From Mobula hypostoma (lineage: Eukaryota): a stretch of 64,000 nucleotides of DNA. The stretch is from positions 13,516,001 through 13,580,000 of the forward strand of contig NC_086103.1 of the NCBI RefSeq assembly GCF_963921235.1, read 5' to 3'. The notes under the pieces are model-generated. The model saw nothing but the letters and a program-made list of their open reading frames with translations. It ran no database searches and was not told the origin of the DNA. The position numbers and the translations under genes were made by a program. The number at the start of each line of letters is the position of its first letter. The stretch's first letter is position 1. Positions 1-64,000 of the stretch are shown one piece after another.

Positions 1-112
1 TCACCGGCCTATAAGTTCCTGGTTTATTCTTAGAGTCTTTCTTAAACAGTGGAACAACATTAGCTATCCTCCAATCCTCTGGTACCTCACCTGTCACTAA
101 GCATGATTTGAA

Positions 113-435
113 TAGCCTGGCCTGCTGCGTTCACCAGCAACTTTGATGTGTGTTGATTGAATTTCCAGCATCTGCAGAATTCCTTGTGTTTGCGTTTTTA
201 AATTCTCTACTGCGAAGCCTCTTCCGTGATGCCTACACTGAAGAAGTTTAAATCTTCTCTTCGACAGGAGTTCAGTGAAACCATCTCTCACTGCTCCCCA
301 TCAAATCTCTTGCTAGCTCTTCCTTCCGTTAGTCCTGACGAAGGGTCTTGGCCTGAAACGTCGACTGTACTTCTTCCTATAGATGCTGCCTGGCCTGCTG
401 CGTTCACCAGCAACTTTGATGTGTGTTGTTTGAGT
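113..435 (+). mobile_element. Penelope-like terminal-repeat fragment
   Basis: Direct repeat gcctggcctgctgcgttcaccagcaactttgatgtgtgttg at about 115 and 388, typical of the Penelope ends scattered through the window. Confidence 0.6.
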
Positions 436-629
436 ATCTCTGCTGGGCTTTGGCAATTTCTTGTCTCCCACAGGGTCCAAGGGAAAACCTTGTCAGGGCC
501 TGGGGATTTTTCCACCCTAATTTGCCTCAAGACAGCAAACACGTCCTCCCCTGTAATCTGTATCGGGTCCATGACCTCACTGCTGCTTTGCCTCACTTCT
601 GTAGACTCTGCGTCTGTTTCACAAGTAAA

Positions 630-1435
630 TGTCTGTCTGTCTAGGTACCATATCCGATGAGGACGTTGGTGACCATGGTTTTCCATATAGAGCTATCCTT
701 CATTTTTTGGATGACTTCCATTTCCTCGATGTGTAGCCACCTGGCTATGCTTTTGATGTACATAAGCCGAGGTCTTCCTCTAGGTTTGCTCCCCTCAATC
801 TTTCCAGAGAGTATGAGTTTTTCTAGTTCATCTTTCCGCATGATGTGTCCTAGGAATCTGAGTTGTCTTTCTCTTATTGTTGGTATGAGTGATCAAACTG
901 CTTGGGTTCTTCTGAGAACTTCTTCATTTGATGTGTGTGTGGTCCATGATATTTTTAACAATCTCCTGTAGAACCATAATTCAGCTGCTTCTAGTCTCTT
1001 TTCCATTGCTGGGAAAATGGTCCAGCATTCACTTCCATAAGTCAGGATAGAATAAATGTAGCACTGCAGTATTCTGTTCTTAGTGTACGTGCTCATCTTT
1101 CTGTCTGTTAATATGCTCTTCATTTTTTGGAAAGCTTCTTTTGCCATTGCTATTCTGTATTTGATATCTGTGTCACACCTGCCATCACTTGTTATCAGGC
1201 TGTCAAGATATTTGAATTTGTTGACTTGTTTGATGTTTGTATTTCCGATCTTGATCACACATTGCGGGATGTTTGTCTTTCTGGAGATGACCATGCTTTC
1301 TGTCTTCTTGGTGTTGATTGAGAGGCCTCTGCGATTACTTTCTGCTGCCACTATAGTGAGTAGTCCTTGAAGTTTTGTTTCTGAGTCAGCTATTAGTACG
1401 ATGTCATCAGCAAGTAAACACAGATGCAAAAAATA
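630..1435 (-). mobile_element. RTE-clade LINE 3' fragment (RT)
   Basis: LADDIVLIA, KFKYL, LTYGSECW and GKIEGSKPRGRPR motifs, with a microsatellite tail. Confidence 0.85.
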
Positions 1436-4088
1436 CATTTAAGATCTCCTCCATCTTTTTGGCTTCATGCAGAGATTACCATGCTGATCTTCCAGATGAC
1501 CAATTTGGTCCCTTGCAATCCTGTTGCTCTTACAGTTCCTCAGTTTCTCCTTCACCTTGTCTGCTAGGGCAACCTCATGCCTTCTTGTAGCCTCCTGATT
1601 TCATTCTTACGTGTTCTCTTGCATTTCTTATGCTCTTCAAGTACCACCTTTGTCCTTACATGCCTATACCTGCTATACATCTGTTTTTTTTTCTTAACCA
1701 GGGGCTTCAATATCTCTTGAAAACCAAGGTTACCTAAACCTATCCTTGCCTGACAGGCACATACGAGCTTTGTATTCTCAAAATTCCTCTTTTGATGGCC
1801 TCCCACTTACCAAGTACACCTTTGCCAGAAAACAGCTCGTCCCAATCCACACTTGCCAGATCCTTTCTGATACCATCAGAATTGGCCTTTTGTCCAATTT
1901 AGAACTTCAACCAAAGGACCAGACGTTTCCTTTTCCATAATTACATTGAAACTAATGCCATCATAATCATTAGATGCAAAGTGTTCCCTACACAGACTTG
2001 TGTCACCTGCCCTGTCTCGTTCCCTAACAGCAGATCCAGCATCTTGTTGGGACTTCTATGTACTGTTTAAGGTAACTTCCCTGAACACGTTTGACAAACT
2101 CTAGTCCTTTTACAATGTGGGAGTCACAGTCAATACATGGAAAGTTAAAATCACCTACTATCACAACCTTATGTTCCTTGCAACAGTCTGCAATCTCTCT
2201 ACAAAGTTGTTCCTCTAAGTCTCTCTGACTGTTGGGTGGTCTGTAATAGAGCCCCATCAACATGGTCATACCTTTCTTATTCCTCATTTCGACCCATAAC
2301 GCCTCACTAAATGAGTTTTCCAGTCTGTCCTGATGGAGCACTGCCGTGACATTTTCCCGGACAAGTAACACCACCCCCTCCTCCTTTAATCCTTCCCACT
2401 GTTTTGTCTAAAACAACGGAACCCTGAAATATAGAGTCAGTCCTGCCCCTCTTGCAACCGAGTCTCAGTAATGGCTACAATATCATAATTCCAGGTGTTG
2501 ACACATGCCTTGTGCATTTGTACAGCACATATACAGTACTCATTGTAATTTATAGTTTTCAAATTATGTATTCCAATGTACTGCTGCCGCAAAACAACAA
2601 ATTTCACGACGTATGCCAAACAAGAGAAAACCTGCAGATGCTGGAAGTCCGAGCAACACAAACAAAATGCTAGAGGAACTCAGCAGGCCAGGCAGCATCT
2701 GTGGAAAGAGTACAGTCGATGTTTCAGGCCAAAAGCCTTGGGCAGGACTGGAGAAAAAAAAGCTGAGGGGTAGATTTAAAAGGAGGGGAGAGGGAAACAC
2801 AAGGTGATAGGTGAAACCGGGAGGGGGAGGGATGAAGTAGAGAGCTGGGAAGTTGATATGAAAGGAGATACAGGGCTGGAGAAGGGAGAGTCTAATAGAA
2901 GAGGACAGAAGACCATGGAAGAAAGGGGGGAGGAGCACCAGAGGGAGGCGATGGGCCTCATGACATGTCGGTGATATTAAAGCTGATTTTGATTCATAGA
3001 GTCAAGGCCTCCCGCTGAGTCCATCTGACTGTCATGAATTGATGTGATTCAATCAGTGTGAACGGTATGAATATTTGAGAGAAATTTAGATAGGTACATG
3101 GAGAAGAGGGGTGTGGTGGGCTATGTTCTGGGTGCAGGCTGATGGGAGTAGTTTGCCATGCACTAGATGGGCTGAGTGGCCTGCTTTCATGCTGCCACAA
3201 CTCTACAAGCCTTGTGTCTCAGAGCTCTTCTTCCTGCCACCAAGCCGATTCAACACCAGGCACCTACTGATGTGACTTTTCACCTGAACTGGTGAGAGGT
3301 GAGACGAGAACTCGAGGTCATGGGTTAAGGGTGAAGGGTGAAATGTTTAGGGGGAGGCGGAGGGGGATCTCCTTCACGCAGAGGGTGGTGAGAGTATGGA
3401 ACGAACGGCCAGTGGAATCTGAATCCGAATCAGAACCAGGCTTAATATCACTGGCATATGTTGTGAAACTTGTTGTTTTGGGGCAGCAGTACATAATAAA
3501 ATATCTGAAAATCACAATAAAAATATATATTGGAAATTTAATTAAATAAGTAGCACAAAAAGTGAGGGAAAAAGCTGGGGCAGAGCTTATAGGTTCATTG
3601 TCCATTCAGAAATCTGATGGCGACGAACTGTAACCGAAACATTGAGTGTGGGTCTTCAGGCTCCTGTACCTCCTCCCTGGTGGTAGCGATGAGAAGAGGG
3701 CACCTCCTGGGTGATGGGGGCTTTAAAGAACGGTGGACATGGCTTTGACTGCAAGGTTTAAGAGAAAATTAGATCAGTACATGGATGGGAAGGGAGTGGT
3801 CTGAGTGCAGGTCAATGGGACCAGGCAGATTGACAGTTTAGCATGGACTAGATGGGCTGAAGGGCCTGTATCTGTGCTGTAGTGCTCTACGACACGATGC
3901 CTTTCACTATATCCCCATAGTGTGACAACAATAACACAAATCTAGTTGGAATTCCAATTCCAGACAACTGAGTGGCAGAATAGCAGTCGAAGGGCTGAAT
4001 GGCCTCTTACCCTGAACTGATCTGTTTGGATAAAGCCAGCCTGCATCGGGAAAGAGAAATCAGTGCTGGAGCCAGGCTTAAATTCTCA

Positions 4089-5870
4089 GCACAAGAGATT
4101 CGGCAGGTGCTGGAAATCCAGAGCAAGTCACACAAGGTAAGGACAGGTGAGACCGGGTGAGGGGGAAGATGGGTGGGTGGGGGAGGCGGATGAAGTGAGA
4201 CACTGGGTGGTGATAGGTGAGACCAGGTGAGGGGGAAGATGGGTGGGTGGGAGAGGGGGATGAAGTGAGACACTGGGAGGTGATAGGTGAGACCAGGTGA
4301 GGGGGAAGGTGGGTGGGTGGGGGGGGATGAAGTGAGACACTGGGAGGTGATAGGTGAGACCAGGTGAGGGGGAAGGTGGGTGGGTGGGGGGGGATGAAGT
4401 GAGACACTGGGAGGTGATAGGTGAGACCAGGTGAGGGGGAAGGTGGGTGGGTGGGAGAGGGGGATGAAGTGAGACACTGGGAGGTGATAGGTGAGACCAG
4501 GTGAGGGGAAGGTGGGTGGGGAGGGGGGATGAAGTGAGACACTGGGAGGTGATAGGTGAGACCAGGTGAGGGGGAAGGTGGGTGGGTGGGAGAGGGGGAT
4601 GAAGTGAGACACTGGGTGGTGATAGGTGAGACCAGGTGAGGGGGAGGTGGGTGGGGAGGGGGGATGAAGTGAGACACTGGGAGGTGATAGGTGAGACCAG
4701 GTGAGGGGGAAGGTGGGTGGGTGGGGGGGATGAAGTGAGACACTGGGAGGTGATAGGTGAGACCAGGTGAGGGGGAAGGTGGGTGGGTGGGGGGGGATGA
4801 AGTGAGACACTGGGAGGTGATAGGTGAGACCAGGTGAGGGGGAAGGTGGGTGGGTGGGAGAGGGGGATGAAGTGAGACACTGGGAGGTGATAGGTGAGAC
4901 CAGGTGAGGAGGAAGGTGGGTGGGGAGGGGGGATGAAGTGAGACACTGGGAGGTGATAGGTGAGACCAGGTGAGGGGGAAGGTGGGTGGGTGGGAGAGGG
5001 GGATGAAGTGAGACACTGGGTGGTGATAGGTGAGACCAGGTGAGGGGGAGGTGGGTGGGGAGGGGGGATGAAGTGAGACACTGGGAGGTGATAGGTGAGA
5101 CCAGGTGAGGGGGAAGGTGGGTGCGTGGGGGGGGATGAAGTGAGACACTGGGAGGTGATAGGTGAGACCAGGTGAGGGGGAAGGTGGGTGGGTGGGGGGG
5201 GGATGAAGTGAGACACTGGGAGGTGATAGGTGAGACCAGGTGAGGAGGAAGGTGGGTGGGGAGGGGGGATGAAGTGAGACACTGGGAGGTGATAGGTGAG
5301 ACCAGGTGAGGGGGAAGGTGGGTGGGTGGGGAGGGGGGATGAAGTGAGACACTGGGAGGTGATAGGTGAGACCAGGTGAGGGGGAAGGTGGGTGGGTGGG
5401 GGGGGGGATGAAGTGAGACACTGGGAGGTGATAGGTGAGACCAGGTGAGGGGGAAGGTGGGTGGGTGGGGGGGGATGAAGTGAGACACTGGGAGGTGATA
5501 GGTGAGACCAGGTGAGGGGGAAGGTGGGTGGGTGGGAGAGGGGGATGAAGTGAGACACTGGGTGGTGATAGGTGAGACCAGGTGAGGGGGAGGTGGGTGG
5601 GGAGGGGGGATGAAGTGAGACACTGGGAGGTGATAGGTGAGACCAGGTGAGGGGGAGGGTGGGGAAGACGGATGAGGTGAGAAGCTGGGAGGTGATAGGT
5701 GGAAAAGGTAAAAGGCAGGAGAAGAGGGAATCTGATAAGAGAGGAGAGTGGACCAAGGGAGAAAGGGATGGAGGAGGGGCCCTAGATGGAGATGATCGGC
5801 TGGTAAGGAGAAAAGAAGGGGTGAGATGGAGAACCAGACTTGGGAATAGAAGAAGGGAGGGAGGGATGAG
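4089..5870 (-). mobile_element. Penelope-derived element with internal minisatellite (copy A)
   Basis: Its ends are the reverse complement of the copy at 11650-12922 (shared terminus tctggatttccagca...tctcttgtgc). Confidence 0.6.
4140..5650 (+). repeat. G-rich minisatellite, ~63-68 bp unit, ~23 copies
   Basis: Unit tgaagtgagacactgggaggtgataggtgagaccaggtgagggggaaggtgggtgggtggggggga. It explains the long Pro/His/Ser pseudo-ORFs. Confidence 0.95.
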
Positions 5871-6044
5871 AGCAACTGTACTTTTCCTTTCTCGCTGCTT
5901 ATTCTGGCTGCCGCCCCCTCCCTACCCAGTGCTGATGAAGGGTCTTGGCTGAGAAACATCAACTGTTTATACCAATCAGGAACTTGGGCTGTATTATTAT
6001 TTATTTTCTGACAGTATGTTGTTTCCTGCTATCATCACAATCAC

Positions 6045-7430
6045 AAGATCACAAGACAATGGAGCAGAAGTAGGCCATTCAGCCCATCAAGTCTGCTCCG
6101 CCACTCCACCATGAGCTAAACTATTCTCCCATCTAGTTCCAATTTCTGGCTTTTTCCCCATACCCCTTGATACCCTGACTAATTAGATAGCTATCAATCT
6201 CCTCCTTAAACACTCTCAATGATTGTCCTCCACAGCTGTATGTGGCAACAAATCCCATCAATCCTCGACTCTCTGGCTAAAAAAATTTCTCCTCATCTCT
6301 GTTTTAAATGGGTACCCTCTAATTCTAAGACTATGGCCTCTTGCCCTGGACTCACCCACCAAGGGAAACAGCCTTTCCACATCTACTCTGTCCAACACTT
6401 TCAACATTCGAAATGTTTCTATGAGATCCCCTCTCATTCTTTACTGTAATGAATACAATCCAAGAGCCGACAAATGCTTCTCATATGTTAGCCCCAGCAT
6501 TCCAGGAATTATCCTTGTAAATCTTCTCTGAACTCTCTCCAACACAGTACATCCCTTCTAAGATAGGGGGCCCAAAACTGCACACAATATTCCAAATGTG
6601 GTCTCACCGGTGCCCCATAGAGCCTCATCACCACCTCCTTACTCTTATACACTATTCCTCTTGAAATGAATGCCAACCTAGCATTCGCTTTCCTTACTGC
6701 CGATCCAACCTGGTGGTTAACCTTTAGGGTATCCTGCACGAGGACCCTATTTGAAAAAACTCTTAGTATCCTTTTTTATGTTAATTGCCAACTTCCTTTA
6801 TTAATTCATCTTTTCTTTCCTAATGACTTTCTTAGTTTCCTTCTGTAAGTTTTTAAAAGTCGTCCAATCCTCAGTTTCCCCACTAATTTTTGCTTCCTTG
6901 TACGCCGTCTCTTCTGCTTTTATTTTAGCCTTAACCTCTCTCATTAGCCACACTTGTGCCATTTTTCCATTCACGATTTTCTTTTTTCTTGGAGTATAGT
7001 TTTCCTGCACTTTCCTTATTTCTTGTAGGAATTTCATCCAATTCTGCTCTACCGTCCCTCCAGCTACCTTACTTTTCCAATCGACTTGGGCCAGTTCCTC
7101 TCTCATACCACTGTAATTTCCTTTGTTCCACTGAAATATCGATACACCCGATACCAGCTTCTCCTTTTCAAATTTGAAACTGAACTCAGTCATATTATGA
7201 TCACCACTTCCAAGGGGTTCCGTTACCTCCGTCTCCCGAATCGCCTCAGGTTCGTTACACAGCACCCAATCCAAAACAGCCGGTCCCCCGGTGGGCTTCT
7301 GGACAAGCTGCTCCAAAAAGCCATCCTGTAGGCATTCTACAAACTCCCTCTCCTGAGATCCATTACCTTTCCTGACTTTCCCAATCCACTTTCATATTAA
7401 AATCCCCCATAATTATCTTGACAGTTTCCT
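6045..7430 (-). mobile_element. CR1 LINE fragment
   Basis: RPHLEYCVQFWAP and LDWVLCNEP motifs plus a CR1 3' tail. Confidence 0.8.
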
Positions 7431-7685
7431 AACTGTATGTGCTATGTGTTGTGTGTAACTTGGTACTGTTGCTTTTGCACCTTGACCGGAGAGGAACACT
7501 GCTTTATTTGGCTGTGTTCATGTATATTATAACTGAATGACAATAAACTTGAAGCTGAATTTATTCCTCTGCATTGATGTTGCCTGACCTGCTGAGTTTG
7601 TGTGCGGGTGTTACTCGAGAGTTAATTCCTGGCTTGGGTCGGACGCTTTCGCTCCTACTGGTTGAAGCCTCCCGGGAGCCGCCAG

Positions 7686-7719
7686 TCATTGGCTGAGTGG
7701 TGACTCATCAGTTGCTGGG
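7686..7719 (-). promoter_or_regulatory. MHC-II-type X1-X2 box with adjacent CCAAT
   Basis: The minus strand reads CCCAGCAACTGATGAGTCACCACTCAGCCAATG. X1 matches HLA-DRA CCTAGCAACAGATG at 12/14, overlaps a TGAGTCA X2, and is followed by CCAAT. Confidence 0.55.
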
Positions 7720-9517
7720 CAGAGGTTGGTGGATGAGACGGAGTTTCGGAGACTCAAACCAAGACCCGTAATTTACCGCTAAACAGCCGCGGCGCTCACT
7801 CCAAAATCAGAGTCGAGTTTCATTGTCACGCCTTGAGCATAGGTGCAATTAAAAACTTACCTACAGCACCATCACAGGCACATTGCATCAGATAAGCAGC
7901 ATCCACAAGATACATCATAAGAGGGAGATTTGAGAGCTTTATTTATCTCGAAACATACAGTGAACTGCGCCGTATGCGTCAACAACCAACACAGTCCGAG
8001 GATGTGCCGGGGGTAGCCGGCAAGGGTCGCCACACAAACACAGCATGTCCACACAAAACGCTGGAGAAGCTCAGCAGATCAGGCAGCATCTGTGGAGCGG
8101 GATAAATAGTCAACATTTTTGGTTATGTCTATGGGACTAGGCAGAATAACAGTTCAACATGGACAAGATGGGCTGAAGGGCCGGTTTCTGTGCTGGTGTG
8201 CTCTCTGACCACGAGGATGGCTGTCTCCCCCCTGCCCAGTGTAGTTGGTCAGTACGGCTCTGCTGTGCTGATGGAGCATGTCCTCAGGGTTAGGGTGGAA
8301 CACCTTGCACCCATTCCTGCTGGAGCGGCCAGCCTTAGGCTCCAATTCCCCCCGAAAGGAAGCAACGGATTGGTGGGATGGCCGAGGGAGACGGCGAGCA
8401 GACGATCCTGATTGGCCTCTGGCTGCTGAGTCACCAGTTTCTGGGTGAAAGCTGTTTCAGGAGGTGATTTTTCAGAAGGTGCATCAATATTTGCTACAGC
8501 AGTTTGACTGGTTTTGTCCTTTGCTTCCCAACACCTTAACTAATCAGTATATAATTACCATTCAGAATCTGTATTCGAATCCGGGACTGGATCAGAGCCA
8601 GGGTCAGGATCATATGTGACAAAATTTGTTGTTTTGTGGCAGCATTATAGTGCAAGACATGAAAACAGAATAAAAAATATAAAATCGAAAAATTACCGCA
8701 AAAAGAAAGCAAAATAGTGATGTGGTTTGCATGGGTTCATTGTCCATTTAGCGGAGGGAAGAAGCTGTTTCTGAATCATTGAGCGTGAGTCTTCAGGCTC
8801 CTGTACCTCCTTCCTGATGGTCATAATGAGAACATTATAGTGAGATATTGTTCATGGGTTCATTGTCCATTCAGAAATCTGATGGCATTCCTAAAGAAGC
8901 TGTTCCTGAATCATTGAGCGTGAGTCTTCAGGCTCCTGTACCTCCTCCCTGATGGTAGCGATGAGAAGAGGCCATGTCCTGGGTGATGGGGGTCCTTAAT
9001 GATGGATGCTGCCTTTTTGAAGCATTGTCTTTTGAAGATGTCCTGTATGCTGGGGAGGCTGGTGTCCATGGAGCTGGCTGAGTTTACAGCTTTCTGCAGC
9101 TTTTTCTGATCCTGTGCAGTGACCCCTCCACTGGGTCAAAGTCAAAATAAATTTATTATCGAAGTACATATATGTCACCATATACTAAGCTGAGATTCAT
9201 ATCCTTGCAGGCATTTACAGGAAAATGAGGAAATACTGTAGATTTTATAAAAAATGATACGAAAACAAAGACTGACAAAGAATCAACGTGCAAAAGAAGA
9301 CAAACTATGAATACAATAAGACTGAGAACATGCGTGGTAGTGTCCATAAGAGAGAGTCTGTAGGTGGTGGAAGTAGCTGAGTGAAGTTATCCACACTGAA
9401 GGGTGGTGGGTGTATAAACAGGCTGTCGGAGCAAGTGGTCAAGGTGGGCACAATTATAATGTCTGAGAGGAAATGAGGGATATGGGCCCAATGCAGGTAG
9501 CCAGAGAAAGTGGCCCA

Positions 9518-11460
9518 CCTGAGGCCTGGGAGAAATTCAGAGTTCAGCAGAGGAGGACAAAGGGCTTAATTAGGAAAGGGGAAAAAAGATTATGAGAGAA
9601 AACTGGCAGGGAACATAAAAACTGACTGTAAAAGCTTTTATAGATATGTAAAAAGGAAAAGACTGGTAAAGACAAATGTAGGTCCCCTACAGACAGAAAC
9701 AGGTGAATTGATTATGGGGAACAAGGACATGGCAGACCAATTGAATAATTACTTTGGTTCTGTCTTCACTAAGGAGGACATAAATAATCTTCCAGAAATA
9801 GTAGGGGACAGAGGGTCCAGTGAGATGGAGGAACTGAGGGAAATACATGTTAGTAGGGAAGTGGTGTTAGGTAAATTGAAGGGATTAAAGGCAGATAAAT
9901 CCCCCGGGCCAGATGGTCTGCATCCCAGAGTGCTTAAGGAATAGCCCAAGAAATAGTGGATGCATTAGTGATAATTTTTCAAAACTTGTTAGATTCTGGA
10001 CTAGTTCCTGAGGATTGGAGGGTGGCTAATGTAACCCCACTTTTTAAAAAAGGAGGGAGAGAGAAACCGGGGAATTATAGACCAGTTAGCCTAACGTCGG
10101 TGGTGGGGAAACTGCTGGAGTCAGTTATCAAAGATGTGATAACAGCACATTTGGAAAGCGGTGAAATCATCGGACAAAGTCAGCATGGATTTGTGAAAGG
10201 AAAGTCATGTCTGACGAATCTCATAGAATTTTTTGAGGATGTAACTAGTAGAGTGGATAGGGGAGAACCAGTGGATGTGGTATATTTGGATTTTCAAAAG
10301 GCTTTTGACAAGGTCCCACACAGGAGATTAGTGTGCAAACTTAAAGCACACGGTATTGGAGGTAAGGTATTGATGTGGATAGAGAATTGGTTAGCAGACA
10401 GGAAGCAAAGATTGGGAATAAACGGGACCTTTTCAGAATGGCAGGCAGTGACTAGTGGGGTACCGCAAGGCTCAGTGCTGGGACCCCAGTTGTTTACAAT
10501 ATATATTAATGACTTGGATGAGGGAATTAAATGCAGCATCTCCAAGTTTGCGGATGACACGAAGCTGGGCGGCAGTGTTAGGTGTGAGGAGGATGCTAAG
10601 AGAATGCAGAGTGACTTGGATAGGTTGGGTGAGTGGGCAAACTCATGGCAGATGCAATTTAATGTGGATAAATGTGAAGTTATCCACTTTGGTGGCAAAA
10701 ATAGGAAAACAGATTATTATCTGAATGGTGGCCGATTAGGAAAAGGGGAGGTGCAACGAGACCTGGGTGTCATTATACACCAGTCATTGAAAGTGGGCAT
10801 GCAGGTACAGCAGGCGGTGAAAAAGGCAAATGGTATGCTGGCATTTATAGCAAGAGGATTCGAGTACAGGAGCAGGGAGGTACTACTGCAGTTGTACAAG
10901 GCCTTGGTGAGACCACACCTGGAGTATTGTGTGCAGTTTTGGTCCCCTAATCTGAGGAAAGACATCCTTGCCATAGAGGGAGTACAAAGAAGGTTCACCA
11001 GATTGATTCCTGGGATGGCAGGACTTTCATATGAAGAAAGACTGGATGAACTGGGCTTGTACTCGTTGGAATTTAGAAGATTGAGGGGGGATCTGATTGA
11101 AATGTATAAAATCCTAAAGGGATTGGACAGGCTAGATGCAGGAAGATTGTTCCCGATGTTGGGGAAGTCCAGAACGAGGGGTCACGGTTTGAGGATAAAG
11201 GGGAAGCCTTTTAGGACCGAGATTAGGAAAAACTTCTTCACACAGTGAGTGGTGAATCTGTGGAATTCTCTGCCACAGGAAACAGTTGAGGCCAGTTCAT
11301 TGTCTATATTTAAGAGGGAGTTAGATATGGCCCTTGTGGCTACGGGGATCAGAGGGTATGGAGGGAAGGCTGGTGCAGGGTTCTGAGTTGGATGATCAGC
11401 CATGATCATAATAAATGGCGGTGCAGGCTCGAGGGGCCGAATGGCCTACTCCTGCACCTA
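9518..11460 (+). mobile_element. Young 5'-truncated CR1 LINE (RT domain, ORF 9956-11248)
   Basis: GVPQGSVLGPQLF and FADDTKL RT motifs. Frameshift near 9940 and premature TGA at 11246. Confidence 0.93.
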
Positions 11461-11649
11461 TCTTGGTCAACCTGGTGAGGATGGGCTGATGGGCCTGTTT
11501 GCGTGTGGTATAACTCTTATGGGTCCAAACATTAATTAGCATCATGGATGTCACACTGCTGTATTCTTCCATGTTTGATTGAGTAGATCGGCAAGGTGCG
11601 GAAGGACTAATGTGGCTAGGGGCACTCCATTCTCTCTCCCCATCCTAAC

Positions 11650-12922
11650 AGGGGAAACGTAATTCCCCATTTTGATTCCCCTCTCGCCCCTCCTCTTCTC
11701 CTCACCTGTTTTCCACCTTCCTCTTCCTTCCCTTTCTGCATAATGGCATGAACATTGAATTCTGCCACTTCTGGCAATTTCTTCCCCCCCCACCAACTTT
11801 CCTTTTCCATTCCCCATTCTGGCTCCTCTTTAACCCCTTCTCTTCTTCTCACCTGTCTATCACATCCCCAGTTCATCCTTCCCTTTCTCCCTTGGTCCAC
11901 TCTTCTCTCCTATCGGATTCCTTCTTCTCGAGCTCTTGACCTTTTCCACCTATCACCTCCCAGTGTCTCACTTCATCTCCCTCCCCACCCACCCACCTTC
12001 CCCCTCACCTGGTCTCACCTATCACCTCCCAGTGTCTCACTTCATCCCCCCTCCCCACCCACCCACCTTCCCCCTCACCTGGTCTCACCTATCACCTCCC
12101 AGTGTCTCACTTCATCCCCCCTCCCCACCCACCCACCTTCCCCCTCACCTGGTCTCACCTATCACCTCCCAGTGTCTCACTTCATCCCCCTCCTCCCCAC
12201 CCACCCACCTTCCCCCTCACCTTGTCTCACCTATCACCTCCCAGTGTCTCACTTCATCCCCCTCCCCCACCCACCTTCCCCCCTCACCTGGTCTCACCTA
12301 TCACCTCCCAGTGTCTGACCTCATCCCCCTCTCCCACCCACCCACCTTCCCCCTCACCTGGTCTCACCTATCACCTCCTACTGTATCACCTCATCTCCCC
12401 TCTCCCCACTCCCCACTCCCCACCCACCCATCTTCCCCCTCACCTGGTCTCACCTATGACCTTGCAGTGTCTCACTTCATCCCCCCTCCCCTACACACCT
12501 TCCCCCTCACCTGGTCTCACCTATCACCTCGCAGTGTCTCACTTCATCTGCCTCCCCCACACACCTTCCCCCTCACCTGGTCTCACCTATCATCTCCCAG
12601 TGTCTCACTTCATCCCCCTCCCCCACCCACCTTCCCCCTCACCTGGTCTCACCTATCACCTCCCAGTGTCTCACTTCATCCCCCTCCCTACCCACCTTCT
12701 CCCTCACCTGGTCTCACCAATTATCTTCTAACTAGTCCTCCTTCCAACCCCACCTTCTTATTCTGGCTTCTTCCTCCTTCCTTTCTAATCTTGATGAAGG
12801 GTTTTACCCTGAAACTCAAACTGTTTATTCCTCTCCATAGATGCTGCCTGACCTGCTGAATTCCTCCAGCATTGCGTGTGTGTGTTGTTCTGGATTTCCA
12901 GCATCTGCAAAATCTCTTGTGC
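11650..12922 (+). mobile_element. Penelope-derived element with internal minisatellite (copy B, ~12 units at 11945-12720)
   Basis: C-rich reverse complement of the 4140-5650 unit, followed by a Penelope-type terminus. Confidence 0.65.
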
Positions 12923-13379
12923 TTGTTACAGGCACTTGATGGACATGGTAGGTGTGTTTCAGTTCTCTGTGAGTCTAGGAGAACTTTAGACCACAATGCC
13001 ATATGACATAGGAGCAGAATCAGGCCATTCAGCCCATTGAGCCTGTTCCATCATTCTATCATGTCTGATTTATTATCCCCCTCAATCCCATTCTCCTTCC
13101 TTCCCCCCGTAAACTTTGACACCCTGATTAATCAAGAACTTGTCAACCTTCACTTTAAATACACTCCCAATGACTTGGCCGCCACAACTATCTGTGGCAA
13201 TGAATTCCACAGATTCATCGCTCTCTGGCTAAATAAAAAAAATCATCACCTCCATTCTAAATGGACGTCCCTCTATTCTGAGGCTGTCTCCTCTGGTCCT
13301 AGACTCACCCACTGTTGGAAACATCCTCTCCACCTCGCCCTGACTAATCAAGAACTTCCGCTTTAAATATTTCCACTTT

Positions 13380-13543
13380 ATAGGTGCTTATATTCAGGGT
13401 TGGGCTCATGTTCGCTTAAGTACGGTAGGGACTTTCCAAGCAGGTTTTAACTTCCTCGTTGAGATTAAAAAAATCGTGTCCATCTCTGCTCTGCCCATAG
13501 ATTGCACTGCAGCCGGACCTGTTGTGAGCGGAGGGTTGGCACC
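13380..13543 (+). promoter_or_regulatory. CD74 proximal promoter / 5' UTR
   Basis: GGGACTTTCC (canonical kB) at 13428-13437, ETS/PU.1-like ACTTCCTC at 13450-13457, and an A/T-rich tract at about 13464-13473, all directly upstream of the start codon. Confidence 0.7.
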
Positions 13544-13656
13544 ATGTCTGTGGACGAACAGCAGAACGCTTTGCTGAGGAACTCTCAGCAGGACATCGTC
13601 AGTCACAGCGATGTGGAGGTCCGATCGATGGCTCCCAGCCAGGTCACTGCCCAGAG
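13544..13656 (+). CDS. CD74: CD74 exon 1 (cytoplasmic tail MSVDEQQNALLRNSQQDIVSHSDVEVRSMAPSQVTAQR)
   Basis: Start context gcaccATG. Acidic residues plus a Leu-Leu sorting-type motif (DEQQNALL). Strong donor AG|GTGAGA in phase 2, matching exon 2 and mammalian CD74 intron 1. A perfect kB site lies about 110 bp upstream. Confidence 0.88.
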
Positions 13657-15930
13657 GTGAGACCCCACGACCAAATCACTGGATGTGTGTAAAGCGGGTT
13701 CTTGATTCATCGGGGCGTCAAAGGGTGCAGGGAGAAGGCAGGAGAATGGGACTGAGAGAAAATAAATCAGCCCTGATGGAATGGCGGAGCAGACGCAATG
13801 GGCCGAATGGCCCAACTCTGCTCCTGTGAATTATGGTCTTATAAAGTGCAGACGCTGATATGAGATAGACTGGCAGATCAAGATCTTTAGCGTAGGAGGG
13901 ATCGTGCAAAGAGTCAGATGAACACAAACGGGTGCAGTGGAAACCAATTTATTGGATAGATTGAAACTGGATATTGATATGTTCTTGATTGGAAAGGGCA
14001 TCACAGGGAGAAGGCAGCAGAATGGGGTTGAAATGGCGGAGAAGACTCGATGGGCCGAACGGCCTAATTCTGCTCCTATGTCTTCTAAGCTGCAGGTGTT
14101 CAACTCGTGAAACGCGAGAGATACTGNNNNNNNNNNNNNNNNNNNNNNNNNNNNNNNNNNNNNNNNNNNNNNNNNNNNNNNNNNNNNNNNNNNNNNNNNN
14201 NNNNNNNNNNNNNNNNNNNNNNNNNNNNNNNNNNNNNNNNNNNNNNNNNNNNNNNNNNNNNNNNNNNNNNNNNNNNNNNNNNNNNNNNNNNNNNNNNNNN
14301 NNNNNNNNNNNNNNNNNNNNNNNNNNNNNNNNNNNNNNNNNNNNNNNNNNNNNNNNNNNNNNNNNNNNNNNNNNNNNNNNNNNNNNNNNNNGGGAACTCT
14401 GCAGGTCAGGAGCATCGATACCGTTCCTCTCAGAGCCCTCGGAGAGCAGGTCACCCACCCACCGGCGTCCGGGATGCCAAATATGGGAAGCATCAGGTTG
14501 CAGGGCCGTCGACCCCCGTAAAGATTTTATTACCGTCCCGGGAGGGGAATTCGTTGACCACACCCCACACCCTCATTGGAAATCCGAAATAAAAACAGAG
14601 GAATGCTGGCTAATGCCGGAGGAGCTCCGCAGATCAGACAGCATCTGCGGAGAGGAATAAACAGTCGATATTTCGCGTCGAGACCCTTCCTCAGGACCAC
14701 CCCTCCCCAGTCCAACCACCGTTCCTTCAGCATTTCCAGTCAGTCATTTTGTATAGACAGACACTCCTCTGCCTAGCGTCACTTTATGGGCATACAAGCT
14801 ATCTTATGTATTTATATTTATTGTGTGTGTTTTTTTTTATTATTGTGTGTTTTCTGCTGCATCTGATCTGAAGTAACAATTATTTTGCTTCCCTGTATGA
14901 TGTGTACTGGAAATTACAATAAATTGTCTTGAATTTGGAAAAGAAGTTGGTGGGGAGGGAGGAAGAGAGATACCCACCCAGTGTTTTAATATTCAGGAAC
15001 AACTCTTCATTGTCTGAGCAAACAAAAAAATTATTGAAGGAAATCAGCGGGTCAGGCAGCGTCTGTGGAGAGGGAATTCACACTCAGCGTCTGTGGAGAT
15101 AGAAACAGTTAACAGTCATCGGGTCGAAGGAACCGTTTACCGTGTTTCACTCTCCGCAGATCTTGCTGAGTGTTTGCAGAATTCTTTTTTTTTCGTATTA
15201 CCTTTGAAAAGGTTCCTTAAGGTTGTCATAGCCGGGGGAGGTGGGGTATTGGGTACAAGCTCCCACTGCCTATTAAACGCTCCCAATGGCACGCGTGTCA
15301 AATAGCCTCTGGCAACCAAGTCCAGCTCCCGGCCTTCAGGTGTGTCTTGAACCGTTTCTACTGACAGGAGAAGGGACAAAGCCTTAAAACCAGTCGCATT
15401 GGGCAGATGGGGCTCGCCAGCCGTGGCTGGCAGCTGGTCTGGAAGGAAAACTCTGATCTCAAACCTCCGCTGCCTTACGGCTAGACCCACACATGGGGAA
15501 GGCTTCGGGGGTAAACCTGGAGGAAAGGTCCAGCTCTGGAGCCCCTGAGGCAGCCCGACGTTGAGTTCAACTCCTGCAACACTGCTGGTGCTAAGCAGAA
15601 TCGATCCCTGCCGTTCGTTTGGATTCATCGATTGCGTGGTGAGGGGTAGCAACAGCTGGCTCTCCATCTTGTACTGTACTGCCCCGGCTTGCATACTGGG
15701 TTCTCTGATGTAGATAGCTAGCCATCCGTGGTTGGTCCCGACTGACGGAGGGGCCACAACCCTTGAAAAGTACTCTCTAATCTTGTGGAAATGTTTGATG
15801 ATGAAATTCAATTAAAAATAAATTTTAAAAAAGTACACTCTATGAAACACACTCACACTCGCACGTTGAGATAAAAAAAGACAGAGGGGGACCAAAGATA
15901 GACTTGTGTGCATTGATGCATGCGACCATG

Positions 15931-16001
15931 TGACTCACACTCCGCGAGATAAATTTATGAAGTTTCTGGGGGGAGACGTGCATTGGGAAGTGAAAGTTTC
16001 C
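15931..16001 (+). promoter_or_regulatory. Intron-1 PU.1/IRF composite site cluster
   Basis: GGAAGTGAAA at 15986-15995, with TGACTCA (15931-15937), ATTGG and kB-like GAAAGTTTCC, in non-repeat sequence. Confidence 0.4.
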
Positions 16002-17429
16002 GATGGACAAGCCGATCTGAGGGTCACGGTCGGGCTTGAAGCCAGATCCGGGTTGGTTGTTGTGCCCAAGTAGTACTGCCTGTTTGAATCCGAATCAGAA
16101 TGCTTGTCGTGAAATGTATTGTTTTGCTGCTGCAGTACAGCGCAGTTCGAGATAATAAAGACATTGAATTACTATAAGTAGTGCAAAAAGAGGGAAAAGT
16201 ACTGAGGAAGTGTTCATGGGCTCATTGTCCATTCAGAAATCTGATGGCGGAGGGGAAGAAGCTGTTCCTGAAACGTTGAGTGTGTGTCTTCGGGCTCCTG
16301 TAGCTCCTCAATGAGAAGGGGGCATGTCCTGGGCGATGGGGGCCCTGAATGATGGACGCCGCCTTTTTGAGGGGTCACCAGTTGAAGTTGTCCTGCATGC
16401 TGCGGAGGTTCGCGCCCGTGATGGCGCCGGATGACTTTACAACCTCCGCAGCCTTTTCTGATTCCGGGCAGTGGAATTCTGAAATACTCAGGGATGGCTC
16501 TGCATTGTCAAAATCAAAATGCTGCTGGAGGAAGTCAGCAGGCCAGGCGGCTTCTGTGGAGGTAGAGGGAGAAAGATGATAAAGTTCAGGTTTATTGTCA
16601 TTCAACACACGCATGTATACTGCCAAATAAAACAACGTCTCTCCAGACCAAAGTGCATACACAACATAAAGTAATATTACCGCAAATAAATTAACAAATA
16701 GTAAAATATGTTGCAGAAGATTGACATTTAGCATTTACAACACAAGTTAAAAAGTAAAGAGTACAACAGCAATGGCACTTTATGGATGATGGGACCTGGG
16801 TGGTGGCAGGAAGTTCACTAATCCCAGAGCCTGTTTTCCATCCTAACAGTCCGTGTCCTAATGCCGGCTGCCTGATGGTAGGGGGTCAAAGAGATTGTGG
16901 GGTGGATGGGAGGGATCACTGACAATTCTCAGGACCCTGCATACGCAGTGTTCCTGATTAAATATCTCATTTGGGTGGAACAGATTCTCTTTATTTGTCT
17001 CACACACACACACACACAGAAAATTGTCGTTTGCATCGATGACCAACACAGTCCGAGGATATGCTAGACTCAGCCTGCAAGTGTTGCCGTGGTTCCGGGC
17101 CAGCACAGCATGCTCACGGCTCACCAACCCTAATCCGTACATCTTTGGAATGTGGGAGGAAACCGGAGCACCCGGAGGAAACCCACGCGGTCATGGAGAG
17201 AATGTACAGACAGTGACGGTAATTGAATCCAGTCATTGGCGCTGTAATAGCATTACGCCACTGTGCTGCCCATAGTCGATGTTTCAATCCCGATGAAGGG
17301 TCTTGACCCGAAACGCTGGCTCTCCATTTCCCTCTGCGGATGCCGCCTGACCTGCTGGGTTCCTCCAGCACTGGGTGAGTCACTCCGGATTCCAGCACCT
17401 GCAGACTCTTGTGTCTCCGGAGTATGGTG

Positions 17430-17710
17430 CGGGTGCCATGGTAACCTAGCGGTTAGCATAAGACATGATAGCGCTAGTGACCTGGGTTCAATTCCCACTG
17501 CTGTCTGTGAGGAGTCTGTACGTTCTCCCTGTCACCACGCAGGTTTCCTCTCGCTGTCCAAAGGCATGCAGGTTAGGGGTAGCAGGTTGTGGATATGCCA
17601 TGTTGGTGCTGGGAATGTGGCTGCACTTGTGGGCGCGTCTCAGACTGTGTTGGCTGTTGAAGCAAACAACACATTCCACTGCGTGTTTTAATGTATATGT
17701 GACAAATAAA
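17430..17710 (+). mobile_element. tRNA-derived SINE (V-SINE/HE1-like); one of more than 10 copies in the window
   Basis: A/B-box head ggttagc...gggttcaattccc followed by the conserved core tgtacgttctccc...ggtttcctc. Confidence 0.7.
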
Positions 17711-17994
17711 GCTAATCTTCTAATCTTTTATCTTCCCCCAATGACAGATCTCTGTTCCCTGGGGCTGCAGTTGATTCTTTCAGCAGATGAGAGTTTTGGG
17801 AAATGAAACTGTGTGATTTAACTTGCTGACCCACTCTCTTGTTTCATGTGTGCCCACAGTTCTAAACACTGAAACTCCCTCCCCCTCCCTTGTTTTTATA
17901 AACGTACAAAACTTCAAATTAAAATAGTTATTACCATCTATAATACACTGAATTCCCCAGGGGGCCCGCAGTTCACAGAAATCCTCCACTGAAC

Positions 17995-18445
17995 CCATAA
18001 TGGCTGCACGCTCCCTGCCTAAGGACACCTAGGGACAAATGTCCAGAAAAAGGGCAGGCAGTTGGCCTGGGCATAGACCTCAGCAGCCTGATGCCTAGAC
18101 CTGCAAACAGCCATCTTGGGCAGGCCAGCAGCAAGTCCAAGTGGACGTCCTCTGAGCAATCCACCCCTCCGTACTGGGTGCCCACGTACAGGAGCGCAGG
18201 GCTGACGTGCAGACAGGACTTGAGAAGCAACCCCCTCAGGTATTCCAACAGGGCCTGCAACCTGTCACGTACCATACCGACTGGTACACTGACCCCTCCT
18301 GACCACGGAATGGACAGGTGGATGGGGTATCAGTGAACCTGCTCAGGAATCTGTTGCACAGAACTGCCCTTTGTGACACCCTCCACCCCAGGCCCCCAAA
18401 GTACAGGGGAAAGACCCCTGCGTAAAGAGACTTCCACTGGGGGCC
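17995..18445 (-). mobile_element. Tx1-type L1-clade LINE 3' fragment
   Basis: RLQALLEYLRGLLLK..LHVSPALL resembles the Tx1 ORF2 C-terminus. Confidence 0.55.
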
Positions 18446-19734
18446 TCCCTCACCGCCTGATGGTAGTGGAGATGGGAACAGAATGAGGCCATTTGGCCCA
18501 TCAAGTCTGCTCTGTCATTTCATCCTGGCCGATCCATTTTCCCTCTCAGCCCCGATCTCCTGCCTTCTCTCCGTATGCCCTGACCAATAAGGAACCTATC
18601 AACCTTCTGCTTTAAGTATACCCAATATTTGGCCTACACAACCAACTGCAGCAACAAATTCCACAGACTCACCACTCTTTGGTAAAGAAGTTCCTCCTGG
18701 TCTATTATTAATACTCAACCAACCATCAGGCGCCTGTGTTCTCTTACTTACTCTCTCTGTCTTATTCGAGGCATTTTCTGCAGTAGGCTACGTGGTCAGC
18801 ACAACATTGTGGGCCGAAAGGCCTGCAATGAGCTGTAAATTTCTATATCTATGTCTCTGCCATGACTCTCTTTCTCTTTCTCTATTTCACAGTATATATT
18901 TTTTCATTAATTCTGTTGTATTTTTTGTTCTGCTGTAAATGCCCACAAGACAAAGAATCTCGGGGTTGTATATGGTGACATCTATGTACTTTGATAATAA
19001 ATTTACGTTGACCTTGGAATGTCTTATGGTATTATGAAGGAAAATGTCCGTTTATACTGTAACCCAATGTAATGTCGACATTTAGAGACTCGCCCCTCGG
19101 CGGAAGGGTCTGTGAGATGGACAGGGGTTTGGGGTGAGGAGTATTTGAGTTAGAGGGATCTGAGGAAGACTTTTTTCCTGAAGCAGAGGGTGTTGGAAAT
19201 TGAAGGGGGTGGTGAGAGCAAGTGAAGTCGAGTTTATTGCCGTGTTTCCAAGTACAGAGAGGTACAGGTACAGTGAAACACACTCTTTCAGCAGTGCCAC
19301 AGACACGTAGGTACAAACATCACACAGAACAGAAATGAAACACAAATTATTTATTTATTTGGAGATGCAGTGTGGGACAGGCCCTTCCGGCCCAACGAGC
19401 CCCACTGCCCAGCAATTCACAGATTTAGCCCTAGTCTAATCACAGGGCAATTTACCATGGCCGATTAACCTACTATCCGGTACTCCTCGGACTGAGAGAG
19501 GAATCTCACATGCTCATGGGAAGGACATAAAACTTCTTACAGACGACGTTGGAATTGAACTCAGACGCCCCACGCTCTCATAGCATCGTGCTAACCGCTA
19601 CTCCAGCATGGCACCTTAGTTATCCAAGACAGTGAAGAGAGAAGAAAATGACTGGGCAAAAATGTCACAGTCGATGGTAGGGGAAGAGGTAGTCTCTAGT
19701 GTTCTGCTGTTGAGGGAGGATGAGGGACAGAAAC

Positions 19735-20415
19735 ATAGAAAATAGGTACAGGAGTAGGCCATTCGGCCCTTCGAGCCTGCACCGCCATTCAGTACGACCA
19801 TGGCTGATCATCCAACTCAGAACCCTGTACCTGCCTTCTCTCCATACCCCCTGATCCCTTTAGCCACAAGGGCCATATCCAACTCCCTCTTAAATATAGC
19901 CAATGAACTGGCCTCAACTGTTTCCTGTGGCAGAGAATTCCACAGATTCACCACTCCCTGTGTGAAGAAGTTTTTCCTCATCTCGGTCCTAAAAGGCTTC
20001 CCCTTTATCCTTAAACTGTGACCCCTCGTTCTGGACTTCCCCAACATCGGGAACAATCTTCCTGCATCTAGCCTGTCCAATCCCTTTAGAATTTTATATG
20101 TTTCAATCAGATCCCCCCTCAATCTTCTAAATTCCAGAGAGTATAAGCCTAGTTGATCCAGTCTTTCATCATATGAAAGTCCTGCCATCCCAGGAATCAA
20201 TCTGGTGAACCTTCTTTGTACTCCCTCTATGGCAAAGATGTCTTTCCTCAGATTAGGGGACCAAAACTGCACACAATACTCCAGGTGTGGTCTCACCAAG
20301 GCCTTGTACAACTACAGTAGTACCTCCCTGCTCCTGTACTCGAATCCTCTCGCTATAAATGCCAGCATACCATTGGCCTTTTTCACCGCCTGCTGTACCT
20401 GCATGCCCACATTCA
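19735..20415 (-). mobile_element. Young CR1 3' fragment, same subfamily as 9518-11460
   Basis: ORF 19817-20311 is nearly identical to the end of ORF 9956-11248. Tail atttt ctatgtttct on the minus strand. Confidence 0.9.
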
Positions 20416-22093
20416 CTGACTGGTCGATCAGGATGTGCAGGTCGATCGAGAACCTGATTCATTCTAGGAAAGCAGCTGTTCCTGAACCTGCTGGTGCTGG
20501 ACTTCAGGCTTCTCAAAGTCAGAAAGTAAATTTGTTATGAAAGTATGTACAAACGTGTATATGCCGCCATGTACAACCTTGAGATTCATTTTCTTTCGGG
20601 CATTTACAGGAAAATTAAAGAATACAACAGATTTTATGAAAAAGACTGACAAACAACCAATGTGCAGAAAAAGGCAAACTGTGCAAATAAAAATAAAAGA
20701 ATTCTGTACCTCTTGTGTCTCGCACACCGTTTCACTACAGCAGCATAGTGGTTAGTTGGATGTTATTACAGCTCCGGGGCATCGGACTTCGGATTTCAAT
20801 CCTGGCCCCCTCTGTAAGGAGTTTGTATGTCCTCCCCATGGGATATGTGGATCTCCACCGGGTGCTCCAGCTTCCTCCCACAGTCCAAACATGTACCAGT
20901 TAGTAGGTTAATTGGTCATTGTTAATTGTAAAATATGTAGTTCACTTGAAAAGTCCTGTCATAGGTTACTGACAGAGCGCTGGAAAATGGAATGAAGGTG
21001 GTCAGCATGAAGACAATGGGCAGAAGGGTCTGTTACGCTCATGAGTGACTCTCTGTACCAACACACACCGTCCACCAGAGGTCACTGATGATCCATGAGC
21101 AAAGAGAAAGATCAGTTTCTGACTTTGATCAACTTCCTGATTTCACCAGTCTGGGGTCTGCTATGTAGATTATTCCCGATACAGTTACCTGCTCTAAGAC
21201 ACTGGTTTAATCTCCATTTCATAGGACACGGGGCATAAAGCATAGAACTTGTTCTACCTCAATGCACAGGGTAATAATCTGATCTGTAAGCACAGTGGCA
21301 AGACAAGATTTTCATTGTACCTCAGAACACTGAACAGTACAACACAGTCCACCGTGTTGTGCTGACCTTTAAACCTACTCTAAGATCAATCTAATCCTTC
21401 CCTCCCACATAGACTTCCATGTGCCCATCTAACAGTTTCTAAATGTCCCTAATGTACCTGCCTCTACCATCACCCCTGGCAGGGTATTCCACACACCCAC
21501 CACTCTCTCTGTTTTAAAAAAGAACACCAACCTCTGACCCCTATACTTCCCTCTAATCACCTTAAAATTATGCCCCCTCATATTCACCACTTCTACTCTG
21601 GGAAAAAGTCTTTGGGTGAGCTATGCCAGGTTGAGCAGCTTCTGTGGGGGACAGAATTTTTGATGTTTTGGGTCGAAGCCCTATCTCAGGATTAATTCGC
21701 GGTTGGTGCTGCTGCGGACTTCTCAGTGACCCCCACCCAGGGTAGGGACGTTCGGAGTATTTGTGGTAGCACAGTGTGTAACACTATTACAGTGCTAGTG
21801 TCCAGGATTCAATTCCGCCAGCAGTCTGTAACGAGTTTGTACGTTCTCCCTGTGAGCGTGTGTGTTTCCTCAGGGTGCCCTGGTTTCCTCTCAGACCCCA
21901 GAGATGTACCGGTTTGGGTTAATACGTTGTGGGCTTGCTATGGTGACACTCGCAGGCTGCCCCCAGCACATGCTCGGGCTGTGTTGGTTGTTGACACAAA
22001 CAATACATTTCATGGTGTGTGCGATAAATAAACTAATTTTAAATCTCTCTCTTTAGCACATTGCCACCAGAGGCCTTCTGCCCTCTAATTCCC

Positions 22094-22385
22094 TTTGAAA
22101 AGTGGGTGCTGTAGCTGGTGAGAGGTGGGATGGGCTCCCCATCTGCTGAGGAACTGAACTCATTTTGAAAGGTGCTGTAGCTGGCGAGAGGTGGGTTGTG
22201 TTCCCATCTGGTGAGGAACTGAGACTTTGGACAGAGAGAAATTAGCAAGCGTTTTTTATGCTGATTGGAAGTTCCCTTCATTATTATTTGTCTTGCCAAC
22301 CAAGGGAATTTTTCCTGAACAGTTTCAGGGGAATTCCTCCTGTTACAATTCAATATTAATTGACACCGATCTAATTAGGAAATCC
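22094..22385 (+). promoter_or_regulatory. Intron-1 candidate enhancer (NF-kB cluster, duplicated PU.1/E-box unit, Y box)
   Basis: CTGATTGG at 22261-22268. kB consensus at 22267-22276 (reverse strand GGGAACTTCC) and 22328-22337 (GGGGAATTCC), with an imperfect site at 22304-22315. GAGGAACT occurs twice. Confidence 0.5.
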
Positions 22386-23054
22386 NNNNNNNNNNNNNNN
22401 NNNNNNNNNNNNNNNNNNNNNNNNNNNNNNNNNNNNNNNNNNNNNNNNNNNNNNNNNNNNNNNNNNNNNNNNNNNNNNNNNNNNNNNNNNNNNNNNNNNN
22501 NNNNNNNNNNNNNNNNNNNNNNNNNNNNNNNNNNNNNNNNNNNNNNNNNNNNNNNNNNNNNNNNNNNNNNNNNNNNNNNNNNNNNNNNNNNNNNNNNNNN
22601 NNNNNNNNNNNNNNNNNNNNNNNNNNNTGTCAATCGTTCCCTTTCCATCAATCTCAATAGTCCTAATATTCCACCTGACTCGACTTGCACATCTCTGGGA
22701 TGCAGGAGGAAACTGCAGCATGTAGGGAAGGCACATGCTGAGAGACAGAACATGCAAAACGCACACAGACAGCGCTGGAAGTCGGGTGGTTCCTCCTGTA
22801 TCCAGTAAAGTGGCCATTGAGTGTACGCTCATGGTCTTCTGCTGCTGTAGCCCATTAGCTTCAAGGTTTGGCATGTTGTGCATTCAGGAATGTTCTTCTG
22901 CACACCCCTGCTGTAACACATGGTATTTGAGTTACTGTCACCTTCCTGTCAGCTTGAACCAGTCTGGCCATTCTCCTCTGACCTCTCTCATTAACAAGAG
23001 AGGTGTAACACCTGCAGAACTGCTGCCCACTGGATTTTTTTTTTGTTTATCACA

Positions 23055-23520
23055 ATGAAGGTCTTCCATCTCTGTCTGTTCTTTCTATCTTCTCTATCAT
23101 GCCCCAGCTGTGGTTCAGGGTCCTCATTTCTGCCTGTATGGTATGGTGGCAGGTTGTCTTTGGTCTCCGACGTTTCCTCCACCATTGAGGAGCCTAATGA
23201 AGTGATGATGGAGTCGGCCTCTCTCCTCAGTACATCTCCAGCATTTCCTCGTGATGGCTGTGGCAATGTCCTCTTGGTGACACTGAAGGAGTAGGGTTGG
23301 TTGGAAATCTTTCTTGGCCAGAAAATACAGAAGATCTTCCAGAGACCCATGGAGGAGAATGAAGACAGCTTGTCAAGGTCACTCTCTGTCATGTGCCAGC
23401 ATTCTGACTCGTACAAGAGTGTGGACAGAACAGCTCTTCTTCAGCTTCACCTTGGTGTGGAAGCTGTACTTGGTTGACTCCCATATGTTGCTCATAAGTC
23501 TGAAGATGTTAATGAAATTC
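23055..23520 (-). mobile_element. Degenerate RTE-clade LINE 3' fragment
   Basis: YESECWHMTESDL, IFWPRKISN and VLRREADSI motifs. Confidence 0.6.
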
Positions 23521-23619
23521 TATTAGTTCCACTGATTAATGGAACTTTTTTGGGTAGTTCAAGAGTCAAGATTCAAAGTTGCGGGAACAGTTCAGTGTAG
23601 CTGAGTGAAGATTGTTTAA

Positions 23620-24025
23620 TGTCATTTCCAGTACACAAGGAGAACAGAATAATTGTTAGTCCAGATCTGATTCAGCACAAAAAAGCACAATAAGATAAAG
23701 AACATAATAATGACAACATACACAATAAATATTAATACAGCCTATAGATTGACTGTATGTGATACTAGGCACAGGAGCGACTGTACATAAGGTGATTCTG
23801 ACAGGAAATAATAAAGTAGTTGTGATTGGGGGTGTGGAGGGGGTGTTGATCAGTCTTACTGATTGGGGAAAGTAACTGTTTTGGAGTTCGGTGGTCCTGC
23901 TGTGGATGCTATGTACCCTCTTCCCTGTAGGGAGTGGGACAAACAGTCCATGAGCAAGGTGTGTGGGATCCTTCATGATGTTACTGGCCCTTTTCCAGCA
24001 CCTTTCTGTATATATGCCCTTGCTG
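23620..24025 (-). mobile_element. Rex/Babar-like LINE 3' fragment
   Basis: KRASNIMKDPTHLAHGLFVPLPTGKR motif. Confidence 0.65.
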
Positions 24026-24188
24026 GTGGGTCGGCTGGTGTTGTTCAGCATGGATTAAATGGGCCAAAGGACCTACTTCTGTGTTGTATCTATCCATGGC
24101 TCTAAGTCCACTCGTACACTGGGTAAGTTTGGCATTGCCTCGTTCCTTGAGCTTTTTTCTCCTCCTTACCAGTGTGATCTGCTTTCAG

Positions 24189-24367
24189 GGGCACCAGCTG
24201 GAAGCATGTCTTCCTCTACAGCGGCGTGTCGATCCTGGTGGCCATGCTGATCGCTGGGCAGGTGGTCAGTGTCATGTTCCTGTTGAAACAACAGGACAAG
24301 ATAACGAACCTGCAGAAGACGACGGATCGGATTGAACGCAAGCGCCAACCAAGCAGCGGCCCATTCA
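24189..24367 (+). CDS. CD74: CD74 exon 2 (type II transmembrane segment)
   Basis: GTSWKHVFLYSGVSILVAMLIAGQVVSVMFLLKQQDKITNLQKTTDRIERKRQPSSGPF resembles human [27 protein letters not shown]. Acceptor tttcAG, donor GTAAGC, phases 2/1. Confidence 0.95.
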
Positions 24368-24489
24368 GTAAGCACGCTCCCTGACTTCCGTTCGGATCTA
24401 ATTCCACTGAAATGGGCCGTGCGGATTCCGTATTCAAACATCTGGATACCGATCAGATTGCAAAACGATTCACACAAGTGAGATGGATG

Positions 24490-24720
24490 GTAAATGTGGT
24501 GGTTAGTACAACACTCTACAGCCCCAGTGACTTGGGTTCAATTCCTGCTGTCCCCTGAAAGGAGTTTGCACGTTCTCCTCGTGACCACGTGGGTTTCCTC
24601 CGGGTGCCCTGCTTTCCTCCACATTCCAAAAGCGTAAGGGCGAGTAGGTTAATTGGTCACTTTGGGGTAATTGGGTGTGGTGGACTCTTCAGACTGGAGG
24701 GGCCTGTTATTGTGCCATAT
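24490..24720 (+). mobile_element. tRNA-derived SINE in CD74 intron 2
   Basis: Same head and core as the 17430 copy. Confidence 0.65.
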
Positions 24721-25153
24721 CCCCAAGTAAGAATAGAGGAGAGAAGTTTAATGTCAGCGGGGAGAGGTTTGAAAGGAGTGTGAGGCTGGAGCAGCCAGAG
24801 GAAACCCAACGTGGTCACCGGGAGAACGTGCAAACTCCTTATAGACAGCTGGCAATGTAAAGTGTTATAGTAACTACCAGACTGCTGTGATGCCCTTGTT
24901 CTGGGTGAACAATAAGATGGACTCTTGGCCCCACAATCTACCTCGTTATGATCTTGCACTTTATCGGTATCTGCACTGCACTTTCTCTGTAACTGTGACA
25001 CTTTATTCTGCATTCTGTTATTGTTTTACCTTGTTTACCTCAATGCACAGTGTAATGATCTGATCTGTGTGAACAGAGTGCAAGACAAACTTTTCACCGT
25101 ATCTCAATACATGTAACAGTGATAAAGCAATCCCAATTTTTTTTACCCTTCAG

Positions 25154-25236
25154 GACCGAAACCAGTCATGCACATGCGGCCCATGATCATGGATCTTCCT
25201 ATGTCGTACATAGACCCCAAGGCCGAGGCTCCAAAG
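25154..25236 (+). CDS. CD74: CD74 exon 3 (CLIP region RPKPVMHMRPMIMDLPMSYIDPKAEAPK)
   Basis: Met/Pro-rich CLIP-like motif (human [20 protein letters not shown]). Acceptor ccttcAG, donor GTGACC, phases 1/0 as in human. Confidence 0.92.
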
Positions 25237-26636
25237 GTGACCTTCCATCGGAGGCAATGAGGAAGTTGTGATAGAGTGAATGAGTGAAAGGGAGAGAAGG
25301 CACATGAATTAGAGGGACAAATTGTTGGCTGGTTTTCATGTGGGTGGGGGAATGTTTTGCCGGTACAACTGTGCATAGACTGCTCTGTGGAAGTATCTCA
25401 CTGGGTGGGAGAGTGACTTTGTGATGACATTGATGGACACAGTCCATCAAATTAGTTTCAACAGATGCCAGTCCTTGGGGGTCAGTGGAGACTTGAAGAA
25501 CCTTCCATTGGTTCAGAATAGAACTCTATCTATCTATCTTTAACTATCTNNNNNNNNNNNNNNNNNNNNNNNNNNNNNNNNNNNNNNNNNNNNNNNNNNN
25601 NNNNNNNNNNNNNNNNNNNNNNNNNNNNNNNNNNNNNNNNNNNNNNNNNNNNNNNNNNNNNNNNNNNNNNNNNNNNNNNNNNNNNNNNNNNNNNNNNNNN
25701 NNNNNNNNNNNNNNNNNNNNNNNNNNNNNNNNNNNNNNNNNNNNNNNNNNNNNNNNNNNNNNNNNNNNNNNNNNNNNNNNNNNNNNNNNNNNNNNNNNNN
25801 NNNNNNNNNNNNNNNNNNNNNNNNNNNNNNNNNNNNNNNNNNNNNNNNNNNNNNNNNNNNNNNNNNNNNNNNNNNNNNNNNNNNNNNNNNNNNNNNNNNN
25901 NNNNNNNNNNNNNNNNNNNNNNNNNNNNNNNNNNNNNNNNNNNNNNNNNNNNNNNNNNNNNNNNNNNNNNNNNNNNNNNNNNNNNNNNNNNNNNNNNNNN
26001 NNNNNNNNNNNNNNNNNNNNNNNNNNNNNNNNNNNNNNNNNNNNNNNNNNNNNNNNNNNNNNNNNNNNNNNNNNNNNNNNNNNNNNNNNNNNNNNNNNNN
26101 NNNNNNNNNNNNNNNNNNNNNNNNNNNNNNNNNNNNNNNNNNNNNNNNNNNNNNNNNNNNNNNNNNNNNNNNNNNNNNNNNNNNNNNNNNNNNNNNNNNN
26201 NNNNNNNNNNNNNNNNNNNNNNNNNNNNNNCCCCTCTCTTCTCCCCTCTCTTCCCCCTCTCTTCCCCCTCTCTTCCCCCTCTNNNNNNNNNNNNNNNNNN
26301 NNNNNNNNNNNNNNNNNNNNNNNNNNNNNNNNNNNNNNNNNNNNNNNNNNNNNNNNNNNNNNNNNNNNNNNNNNNNNNNNNNNNNNNNNNNNNNNNNNNN
26401 NNNNNNNNNNNNNNNNNNNNNNNNNNNNNNNNNNNNNNNNNNTGCACAATGTCTGTCATTATTTATATCTTGTTTTTTATAAATTCTATTCTATTTCTTA
26501 GTTTTCCTGTGACTTGCTGTAAGAAAATGAACTTTAAGGTGGGCTATGGTGACGTACACGTAGTTTGACAATAAGTGGACGATGACGGTTGTGAACACTG
26601 GGATGGTCATCTTCTTCACCCTTGTGTTTTCCACAG

Positions 26637-26696
26637 GATCCAGCAACCACTCCCCAGCCAATGACCATGCTGGAACAAGTGCAACAGCTACTGAAG
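26637..26696 (+). CDS. CD74: CD74 exon 4 (DPATTPQPMTMLEQVQQLLK)
   Basis: 60-nt phase 0/0 exon with acceptor ttttccacAG and donor GTGTGT. Its end resembles human TEDHVMHLLQ. Confidence 0.88.
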
Positions 26697-27773
26697 GTGT
26701 GTCTCCGATCTGCTGTCCAACCACTGATTCCCAGAGCACAAAGAGAGTCTATCTGGCCCATTGTACACCATGAGAGACAGGAGCAGCATTAGGCCATTCA
26801 GCCCATCGAGCCTGCTCCTCCATTCCATCATGGCTGATTTATTATTCCCCTCAACCTCATTCTCCTGCCTTCTCCCCGTAACATTTAATGCCCTAACTAA
26901 TCAAGAACCTATCAACCTACATTTTAAATATACCCAATAGCTTGGCCTCCACAGCCATCTGTGTCACTGAATTCCACAGATCTACCACCCTCTGGCTATA
27001 GAAATACCTCCTCATCTCTGTTTTCTAAGGGACGTCCCTCTATTCTGAGGCTGTGCCCCCTGGTCCTAGACTCCCCCACTATAGGAAACATCTCTCCACA
27101 TCCACTCAGTCTAGGCCACAGCTCACTAACCTTAACCAGAACATCTTTGGAACGTGGGAAGAAACCAGATTATTTGGAGGAAACCCATGTCGTCACAGGG
27201 AGAACGTACAAACTCCTTACAGACAGCGGTGGGAATTGAACCCCGATCAGTGATCACTGGTGATGTAAAGTGATTGCGCTAACCGCTACACTACTGTTCC
27301 GCTGGGCTAAATGCCTTCTCCACCTACCTGTGGCTGCTTTCAGTAAACTGTGCCATTGTGCTTCCAGAATCATCTGTCTGTCTCAATCTATCACTCAGCT
27401 AATACTGTCTCCCAACCCCACTTCCCTACCTGTCACCATGGCCTGTCATCCCACACCCCTTCTCAGTCCGCCAATCTGCACGGAATCCTCTCCTCTTCTC
27501 CCTGCTCTATACCAGTCACCTCCCCTCTCCATTCTCGGTCCTGAGATAGGGTTTCAACACAAAACATCGACAATTCCTTCCTTCCTTCCCCTCACCCCAT
27601 AGGCACTGTTCAACCTGCTGAGTTCCTGCAGCCGTATGTCACTGCAAATTCTAGCACCTACGCTCCCTTGTGTCTCTCGTTATTGAGGAGATTTAAGGCT
27701 AGAAGCTGAGTACCTGTTTTCTTTGGAGGAGAGTTGGTTTGACAGTCATATTCTCTTTCCCGTTCAACTCCAG

Positions 27774-27869
27774 GAAGGAAACAAGAGCGTGGAGATGCCA
27801 GAACTGAAGGAGGGTTTCTCCAACAACCTGAAACTTCTGAAACAGAGCCTGAAGGAAGGTGACTGGCAG
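27774..27869 (+). CDS. CD74: CD74 exon 5 (trimerisation domain EGNKSVEMPELKEGFSNNLKLLKQSLKEGDWQ)
   Basis: 96-nt phase 0/0 exon that aligns to human [25 protein letters not shown]. Contains an N-K-S sequon. Confidence 0.93.
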
Positions 27870-30342
27870 GTGTGTGATGGCGGGAAAATCGCTTGATTGT
27901 GGAGAGGGTTTCTTCCTGCCAGCTGTAGTGCTTTAGCTGTTTTATTTGTTGAGGGAACCGGTCCTCCTGGCACAGCAAGAACATGCCGTTCAGTGACAAA
28001 CGCGCCCACCAACCCATACGTCTGTGGACTGAGGGAGGAACCAGTACACCCGGAGGAAAGGCACGCGGTCACGGGTAGAACGTACAAACTTCTTACAGAC
28101 AGCGGCAGGAATTGAACACGGGCCGCTGGGGCTGTGAAGTGTTGTGATAACCAATCCACTACCATTCTGCCCTAACGTGCCTTGTTTTTTTGATGCTCTG
28201 CTGCACGCTTGAGTGCTCGGTGGAGGGTGCTGATGCCTTTTTGCTGGTGGGGGTAAGGGGTGGTCACTGCCTTGTTGCTGCTTGGGTGTGTGAGGGGGAC
28301 TTGAGGGGGGGCTTTGGGGTTCTAACATTTTAACTGTCATTCATTCATTGGGGTACTTCTCTGTTTTCATGGATGTTTGCGAAGAAAAATAATTTCAGGA
28401 TGTATATCGTATACATTTCTGTGACGTTAAATGTGCCTATTGAAACCTATTGTAGAGTTTTAGAGCACAGAACACGGATCACAAAACACAGACTTCAGAA
28501 CACAGAATATAGAACATGAACATATAACATTATAACACAGTACAGGCCCTTATGTCCATAATGTTGTGCCGACATTTTACCCTGCTCTAAGATCAATCTA
28601 ACCCTTCCCTTCCACATAGCCCTCCATTTTTCTATCACCCACATGCCCACCTAAGAGTCTTTTAAATGTCCCCAAGGTGCGTGCCTCCACCACCACAGTC
28701 CAGCAGGGTGTTCTATGCGCCACAACTCCGTTAAAATAACTACCTCTGCAAGCTACACTATAGGAAAAATCCAGCTGGTCTATTTGGCCTTTGTGCTCCA
28801 TGCAGTCACAGTATGAAAACAGGCTCCTTTGGCCCAACTCACCCGTGCTGACCAAGATTAAGGATTATTTGTCGAGTGTACATCGAAACATCTAAACATA
28901 CAGTGAAGTGTGTCATTTGTGTCAACGACCAACATAATCCAGTGATGTGCTGGGCGCAGCCCGCAAGTGTTGCCACCCTTCCAGTGCCAACATAGAATGC
29001 CCATAACTCACTAAGCCAAACGGTATGTTTTTGTAAAGTTGGTGGAAACTGGAGCACCCGGAGGAAACTCCCATGGTTACGGAGAGAACGTACAAATTCC
29101 TTATAGAGAGCAGCAGAATTGAACCCCTATTACTTGTGCTGTAAATTATTACATTGACCTCTACGCTACCATGCCGTGTGTTCCTATCTGAGATTTCAAT
29201 CGGAAGAACGTGTGCCACGTGTTCCTATTTAAGATTCCTATCTGAAGAGCACGCAAACTCCTTGCAGACAGCGATGGGAATTGAACCCCGATCACTGGTG
29301 TGTAAAGCATAATGCTAACCACTACGATATCGTGCTGCCTGTTCCTGTCTGAGCTAATCCCATTTGCCTGCAGTTGGCTTGTCTCCGTTCAGATTTACTT
29401 ATCACACGTACGGTACTTACAATGAAATGCATCGTTCACGTTAACAACCAACACACCCAAAAGTGTGCAGGGGGCAGCTGGCAAGAGTTGCCACACATTC
29501 CGGCACCAACACAGCATGCCCATAATGTTCAGTAGAAGAACACAGGAGACAACAAACTGAGAAACATCAACAGCAAAATAAGCCCAGTTCATTCCTTGCA
29601 CCTCCTTCTATCCATGTACCCACCCAAGTTTCTCAAAAGCTTTAACTGTATCCATCCTGCCCTCTGCCACTTCCACATATCCTTCAGCCTGTGAGTGGAA
29701 AACATTGCCCATCAGATCTGCTTTAACTCTTTCCCCTCTCACTTGGAACCCATTCACTCTCGTCTTTGACTCCCCTGCCCTGGGATTACGAATGTGACTT
29801 TCTCTGCCCCCGCCCCTTATAAAGGGCAACACTCAGCCCCTATCATTCCTGGGAAAAGAGGCCCCAGCCACTCTGGACCAACTCAGCAGCTCAGGCAACA
29901 TCTATTTAGGGGAATAAACAGTTGACTTTTTGGGCCAAGACCACTGTTCCCTCTAAGCTATGCAGGTGCGTGGCTGCACAGTAACAGAAATGCTCCCACG
30001 CACATAGCCTTTGTTGCCTTGCAGCTGGAATTTTCTTTTATCTAATGTTACATAATTTTGAAATTATATTTTTTAGTATACATTTAACATAAACTGTATT
30101 CAAGGTACTTAATTTTACCCTACAAATAATAAATAAAAATTTAAAAAAATGTGATTTTTCAATTTTCATTCTAACTATTCAGAGTATGCATATTACAAAA
30201 AATAACGTTTAAAGTGCCATTGGTATTCTGGCCGTGTAAAAATTTCTTGCTCAGAGCAATGGTTGGTGCGTGCAGCTAAAAAGGAGAATTACTGGGACTA
30301 TTGGAAATAACCCCTAACTACTCACCCGTTTGTGTTTTCCAG

Positions 30343-30445
30343 GAATTTGAATCTTGGCTTCAGAATTGGCTTCTCTTCCAACTTGTTCAGGGCGAGAAGA
30401 AACCTGCTCCGACCAGAGCACCCAGGATCCAACCCCAGCCTCAGG
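30343..30445 (+). CDS. CD74: CD74 exon 6 (end of trimerisation domain EFESWLQNWLLFQLVQGEKKPAPTRAPRIQPQPQ)
   Basis: Matches human VFESWMHHWLLFEM. Acceptor ttttccAG, donor GTATGT, phases 0/1. Confidence 0.95.
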
Positions 30446-31859
30446 GTATGTAGCAGTTGTTGGCTGTCTAATTGACACTATATTCGACCATTCCTCCCAC
30501 TCCAGCCCACCTCTTCCGTCATCTCTTCTAGAAGCTAGAGTTTGTTTGTGGTGTAACGAGAGTCAGACCCTTTCAGCCCGTCTAGTCTATGGCAAACCAT
30601 TAATCTGTCTAGTCCCACCAGCCTGCACCCAGACCATAGCCCTCCCATCCAAGTAATTATCCAAATTTCTGTTAAATATTGCGATTGAATCTGCATTCAC
30701 CACTTCCACTGGCAGCTCATTTCACACTCTCACCACCCTCTGAGTGAAGAAGTTTTCCCTCACATTCCCTTTAAACTTTTCACCTTTAACCCAGTTCTAG
30801 TCTCACTCAACCTCAGTGGGAAAAACTTGCTTGCATTAACCCTATCTGTACACCTCTAATCAGCTCTCCTCTCAGTCTTCTATGTTCTAGAGAATAAAGT
30901 TCTAACTCTTTCAACCTCTCCCTACGGCTCAGGTTACAACATTGTTGTAAATTTTCTCTGCACTCTTTCAATCTTATTTACGTCTCTCCTGTAAGTAGGC
31001 GACCAAAACTGCACACAGGCCTCACCAACTTCCGGTCAAAAAACAATGTATTGAGAGTATAGTACTATCACACTCCCTTGAGCGGCTGGACAAACGTGGG
31101 TTGTTTTCTCTGGCCCGGTGGAGGCTGAGGGGAGATCTGATAGAAGTTTATAAGATTATGAGACGCAGATGGAGTAGAAAGACAATATTTTTTTCCAAGG
31201 GTTGAAATGTCTAATACCAGAGGGAATGCATTGAAGGTGAGAGGGGGTAATCTCAAAGGAGGACTGAAGGGAAAGTTTTTTTTACACAGAGAGTGGTGGG
31301 TGCCTGGAATGTGCAGATTGGGGTGGGGGTAGAGGCAGATACATTAGAGACTTTTAACAGATGTTTAGATAGGTACAGGATACAGCCCATGGTATTACAG
31401 GACAGATACTAGTATAGGTAGAAGATCGGCTGACTGGCAGGAGGCAGAGAGTGGGAATAAAGGGAGCCTTTTCTGGTTGGCTTCCAGTGACTAGCGGTGT
31501 TCCACAGGGGACTGTGTTGGGACCACTTCTTTTCACGTTATATGTCAATGATTTAGATGAAGGAATTGGTGCCTTTGTGGCCAAGTTTGTGGACAATACA
31601 AAGATAGGTGGAGGGGCAAACAATTTTGAGGCAGCAGAGTGTCTGCAGAAGGACTTGGAGAATCGGCAAAGAAGTGGCAAAGGGAATGCAGTGTCGGAAG
31701 TGTATGATCATGCACTTCGGCTGAAGGAATGAAGGTGTAGACTAGTTTCCAAATGGGGAGAACATTTTTAAAAAATCAAAGGTGCAAAGAGACTTGGGAG
31801 TCCTTGTGCAAATTTTTCCCCGAACCCTTGAGTCAGTGTTGAAATTATGTAAATCATAG

Positions 31860-33500
31860 CTTACAAAACATAGAATTATCCATAAAATAAAAAACAAACA
31901 TGGCAGAAATAAATATCAATATAATAACCATGTGTGTCTATTTAGACCTCTAATAACAGAAAAGACTGCCATTCAGCAATATGCTTCACCACACATTCAC
32001 CACTATTTCCCCCCCCCCCAGGAAACCTAAATAATTGCCCCATTTTTGTGTATGGATGTCCAATCTATCAAACTGTTTGTAAGATGTGCGTTCAAAAGCT
32101 GCCACTTTGGCTATTTCTGTGGCCCACTCCTGAAATGATTGGCCCCCCCCAGGTCCTCCAGCCTCTAAGTATAATTTGTCTTCCTACCATTATACTTGTC
32201 TGGATCCAATTTTGAGTGTTTATCCCCAAGTAACCCAAGGGTGTCTCCCAAGACAAAAAGTCTGGGGCAGAAAGGGAGTTGAATACCCGAAACTTCACCA
32301 ATATACTTATGTATCATAATCCAAAATTCTTGAATTCTGGGACAGGACCAGAGCGCATGTACTGAGACCCCTTTATCTGCCTCTCAGCGCCAACAATCAG
32401 GGGTATTTTTCAACCCTAATCTATGTAACCTTGCTGGAGTCCAATAAAAACGGTGTAGGATCTTAAACTGAATAAGGCGCACCCTCAGGTCTCTTGACGT
32501 TGTTTTGACATTTTTGCAAATTTTGTCCCACTCCTTTGTCTCAAAAGTCACAGAAGTCACACAAGTCACACAAGTCACACTCAGGTCTTTTTCCCATGCT
32601 CTTTTAAGACCCAACAGAAATTTGTCCCCAGAGATTTGTGTTAAAGCTGAATAATAAGGTGAGGCTTCGTGACCTTTACCATATGCAGCCAGTACAGTAG
32701 ACAGTATCATAGCAACTTGTGGGGGTTGCTGTGTAGAACCAAAAGTTGTATATAGTAAATGATGCAGTTGAAGGTATCTCCAAAATTGTGACATAGAGAT
32801 ATCGTACTGTTGGGTTAATTGATTAAAAGATTTTAAACTGTCACCATTATAAAGGTCTCCCAATTTAATTACACCTTTCCCTTGCCATTCCCTCCAGAAG
32901 AAAGGGGACTTATCAATACACAACTTTGGATTCATCCACATACTCGAGGCTTCATTCAAATATGGATTAAATTTAAATAATCTGGCTAGTTTATTCCGAA
33001 ACAAGTGCATATGCGATGTAATTGGGTGAAACCTTGCCTCAGGAGGTAACTTGATAGACAAACATTGTAATGGAGGGATGGGAGGAAGAGCAGAACACTA
33101 AATACGATACCAAGGAGACGCTCTCTCCGGAGGGAGAGACCAGTGTGCTAGTGTAGTAACTTTGGGATAGTAATAGTATATTAACTTTGGCAAACCTAAA
33201 CCCCCCCCCCCCGCCGCCCCCTTTCAACTGGCAATTGTAATTTGTTAAAGTTTAAGTGTGGACATTTACCATGCCCAATAAAAGCCTTAATTATTTTATC
33301 AATTTGCTCAAAATATGTTAATGGGATTTGAACTGGTAACAACTGGAACAGATAATTAACCTTTGGAATGTTATTCATCTTCAAGGCATTCACTTTTCCC
33401 GACATTGACAAATACAACGATGACCATCTGTCTACACATCACATGAAATTCTCTGCAATAATGGATCAAAATTTACCTTTACTAAATCCTTCAGTTGAGG
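31860..33500 (-). mobile_element. Fish-type L1 ORF2 C-terminal fragment in CD74 intron 6
   Basis: KVNALKMNNIPKVNYLFQLLP and LIQFKILHRFYWTP..CWR motifs. Confidence 0.8.
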
Positions 33501-33699
33501 GGGAAGATTAATACCTAAATATCGGAGGTTGATAGGTTCTTGATTAATCGGGGTATCACAGTTTACGGGAAGAAGGCAGGAGAATACGGTTGAGAGAAGT
33601 ATTAAATCATCCATGATGGAATGGCGGAGCAAACACGATGGGCCAAATGGCCCAATTCTGCTCCCTTGTGAGGAAAGTAGAAGGGTATAGAAGAGGTTA

Positions 33700-34880
33700 A
33701 TTTATTTGGCCATTTGCAGGGGTATGCGCCTGGGGAGAGATTAGTGGGAAGGGACAAATGGACGAGGGGAATCATGGAGGAAGCGATCCCTGTGGAAAGT
33801 GGAAGGGAGGTGATTAAGATACGTTTGGTGGTAGCAACCCTTTGGAGGTGGCGGAAGTTTTGGAGAGTGATGTGTTGGATGCAGAGGCTGGTGGGGTGGT
33901 AGGTAAGGAGAAGAGGAACTCTATCACTGTTAAGGCGGCAGGAAGATGGGGTGGGCATGGATGCTCAGGACATGGAGGAAGGGAAACCCTGCTCTTTGAG
34001 GAAAGAGGACATCTCTGATGTCCAGGAAAGGAAAACCTCATCCTTGTAACCGACATGGCAGAGATGAGGGTACTGAGAGAGGGAACAATTGGGTGGAAGA
34101 GCTTTAGTCAAGATAACCATGGGAATTGGTATGTTTGAAAACATGTTGGTAGACAGCTTGTCTCCAGAGGTGGAGATAGAGAGATTGAGAGAAAACAAAG
34201 ACAGGTACAGTATCAGAAATGGACTAAATGAATTTAAGGGCAGGGTGGAAGTTGGAGGCAAAGTTGATGAAATTGGTGAGCTCAGCATGGGTTCCAGAAG
34301 CAGCACCAATGCAGTTGTCAATGTAGTGGAGGAAGAGATGGGGAACATTACTGGGGAAGGCTTGGAACACAGACTGGTCCACATAGCCAATAAAAAGGCA
34401 GACATAGCTGTGGCCCATGTGGGTACCCATGGCTACCCCTCGAGTCTGGAGAAAATGGGAGGAGCTGAAGGAGAAATTATTGCGAGTGAGGACCAGTTCT
34501 GCCAGTTGGAAGAGGAGAACTGGATGAGTCTTTTGTTGAGAAAGAAGCAGAGAGCTTTAACGCTTTCTTGTTGGGGGATAGAAGTGTATAGGGACTAGAT
34601 GTCCAGAGTGAAAATGAGGTGGTCAGGGTCAGGGAATTGAGAAACAGTGAGGAGATCGAGAACATGAGAAGTATCACAGATGTAGCTGGGAACGGACTGA
34701 ACCAAGGGGGATAAAGTAGAGTCGAGTATGAAGACAAGTTCAGTGTGGCCGGATCAGGCAGAGACAATGGGCTTACCTGGACAGTCATGTTTGTGGATCT
34801 TAAGTAGGAGGTAGAAATGAGCAGTGTGGGGTAAGGGAACTATGGGTTTGGTGGCAGTGGATGGGTGCAGGGTGGGTAGT
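33700..34880 (-). mobile_element. Penelope-like element RT fragment
   Basis: MGTHMGHSY..LFIG (AMGTRMGPSY-like) and RVPLLLTYHPT motifs. Confidence 0.75.
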
Positions 34881-35129
34881 GTCTGCAATAATTTTTCTGC
34901 CCACTTCTCTGCCCTGGACAAGGTGCAAAGGTGAATTTAGAATGGTAGTCCACTCCAGGACAGACCAAAGGTTGGGAGAATGGATTTAGGATGAGATGGA
35001 AACGTTTAAAAGGGATCTAAGGGGCAACATTTTTTCACACAGAGGATGGTGAATACATGAACGGATCTGTATTACGAGGAGATATTGTTACCTGTCTTGA
35101 AAGTAATCAAACTGTTTTTGCTTCAACAG

Positions 35130-35237
35130 GTAGGAAGATGTCCAGCATGGCGATGAGGCCAATGCTCCATGTTCTGCCACTCTCCGCAGACCAACCCAAG
35201 GCAGCCGAAATGCCCGAACTGGTGCCTGTAACAAGGG
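35130..35237 (+). CDS. CD74: CD74 extra cassette exon, CLIP-like (GRKMSSMAMRPMLHVLPLSADQPKAAEMPELVPVTR)
   Basis: 108 nt, phase 1/1, acceptor tttttgcttcaacAG, donor GTAACT, open in the required frame. It sits in a non-repeat island and is 11/19 identical to the exon-3 CLIP. Confidence 0.8.
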
Positions 35238-36814
35238 GTAACTATTGATGGATTGTAATGTTTTACATTCAAGGTTCTTTCAGAAGTCAGGAATGAGACA
35301 CAAATCTTCACGGTAGTTGAATTAAGGAAATATGAAATGGGCAGTGACAGGAGCAGAAGTTAAGGTCTAAAATGCTGAGATTAAGATTAAGAAGATGGTG
35401 CTGGCCTCGTGGTCAGCTGTTTTTATAACCAAAGATAAGGAACATTCCAATCAAATTTGCAGATAAGAGTTAACCAATGAGATAATATTTATTCAAATAA
35501 TGTAGTACCGAGAGAAGTTTCCAGACTTGTATCCGTATAACCACTACAAGAACTAAAAATACAAACACATAATTAATTGTTAAATATCAAAGAAAATAAT
35601 TTAAACAGTCTGATCTAAGAATTAAATAGCCAGAGCACAATACTATGGCAACACATATTCAACTTGGAAAAGGATTGGGAAGGGCATTGTGAAACCACGG
35701 GATTGGGAAAGGGGAAACTGGAATCTAAGAGGTATATGCATTAAGAAATGATGTGAGAAATTCTTGGATTAGAATTGAAATGGTAATATAGTGGTTAGCA
35801 TGCCAGAGTTCAGAGTTCAGTCCTGGTGTCCTCTGTACGTCCTCCCAGTGGAATGTGGGGTTGTCCCTGTGTGCTCTGGTTTCCTCCCACAGTCGAAAGA
35901 TGTACCGGTACCGGGTTGGTTAATTGGTCATTGAAATTGTCCTGTGATAAGGTTAGGGTTAAATTGGGGTTGTTGGGGGCTGTGCGGGAATGGGGCTGGA
36001 GGGGCCTTTCCGTGTCGTATCTCTAATAAATAAATAATAGAAATAAATAAACGCTTGATACGGGAAGATATAATTAATGAGGATTGGCCTGTCGAAGGGA
36101 TTGAGGAGAGATGCTTTCTCTGTGTTGCAAATCGTTTGAGCTCCCTTTGTCAAAGGGCAGTGGAAAGAGAGTCTTTGCATATTTGCAAGGTGAAGGTAGG
36201 TAAATTCTTGATAAGCAAGGAGGTGAAAGGTTACCATGGATGTACCGAATTGGTGAACTGGGGTGACAATCAACTCAGCCTCACTCTTATCTGATCGGGG
36301 CATCAGAGGTTACAGGGAGAAGGCAGGGTAAAAGGGTTGTGAGGAATAATAAATCAGCCTAATGGAACCGAAGAGCATACGCAATGGGCCGAATGGCTTA
36401 ATTCTGCTCCTGTATCTTAGAGTATTGTGGTCCTAGTGTTCGACCTCTGCTCCTACTTCGCAGGATCGTGTGTCAGAATCAGAATCAGGTTTAATATCAC
36501 TGACATATGTTGCGAAATTTGGGGATTTGGGGCAGCAGTGCAGTGCAATACATAACACAATTATACATTACCATAATTACAATAATTACTATAAGTTCCA
36601 ATCAGAAAAATAAAAAAATAAGAAGTGTAAAGGAGAGAAAATTAGTCATGCAGAGTTTATTGTCCATTCAGAACTCTGATGGCAGAAGGGAAGAAGCTGT
36701 TCCTAAAACACTGAGTGTGTGAATTCGGTCTCCTGTACCTCCTCCCTGATGGTAGCAATGAAAAGAACACAAGGCTGGGTGGCGATGGTTCATTGGATGG
36801 GGGATTAGACCAGA

Positions 36815-39530
36815 AGACCATAACATAGGAGCAGAATTATGCTATTTGGCCCATCAAGTCTGCTGTACCATTCAGTCATAGCTGATTCATTATTTTCCCT
36901 CCTCAGCCTTCTCCTTGTAACCTTTGATGCTGTGGCCAATAAAGAAATTTTCAATCTCCGCCTTAAATGCTCCCAATGATTTGTCCTCCACACTGCTTGT
37001 GGTAACAAATTCCAGAAAACCAACCAGAAAAGGATCATTTTAATCCCACTCATTACCTCTTACCAATCAGCCAATACTCTAACCATACTAGTCACTTTCC
37101 TGTAATACCATGGGCTCATAACTTGGCAAGCAGCCTCATGTGTGGCACCTTGTCAAAGGCCTTCTGAAAATCCAAATATACAACATCCACTGTATCCCCT
37201 TTATCTATCCTACTTGTAATCTTCTCAAAGAATTACAACGGTTTTGTCAGGCAAGATTTTCCCTTAAAGAAACCATGCTGACTTTTCCTATCTTGTCCTG
37301 TGTCACTAGGTACTCCATAATCTAATCCTTAAAAATTGACTCCAGCATCTTCCCAACCACTGAGGTCAGGATAACTGGTCTATAATTTCCTTTCTGCTGC
37401 CTCCATCCTTTCTTAAAGAGTGGAGTGATCTTTGCAATTTTTTCAATCCTCTGGAACCATGCCAGAGTCCAATGATTCTTGAAAGATCATTACTAATGCC
37501 TCCACAATCTCTACCATTACCTATTTCAAAACCCTAGGGTACAGTTCATCTAGTCCAGGTGACTTACGTATCTTTAGGTCTTTCAGCTTTTTGATCACCT
37601 TTTCCCTTGTGATAGTAACTGCACCCACTTCTCTTCCCTCACACCCTTCAACACCTGTCACACTGCTAGTATCTTCCACAGTGAAGACTGATGCAAAATA
37701 CTCATTTAGTTCACCAGCCATCTTCTTGTCCCCTGTTATTATTTCTCCTGCCTCATTTTCTAGCGGTCCTATATCCACTCTCATGTCTCTTTTATTTTTT
37801 GATAAAGCTTTTTTGATCCACCTTGTTTTTGTTTGCTATTGCTTGCTTTCGTATTTCATCTTTTCCCTCCTAATGATTCTTTTAGTTCCTTTCTGTAGGG
37901 TTTTAAAAGCTTCCCAATCCTCTATCTTCCCACTAATTTTTGCATTGTTGTATTGCCTCTCTTTTGCTTTTACATTGGCTTTGACTTCCCTTGTCAGCCA
38001 CAGTTGTACTATTTTGCCAATTGAGTATTTCTTTGTTTTTGGAATACATCTATCTTGCACCTTCCTCATTTTTCCCAGAAACTCACACCATTGCTGCTCT
38101 GCTGTCATCCCTGCCAGCATCTCCCTCCATTTTACTTTGGCCAACTCCTGTCTCATACCACTGTAATGTCCTTTACTCCACTGAAATACTGCTACATCAG
38201 ACTTTGCCTTCTCCCTATCAAATTTCAAATTGAATTTAATCTTATTGTGATCACTGCCTCCTAAGGCTTCCTTTACCTTCAGCTCCCAAATCACCTCTGG
38301 TTCATTGCATAACACCCAATCCAGTATAGCTGATCCCCTAGTTGGCTCATCAACAAACTGCTCTAAAAAGCCACCTCATAGGCATTGAACAAATTCACTC
38401 TCTTGAAATTCATTACCAGCCTAATTTTCCTAATCGACCTGCATGTTACAATCTTCCATGACTATCATAACCTTGCCCTTTTGACACACCTTTTCTATTT
38501 GCTATTGTAATTTCTGGTTCACATCCAATCTACTGTTGGGATGCCTGTATATAACTACCATCAGGGTCCTTTTACCCTTACAGTTTCTTAACCCAACCAC
38601 AAGGATTCAACATCTTCCGATTCTATGTCACATCTTTCTAATGATTTGACGCCATTCTTTACTAGCAGAGCCACACCACTACCTCTGCCTACCTTCCTAT
38701 GCCTCCAATGTATCATGTAACCTTGGACATTCAACTCCCAACTACAACCATCCTTCAGCCGTGATTCAGTGATGGCCCCAACATCATACCTGGCAATCTG
38801 TGAAAGTGCGAGAAGATCATCCACTTTATTTCTTATTCTCCGGGCATTGAGTTATAACACTTCAAGTAGCGTATTTGCTATCCTTTTTGATTCTGCATCC
38901 TTAACACACTGATACCCTGCTGACTGCAGTTTTGTTCTATCATATGCCTGCCCTTCCTGACAGTCTGGTTGCATGCTATCTTTGCTTTTTTACCATCCGT
39001 CCTATCCTGAGTCCCTTCACTCCGGTTCCCAACCCCCTGCCAAATTAGTTTAAAACCTTCCCAACAGCTCTAACAAACCTGTGCAGAGGAATATTGGTCC
39101 CCCTCGGGTTCAGATGCAACCCGTCCCTTTTGAACAGGTCCTACCTCCCCTAGGAAAGATCCCAATGATCCAAGAACATGAAGCCATGCCCCCTGCACCA
39201 GCTTCTCAGCCATGCATTAATCTGCCAAACCATCCTGTTTCTACCCTCACTGGCATGTGGCACAGGCAGCAATCCAGAAATCACTACCCTGGAGGTCCTG
39301 CTTCTCAGCTTTCTTCCTCGCTCTCTAAATTCTCTCTTCAGGACCTCATTGCTTTTCCTTCGTATGTCATTGGTACCAGTATGTACCAAGGCATCTGGCT
39401 GCTTTCCTACCCCCGCCAAAATGCTGTGGATGTGATCCGAGACATCCCTGACCCTGGCACCTGGGAGACAGCATATCATTCAGGTATCCCATTCATGTCC
39501 GTGGAATCTGCTGTCTGTTCTTCTGACTGT
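36815..39530 (-). mobile_element. Degenerate CR1 LINE with ORF1 SGNH esterase
   Basis: CLPGARVRDV..VHTGTNDI (39150-39479), followed by APE and RT-upstream remnants. Confidence 0.8.
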
Positions 39531-39636
39531 TAGGAAGGAGGCTGAGGAGGTTGAGATGCTGAGGGTGGCAAAGGTACGGGCAGAGCTGCCTGACAAAGGA
39601 TGCTCTTTGATGCCATCGCTATTTCCCCCTGCGCAG

Positions 39637-39834
39637 CCAAAAGACCAGAGACCGACTGTGAGAGGCAGCGCAGGGAGAAGATGATTCCTGGCAGTTTCCG
39701 TCCCAGCTGTGACCAGGATGGGGACTTTGAACCGAAGCAGTGTTGGCCCAGTACAGGATTCTGCTGGTGCACCTATCCAAATGGGACTAAGATTGAAGGA
39801 ACTGCAACTCGAGATCCCCGAGATAGTTGCAAAA
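39637..39834 (+). CDS. CD74: CD74 thyroglobulin type-1 exon (p41-type exon 6b)
   Basis: AKRPETDCERQRREKMIPGSFRPSCDQDGDFEPKQCWPSTGFCWCTYPNGTKIEGTATRDPRDSCK has 6 Cys, QC and CWC motifs and an NGT sequon. 198 nt, phase 1/1, donor GTAGGC. Confidence 0.96.
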
Positions 39835-40569
39835 GTAGGCTTCAGCTTTCTTCATCTGCTTATTCAGTATGGATGTGGTCCCCAAGACCCTGCTTCACCC
39901 TTCAACCCTCAACCCAGTGACTGAATCCCTCCCACAGCCCATGGAAACCCTTCCCCATCACAGACTCTTTCCACCCACTGCATCCCCTGCCACAGTCCAC
40001 AGACACTCTCCCCCCCCCCCACCCACTGAATCACCTCCCACATCCCATGGAAACCCTTCCTCATCACAGACTCTCTCCACCCACTGAATCCCCTTCCTAA
40101 GCCCAGGACATTCCCCACCAACTGAATCCTCTCCCTACCAGCTGAATCCCTCCCATAGCCCATGGACTCTCTTCACCATCACCCAATTGACCTATCATAT
40201 ATCACTCTGCGGAACGCTACTTAAATTATCTTTGACCTCCAAATGTATCAGATTCTTTCAGATTCAGATTCAGGTTCATTTATTTAACACACGGACATCG
40301 AAACATAGAGTGAAATGTGTTGTTTGCATCAACAACCAACACTACACACTTTTTCTAGGCTGATCTCCATCTGCCACTTTTCAGTCCAGCTCTGCATTGT
40401 ATCAATGTCCCGTATCAACACTGTCCACACCACCAACCTTCACTCAGGGATGTTATCTGGATGGAAGGTTTTGAGTTATAAGAAGAAACCAAATACCCTG
40501 GACTGTATGAGCCCAAGGTGTGACCTTATAGAGACTTATAAACACAAGAGATTATGCAGATGCTGGAAA

Positions 40570-41880
40570 TCCAGAATTATACATACACGTGATGAGGATT
40601 ACAAATTACAGCAGGAGATAGAAAAGGCGTGTCAGAAAGACAATGTCATGATAATCGCTGGGGATTTTAACATGAAAATGGACAGGTCAGTACTGGATCT
40701 CAAGAGAGAGAATTTGTAGAATGTCTAAGGGATGGCTTTTTTAGAACAGCTTGTTGTTGAGCCCACTAGGGGATCAGCTGTGTTTGACTGGGTGTTGTGC
40801 AATGATCTGGAGGTGATAAGAGAGCTTAAGGTTACGGAACCCTTAGGGAACACTGATCACAATATGAGCGAGTTCACATTGAAATTTGAGAGGGAAAAAA
40901 TAAAATCCAATGTGTCGGTATTTCAGTGGAATAAAGGAAATGACAATGGCTTGAGAGAGGAACTGGCCTAAGCTGACTGGAAAGGGACATTTGCAGGAAA
41001 GACAGCAGAGCAGCAATGGCTGGAGTATCTGCTGAAAATATATATTCCAAATAAGAAGAAATTTTCAAAGGGAAGAAGGACACTACCGTGGCTGACAAGT
41101 GAAGTCAGAGCCAAAGTAAAAGCAAAAGAGAGGGCATACAAGGAAGCCAAAGCTAGTGGGAAACAGAGGATTGGGGAGCTTTTAAAAACTTGCAGAAGGA
41201 GACTAAGAAGGTCATTCGGAAGGAAAAGATGAATTATGAGAGGAAGCTGGTGACTAATATCAAAGAAGATACTAAAAGCCTTTTTAAGTATATAAAAGAG
41301 AGTCAAGGGTAGATATAGGACCAATACAAAATAACGCTGGAGATATTGTAATGAGAGATGCAGAGTTGGCAGAGGAACTGAATGTGTATTTTGCATCAGT
41401 CTTCACAATGGAAGACATCTGCAGTATACCGGACATTCAGGAGTGTCAGGGAAGTGAAGTTTGTGCGGTGAAAATTACCACTGAGAAGGTGCTCAGGAAG
41501 CTTAATGGTCTGAGGGTGGATGCATCTCCTGGATCTGATGGGTTCGGAAGGAAGTAGCTGGAGAGATTGCAGAGGCATTAACGATGATCTTTCAAGAATC
41601 AATAGATTCTGGCATTAGGGGGCACAGCCTCGGGATAGAGAGACATCCACACAGAGCAGGGGTGAGGAGGAATTCCTTTAGCCTGGAGGGGGTGAATCTG
41701 TGGAATTCATTGCCATGGACGGCTGTGTTATTTGGGTATCTTTAAAGCAGAGGCTGATGGGTATTTGATTAGTCGGGGTGTCGAAGGTTACGGGGAGAAG
41801 GCAGGAGGGTGGGGTTCAGAGGGATGATAAATCAGCCAGGATGTAGTGGATAGGCCGAATGGCCTAATTCAGCTCCTGTG
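40570..41880 (+). mobile_element. Degenerate CR1 fragment
   Basis: IIAGDFN and FLEQLVVEPTRG motifs plus a CR1 tail. Confidence 0.75.
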
Positions 41881-42087
41881 TCTTATGGTTTGTGCCAACA
41901 ACCATCACAACCTAACGCTGTGCTGGGGGCAGCCGGCAAGTGTCAGCACACATTCCGGCACCCACACGGCGAGTCCACAACGTTCGGCGGAACAACAGAG
42001 AACACAACAAGCAACAAAAAAAACAGCAGCGAAACAAACCCCCTCCCTCCCTCTGACCTGAAGGGTTCTCCGTGTGTCATCTCGTAG

Positions 42088-42119
42088 CTCGATTCATTCA
42101 TTCTGGACCAGTTTTCTAA
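42088..42119 (+). CDS. CD74: Probable CD74 terminal coding exon ((T/A)RFIHSGPVF*)
   Basis: Acceptor tcatctcgtAG, phase-1 entry, TAA at 42117-42119. The end resembles human DLGPVPM*. It is short, so support is weaker. Confidence 0.55.
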
Positions 42120-43889
42120 GTCATTGGATCCTTCAGTGTGTTCTTTCCTGTCTCTTAGCTTAAATTAGATTCTCTTTCCACCTTTCGGCTTCCTAAACCC
42201 AGGTGAGTCAAGCACTTTAGGCTTGGACACATGAGTAACATGGAGTGTCCTTTGATGTCCAGTACAGAAATAGCTGCTTTGTCTGACTAAACTACCCAGC
42301 CTCTCGCTTCCCTAATCCTCTAATTAAATTTGCCTGTCCTTCCTCAGCCAAATGTTTCTTGAGCTTAAAGCAGCAAGCTCTCCATGCTCGCTGCTCTCCT
42401 GAGCGTGGATGGATTGTCAAAAGTCTCTTAAGTGTTTGACAGACATCCACCAGCGTAATGTTACGTGTGCCTGCGCTCCTTGCCTCTCACCACTGCTGCT
42501 TCCAGATGTGGCGTTGCAGGGAGAACCGATATTGATTAAACAAACACTCTGGAGAGGAGCAGGGCAGTGGGGCCGAATGGCTGGCTCTTGCTCCTGTTCT
42601 GTGTGCTTGTGATATACTGGCTGATCAAATCACCCTGCATAACCTAAATCTAAACTTAAAAAAATTCTTGCCTGTGTCCAGTAACCTCCTGAGCTCTTTG
42701 CTTATTAAGAACCTGTCCAGCTCCGTATTGCAAATATTCAAAGATAAAGGAATTGTAGAACCAAATTCCTCATGATAATTTCCAAACTGAAACGTGTTTT
42801 TCTCATCTCTTACAGTTTTTAAAGCTTAAGGAAGCCACAGCGTTGGATGGGGTCATCTAGACCAGCTTTACTCCCCAGACAAACATTAATTGCATAGATT
42901 GATTCTTTTATTAACATCAGATTTGACTGATAACTGTTGATATCTGACTTGTAGCCAGTAGATTCATTTCCTTATTTGCTTAAGATTCATCCACAAGAAT
43001 TTTTTTCTCTTAGAAGTAGAAAAATCAGACTGTGCCTCAATGGTTGAAATGCCTCCAACCTGATGGCATGAACATCGATTTCTCCAAATTCCATTGATTT
43101 CTCTCTGCTTCCCCTTCTGTTTTTTTCCATTCCCCATACTGGATTCCTTCTCACCCCTTCCCTTCTCCTCACATGCCCTGACCATCATCTCCCTCTGGTT
43201 CCCCTTTTCCCTCCCTTTGTCACATGGTCCTCTCTCCTCTCCTATCAGATTCCTTCTTCTTCAGCTCTTTACCTCTTCTACCTATCACCTCCCAGCTTCT
43301 TACTTCACCCCCCCTTCCCCCACCCACCCTTCTCTTTTCCTCACCTGCTCATCACCTCCCTTTGGTGGCTTCTCATGAGGGGCAGAGTAAATCATAGGGG
43401 AACAGTTTAAGATTCTCTGCAAAACAACTGCATCGGTGTTATTACTTACCATTTTGTTTGAAGTTAGAACTACCTATAATTAATTTGCTAAATAGTAATA
43501 TTGCTTCTAGATCTCATTTAATATCTGGTAATCGCTAACTACCGCTTGGGGAGATTATTTTGCAATAAAGGAAATGGCTTTAATTTTGATTTTCTTTGGG
43601 TTGTGGAGACAGTTGAAATGGGCTGAGAATTGAACATCCAGCTTATCACAAAGGACTATTAAACTTGGCATCAGTTGTTAAATGTACAGGTTGTGTGTGT
43701 GAGTGTGTGTTTGTGTCTGTGTAAGGCAAAATGCTGTGGCATTGAACAAGTCTACTTTGGACAGATGCGCGCAGCTTCAAGATTGGGCGACCTGGCATTT
43801 CACCTCAAGTTCCAACGGTCAGAGCTGATAACTTCATGCATCACCAGCCAAACTCAAAAATAAATCCCTGCTGTCATGGCTCTTTGGTG

Positions 43890-44056
43890 CAAGTGTCACC
43901 CAATCAGGAGTTAGGAGCCCTTTTTTTCCACCAATAGGGTCAAGAGTGAGCATGTTGTGTAATCAGTGTCTCCAGTGTCAACCAATCAGAAGTTAGGCAT
44001 CTATTTTTTCCACCAATAAGTTGAAGGGTGAGCATGTTGTGTAATCAGTTGCTGGG
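43890..44056 (-). promoter_or_regulatory. 3' candidate X-Y module with tandem-duplicated CCAAT unit
   Basis: The minus strand has CCCAGCAACTGAT (44044-44056) with ATTGG 25 nt downstream. Two ~80-bp copies each carry CCAATCAG and CCAATA. Confidence 0.4.
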
Positions 44057-45539
44057 GGGATGGGGGCAGGGCTCTGTGAAGAGTGCGATGATAAGACTTC
44101 GAGGACTGCAGCCGGCCATTGTTGACTTCATCTTCAGGAGTACTGTTCAGTCCTGCACTGTTAAAGATCAGGGTGGCTCTTTATATCGGGGAAGTTAAAA
44201 TGATCCAAATGGCTAAATGGTGAAATAAAATTGGACAAAATCATTTTTGTTCTTGTTTTTTTAAATGAACAATGTCTGACAAAGGAAATCTCAGCTGCAG
44301 TTATATGGTGCCTTGTAGAGCAATCTGCAGAAATAATTCCATTGTGCAAATCACAAAACTAATTGAAAGGCCTGGACAGAGTGGACACGGAGAGGATGTT
44401 TCCGATAGTGGAGGAGTCTAGGACCAGATGGCAAAGCCTTAGAATAGAGGGACATCCATTTAGATCAGAGTTGAGGAGGAATTTCTTTAGCCAGAGGGTG
44501 GTGAATCTGTGGAATTCATTACCACAGATGGCTGTGGAGGCCAAGTCATTGAGTATATTTAAAGAGGAAGTTGGTAGGTTCTTGATTAATCAGGGTGTCA
44601 AAAGTAATTGAAAAAAGACAGGAGAATGGTGTTGAGAGGGATAATAAATCATCCTTGATGGAATGGGGGGGTGATTTGATGGGCTGAATGGCCTAGTTCT
44701 GCTCCCATGGCTTATGTTCCTATGGTCTCATGAGTGGTAAATGGTTTCTTGTTGCCACATGTACCTGGGTAGAGTGAAGACCTTTCATACCATCCACACA
44801 GATCAGTACAAGGTAAAACAATAACAATGCAGAATAACGTATGGCAGTCATGGAGAAAGAGCAGTGCAGGCAGACAGTAAGATGCAAGGTCATGGCGAGG
44901 TAGACTGTGAGGCTAAGAGTCCATCTTAGAGTTCTGCTCAAGAGTCTGATAACACCAGAATAGGAGCTGTCATGTAGGGAATGCGGGTTGTTCTAGAGTC
45001 AGATGCTATGGCAGTTCACGAGCTCTAAAACAGTAACATAGTGATGTTAGGAGTCATTCGGTCTCAGAAAAAGGCCCTTCAGCCCAACTCACCCATGCTG
45101 ACCAAGATGCCTAGTTAAGGTAATCCCATTTGCTCATGTTTGTCCCACATCCCTCTATACTGGGGATTCCCAATCTGACAACTATGGACCCCTTGCTTAA
45201 AGGTATTGGTCCATGGCAAATGAAAGGTTGGGATGCCTGTCCAAACCTTTTCTATCCAAGTGTCTGTTCAAATACAGGGGATTCCGGTTAATTGGAGCAG
45301 ATCAGGTCAGGTACATTTCGGTCCAATTAAATGGCTGCCCCAGATAGAAAAAGATAAACTGCCATTTAGCAGAGCAACAAGTTATTTTTTTGTAGTGACT
45401 CAATCAATTCAAGAGAGAAATAGGAGGCAACACTCAAATCCCTGAGTGAGATTTTAAAAAGGAGTGTTCGCGAGTTTTTGGCATTTCCAGCGGCCCAATC
45501 AAACAGCAATTTATTACCAAGAGCAAATAAAAATCAGGC

Positions 45540-48500
45540 AGCAGCAAGTGGAGTGGCCATTATTGGAGTGGAGCACTGTTAGAGTGAGGAGGCTTTGGCT
45601 CATCAGGCTTCAGTGAGAACAGGCTCGGGTGATGTACAAGAAGAAGTTTTTTCCTTCTTCATTCTTCATTCTTTAACTGTTAGCGCATAGTTAGAGCAGT
45701 GAGAATGGTTCCAAGGGCTGTGTTGTGTTCTTTGTGTGAGATGTAGGGATTCTGGGAGACCTCCAGCCTCCCAGATAACCAATCTGCACAGGTGCACCGA
45801 GCCGCAGCTGCTCTGAGAACGTGTTAAGGAACTGGAGCTGTATCTCGATGAACTTCGGCTCAGATGAGAAATTGAGCAGGTGATAGATAGGAGCTTCAGG
45901 GGGGCAGTCAGGATTTGCAGGAGGCAGGTACCTGGGTGACTGTCAGGAAAGTGAATGGAAATGGGCAGCTGGTGCAGAGTGGCCCTGTGGCCATTCCCCT
46001 CAATTATAAGTAGACTCTTTTGAATACTGTTGGTGGTGGTGGAGGGTGCTGGCCAACCAGGGGAAAGCTGCAGCGACCGCGTCTCTGCTACTGGATCCAG
46101 CTCTGTGGCTCAGAAAGGAACAGGGAGAAGTGGACTGCAGTAGTGATAGGGGATTCCATAGCTAGAGGAGTAGACACGAGACTCTGTAGATGTGATAGAG
46201 ACCCTTATGTAGCACGTTGCCTCCCAGGGCCAGGGTCAGGGATGTCTCGGATCCTGTCCATGGCATTATAAAGCAGAACTGTGAGCAGCCAGGAGTCTTG
46301 GTGCGTACTGGCACCAATGACATAGCTTGCAAAAGGGAAGGGGTCCTGAAGAGAGAATTTTGGCAGCGAGGTAGAAAGCTGAAAAGCAAGACCTCCAGGA
46401 TAGTAATCTCCGGCTTGCTGCCTGTGCTATGCACCAGTGAGGGGAAGAATAGGATGATCTGGCAGTTGAATGTGAGGGTGAGAAACTGGTGTAGGAGGGG
46501 GCAGGTGTTCAGATGTATGGATCATTGGGATCTCTTCTGGGGAAGGTATGACCTGTACAAAAGGGACGGCTTACACCTGAAGCCAAGGGGGTCCAGTGTC
46601 CTTGTGGGCAGGTGTGCTAGAACTGTTGGGGAGGGTTTAAACTAATTTAGCAGGGGGATGGGACCTGTAGTTTTAAGGCTGGAGATGGGGCAGTTGGTTT
46701 ACAAGTTGATGCACTGTGTAGTGAGACTGTCAGCAAGAATGGGAAGATGATGAGACAAAATCGTAGTCAGTGGAATGAATTGCAGTCTAACAGGGAGACA
46801 AAGTTGCAAGGGTAATGGATACAGGACTGAAGGTGTACAGGAGATATATACAGACATCCAAACAGTAGGCAGGATGTAGTCTACAAATTACAATGCAAGA
46901 TAGAAAATGTGTGTCAAAAGGGTAATGTTATGATAGTCATGGGTGATTTCATTATGCAGGTTTTGAATGAATTGACTTTATTTTTTACGCCCTTCACATA
47001 CATGAGGAGTAAAAATCTTTACGTTACATCTCCATCTAAATGTGCAATGTACAATTATAGTAATTTATAATAAATAGAACAGTCAATGTAATACAGAGTA
47101 CATTCAAGTCAGCATGAGTTCATCAGTCTGATAGCCTGGTGGAAGAAGCTGTCCCGGAGCCTGTTGGTCCTGGCTTTTATGCTGTGGTACCGTTTCCCGG
47201 ATGGTAGCAGCTGGAACAGATTGTGGCTGGGGTAACTCGGGCCCCCAATGATCCTACGGGCCCTTTTTACACACCTGTCCTTGTAAATGTCTTGAATCAT
47301 GGGAAATTCACAACTACAGATGCGCTGGGCTGTCCGCACCACTCTCTGCAGAGTCCTGTGATTAAGAGAGATACAGTTCCCGTACCAGGCAGTGATGCAG
47401 CCAGTCAGGATGCTCTCAATTGTGCTCCTGTAGAAAGCTCTTAGGATTTGGGGGCCCCATACCAAACTTCCTCAACCAATTGAGGTGAAAGAGGTGCTGT
47501 TGTGCTTTTTTCATCACACAGCTGGTGTACACAGACCACGTGAGGTCCTCGGTGATGCAGATGCCGAGGAACTTGAAGCTGTTTACCTTCTCAACCCCAG
47601 ATCCATTGAGGAAATAGGGTAGATTGGGAAAATCAAGTTGGTGCTGATTTGGATCCCAAGAAAGAGAATTTGTAGAATTCCTATCAGACAGCTTTTTAGA
47701 GCAGACTGTGGTTGAACCCACTAGGGGATCAAATATTCTTGATTGGATGTTGTGTAATGAACTGGATTTAATTAAGGAGCTCAAGGAGACAGTAATCATA
47801 ATATGATAGACTTTACACTGCAATTTGAGAGGGAGAAGCTAAAGTCAAATGTATCAGCATTACAGAAGAGTAAAGGGATTTACAGAGGCATGAGAGAGGA
47901 GCTGACCAAAGTTGATTGGAAGGGGACACTAGCAGGGATGACAGCAGTGCAGCAATAGCTGGAGTTTCAGGGAGAAATTTGGAAGGCACAGGACAGGTAC
48001 ATCCCAGTGGAGGAAGTATTCTAAAGGGAGGGTGGGACAACCATGACTGACAAGGGAAGTCAAAGCCAACATAAAAGCAAAAGAGAGGGAATATAATAGA
48101 GCAAAAATTAGTGGGAAGTTAGAAGTTTGGGAAGATTTTAAAAATGAACAGAAGGCAACTAAAAAAGCCATGAGGGAAAAGATGAAATATGAAGGTAAGC
48201 TAGCCAATAATATCGAAGAGGATACCAAAGGTTTTTTTCAGATGTATAAAGAGTAAAAGAGAGGTGAAAGTGGATATCAGAATGCTGGAAAATGACTCTG
48301 TAGAAGTAGTAATGGGGACCAGGGAATGGTGGATGAACTACATAAGTATTTTGAATCAGTCTTCACTGTGGAAGACACTAGCTGTTTGCCAGAAATTTGA
48401 GAATGTCAGAGGGCAGAAATGAGTGTTATTGTTCCTACTTAAAGAGTGGAGTGACATTTGCAATTTTCCAGCCTTCTGGAAACCATTCCAGAATCTAGTG

Positions 48501-49080
48501 ATTCTTGAAAGATCATCACTAATGCCTCCAAGATTTCTTCAGCTACCTTTTTCAGAACCTTGGCATGTTGTCCATCTGCACCAGATGACTTGTCTACCTT
48601 CAGGCTCTTCAGCTTCCCAAGCTCTGTCTCCCTTGTGATAGCAACTGCACTCAGTCCTGTCCCCCGACACTCGCGAATTTCTGGCATTATACTAGTGTTT
48701 TCCACAGCGAATACTAACACAAGTACTAATTCAGTTCCTCCGCCACTTCTTTGTCCCCATTACTACCCATTTCCAGTGGTCTGATATCTACTCATGCCTT
48801 TATACACCTGAAAATCTGTTTGTATTCTATTTTATGTTATTTGCTAGCTTACCTTCATATTTTATCTCTTCTTTCTTTTTAATTGCCTTCTGTTGGTTTT
48901 TAAAAGCTTCCCAATCCTCTAACTTCCCACTACTTTGTGCTATTTTATGCGCCCTCTCTTTTGCTTTGATTCTGTGTTGGATTTCCGCTGTCAGCCGCAG
49001 TTGTCTTGTAACCTACTCTAGAAACTGCCTACCGCATTGCCCTCTGTTTTTTGAAGCTTCTTCATCTTTAGGGTGTATCT
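45540..49080 (+). mobile_element. CR1 5' half (ORF1 esterase, APE), interrupted by Rex; last ~650 bp inverted
   Basis: ORFs 46020-46645 carry VVIGDS and GTND esterase motifs. The CR1 sequence resumes at about 47610. Confidence 0.7.
46965..47610 (-). mobile_element. Rex/Babar-like LINE 3' end nested in CR1
   Basis: FYRSTIESILTGCITAWYG..HPSHNLFQLLPSGKRY motif. Confidence 0.85.
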
Positions 49081-49084
49081 ATCC

Positions 49085-50290
49085 TGTAAACACAAGAAAA
49101 TCTGCAGATGCTGGAAATTCCAAAACAACAAGAGGCTGGAGGAAATCAGAAGGCCAGGCAGCATCCATGGAAAAGAGTACAGTCGACGTTTCGGCCCGAG
49201 ACCCTTCGTCAGGGCTGAAAAGGAGGAGAAGTCGGGATAAGAAGGTGGGGGGAGGGGAGGAAGGAGTACAAGGTGCAGGTGATAAGTGAAACTGGGAGGA
49301 GGAGAGGGCTGAAGTAAAGAGATTGGTGAAAAAGATAAAGGGCTGGAGAAGGGGGAATCTGATAGGAGAGGGTAGAAGACCATGGAAGAAAGGAAGGAGG
49401 AGGAACACTAGGGGAAGGTGATGTGCAGGTAAGGAGATAAGGTGAGTGTGGGAAATGGGAATGGGAGAGGAGGCAATCAATGACCGGAAATTCAAGAAAT
49501 TGATGTTCATGCCATCAGGTTGGAGGCTGCCCAGATGGAATATGAGGTGTTGCTCCTCCAGCCTGTGTGTGGCCTCATCATGGCGGTAGGGGAGGAACAG
49601 GAATGAGAAGTAGAATTGAAAGTGGGTGGCTATCGGGAGATCCCGCATTTTCTGGTGGACAGAGCATAGGTGCTCACTGATGTGGTCTCCCAATAAGCGT
49701 CGGGTCTCACCAATATACAGGAGGCCACATTGGGAGCACCAGATACAGTAGATGACCCCAACAGACTCACAGGTGAAGGGTCGCCTCGCTTTGAAGGACT
49801 GTTTGGAACCCTGAATGGTAGCGAGGGAGTAGAAGTAGGTGTAGATGTTGCACTGTTTCGCTTGCAAGGGTAAGTACCAGGAGGGAGATCAATGGGGAGG
49901 TACGAGTGGACAAGGGAGTCACGTGGGGAGCGATCCCTGTGGAAAGCGGAAAGTGGGGGGGGGGCGCATGGAATGAAAGATGTGCTTGGTGGTGGGATTC
50001 TGTTGGAATTGGCAGAGGTTACATAGAATTATGTGCTGTATGCAGAGGCTGGTGGGGTGGTATGTGAGGACAAGAGGGAGCCTATCCCTGGTGTGGCAGC
50101 AGAAGGACAGGATGTGGGCAGACGCGCGAGAAATGAAAGAGATACATGACTGGAAGTTACGAAGGGCAGTTACGGGTGAGGGCAGTGTTAGTGGTGAAGG
50201 AAAGGAAGAAGGAGGACATCTCAGTGGTTCTGGAATGAAAAGCCTCATCCTGAGAGCAGATACAGTGGAGATGGAAGACATGTGAGAAGA
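49085..50290 (-). mobile_element. Penelope-like element with GIY-YIG endonuclease
   Basis: FTCESVGVIYCIWCSQCGLLYIGET motif plus a terminal repeat. Confidence 0.85.
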
Positions 50291-50469
50291 GGATGGCACG
50301 GTGGGAAGAATAGTCCAGGTAGCTGTGTGAATCTTTCCTGTTCCTTCCGAATTGTCCCCAGAAACTTCAGCCATTGCTGGTCTACTGCCATTACTCCTAG
50401 TGTTCCCTTCCAAAGAACTTTGGCCAGTTTCCATTAATAAAGTATATCTATCTATCTATCTATCTTTTC

Positions 50470-52060
50470 TCACGCCTCTGTAATTCTCTTTACTCCACTG
50501 CAATACTGATACATTGGACTTTGTTTTCTCCTTCTCAAACTACAGGGTGAACTCTGTCACGTTATGATCACTGTCTCCCAAGGGTTCCTTTACCTTAAAC
50601 TCCCTAATCAAATCTGGTTTATAATACAACACCCAACCCAGAGTGTTCAACCACAAACTGCTCTACATTCTTGTTTACATTCTATAAATTCGCTCCTTGG
50701 GTTCCAGCGCCAACCTGATATTTCCAATCCACCTGCATATTGAAATTCACCATGACTATCATAACATTGCGCTTTTTACATGCCCGTTCTATCTCTTTTT
50801 GAAATTTATATCCCAAATCTTGGCGATTATTTGTGGGATTGTATATAACTCCCACAGGGTCTTTTTACCTCGCAGTTTCTTAACTCTACCCACAAGGATT
50901 CTGCATCTTCTGATCCTATGTCACTTCTTTCAAAGGATTTGATTTCACCTTTTACCAACGGAGTCATCCCACTCCCTCTGCCTACCTGCCTGTCCTTTTG
51001 ACACAATGTGTATCCTTGAATGTTAAGCTTCCAGCTATGATCTTCTTTCAGCCTCGGCTCAGTGGTGCCCACAATGTCATAACAGTACAAGATCATCTGC
51101 CTTATTCCGTGTACTGCATGCATTCAAATTTATCTCCTTCAGTCCTGTATTCATCACTCTTTTGATTTTGCCCCCATGAAACACTTCACCTCAACCCACT
51201 GACCTAAATTTTGCCCGATGGATTACCTGTCCTTCCTCACAGTCTCACTACACACTGCATCGACTTGTATTCCGACTGCCCCATCCTCAGCCCTATCACT
51301 CTGGTTCCCATCCCTCTGCCAACTTAGTTTAAACCCACCCCAGCACCTCTAGCAAACCTGCCCGCAAGGATATTGGTCCCCTCGGGTTCAGGTGTAACCC
51401 ATCCTTTTCATACAGTTCATATCTTCCCCAGAAGAGATCCCCATCATCCAGAAATCTGAAACCCTGCCCCCTGCCCCACTTTCTCAGCCACTCATTCATC
51501 TGTACCATCATCCTATCCCTGTCCTGACTAGCACATGACAATGGGAGTAATCCAGAAGTTACTACCACGGAGGTCCTGCTCTTCAGCTGTTGCCATAACT
51601 TCCGATACACACTGCGCAGGACCTCTTTCCCCCTTCTACCCGCGTCATTAGCGCTAATGTGCAACACGGCCTCTGGCTACTCTCCCTCCCTCTTGAGAAT
51701 CTTCTGCAGCTGCTCGGACGCATCCTGGACTCGAGCACCTGCAAGGCAACACAGCACCCTGGCTTCCCTTTCATGGCCACAGAATCTCCTGTCCAAGTAC
51801 CCCTGACTATTGAGTCCCCTTTCACCACAGCTGTGCCTGACTTTACCCTTCCCTGCAGACCCTCAGAGCTGGCCATGGTGCCACTTGTCTGGCAGCTGAT
51901 ATCGTGCCCTAATGGGTCTTCCCTTCACCCCCCTTGCCCCTGCAGTATCCAAAGCGGTATACTTGTTGCTGAGTGGAGAGGCCACAGGAGAACTCTGCAT
52001 TGACTTCTTACTGCCTGCATCTCTCCTGGTGGTCACCCATCTACCCATCTAACAGCCTGC
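50470..52060 (-). mobile_element. Degenerate CR1 5' part (ORF1 esterase + APE start)
   Basis: VVKGDSIVRG and FRFLDDGDLFWGRYELY motifs. Confidence 0.75.
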
Positions 52061-52250
52061 ACTCTGGGTGTGGCCACAGGAGGAGGAGGTATCCACAACC
52101 CTCGGACCCCTCGGCTAAGTGAAATATACCCTACTTATTTACTTCAAAGGTTTTGTCAATGCGTGGTTTTCTTTAAAATAGTGCAGATCAAAGAGGGATA
52201 TAATCACACTCAGGATCAGAATCCGAATCGGGTTAATAATCACTGACATA

Positions 52251-52751
52251 CACTCAGTGTCCACTTTATTGGGTACCTTCTCTATGCTCATGGTCTTCTG
52301 CCACAAGGTTGGAAGTGTCGTGCATTCAGAGATGCTCTTCTTCACACCACTGTTGTAATGAGTTGTTACTTGAGTTACTGTCAGCTTGAAACAGTCTGGC
52401 CATTCTCCTCTGACCTCTCTCGTTAAGAAGGTGTTTTCGTCCAGAGAACTGCCCCTCACTGGATGTTTTTTTTGTCTTTCACACCATTCTCTGTAAACTC
52501 TAGAGAATATTGTGTGTGAAAATCCCAGGAGATCAGCAGTTTCTGAGATACTAAAACTACCCCGTCTGGCACGAACAATCATTCAAGGTCACTTACACCA
52601 TTTCTTCCCCATTCTGAAGTTTGGTCTGAACAACAACTGAACCTCTTGACCATGTCTGCATGCTTTTACACATTGAGTTGCTGCCATGTGATTGGCTGAT
52701 TAGATATTTGAATTAATGAGCAGGTGTTCCTAATAAAGTGGCCACCGAGTG
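52251..52751 (-). mobile_element. Internally deleted Tc1/mariner DNA transposon
   Basis: Inverted termini cactcagtgtccactttatt / aataaagtggccaccgagtg, TA on the left flank, and an HTH remnant SISETADLLGFSHTIFSRVYREW. Confidence 0.85.
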
Positions 52752-55219
52752 TGTGTTGTAAAATTTGTTGTTTTGTGGCAGAGGGAAAGAACCAGTGGTA
52801 GTAACAAGAAGAGGGCATGTGCTGGGTGTTGAGGGTCCTTCCTGATGGGCCAGATTCTCCTCTTATTTCTGGTGGTTTTACGGCCATTGGCATTTCTGTA
52901 CCAGGCAGTGATGCAACCATTTAGGATTGTCTCTACCAGGATGGCGGGATGATCAGAGTTCAAAGTAAAATTATTACTAAAGGGCATATATGTTTTCATT
53001 TACTACCCTGAGATTCATTTTCTTGTAGGCATTCACAGTAAATACAAAGATACTTAATAGAATCAATGGAAGACAGCATGCGACAAGACAGACAGCCAAT
53101 GTGCAAAATACAACAAACTACAGATAGAAAAAGAAAGAGAAATAATGGCAATACATAGATAAGCGATAAACATTGAGTACGAGATGAAGAGTCCGTGAAA
53201 GTGATTCATAGGTTGTGGGAACAGTTCATTGTTGGGGTGAGTGAACCTCAGTGTATTTGAATGAAGGAGTGAAGGGGTGGATAAAAGAGGGATCAGACAA
53301 GTGATTATGACTGCACAATAGGCAGCTGCACATTTCCTTGAAGTGGTGAAGCAAAAGTCTAGGTACACGTAAAAAAAATTCTGCAAAGCTAAGATGCTTT
53401 CAAGAATAATAAAATGAGAAGTTTCTAAAGATCAAAAAATACTATAAAGAGCAGTGAACAGCAAAAAAAAGACTAAATCAAATCAATAACAAACAAGCGA
53501 AAATCTGCAGATGCTGGAAATCTGAGCAACACACAAAATGCTGGAGGAACTCAGCAGGCCAGGTAGCATCCATGGAAAAAGAGTACAGTCGACGTTTTGG
53601 GCTGAGACCCTTCATCAGGACTTACAAGGACATTGCAAAAACCGGAGGGCCTGGGTTATGGTGGGGGGGTGTGTCTGGCCAGTCCAGGTCTTTATTCCTT
53701 GGAACGTAGGAAAATGAAGGGTGACTTCATGACTGTTTAATTTATTGTTTAACTATATTTAAAATTTTAGTCTCCCTAAAAACTCAAAGCTCTCAACCCT
53801 CTCCACCTCAGTACAATAGAGGTGTGAACTCTACTCTGTTCCTGAAGTCAATGCCCAGTGCCCAGCTCCTTGATTTGCTGACCTGTCTACATGTCTCTTG
53901 GCTTTCTATCTCAGAATCAGAATCGAGTTAATATCTCTGGCAAACATCGTGAAATATGTTGTACGCACAAATCAAAACTAAATTGAATCAGTCATGCAAA
54001 AAGAGAGCCAGAAAAATACTGAGGTGGTCTTCATAGCTTCACTGTCCATTCAGAAATCTGATGGTGGAGGGGAAGAAGCCGTTCCTGAATCGTCAAGTGT
54101 GTGTCTTCAGGCTCCTGTAGCTCCTCCTTGATGGTAGTGATTAAAGAGGGCATATCCTGGGTATCTCCTTCCCGTACTCAATTTCATTGTTGCTTGAGAT
54201 CTCGAGAGATACTACAGTGGTGTCATCTGCAGGCTTGTAGATGTTGTGGTGGAGGCGTGCCCTCCCACTTTATGGAAAATTGATAGTCATAGAGCACTGC
54301 ACCACAGAAACAGGCCATTTGGCCCATCTAGTGTGTGCTGAACCATTAATCTGCTGAGTCCCATCGACCTACACCCGGACCATGCCCTCCATTCCTCTCC
54401 CATCCATGTTCCTATCCAAATTTCTGTAAAACATTGAAATCAAACTCACATCCACCACTTACACTGGCAGCTCATTCCACACTCTCACTACCCTCTGAGT
54501 GAAGAAGTTCTCCCTCATGTTCCCCTTAAGTATTTCACCTTTCACCCTTAACCCTTGATCCTGATTTCAAGTTTCACCCGACTTCCATGGAAAAAGCCTG
54601 CTTGCATTTACCCTCATAATCAATTCTCCCTCATTCTGCTACACTCCAGAGAACAAAGTCCCAACCTGTTCAACCTTTCCCTGTAACTCAGGTCCTCAAG
54701 TCTTCCATTATTAGAAACATCCTCTCCACGTCCACTCTATCGAGGCCTTTCAATATGCGATAGGTTTCAATAAGAATCCCCCTCATACTTCTCAACTCCA
54801 GAGAGTACATGGCCCAGAGCCATTAAATGCTCCTCATATGTTAACCCTTTCACTCCTGGAATCATCCTCGTGAACCTCCTCTGGATCATGAGCAGCATAG
54901 ACAGGGCGAATGCACTCAGTCTTTTCCCCGGAGCTGGGAATGAGGAACCAGGGGGCCCAGGTTTAAACTGAAAGGAGAAAGATTTAAGAGGAACTTGAGA
55001 GGAAACTTGTTTGCAGAAATTATGTAATCTCTGTGGAACGAGCTGCTGGAGGAAGTAGTTGAGGCAGGTACAACAGTAAATTCGAAAAGAGAGTTGGATA
55101 GTTCAATGAATTTGAAGGGTTTAGAAGGGTAAGGGTCATTCACTGGTGGATAGGAATACTGTGGATTGGGCTTCTGGGCTGGTATGGAGCAGAATGGCCG
55201 AAAGGCCTGCTTCCATCCT

Positions 55220-56346
55220 GTATGACTCTGTGAGTGTGAGGTACACAAGTATGACTCTGTGAGACTGACGTACACAATTATGACACTGTGAGTGTGTGGT
55301 ACACAAGTATGACCCTGTGACTGTGAGGTACACAAGTATGACTGTGTGAGTGTGAAACACACATGTATGACTCTGTGAGTCTATGAGATACACAAATATG
55401 ACTCTGTGAGAGTGAGATACACAAGTATGACTCTGTGAGTCTATGAGATCCACAGGTATGACTCTGTGAGTGTGAAATACACAAGTATGACTCTGTGAGT
55501 CTATGAGATCCACAAGTATGACTCTGTGAGTGTGAGGTACACAACTGTGACTCTGTGAGTCTGAGATATACAAGTATGCCTCTGTGAGTGTGCGATACAC
55601 AAGTATGACTCTGTGAGTGTGAGATACACAAGTATGATTCTGTGAGTATGAGGAACACAAGTATGACTGTGTGAGTGTGAAACACACAAGTATGACTCTG
55701 GGAGTCTATGAGAGACACAAGTATGACTCTGTGAGTGTGAGGTACACAAGTATGACTGTGTGAGTGTGAAATACCCAAGTATGACTCTGTGAGTCTATGA
55801 GATCCACAAGTATGACCCTGTGACTGTGAGGTACACAAGTTTGACTCTGTGAGTGTGAGGTACACAAGTATGACTGTGTGAGTGTGAAACACATATGTAT
55901 GACTCTGTGAGTCTAATAGATACACAAGTATGGCTCTGTGAGTGTGAGATACACAAGTATGACTCTGTGAGTCTATGAGATAAACAAGTATGGCTCTGTG
56001 AGTGTGAGATACACAAGTATGACTCTGTGAGTCGATGAGATACACAAGTATGACTGTGTGAGTGTGAAATACACAAGTATGACTCTGTGAGTCTATGAGA
56101 TACACAAGTATGACTGTGTGAGTGTGCAATACACAAGTATGACTCTGTGAGTCTATGAGATACACAAGTATGACTGTGTGAGTGTGAAATACGCAAGTAT
56201 GACTCTGTGAGTCTTTGAGATCCACAAGTATGACCCTGTGAGTGTGAAATACACAAGTATGACTCTGTGAGTCTTTGAGATCCACAAGTATGACCCTGTG
56301 AGTGTGAGGTACACAAGTTTGACTCTGTGAGTCTGAGGTACACAAG
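55220..56346 (+). repeat. Minisatellite, 28-30 bp units (tacacaagtatgactctgtgagt...), ~39 copies
   Basis: Tandem units with no spacers. It begins exactly at a CR1 3' tail. Confidence 0.92.
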
Positions 56347-57742
56347 ACCACAACCGGTTTCAGCAGCTCAGTAGAAGGAAGTGGATCAAGGAGACACAAG
56401 TTTAAACTGTTCGACAGAGGTGCAGAGAACCTGTGCGGACAAAGCTGGTTATGATGTGGAACTGTGTACCAGGAAGCAGACAAAACCACAGGGGAACTGA
56501 GGAGGTTTTAGAAACAGAACAATTTCTATGTTACAGGGGGAATGGGAATGAACATCGAACATAAAGCTGCATGGTTGTGTAGTCGTTACTGTGACAGTGA
56601 ATGGGGTTCAATTCCCACTGCTGTCTGTAAGGAGTTTGTACGTTCTCCCCGTCACCATGCAGGTTTCCTCTGGGTGCTCTGGTTTCCTCCCAGAGTCCAA
56701 AGACGGACGGGTCAGTAGCTTAATTGGTCATGTGTGTGTAATTGGGCAGCACGGGCTCATCACGTTGGGTCAGAAAGGGCCCATTACCGTGCTGACTCTC
56801 TAAAACTTGGTAAGGTTCAGCAGAGAACCGCTCCTTCAGCCCACAATGTTGTGCCAAACTTTGAAACTACTTCAGAATCAATCTAACCCTTCCCTCCCAC
56901 CTAACCCTCCGTTTTCCTACCATCCGTGTGCCTCTTAAATATTCTGAATGTACCTGCCTCTACCACCACCCTGGCAGCGTGTTGCACACACCCACCATTC
57001 TGTGTAAAAAACCTGCCTCTGATATCCCCCTTATACTTTCCTCCAAACACCTTAAAATTATGCTCCCTTGTATAATCCATTTCCACCCTGGGAAAAAGTC
57101 TCTGGCTGTTTACTTGATCTATGTCTTTTATCATCTTTACACCTCTATTGAGTCACCTCTCATCCTCCCTCACTCCAAAGAGAAAAGCCCTAGCTCACAC
57201 AACCTGTCCTCATAAGACATGCCCTCTAATCCTGGCAGCAAAATCTCCTCTGCACCCTCTCTAAAGCTTCCAGATTCTTCCTATAATGAGGTGACCAGAA
57301 CTGAATGCAATTCTCCAAGTGTGGTCAAACCAGGGTTTTATGGAGCTGTAACATTACCTCACAGCTCTTGAACTCAATCCCCTGACTACCGAAGGCCAGA
57401 ACGCTGCACCTTCCTTAATAACCCCATCACTTGCGCGTCAACTTTGAGGGAACTTTGGATGTGAACCCCCAGATCCCTCTGTTCCTGCACACTGCTGAGA
57501 ATCCTGCCGTTAACCCTGTACTCTGCCTCAAATTCAACCTTCCAAAGTGAATCTGTAATTTGCTGTCTGGGCTTGTGCAAGGAGAGCATTTGGCTCTGGG
57601 GTTTCTTGAGCAGTTTAATTGGTTAATTGATGTTTACCTAGTTTTGTTAATTGTTTAACCATGTTCAGTTTACTTTGATAGGCTTGGCGATTCAGCATCA
57701 CCTGTACTACTTAAGTGGTTGTTCCTTAGCACATATCGTGGG

Positions 57743-60700
57743 TTTTTCTCTCTCGACGGACTGGAAGCTGGCTGTGTTTTGTTTGATGTGTGAGTGTGTT
57801 TTGGAACCTGTTGAGGGAAAGAGAGTGGGGAAGGAACGGAAATTGCTGGGAGGGGGTCATGTGGGTCCGGTAATGGCGGACAAGATAAGAGGCGGGGTTG
57901 AGGGAAAGAAAGTGGAGAAGGAGAGGGATAGAGACTTGGGACCAGAGGTAGGCAGCTGGGGAGAGGTGGATTATTGTGAAGGGAGAAATAAAGGGAATGA
58001 GGAGGTAGTGAGGGGTCGGATGAATAAAAACCAAGACAAATGGAATAAAAGAATAAGAAATGATAGTGGAGAAAGCTCTGAAAGTGAGGAAGATGAACAA
58101 GCTCAGAGAGGAGGTGTTGTCATAATTAGGTTTAATGAGAAGGCTCAGGGACATATGAAGAAAATTAACCCGTTTGTGCTAACAACAATTCTGACAAATA
58201 AGGTAGGGGAAATAGTATTTGCAAAAGTCCTTAATGATGGCAATTTATTGGTAAGATGTGTGAATGAGGAACAACTTGAGAAAGCACTCAAGCTAAAAGA
58301 GATAGGAAAATGCAAGGTGGAATACACAGGGAGGGTGGGAGCACAAAACAGTGGTTGTAAAGGAGTGATCACGGGGATACCAATGAGTATAAATATGGAG
58401 GAGATAAAGAGGAATATCAAAGGAGGGAAAGTAATGAATGTTCAAACACTGAAAACAACAAAGGAGGGAGTGAAAAAGGAAAGTGAATCAGTATTGATTG
58501 AATTTGAAGAAGAAAGAGTGCCAAGGAAGGTGTTCCTGGGTTTCATTAGTTACCCAGTAAGGGCGTATGTGCCAAAGCCACTGAGGTGCTATAATTGTCA
58601 AAGGTTTGGACACGTGGCTAAAAACTGTAAAAGGCAGAGGAGATGTGCTAGATGTGGGGGTGATCATGAATATGGAAGGTGCGGAACAGGAGTTCAACCA
58701 AAATGCTGCAATTGTGGAGGAGCTCATAATGTTGCATATGGTGGGTGTGAGGTTTTCAGACGGGAGACTAAAATTCAAGAAATAAGAGTGAAAAGAAAGA
58801 TCACTTATGCAGAAGCTGTAAGAATGTCAAGAGAACAGAATAATGTTCCTAATGAACAGGGAGCAATAGGGATACGAGAGATGCAACAAAGAACAAATGA
58901 CAGGATTTATGTAGACAAAAAGGCTCTAGTAACATTCATTGCAGGAGTGATTAATAGTACTGCTGAGGTAAAGTCAAAAAGTGACAAAATTCAGCTGGTG
59001 GTAAAAGCAGCAGTAAACCATTTAGGGTTAGTAGGACTGACATGGGAGGAAGTGAGGGAGAACCTCAGTAATCAGGTCAAGCCAGGAAGTGTCATGTGTT
59101 GGTTAATACAAATTATGGTGATTCTTTTACAATGGAATGCAAGGAGCTTACTGGCCAATAGCCAGGAATTCAAGCACTTTATTAAAGAAATGGTTGTAAA
59201 ACCGGATGTAGTGTGTATTCAGGAAACTTGGTTGAAACCAACTTTAGACTTTGTGGTATATGGGTATACAATGATAAGGAAAGATAGAAATCTAGGGGGA
59301 GGAGGGGGTTGTGCTATGTTAATCAAGCAAGGTATACCATATAGGGTACTGGAAAAAGGAGATGATCAGGAATACATAGTGGTGGAAGTGTGGGAAAGAG
59401 GGGAGGGAGTGGTTATAATTAACTACTACAATCCATGTAAAAGTTTGGATTTGGACAGCCTATTAACGATACAAGGACAAAACAGACATAAAGTAGTGTG
59501 GTGTGCAGATTTCAATGCTCATAGCACAATATGGGGGGATCAGATTACAGATCCAAATGGAAAGGTAATTGAAGATTTGATGGAAGAAAGGGATTTGGCG
59601 TGTATGAATGATGGTAGCAGCACAAGGATAGATATAACAACAGGAACTGAGTCAGTGTTAGATATTACGTTAGTGTCTAATACCTTGGCTGGCATTAGTA
59701 ACTGGGGAGTTTGGACTGCTTCAACAGTAGGCAGTGATCACTACCCAGTTTTGTGTTCAGTGGGTGAAAGAATTGAAGTAAGACCAGGTGGCGGAACCCC
59801 AAAGTGGGTGTTTGAAAAAGCTGATTGGGGTAAGTTCCAGAAGTTGAGTGAAGAAGGGTTGACAAAGATTGATATTTCTGGAAATGTAGATGAATTAAAC
59901 AGTCAGGTGACTTCAGCAATTATCATGGCAGCAGAAGGATCTATACCTAGGAGTAAAAATAGAATGAATAGAAAACTGGTACCATGGTGGACAGAGGAAT
60001 GTTGTCAGGCTGTAAAAAACAGAAATAGAGCATTCAGGCTAGTTAAAAGAACCCATAATATGCAGCATTTGGTTCAATATAAGAAAGCACAGGCAGTGGT
60101 GAGAAGAACTATACGTCAAGCTAAAAGGGCAAGTTGGAGGAGTTTTTGCGACAAGGTAGGAAGAACAACACCTGTGGGAGAGATATGGGGAATGATTAAG
60201 AGGATGGGAGGAGATAGAGGGGAATGGGAATATCCAGTAATGATATCTGAGGAGGAAACTGCAGTCTCCAGTAGGGATAAGGCTGAGGTCATGGCCAAGT
60301 CATTTGTACTGATACACAGTTCAGAAAATTTGTCTGAAGAAGGGAGAAGAAGAAGGGAAAGAATAATGAGCCAACACCCAGGTGTGTTAAGCAGGAGGGA
60401 AGGAACAGATGATATAATTGATGATCCATTTACATTAGCAGAAATGGTGAAAGCAATAAAGAGATCGAGACCAACCTCCCCAGGGAAAGATCTGATATGC
60501 TCTGTGATGCTAAAAAATCTAGGAGAAGGAGCACTCTTGAAGTTGCTGCATTTTTATAACAGAGTGTGGGAGGAGGGAAGATTACCAAGTGCATGGGAAG
60601 AAGCAGTAGTAATTCCAATAAGGATGCCTGGCAAGGATCTGTCAAAACCCACTAGCTACAGACCAATTGCATTAACATCAAGTATATGTAAGATAATGGA

Positions 60701-63064
60701 AAGGATGATAACAGAAAGGTTATATGAGCTTGAGAAAAGGGGAATGCTGGCAAGTTATCAGAGTGGTTTTAGAAAGGGAAGGAATTCCATGGACTCAGTG
60801 ATTATGTTAGAGACTGAAATAAGGAAGGCCCAGGCAAATAGAGAGTCAGTAGTGGCAGTGTTCTTTGACATTGAAAAAGCCTATGATATGATGTGGAAGG
60901 AAGGATTATTAATTAAACTGCACAAGATGGGGGTTGGTGGGAGAGTTTTTAATTGGATTAAAGGTTTTTTGTTTGGTAGAAAAATTCAAGTTCAGATTGG
61001 ATCAGAATTATCAAAACAGTACATAGTGGAAAATGGCACACCTCAAGGTAGTGTGATTAGCCCGTTACTTTTCATCATTATGATCAATGATGTCTTCACA
61101 AAGGTACCAGTGGATATAAGTAGGTCACTGTTTGCGTATGATGGGGCCTTGTGGAAAAGAGGCAGGAACATGGACCATATAATCAGGAAACTACAAGAAG
61201 CAATTGATGAAGTGATGGAGTGGGGTTATGATTGGGGATGTAGATTTTCAGTAGACAAAACTCAAACTGTATTTTTTTACCAGGAAAAGGGTTGAGGTAG
61301 GGAAGAAGTTAAGGATGTATGGGGTTGAATTAGAAAGGGTTGCATCATTTAAATTTCTGGGAGTTATATTTGATTCACGATTAACATGGGCAGACCATAT
61401 CAGGAAAGTTGAGGAGAAATGTAAAAAAGTAATAAATGTGATGAGATGTTTGACTGGTAGGGAATGGGGAGCAAGTTGCTCAGCTTTGAAGAGAATGTAT
61501 GTGGCTTTAGTGAGATCTGTATTGGATTATGGAAATATAGTATATGGATCAGCAGCTAGGTCTCTTATAAGGAAACTGGATGTGATTCAGGCTCAGGCCT
61601 TGAGAGTGTAAAGTGGGGCTTTTAAAACGTCACCAGTGTCAGCACTACAGGTAGAAATGGGAATAATGCCTTTGGAACTAAGAAGGATGCAACTGATGGC
61701 AAACTACTGGGCTAACTTGCAGGGGCACAATGATTCTCACCCTACTAAAGGAGTGTTGCAGGAGTGCTGGGAAAATGGGAGGTTTCAGAGGGATACCTTT
61801 AGTCGGGTAGGGAATGATATCGCGAAAGAATGTGGAGTATTTGATCTGAGGATAAGTCCTTCAGTAGTTTATCCGGTTGTAGCTCCATGGAAGCTGGTAT
61901 GGCCTGACTTAGACTGGCATTTGTTAGAGGCAAAAAGGAAAGAAAGATATAAAACAGATTTGGTAAATGCATTTAACTGTCATGTGATGGAAAAGTATAG
62001 TGATTATACTCACATTTACGGATGGTGCGAAGGAACCTGAAACAGGAGTGACAGGGTTTGGGGTGGTAATACCAGCAAAAGAAATTGGAATCAGCAGAAG
62101 AACATCTAATAAGTTAGGGGTGTTTACAGTGGAGATGCTGGCAGTGTTGGTTGCGTTGCAATGGGTACAGAAAGCCAGACAAGCCAAAGCATTGATATGT
62201 TCAGATTCATCCTCAGTTCTAGCAAGTTTAAGGTCTTTTCACACAAACAGTCGGCAAGATGTACTTTATGAAGTTCTTCAGTTAGTTACAAGAATTGCAA
62301 ATCAGGGAGGTCAGGTAAAATTTCTATGGGTTCCAGCACATGTAGGGGTGAAGGGGAATGAGAGGGTGGATGATTTGGCAAAGAAGGCGTTAAAGAAAGA
62401 AAATGTGGAAATGCACATTAGTATCAGTAAAGCAGAGGTTAAGTGTGTAATCTGGGAAAAAGTCAACCGAATGTGGCAAGAAAGAAGGGACAGGGAGGGG
62501 AAAGGGAGGCATTTATATCAAATACAAAAGAGTGTTGCAGTTACTAGGGTAGGTAATGGAAACAGAAGAGAGGAAATTGTGTGGACTAGGTTAAGGCTGG
62601 GGCACTGAGCATTAAACAAAACATTGAAAATGACAGGGAAACACCAGACAGGATTGTGTGAGGAATGTCAGGAAGAGGAGTCAGTAGAACATGTAGTTTT
62701 GTGTTGCAGGAAGTATGGGATACAGAGAGAGATGATGAGAAATAAATTAAGGGAGTTGGGGATGCAGGAATTCACATTAAAAGGGTTGCTGGGCATGGGT
62801 GAGAGAGCACAAGTCCGGGTATTTTTAGCGTTTTTAAGGGGTACAGGGGTTTTTTTATAGCATATGACGGATAAACAGGAATAGGATACTAGGATGGTCA
62901 AAGATGGGAGGGTGAAGTGTAGGTTTGTGTGTGTGTGTGTGTGTGATTGGGTGAAGGGATTTAGAATGTATGTCTAGTGCACATTCTGGAGCAGAGGGTG
63001 GCGGTAATGCACCATTAAGCTGGATGCCAACTGCCGTAAAACAAGATACAGACAGACAGACAGA
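57743..63064 (+). mobile_element. Full-length Nimb/I-group LINE (ORF1 gag-like + APE-RT-RNase H), inactivated
   Basis: Three CCHC knuckles in ORF1, APE motifs LQWNARSL and SDHYP, RT motif GTPQGSVISP, RNase H motifs FTDGAK and WVPAHVG, a C-terminal Cys/His finger, a (caga)n tail and a TSD. Confidence 0.92.
57873..61295 (+). pseudogene. Nimb ORF1-ORF2 read in one frame (ORF2 Met at 59115); remainder in fragments 61315-62860
   Basis: The RT catalytic motif reads FAYD (61131-61142). Frameshifts and stops near 61280, 61610, 62010 and 62606. Confidence 0.8.
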
Positions 63065-63486
63065 CACTTATCGTGGGGTCCTAGTTTTAAGTTTCGTCCT
63101 GCGGTGTTGCTGGGTTGAGTCATCAGTGTTCTGTTGCTATTCCTATGTATAAACTCTGTTTGCCATCTCTGTGTGGGAAGGGAGACTACCGTTCCTCTGC
63201 ACTTAGCGTCCATCATTGCCAGTGCACACCGTCACAGAATCACTTCACACTTTTCTGGGTTGAATTCCACCTGCCACTTCTCAGCTCAGCTCTGGATCTA
63301 CTCGATCTTTGCCTCTTATCATCTCGTACACCTCTGCTGTGTACGTACATCTATTGATGCTTCTGGACGCATCTTCAGTGATCCTGGAATCATCAGGTGT
63401 TTCGGGTCTTTCAACATCATACAACCTCCTCCAGGTGACCCAGGCAGGGCTGATCAGACCCCAGCTTGTGTCCAGATGGCTAGCTA

Positions 63487-64000
63487 CTTATGACTCCATG
63501 GCTCCCCTCTTTTGAGCCACAGCCATCTTGAGGCCCTCTCTGCCGCATCGGTGGTACTGCGGATGGCTCTCCTCTTCCTCTCTGCCTCGATGCCCAAAAT
63601 GCTGAAGGCTCTAACTAAGGAACGGGCTGTGAATCCCCTACAACCAACCTCCACTGGGAGACACCTCGCTCTCCATCCAGCCTGCTGACAGTTGCTGACC
63701 AGTCCTGCGTACTTGGAGCGCTTCCTTTCAAAGGCCTCTTCCAAGCTGTCTTCCCAATGGGACTGTCAGCTCCAGCAGCACCACTTGCTTAGTAGACTCA
63801 GACACTAGGACAATGTCTGGTCGCAGGGTGGTGGCTGCGATGTGGTTGGGGAACTTCAGCTGCCCTTCGAGGTCCATGAACAGCTGCCAGTCCCTTGCAG
63901 AGGTCAGGATGCCTGCAGATGTTCGTTTGGCAGGTATTGGCTGCTCCCCAGCTCTGACAAAGGCAATGGTCTGCTTGGAGGATCGGGACCACTTCGCCCA
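63487..64000 (-). mobile_element. HERO-like non-LTR retrotransposon 3' end (restriction-like endonuclease), cut by window edge
   Basis: The minus strand reads LRPDIVLVSESTKQVVLLELTVP..EEAFERKRSKY..CLPVEVGCRGF, a PD-(D/E)xK RLE signature. Confidence 0.8.

What the first reader, a model, noticed from the sequence alone, without database searches (positions are those of the whole stretch)
35130..35237. A second CLIP-like exon in CD74: a possible two-CLIP invariant chain
Seen in sequence: a clean 108-nt phase 1/1 exon between the trimerisation exon and the thyroglobulin exon encodes MAMRPMLHVLPLSADQPKA. The exon-3 CLIP reads MHMRPMIMDLPMSYIDPKA, giving 11/19 identities with no gaps. Six of the identical residues use different synonymous codons (cgg/agg, ccc/cca, ctt/ctg, cct/cca, tcg/tcc, gcc/gca), which suggests an old duplication conserved at the protein level. 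Established: mammalian Ii has one CLIP that fills the MHC-II groove. From memory, cartilaginous-fish Ii was reported to have an extended linker before the Tg domain, but I do not know of that linker being described as a CLIP paralogue. Inference: one chain could present two groove-binding peptides. These might serve different class II allotypes or lineages, engage additional heterodimers, or act as a spliceable alternative placeholder in a lineage where DM is reported absent.
Basis: partly seen in the sequence, partly recalled or inferred. Interest (0 to 1): 0.9.

Follow-up and report, generated by a model that had tools for sequence, protein, structure and literature searches.

The report
CLIP-like linker exon in ray CD74
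The invariant chain (CD74) gene of this ray, like that of every other cartilaginous fish examined, has a constitutive extra exon whose first half looks like an ancient copy of the CLIP peptide that plugs the MHC class II groove. The chain may therefore carry two groove-binding segments, but no binding has been tested.

Summary
Window 35130-35237 is a 108-nt exon with AG/GT splice sites and phase 1/1. It lies between the last trimerisation exon (30343-30445) and the thyroglobulin exon (39637-39834) of CD74. Its peptide matches the exon-3 CLIP at 11 of 19 residues, and six of the identical residues use different codons.

The exon is real and constitutive. An orthologous segment is present in every complete chondrichthyan CD74 model, including rays, skates, sharks and the chimaera Callorhinchus. 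It is also in the cloned nurse-shark protein and in intron-free RNA-derived contigs from skates. Tetrapods lack it. It is the 'extended linker' before the Tg domain that I recall from the abstract of Criscitiello et al. 2012, which is not held in the library.

The resemblance to CLIP is not chance. Composition-preserving shuffles give z = 6.2 here and up to 9.8 in catsharks. The profile-profile P-value is 4.5e-6. A profile built from shark linkers alone picks the ray's CLIP exon as its second-best hit in the window.

The CLIP-like first half is a conserved island (52% mean identity) inside a fast-evolving linker. The motif has decayed in skates, Narcine, one squalomorph and the chimaeras. The exon is not a cassette.

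Most likely it is an ancient duplicate of the CLIP exon. A second groove-binding role is plausible but untested. I found no description of this paralogy in the searchable literature.

The parts
13544..13656 (+). CD74 exon 1 (start codon, cytosolic tail)
   Evidence: tblastn with Mobula CD74 P0154, 97% identity; donor GT at 13657
24189..24367 (+). CD74 exon 2 (transmembrane helix and stalk)
   Evidence: 98% identity to P0154; splice sites
25154..25236 (+). CD74 exon 3, canonical CLIP (CLIP1), phase 1/0
   Evidence: encodes RPKPVMHMRPMIMDLPMSYIDPKAEAPK; mean pairwise identity 0.69 among 22 chondrichthyans
26637..26696 (+). CD74 exon 4
27774..27869 (+). CD74 exon 5 (trimerisation domain)
30343..30445 (+). 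CD74 exon 6 (last trimerisation helix plus Pro-rich tail), phase 0/1
35130..35237 (+). The finding: constitutive 'linker' exon, phase 1/1, 36 codons
   Evidence: AG/GT and open frame; 92% identity to the Mobula protein; orthologous segment in all complete chondrichthyan CD74 proteins and in skate cDNA contigs L001, L002, L004
35144..35179 (+). CLIP-like 12-residue core SMAMRPMLHVLP, aligning with VMHMRPMIMDLP of exon 3
   Evidence: 7/12 identities in the window. Shared consensus: hydrophobic, x, hydrophobic, basic, P, M, M/L/I, x, x, L/M, P. The central P is kept in 23/23 species tabulated
39637..39834 (+). Thyroglobulin type-1 exon, phase 1/1, alternatively spliced in other species
   Evidence: isoforms with and without it
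42816..42829 (+). Terminal coding exon (x-F-K-A-stop), phase 1
   Evidence: acceptor ttacag at 42810-42815 and the F-K-A-stop reading; matches the C-termini of the Mobula and Hemitrygon proteins

Best explanation
The window holds the CD74 (MHC class II invariant chain) gene of a myliobatiform ray; the predicted protein is 96% identical to that of Mobula birostris. Exon 35130-35237 is a constitutive coding exon found in cartilaginous fishes and absent from tetrapods. It encodes the flexible linker between the trimerisation domain and the optional Tg domain. Its first ~28 codons are an ancient duplicate of the CLIP exon (exon 3). The two share the same 5' phase, a basic start, the core hydrophobic-x-hydrophobic-basic-P-M-M/L...L/M-P, and in several lineages a P-K ending. 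The duplication happened before chimaeras and elasmobranchs split. The core has been kept by selection in most lineages while the rest of the linker changes fast. The mechanism I think most likely is that the core is a second, tethered CLIP-like segment able to lie in a class II groove. It hangs from the membrane-distal end of the Ii trimer, near where the grooves sit. There it could cover additional or different class II dimers, or compete with CLIP1 in animals that lack DM. Shown here: the exon, its inclusion in mRNA, its phylogenetic spread, the significance of the similarity, and the conserved island. Inferred: duplication as the origin (about 0.75) and groove binding (about 0.4). The confidence given is for the whole chain of claims, including groove binding.
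For: Exon anatomy. Inclusion in transcripts and models: skate Logan contigs of about 1 kb carry an uninterrupted ORF that contains the linker but not Tg. The nurse shark protein P0212 carries it, and so do about 60 isoform models and variants. Callorhinchus P0213 and a second holocephalan-like contig product, P0214, have GRKMISSMMFKPMAL at the same place. Tetrapod CD74 proteins have nothing there. Similarity beyond chance: Smith-Waterman against 5000 composition-preserving shuffles gives z = 6.2 in the window, 7.8 in Hemitrygon, 8.0 and 9.8 in Scyliorhinus, 5.7 in Heterodontus and 4.7 in Heptranchias. hhalign of the CLIP1 profile against the linker profile gives P = 4.5e-6, probability 87%, 23 aligned columns. 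An HMM built from shark linkers only finds, among 2545 ORF pieces of this ray window, the linker exon (E = 6.5e-7) and then the CLIP exon (E = 0.0017); the next hit is at E = 0.98. Conserved island: mean pairwise identity is 0.52 for the CLIP-like half, 0.23 for the C-terminal half and 0.39 for the preceding Pro-rich tail. Old, independently evolving copies: synonymous sites differ, the introns show no similarity, and there is no excess similarity within a species (diagonal 22.7 against off-diagonal 22.9). AlphaFold2 predicts both CLIP1 and the linker as unstructured coil with pLDDT below 50, as expected for peptide-like segments.
Against: No binding data exist and no complex could be modelled here. 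The segment lies after the trimerisation domain, not between the membrane and that domain as every known CLIP does. Position -5 is an almost invariant Ser where CLIP1 has I/M/V. Positions +3 and +4 (M, D in CLIP1) are free in the linker. The motif is weak or lost in skates, Narcine, one squalomorph and the holocephalans, and the nurse shark has S in place of the central P. In one skate cDNA pair the linker has 23.5 nonsynonymous and 0.5 synonymous differences. The CLIP-like half there evolves at about the neutral rate (8 changes per 43 sites against 21 per 152 synonymous sites elsewhere, not significant), and the C-terminal half evolves faster than neutral. Pfam's CLIP-region model PF09307 does not match linker pieces from eight species. 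The reverse profile search, shark CLIP1 HMM against the window, ranks the linker exon only third at E = 4.4.
Confidence: 0.45

Rival explanations
1. Relic duplicate with a different job. The exon did arise from the CLIP exon, but today it is only a flexible tether or processing site for the C-terminal Tg domain, for example a protease-sensitive or modified stretch around the invariant I-Y/F-S-S and M-x-P-M residues. It never enters a class II groove.
For: It sits exactly before the Tg domain and is predicted disordered. The most invariant residues (G-R-K/R start, S-S) are not shared with CLIP1. The motif is eroded in several lineages that keep the exon. Protein evolution is fast in skates. Pfam's CLIP model does not match.
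Against: The exon is retained in the Tg-less isoforms too (skate cDNAs, Pristis, Amblyraja, Heterodontus and Chiloscyllium models), so it is not merely a Tg tether. The positions that stay conserved over roughly 400 My are largely those shared with CLIP1: hydrophobic -4, M -2, basic -1, P 0, M/L +1 and +2, L +5, P +6.
Confidence: 0.3
2. Convergence or composition. A Met/Pro-rich linker resembles the Met/Pro-rich CLIP without common descent. The resemblance reflects similar biophysical demands or chance.
For: The alignable stretch is short (about 12-23 columns). hhalign probability is 87%, not higher. The reverse HMM search is not significant. There is no nucleotide or intron similarity. The 3' phases differ (0 against 1).
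Against: Shuffles that keep composition are beaten at p <= 0.0002 in several independent lineages. The alignment starts near the first codon of both exons, with the same 5' phase and a basic start, and runs to the end of exon 3, where several species have a matching P-K ending. A sharks-only profile cross-detects the ray CLIP exon at E = 0.0017.
Confidence: 0.15
3. Alternatively spliced cassette.
For: Phase 1/1 and 108 nt make skipping frame-preserving. One database protein, P0166 from Chiloscyllium punctatum, lacks the segment.
Against: P0166 comes from a draft contig with a 3368-base run of N exactly between exon 6 and the Tg exon (L003:15701-19068), so the exon was simply not assembled. All other models and all RNA-derived contigs keep it.
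Confidence: 0.04

Closest known systems
CLIP region of the invariant chain (exon 3 of CD74; human residues about 81-104)
   Same: Both share a hydrophobic/Met-rich core around an invariant Pro followed by L/M-P, sit in a disordered part of the lumenal chain, and have the same 5' exon phase. The similarity is statistically significant.
   Different: The linker lies after the trimerisation domain instead of before it. It is less conserved, has Ser at -5 and free +3/+4 positions, is not matched by Pfam PF09307, and has no evidence of groove occupancy.
'Extended linker preceding the thyroglobulin-like domain' of cartilaginous-fish Ii (Criscitiello et al. 2012, Dev Comp Immunol 36:521; cited in PMC8010645; wording recalled from the abstract, paper not held)
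   Same: It is the same segment. The nurse shark protein from that work (P0212) carries ERKIFSSVAMKSMMVSLP at the homologous place.
   Different: As far as I recall, and as far as the searchable library shows, it was described as a linker and not as a CLIP paralogue. I could not read the paper to confirm this.
Duplicated CLIP region in CD74a of Ostariophysi (Dijkstra and Yamaguchi 2019, Immunogenetics 71:233; recalled from the abstract, paper not held)
   Same: It is a precedent for an invariant chain with two CLIP-like stretches in DM-less fishes.
   Different: As I recall it, that one is a tandem duplication within the CLIP region of a teleost paralogue. Here the copy is a separate exon on the far side of the trimerisation domain, in a different vertebrate class, and much older. 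I did not test the ostariophysan case.
p41/p31-type alternative splicing of the Tg exon of CD74
   Same: The neighbouring Tg exon is also phase 1/1, and it is present or absent in chondrichthyan isoforms.
   Different: The linker exon itself is not alternatively spliced in any model or transcript seen.

Membership tests
CD74 / MHC class II invariant chain gene | Type II membrane protein with CLIP region (PF09307), trimerisation domain (PF08831) and optional Tg type-1 domain (PF00086), in the conserved exon order | tested here: met
   The window's exons align at 91-98% identity to Mobula CD74 P0154, which carries all three Pfam domains. The spliced frame is open across eight exons.
Chondrichthyan Ii 'extended linker' exon | Extra segment between the trimerisation domain and the Tg domain, present in cartilaginous fishes and absent in tetrapods | tested here: met
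   Searches show it in rays, skates, sharks, nurse shark and Callorhinchus. It is absent in mammal, bird, turtle and frog CD74.
[quoted passage not shown] | Sequence related to the CLIP core | tested here: met
   z = 6.2 to 9.8 against shuffles; hhalign P = 4.5e-6; cross-detection at E = 0.0017.
[quoted passage not shown] | Position between the transmembrane helix and the trimerisation domain | tested here: not met
   It lies C-terminal to the trimerisation domain.
[quoted passage not shown] | Occupies the class II peptide groove and remains there after Ii proteolysis | not testable with these tools
   No complex modelling or binding assay was available. The AlphaFold2 monomer shows only disorder.
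[quoted passage not shown] | Recognised by the curated model of the region (Pfam PF09307 MHC2-interact) | tested here: not met
   Linker pieces from eight species gave no PF09307 match at E <= 10. The model spans the tail, TM and CLIP, so a short piece is a hard target.
Alternatively spliced cassette exon | Isoforms with and without the exon | tested here: not met
   All models and transcripts include it. The single exception is explained by an assembly gap.

The most novel reading that the evidence does not exclude
Cartilaginous-fish invariant chain carries two functional groove-binding peptides. The second is tethered to the membrane-distal end of the Ii trimer. It could work as a built-in competitor or exchange aid for CLIP1, or as the placeholder for a second class II lineage, in vertebrates that never had DM. 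That would be an ancestral solution to CLIP removal that bony vertebrates later lost.
Probability: 0.3. Interest if true: 0.85.

Novelty: new variant of a known kind. Interest (0 to 1): 0.6.

Why it matters
Sharks, rays and teleosts lack DM, and how they manage CLIP is an open question in comparative immunology (discussed in PMC8010645 and PMC4219347). A conserved CLIP paralogue on the same chain gives a concrete, cheap hypothesis to test with peptide binding, immunopeptidomics and Ii deletion constructs. It would also change how the 'extended linker' of shark Ii is read. Even if the segment does not bind class II, the exon is a clear case of an internal exon duplication in CD74 that predates the chimaera-elasmobranch split. 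Its short conserved core also marks a functional site that nobody has assigned.

Tried and rejected
1. Orthologous genomic DNA for codon-level tests. The look-up of encoding contigs returned no DNA for Mobula, Hemitrygon and S. torazame because the files were too large, and Pristis was not on record. Only one skate cDNA pair could be analysed, so there is no proper dN/dS across the clade.
2. The spliced window protein has no reference, so it could not be given to the database tools. I entered through the Tg exon and used the 96%-identical Mobula protein as a proxy.
3. Pfam on linker pieces found no CLIP-model match.
4. Test for concerted evolution or gene conversion between the two exons was negative.
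5. Variable sites among 14 near-identical skate transcript products were not enriched in the linker (2/36 against 6/221, p = 0.31).
6. The AlphaFold2 monomer shows the linker as disordered, which says little about function.
7. It would give T-stop, has no orthologue support, and 42816 fits instead.
8. Literature. Seven full-text searches found nothing on a second CLIP or CLIP-like linker in shark Ii. The two key papers (Criscitiello 2012; Dijkstra and Yamaguchi 2019) are not held, so prior description cannot be excluded.
9. Runs of N in the window and in L003 were left as they are.

Full report
**What is at the coordinates.** The window reads ...caacag|GTAGGAAG...ACAAGG|gtaact at 35130-35237. 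That is 108 nt with an AG acceptor and a GT donor. With the one base left over from the upstream exon the frame is open and encodes G-RKMSSMAMRPMLHVLPLSADQPKA... through ...VPVTR, leaving one base for the next exon (phase 1/1). The upstream exon (30343-30445) encodes the last helix of the invariant-chain trimerisation domain followed by a Pro-rich tail. The downstream exon (39637-39834) is a thyroglobulin type-1 domain. Using orthologous proteins I placed all coding exons of the gene:
- 13544-13656
- 24189-24367
- 25154-25236 (CLIP)
- 26637-26696
- 27774-27869
- 30343-30445
- 35130-35237
- 39637-39834
- a terminal exon starting at 42816 that reads x-F-K-A-stop

The 19 residues from 35147 and the 19 residues from 25168 share 11 identities without a gap. 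Nucleotide identity is 33/57, and the flanking introns show no similarity. The pattern M.MRPM is expected 0.0024 times in the six-frame translation of the window and occurs twice, both times in exons of this gene.

**Whose gene.** A phmmer search with the Tg exon picked out one single-domain 325-residue protein at 70% identity, a skate CD74. Three word-indexed searches then collected CD74 from rays, skates, sawfish, electric ray, lamniform, carcharhiniform, orectolobiform, heterodontiform and hexanchiform sharks. They also returned the cloned nurse shark protein and Callorhinchus. The window's predicted protein is 96% identical to that of Mobula birostris and groups with it in a tree. The window therefore comes from a myliobatiform ray.

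**Is the exon used?** Yes, and apparently always.
- Every complete chondrichthyan protein has a homologous segment between the Pro-rich tail and the Tg domain.
- Three Logan contigs of 1.0-1.1 kb from skate sequencing runs carry uninterrupted ORFs in which the linker is joined directly to the terminal exon, with Tg skipped. These are spliced mRNAs.
- The nurse shark protein deposited with the 2012 cloning paper has it as well.
- Across about 60 isoform models and transcript variants, the Tg exon and a small penultimate exon come and go, but the linker stays.
- The single protein without it, from a draft Chiloscyllium punctatum assembly, comes from a contig with 3368 N exactly between exon 6 and the Tg exon. 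That is an assembly artefact, not skipping.
- Mammal, bird, turtle and frog CD74 have nothing at this place. One frog isoform has an unrelated insert there.

This is the 'extended linker preceding the thyroglobulin-like domain' of cartilaginous-fish Ii. I recall that wording from the abstract of Criscitiello et al. 2012. The paper is cited in PMC8010645 but is not held in the library.

**Is the resemblance to CLIP real?**
- Within each species I aligned the exon-3 peptide to the linker peptide and compared the score with 5000 shuffles of the linker that keep its composition. The z-scores are 6.2 in the window, 7.8 in Hemitrygon, 4.5 in Pristis, 8.0 and 9.8 in the two Scyliorhinus, 5.7 in Heterodontus, 4.7 in Heptranchias and 4.2-4.9 in lamniforms.
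- The similarity is not significant in skates, Narcine, one squalomorph-like sequence or, by eye, the holocephalans.
- Profile against profile (hhalign) gives P = 4.5e-6 over 23 columns, probability 87%.
- An HMM built only from shark linkers was run against 2545 ORF pieces of this ray window. It finds the linker exon (E = 6.5e-7) and then the CLIP exon (E = 0.0017), with the next hit at E = 0.98. The reverse search is not significant.
- Anchored on the invariant Pro, the two segments share eight of twelve positions: hydrophobic (-4), hydrophobic (-2), basic (-1), P (0), M or L (+1), M, L or I (+2), L or M (+5), P (+6).
- The alignment begins near the first codon of both exons, which share 5' phase 1 and a basic start. 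It runs to the end of exon 3, where several species have a matching P-K.

This pattern fits duplication of the whole exon better than convergence on a short motif. There is no sign of gene conversion: a linker is no more like the CLIP of its own species than that of any other.

**Constraint.** Mean pairwise identity among 22 chondrichthyans is 0.52 for the CLIP-like half of the exon, 0.23 for its C-terminal half and 0.39 for the preceding Pro-rich tail. For comparison it is 0.69 for CLIP1, 0.80 for the trimerisation helix and 0.61 for Tg. The CLIP-like half is therefore a conserved island in a poorly conserved region. On a shorter time scale the picture is less tidy.
- In the one cDNA pair available (two skates), the exon has 23.5 nonsynonymous and 0.5 synonymous differences, against 24 and 21 in the rest of the gene (Fisher p about 1e-4).
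- In that pair the CLIP-like half evolves at about the neutral rate.
- The C-terminal half evolves faster than the gene's synonymous rate (p = 0.002).

Skates are also the lineage where the motif has drifted furthest from CLIP1.

**How it may work.** AlphaFold2 on the Mobula protein with 29 aligned sequences gives confident structure only for Tg. It leaves both CLIP1 and the whole linker as low-confidence coil, which is what a peptide-like, partner-dependent segment would look like. From the established architecture of the Ii-class II complex, CLIP runs through the membrane-distal groove and the trimerisation domain sits beyond it. The chain leaving that domain therefore emerges near the level of the grooves. 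A core on a tether of about 20 Pro-rich residues could plausibly reach one. I therefore commit to a second, tethered CLIP-like groove binder as the most likely mechanism, at roughly 0.4. Origin by exon duplication is at roughly 0.75, and the exon's reality is near certainty.

The main rival (0.3) is a relic duplicate kept for another purpose, such as a processing or modification site. This fits the invariant S-S and G-R-K residues that CLIP1 lacks, the lineage-specific erosion and the fast evolution. Convergence (0.15) and a cassette-exon reading (0.04) are less likely. The binding register cannot be decided from sequence. If the Pro sits at P6 as in human CLIP, the linker puts Ser at P1. If position -4 is P1, both segments offer a hydrophobic anchor.

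**Known or new.** The exon itself is known as a linker. An invariant chain with a duplicated CLIP region has, as I recall from the abstract of Dijkstra and Yamaguchi 2019, been reported for ostariophysan CD74a. That is a tandem duplication in a teleost paralogue. I found no paper that calls the chondrichthyan linker a CLIP paralogue, but the two most relevant papers could not be read. I rate it a new variant of a known kind, of moderate to high interest to comparative immunologists. It offers a directly testable idea about class II loading in DM-less vertebrates.

**Earlier scan notes.** Two notes from this same window were returned. The one proposing two adjacent cassette exons is contradicted for the linker exon by the isoform survey.

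Noticed in passing
window 2700-5900 (- strand) and 11900-12800 (+ strand): Long arrays of a repeat of about 66-69 nt whose translation reads ...GLTYHLPVSHFIPPPHPPSPSP... They lie in opposite orientation, both upstream of CD74 exon 1. GC is 0.59 and GC skew 0.71 at 4001-6000. Probably a minisatellite in inverted copies.
   Followed up: no
window about 17158(-), 20875(+), 21846(+), 28108(-), 35884(+), 56687(+): A recurrent element whose translation contains YVLPV...SSGCSGFLPQSKDV appears at least six times on both strands, including about 650 bp downstream of the linker exon. It looks like a dispersed SINE/LINE-type repeat in the CD74 introns and flanks.
   Followed up: no
L003:15701-19068 (Chiloscyllium punctatum draft contig): A 3368-base run of N sits between exon 6 and the Tg exon. 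It explains why the deposited protein P0166 lacks the linker segment, which shows how an assembly gap can mimic exon skipping.
   Followed up: yes
P0218 (Mixophyes fleayi CD74 isoform X1), residues about 197-240: A frog isoform has an unrelated Ser/Thr-rich insert of about 44 residues at the same junction between the trimerisation domain and Tg. Isoform X2 (P0219) lacks it. The junction seems prone to acquiring extra exons.
   Followed up: no
window 39834 / 42816: In the window the Tg exon leaves an A, so the junction codon with the terminal exon is ATT (Ile). The Mobula and Hemitrygon proteins have Phe there. The small penultimate exon seen in skates, sawfish and sharks (...DDPN.SG...) was not found between 39835 and 42816 and is also missing from the Mobula and Hemitrygon models.
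   Followed up: partly
window 14127-14391, 22386-22627, 25550-26230, 26283-26442: Four runs of N (1348 bases in all) lie in CD74 introns 1 and 3. No coding exon appears to be affected, and they were left as they are.
   Followed up: no
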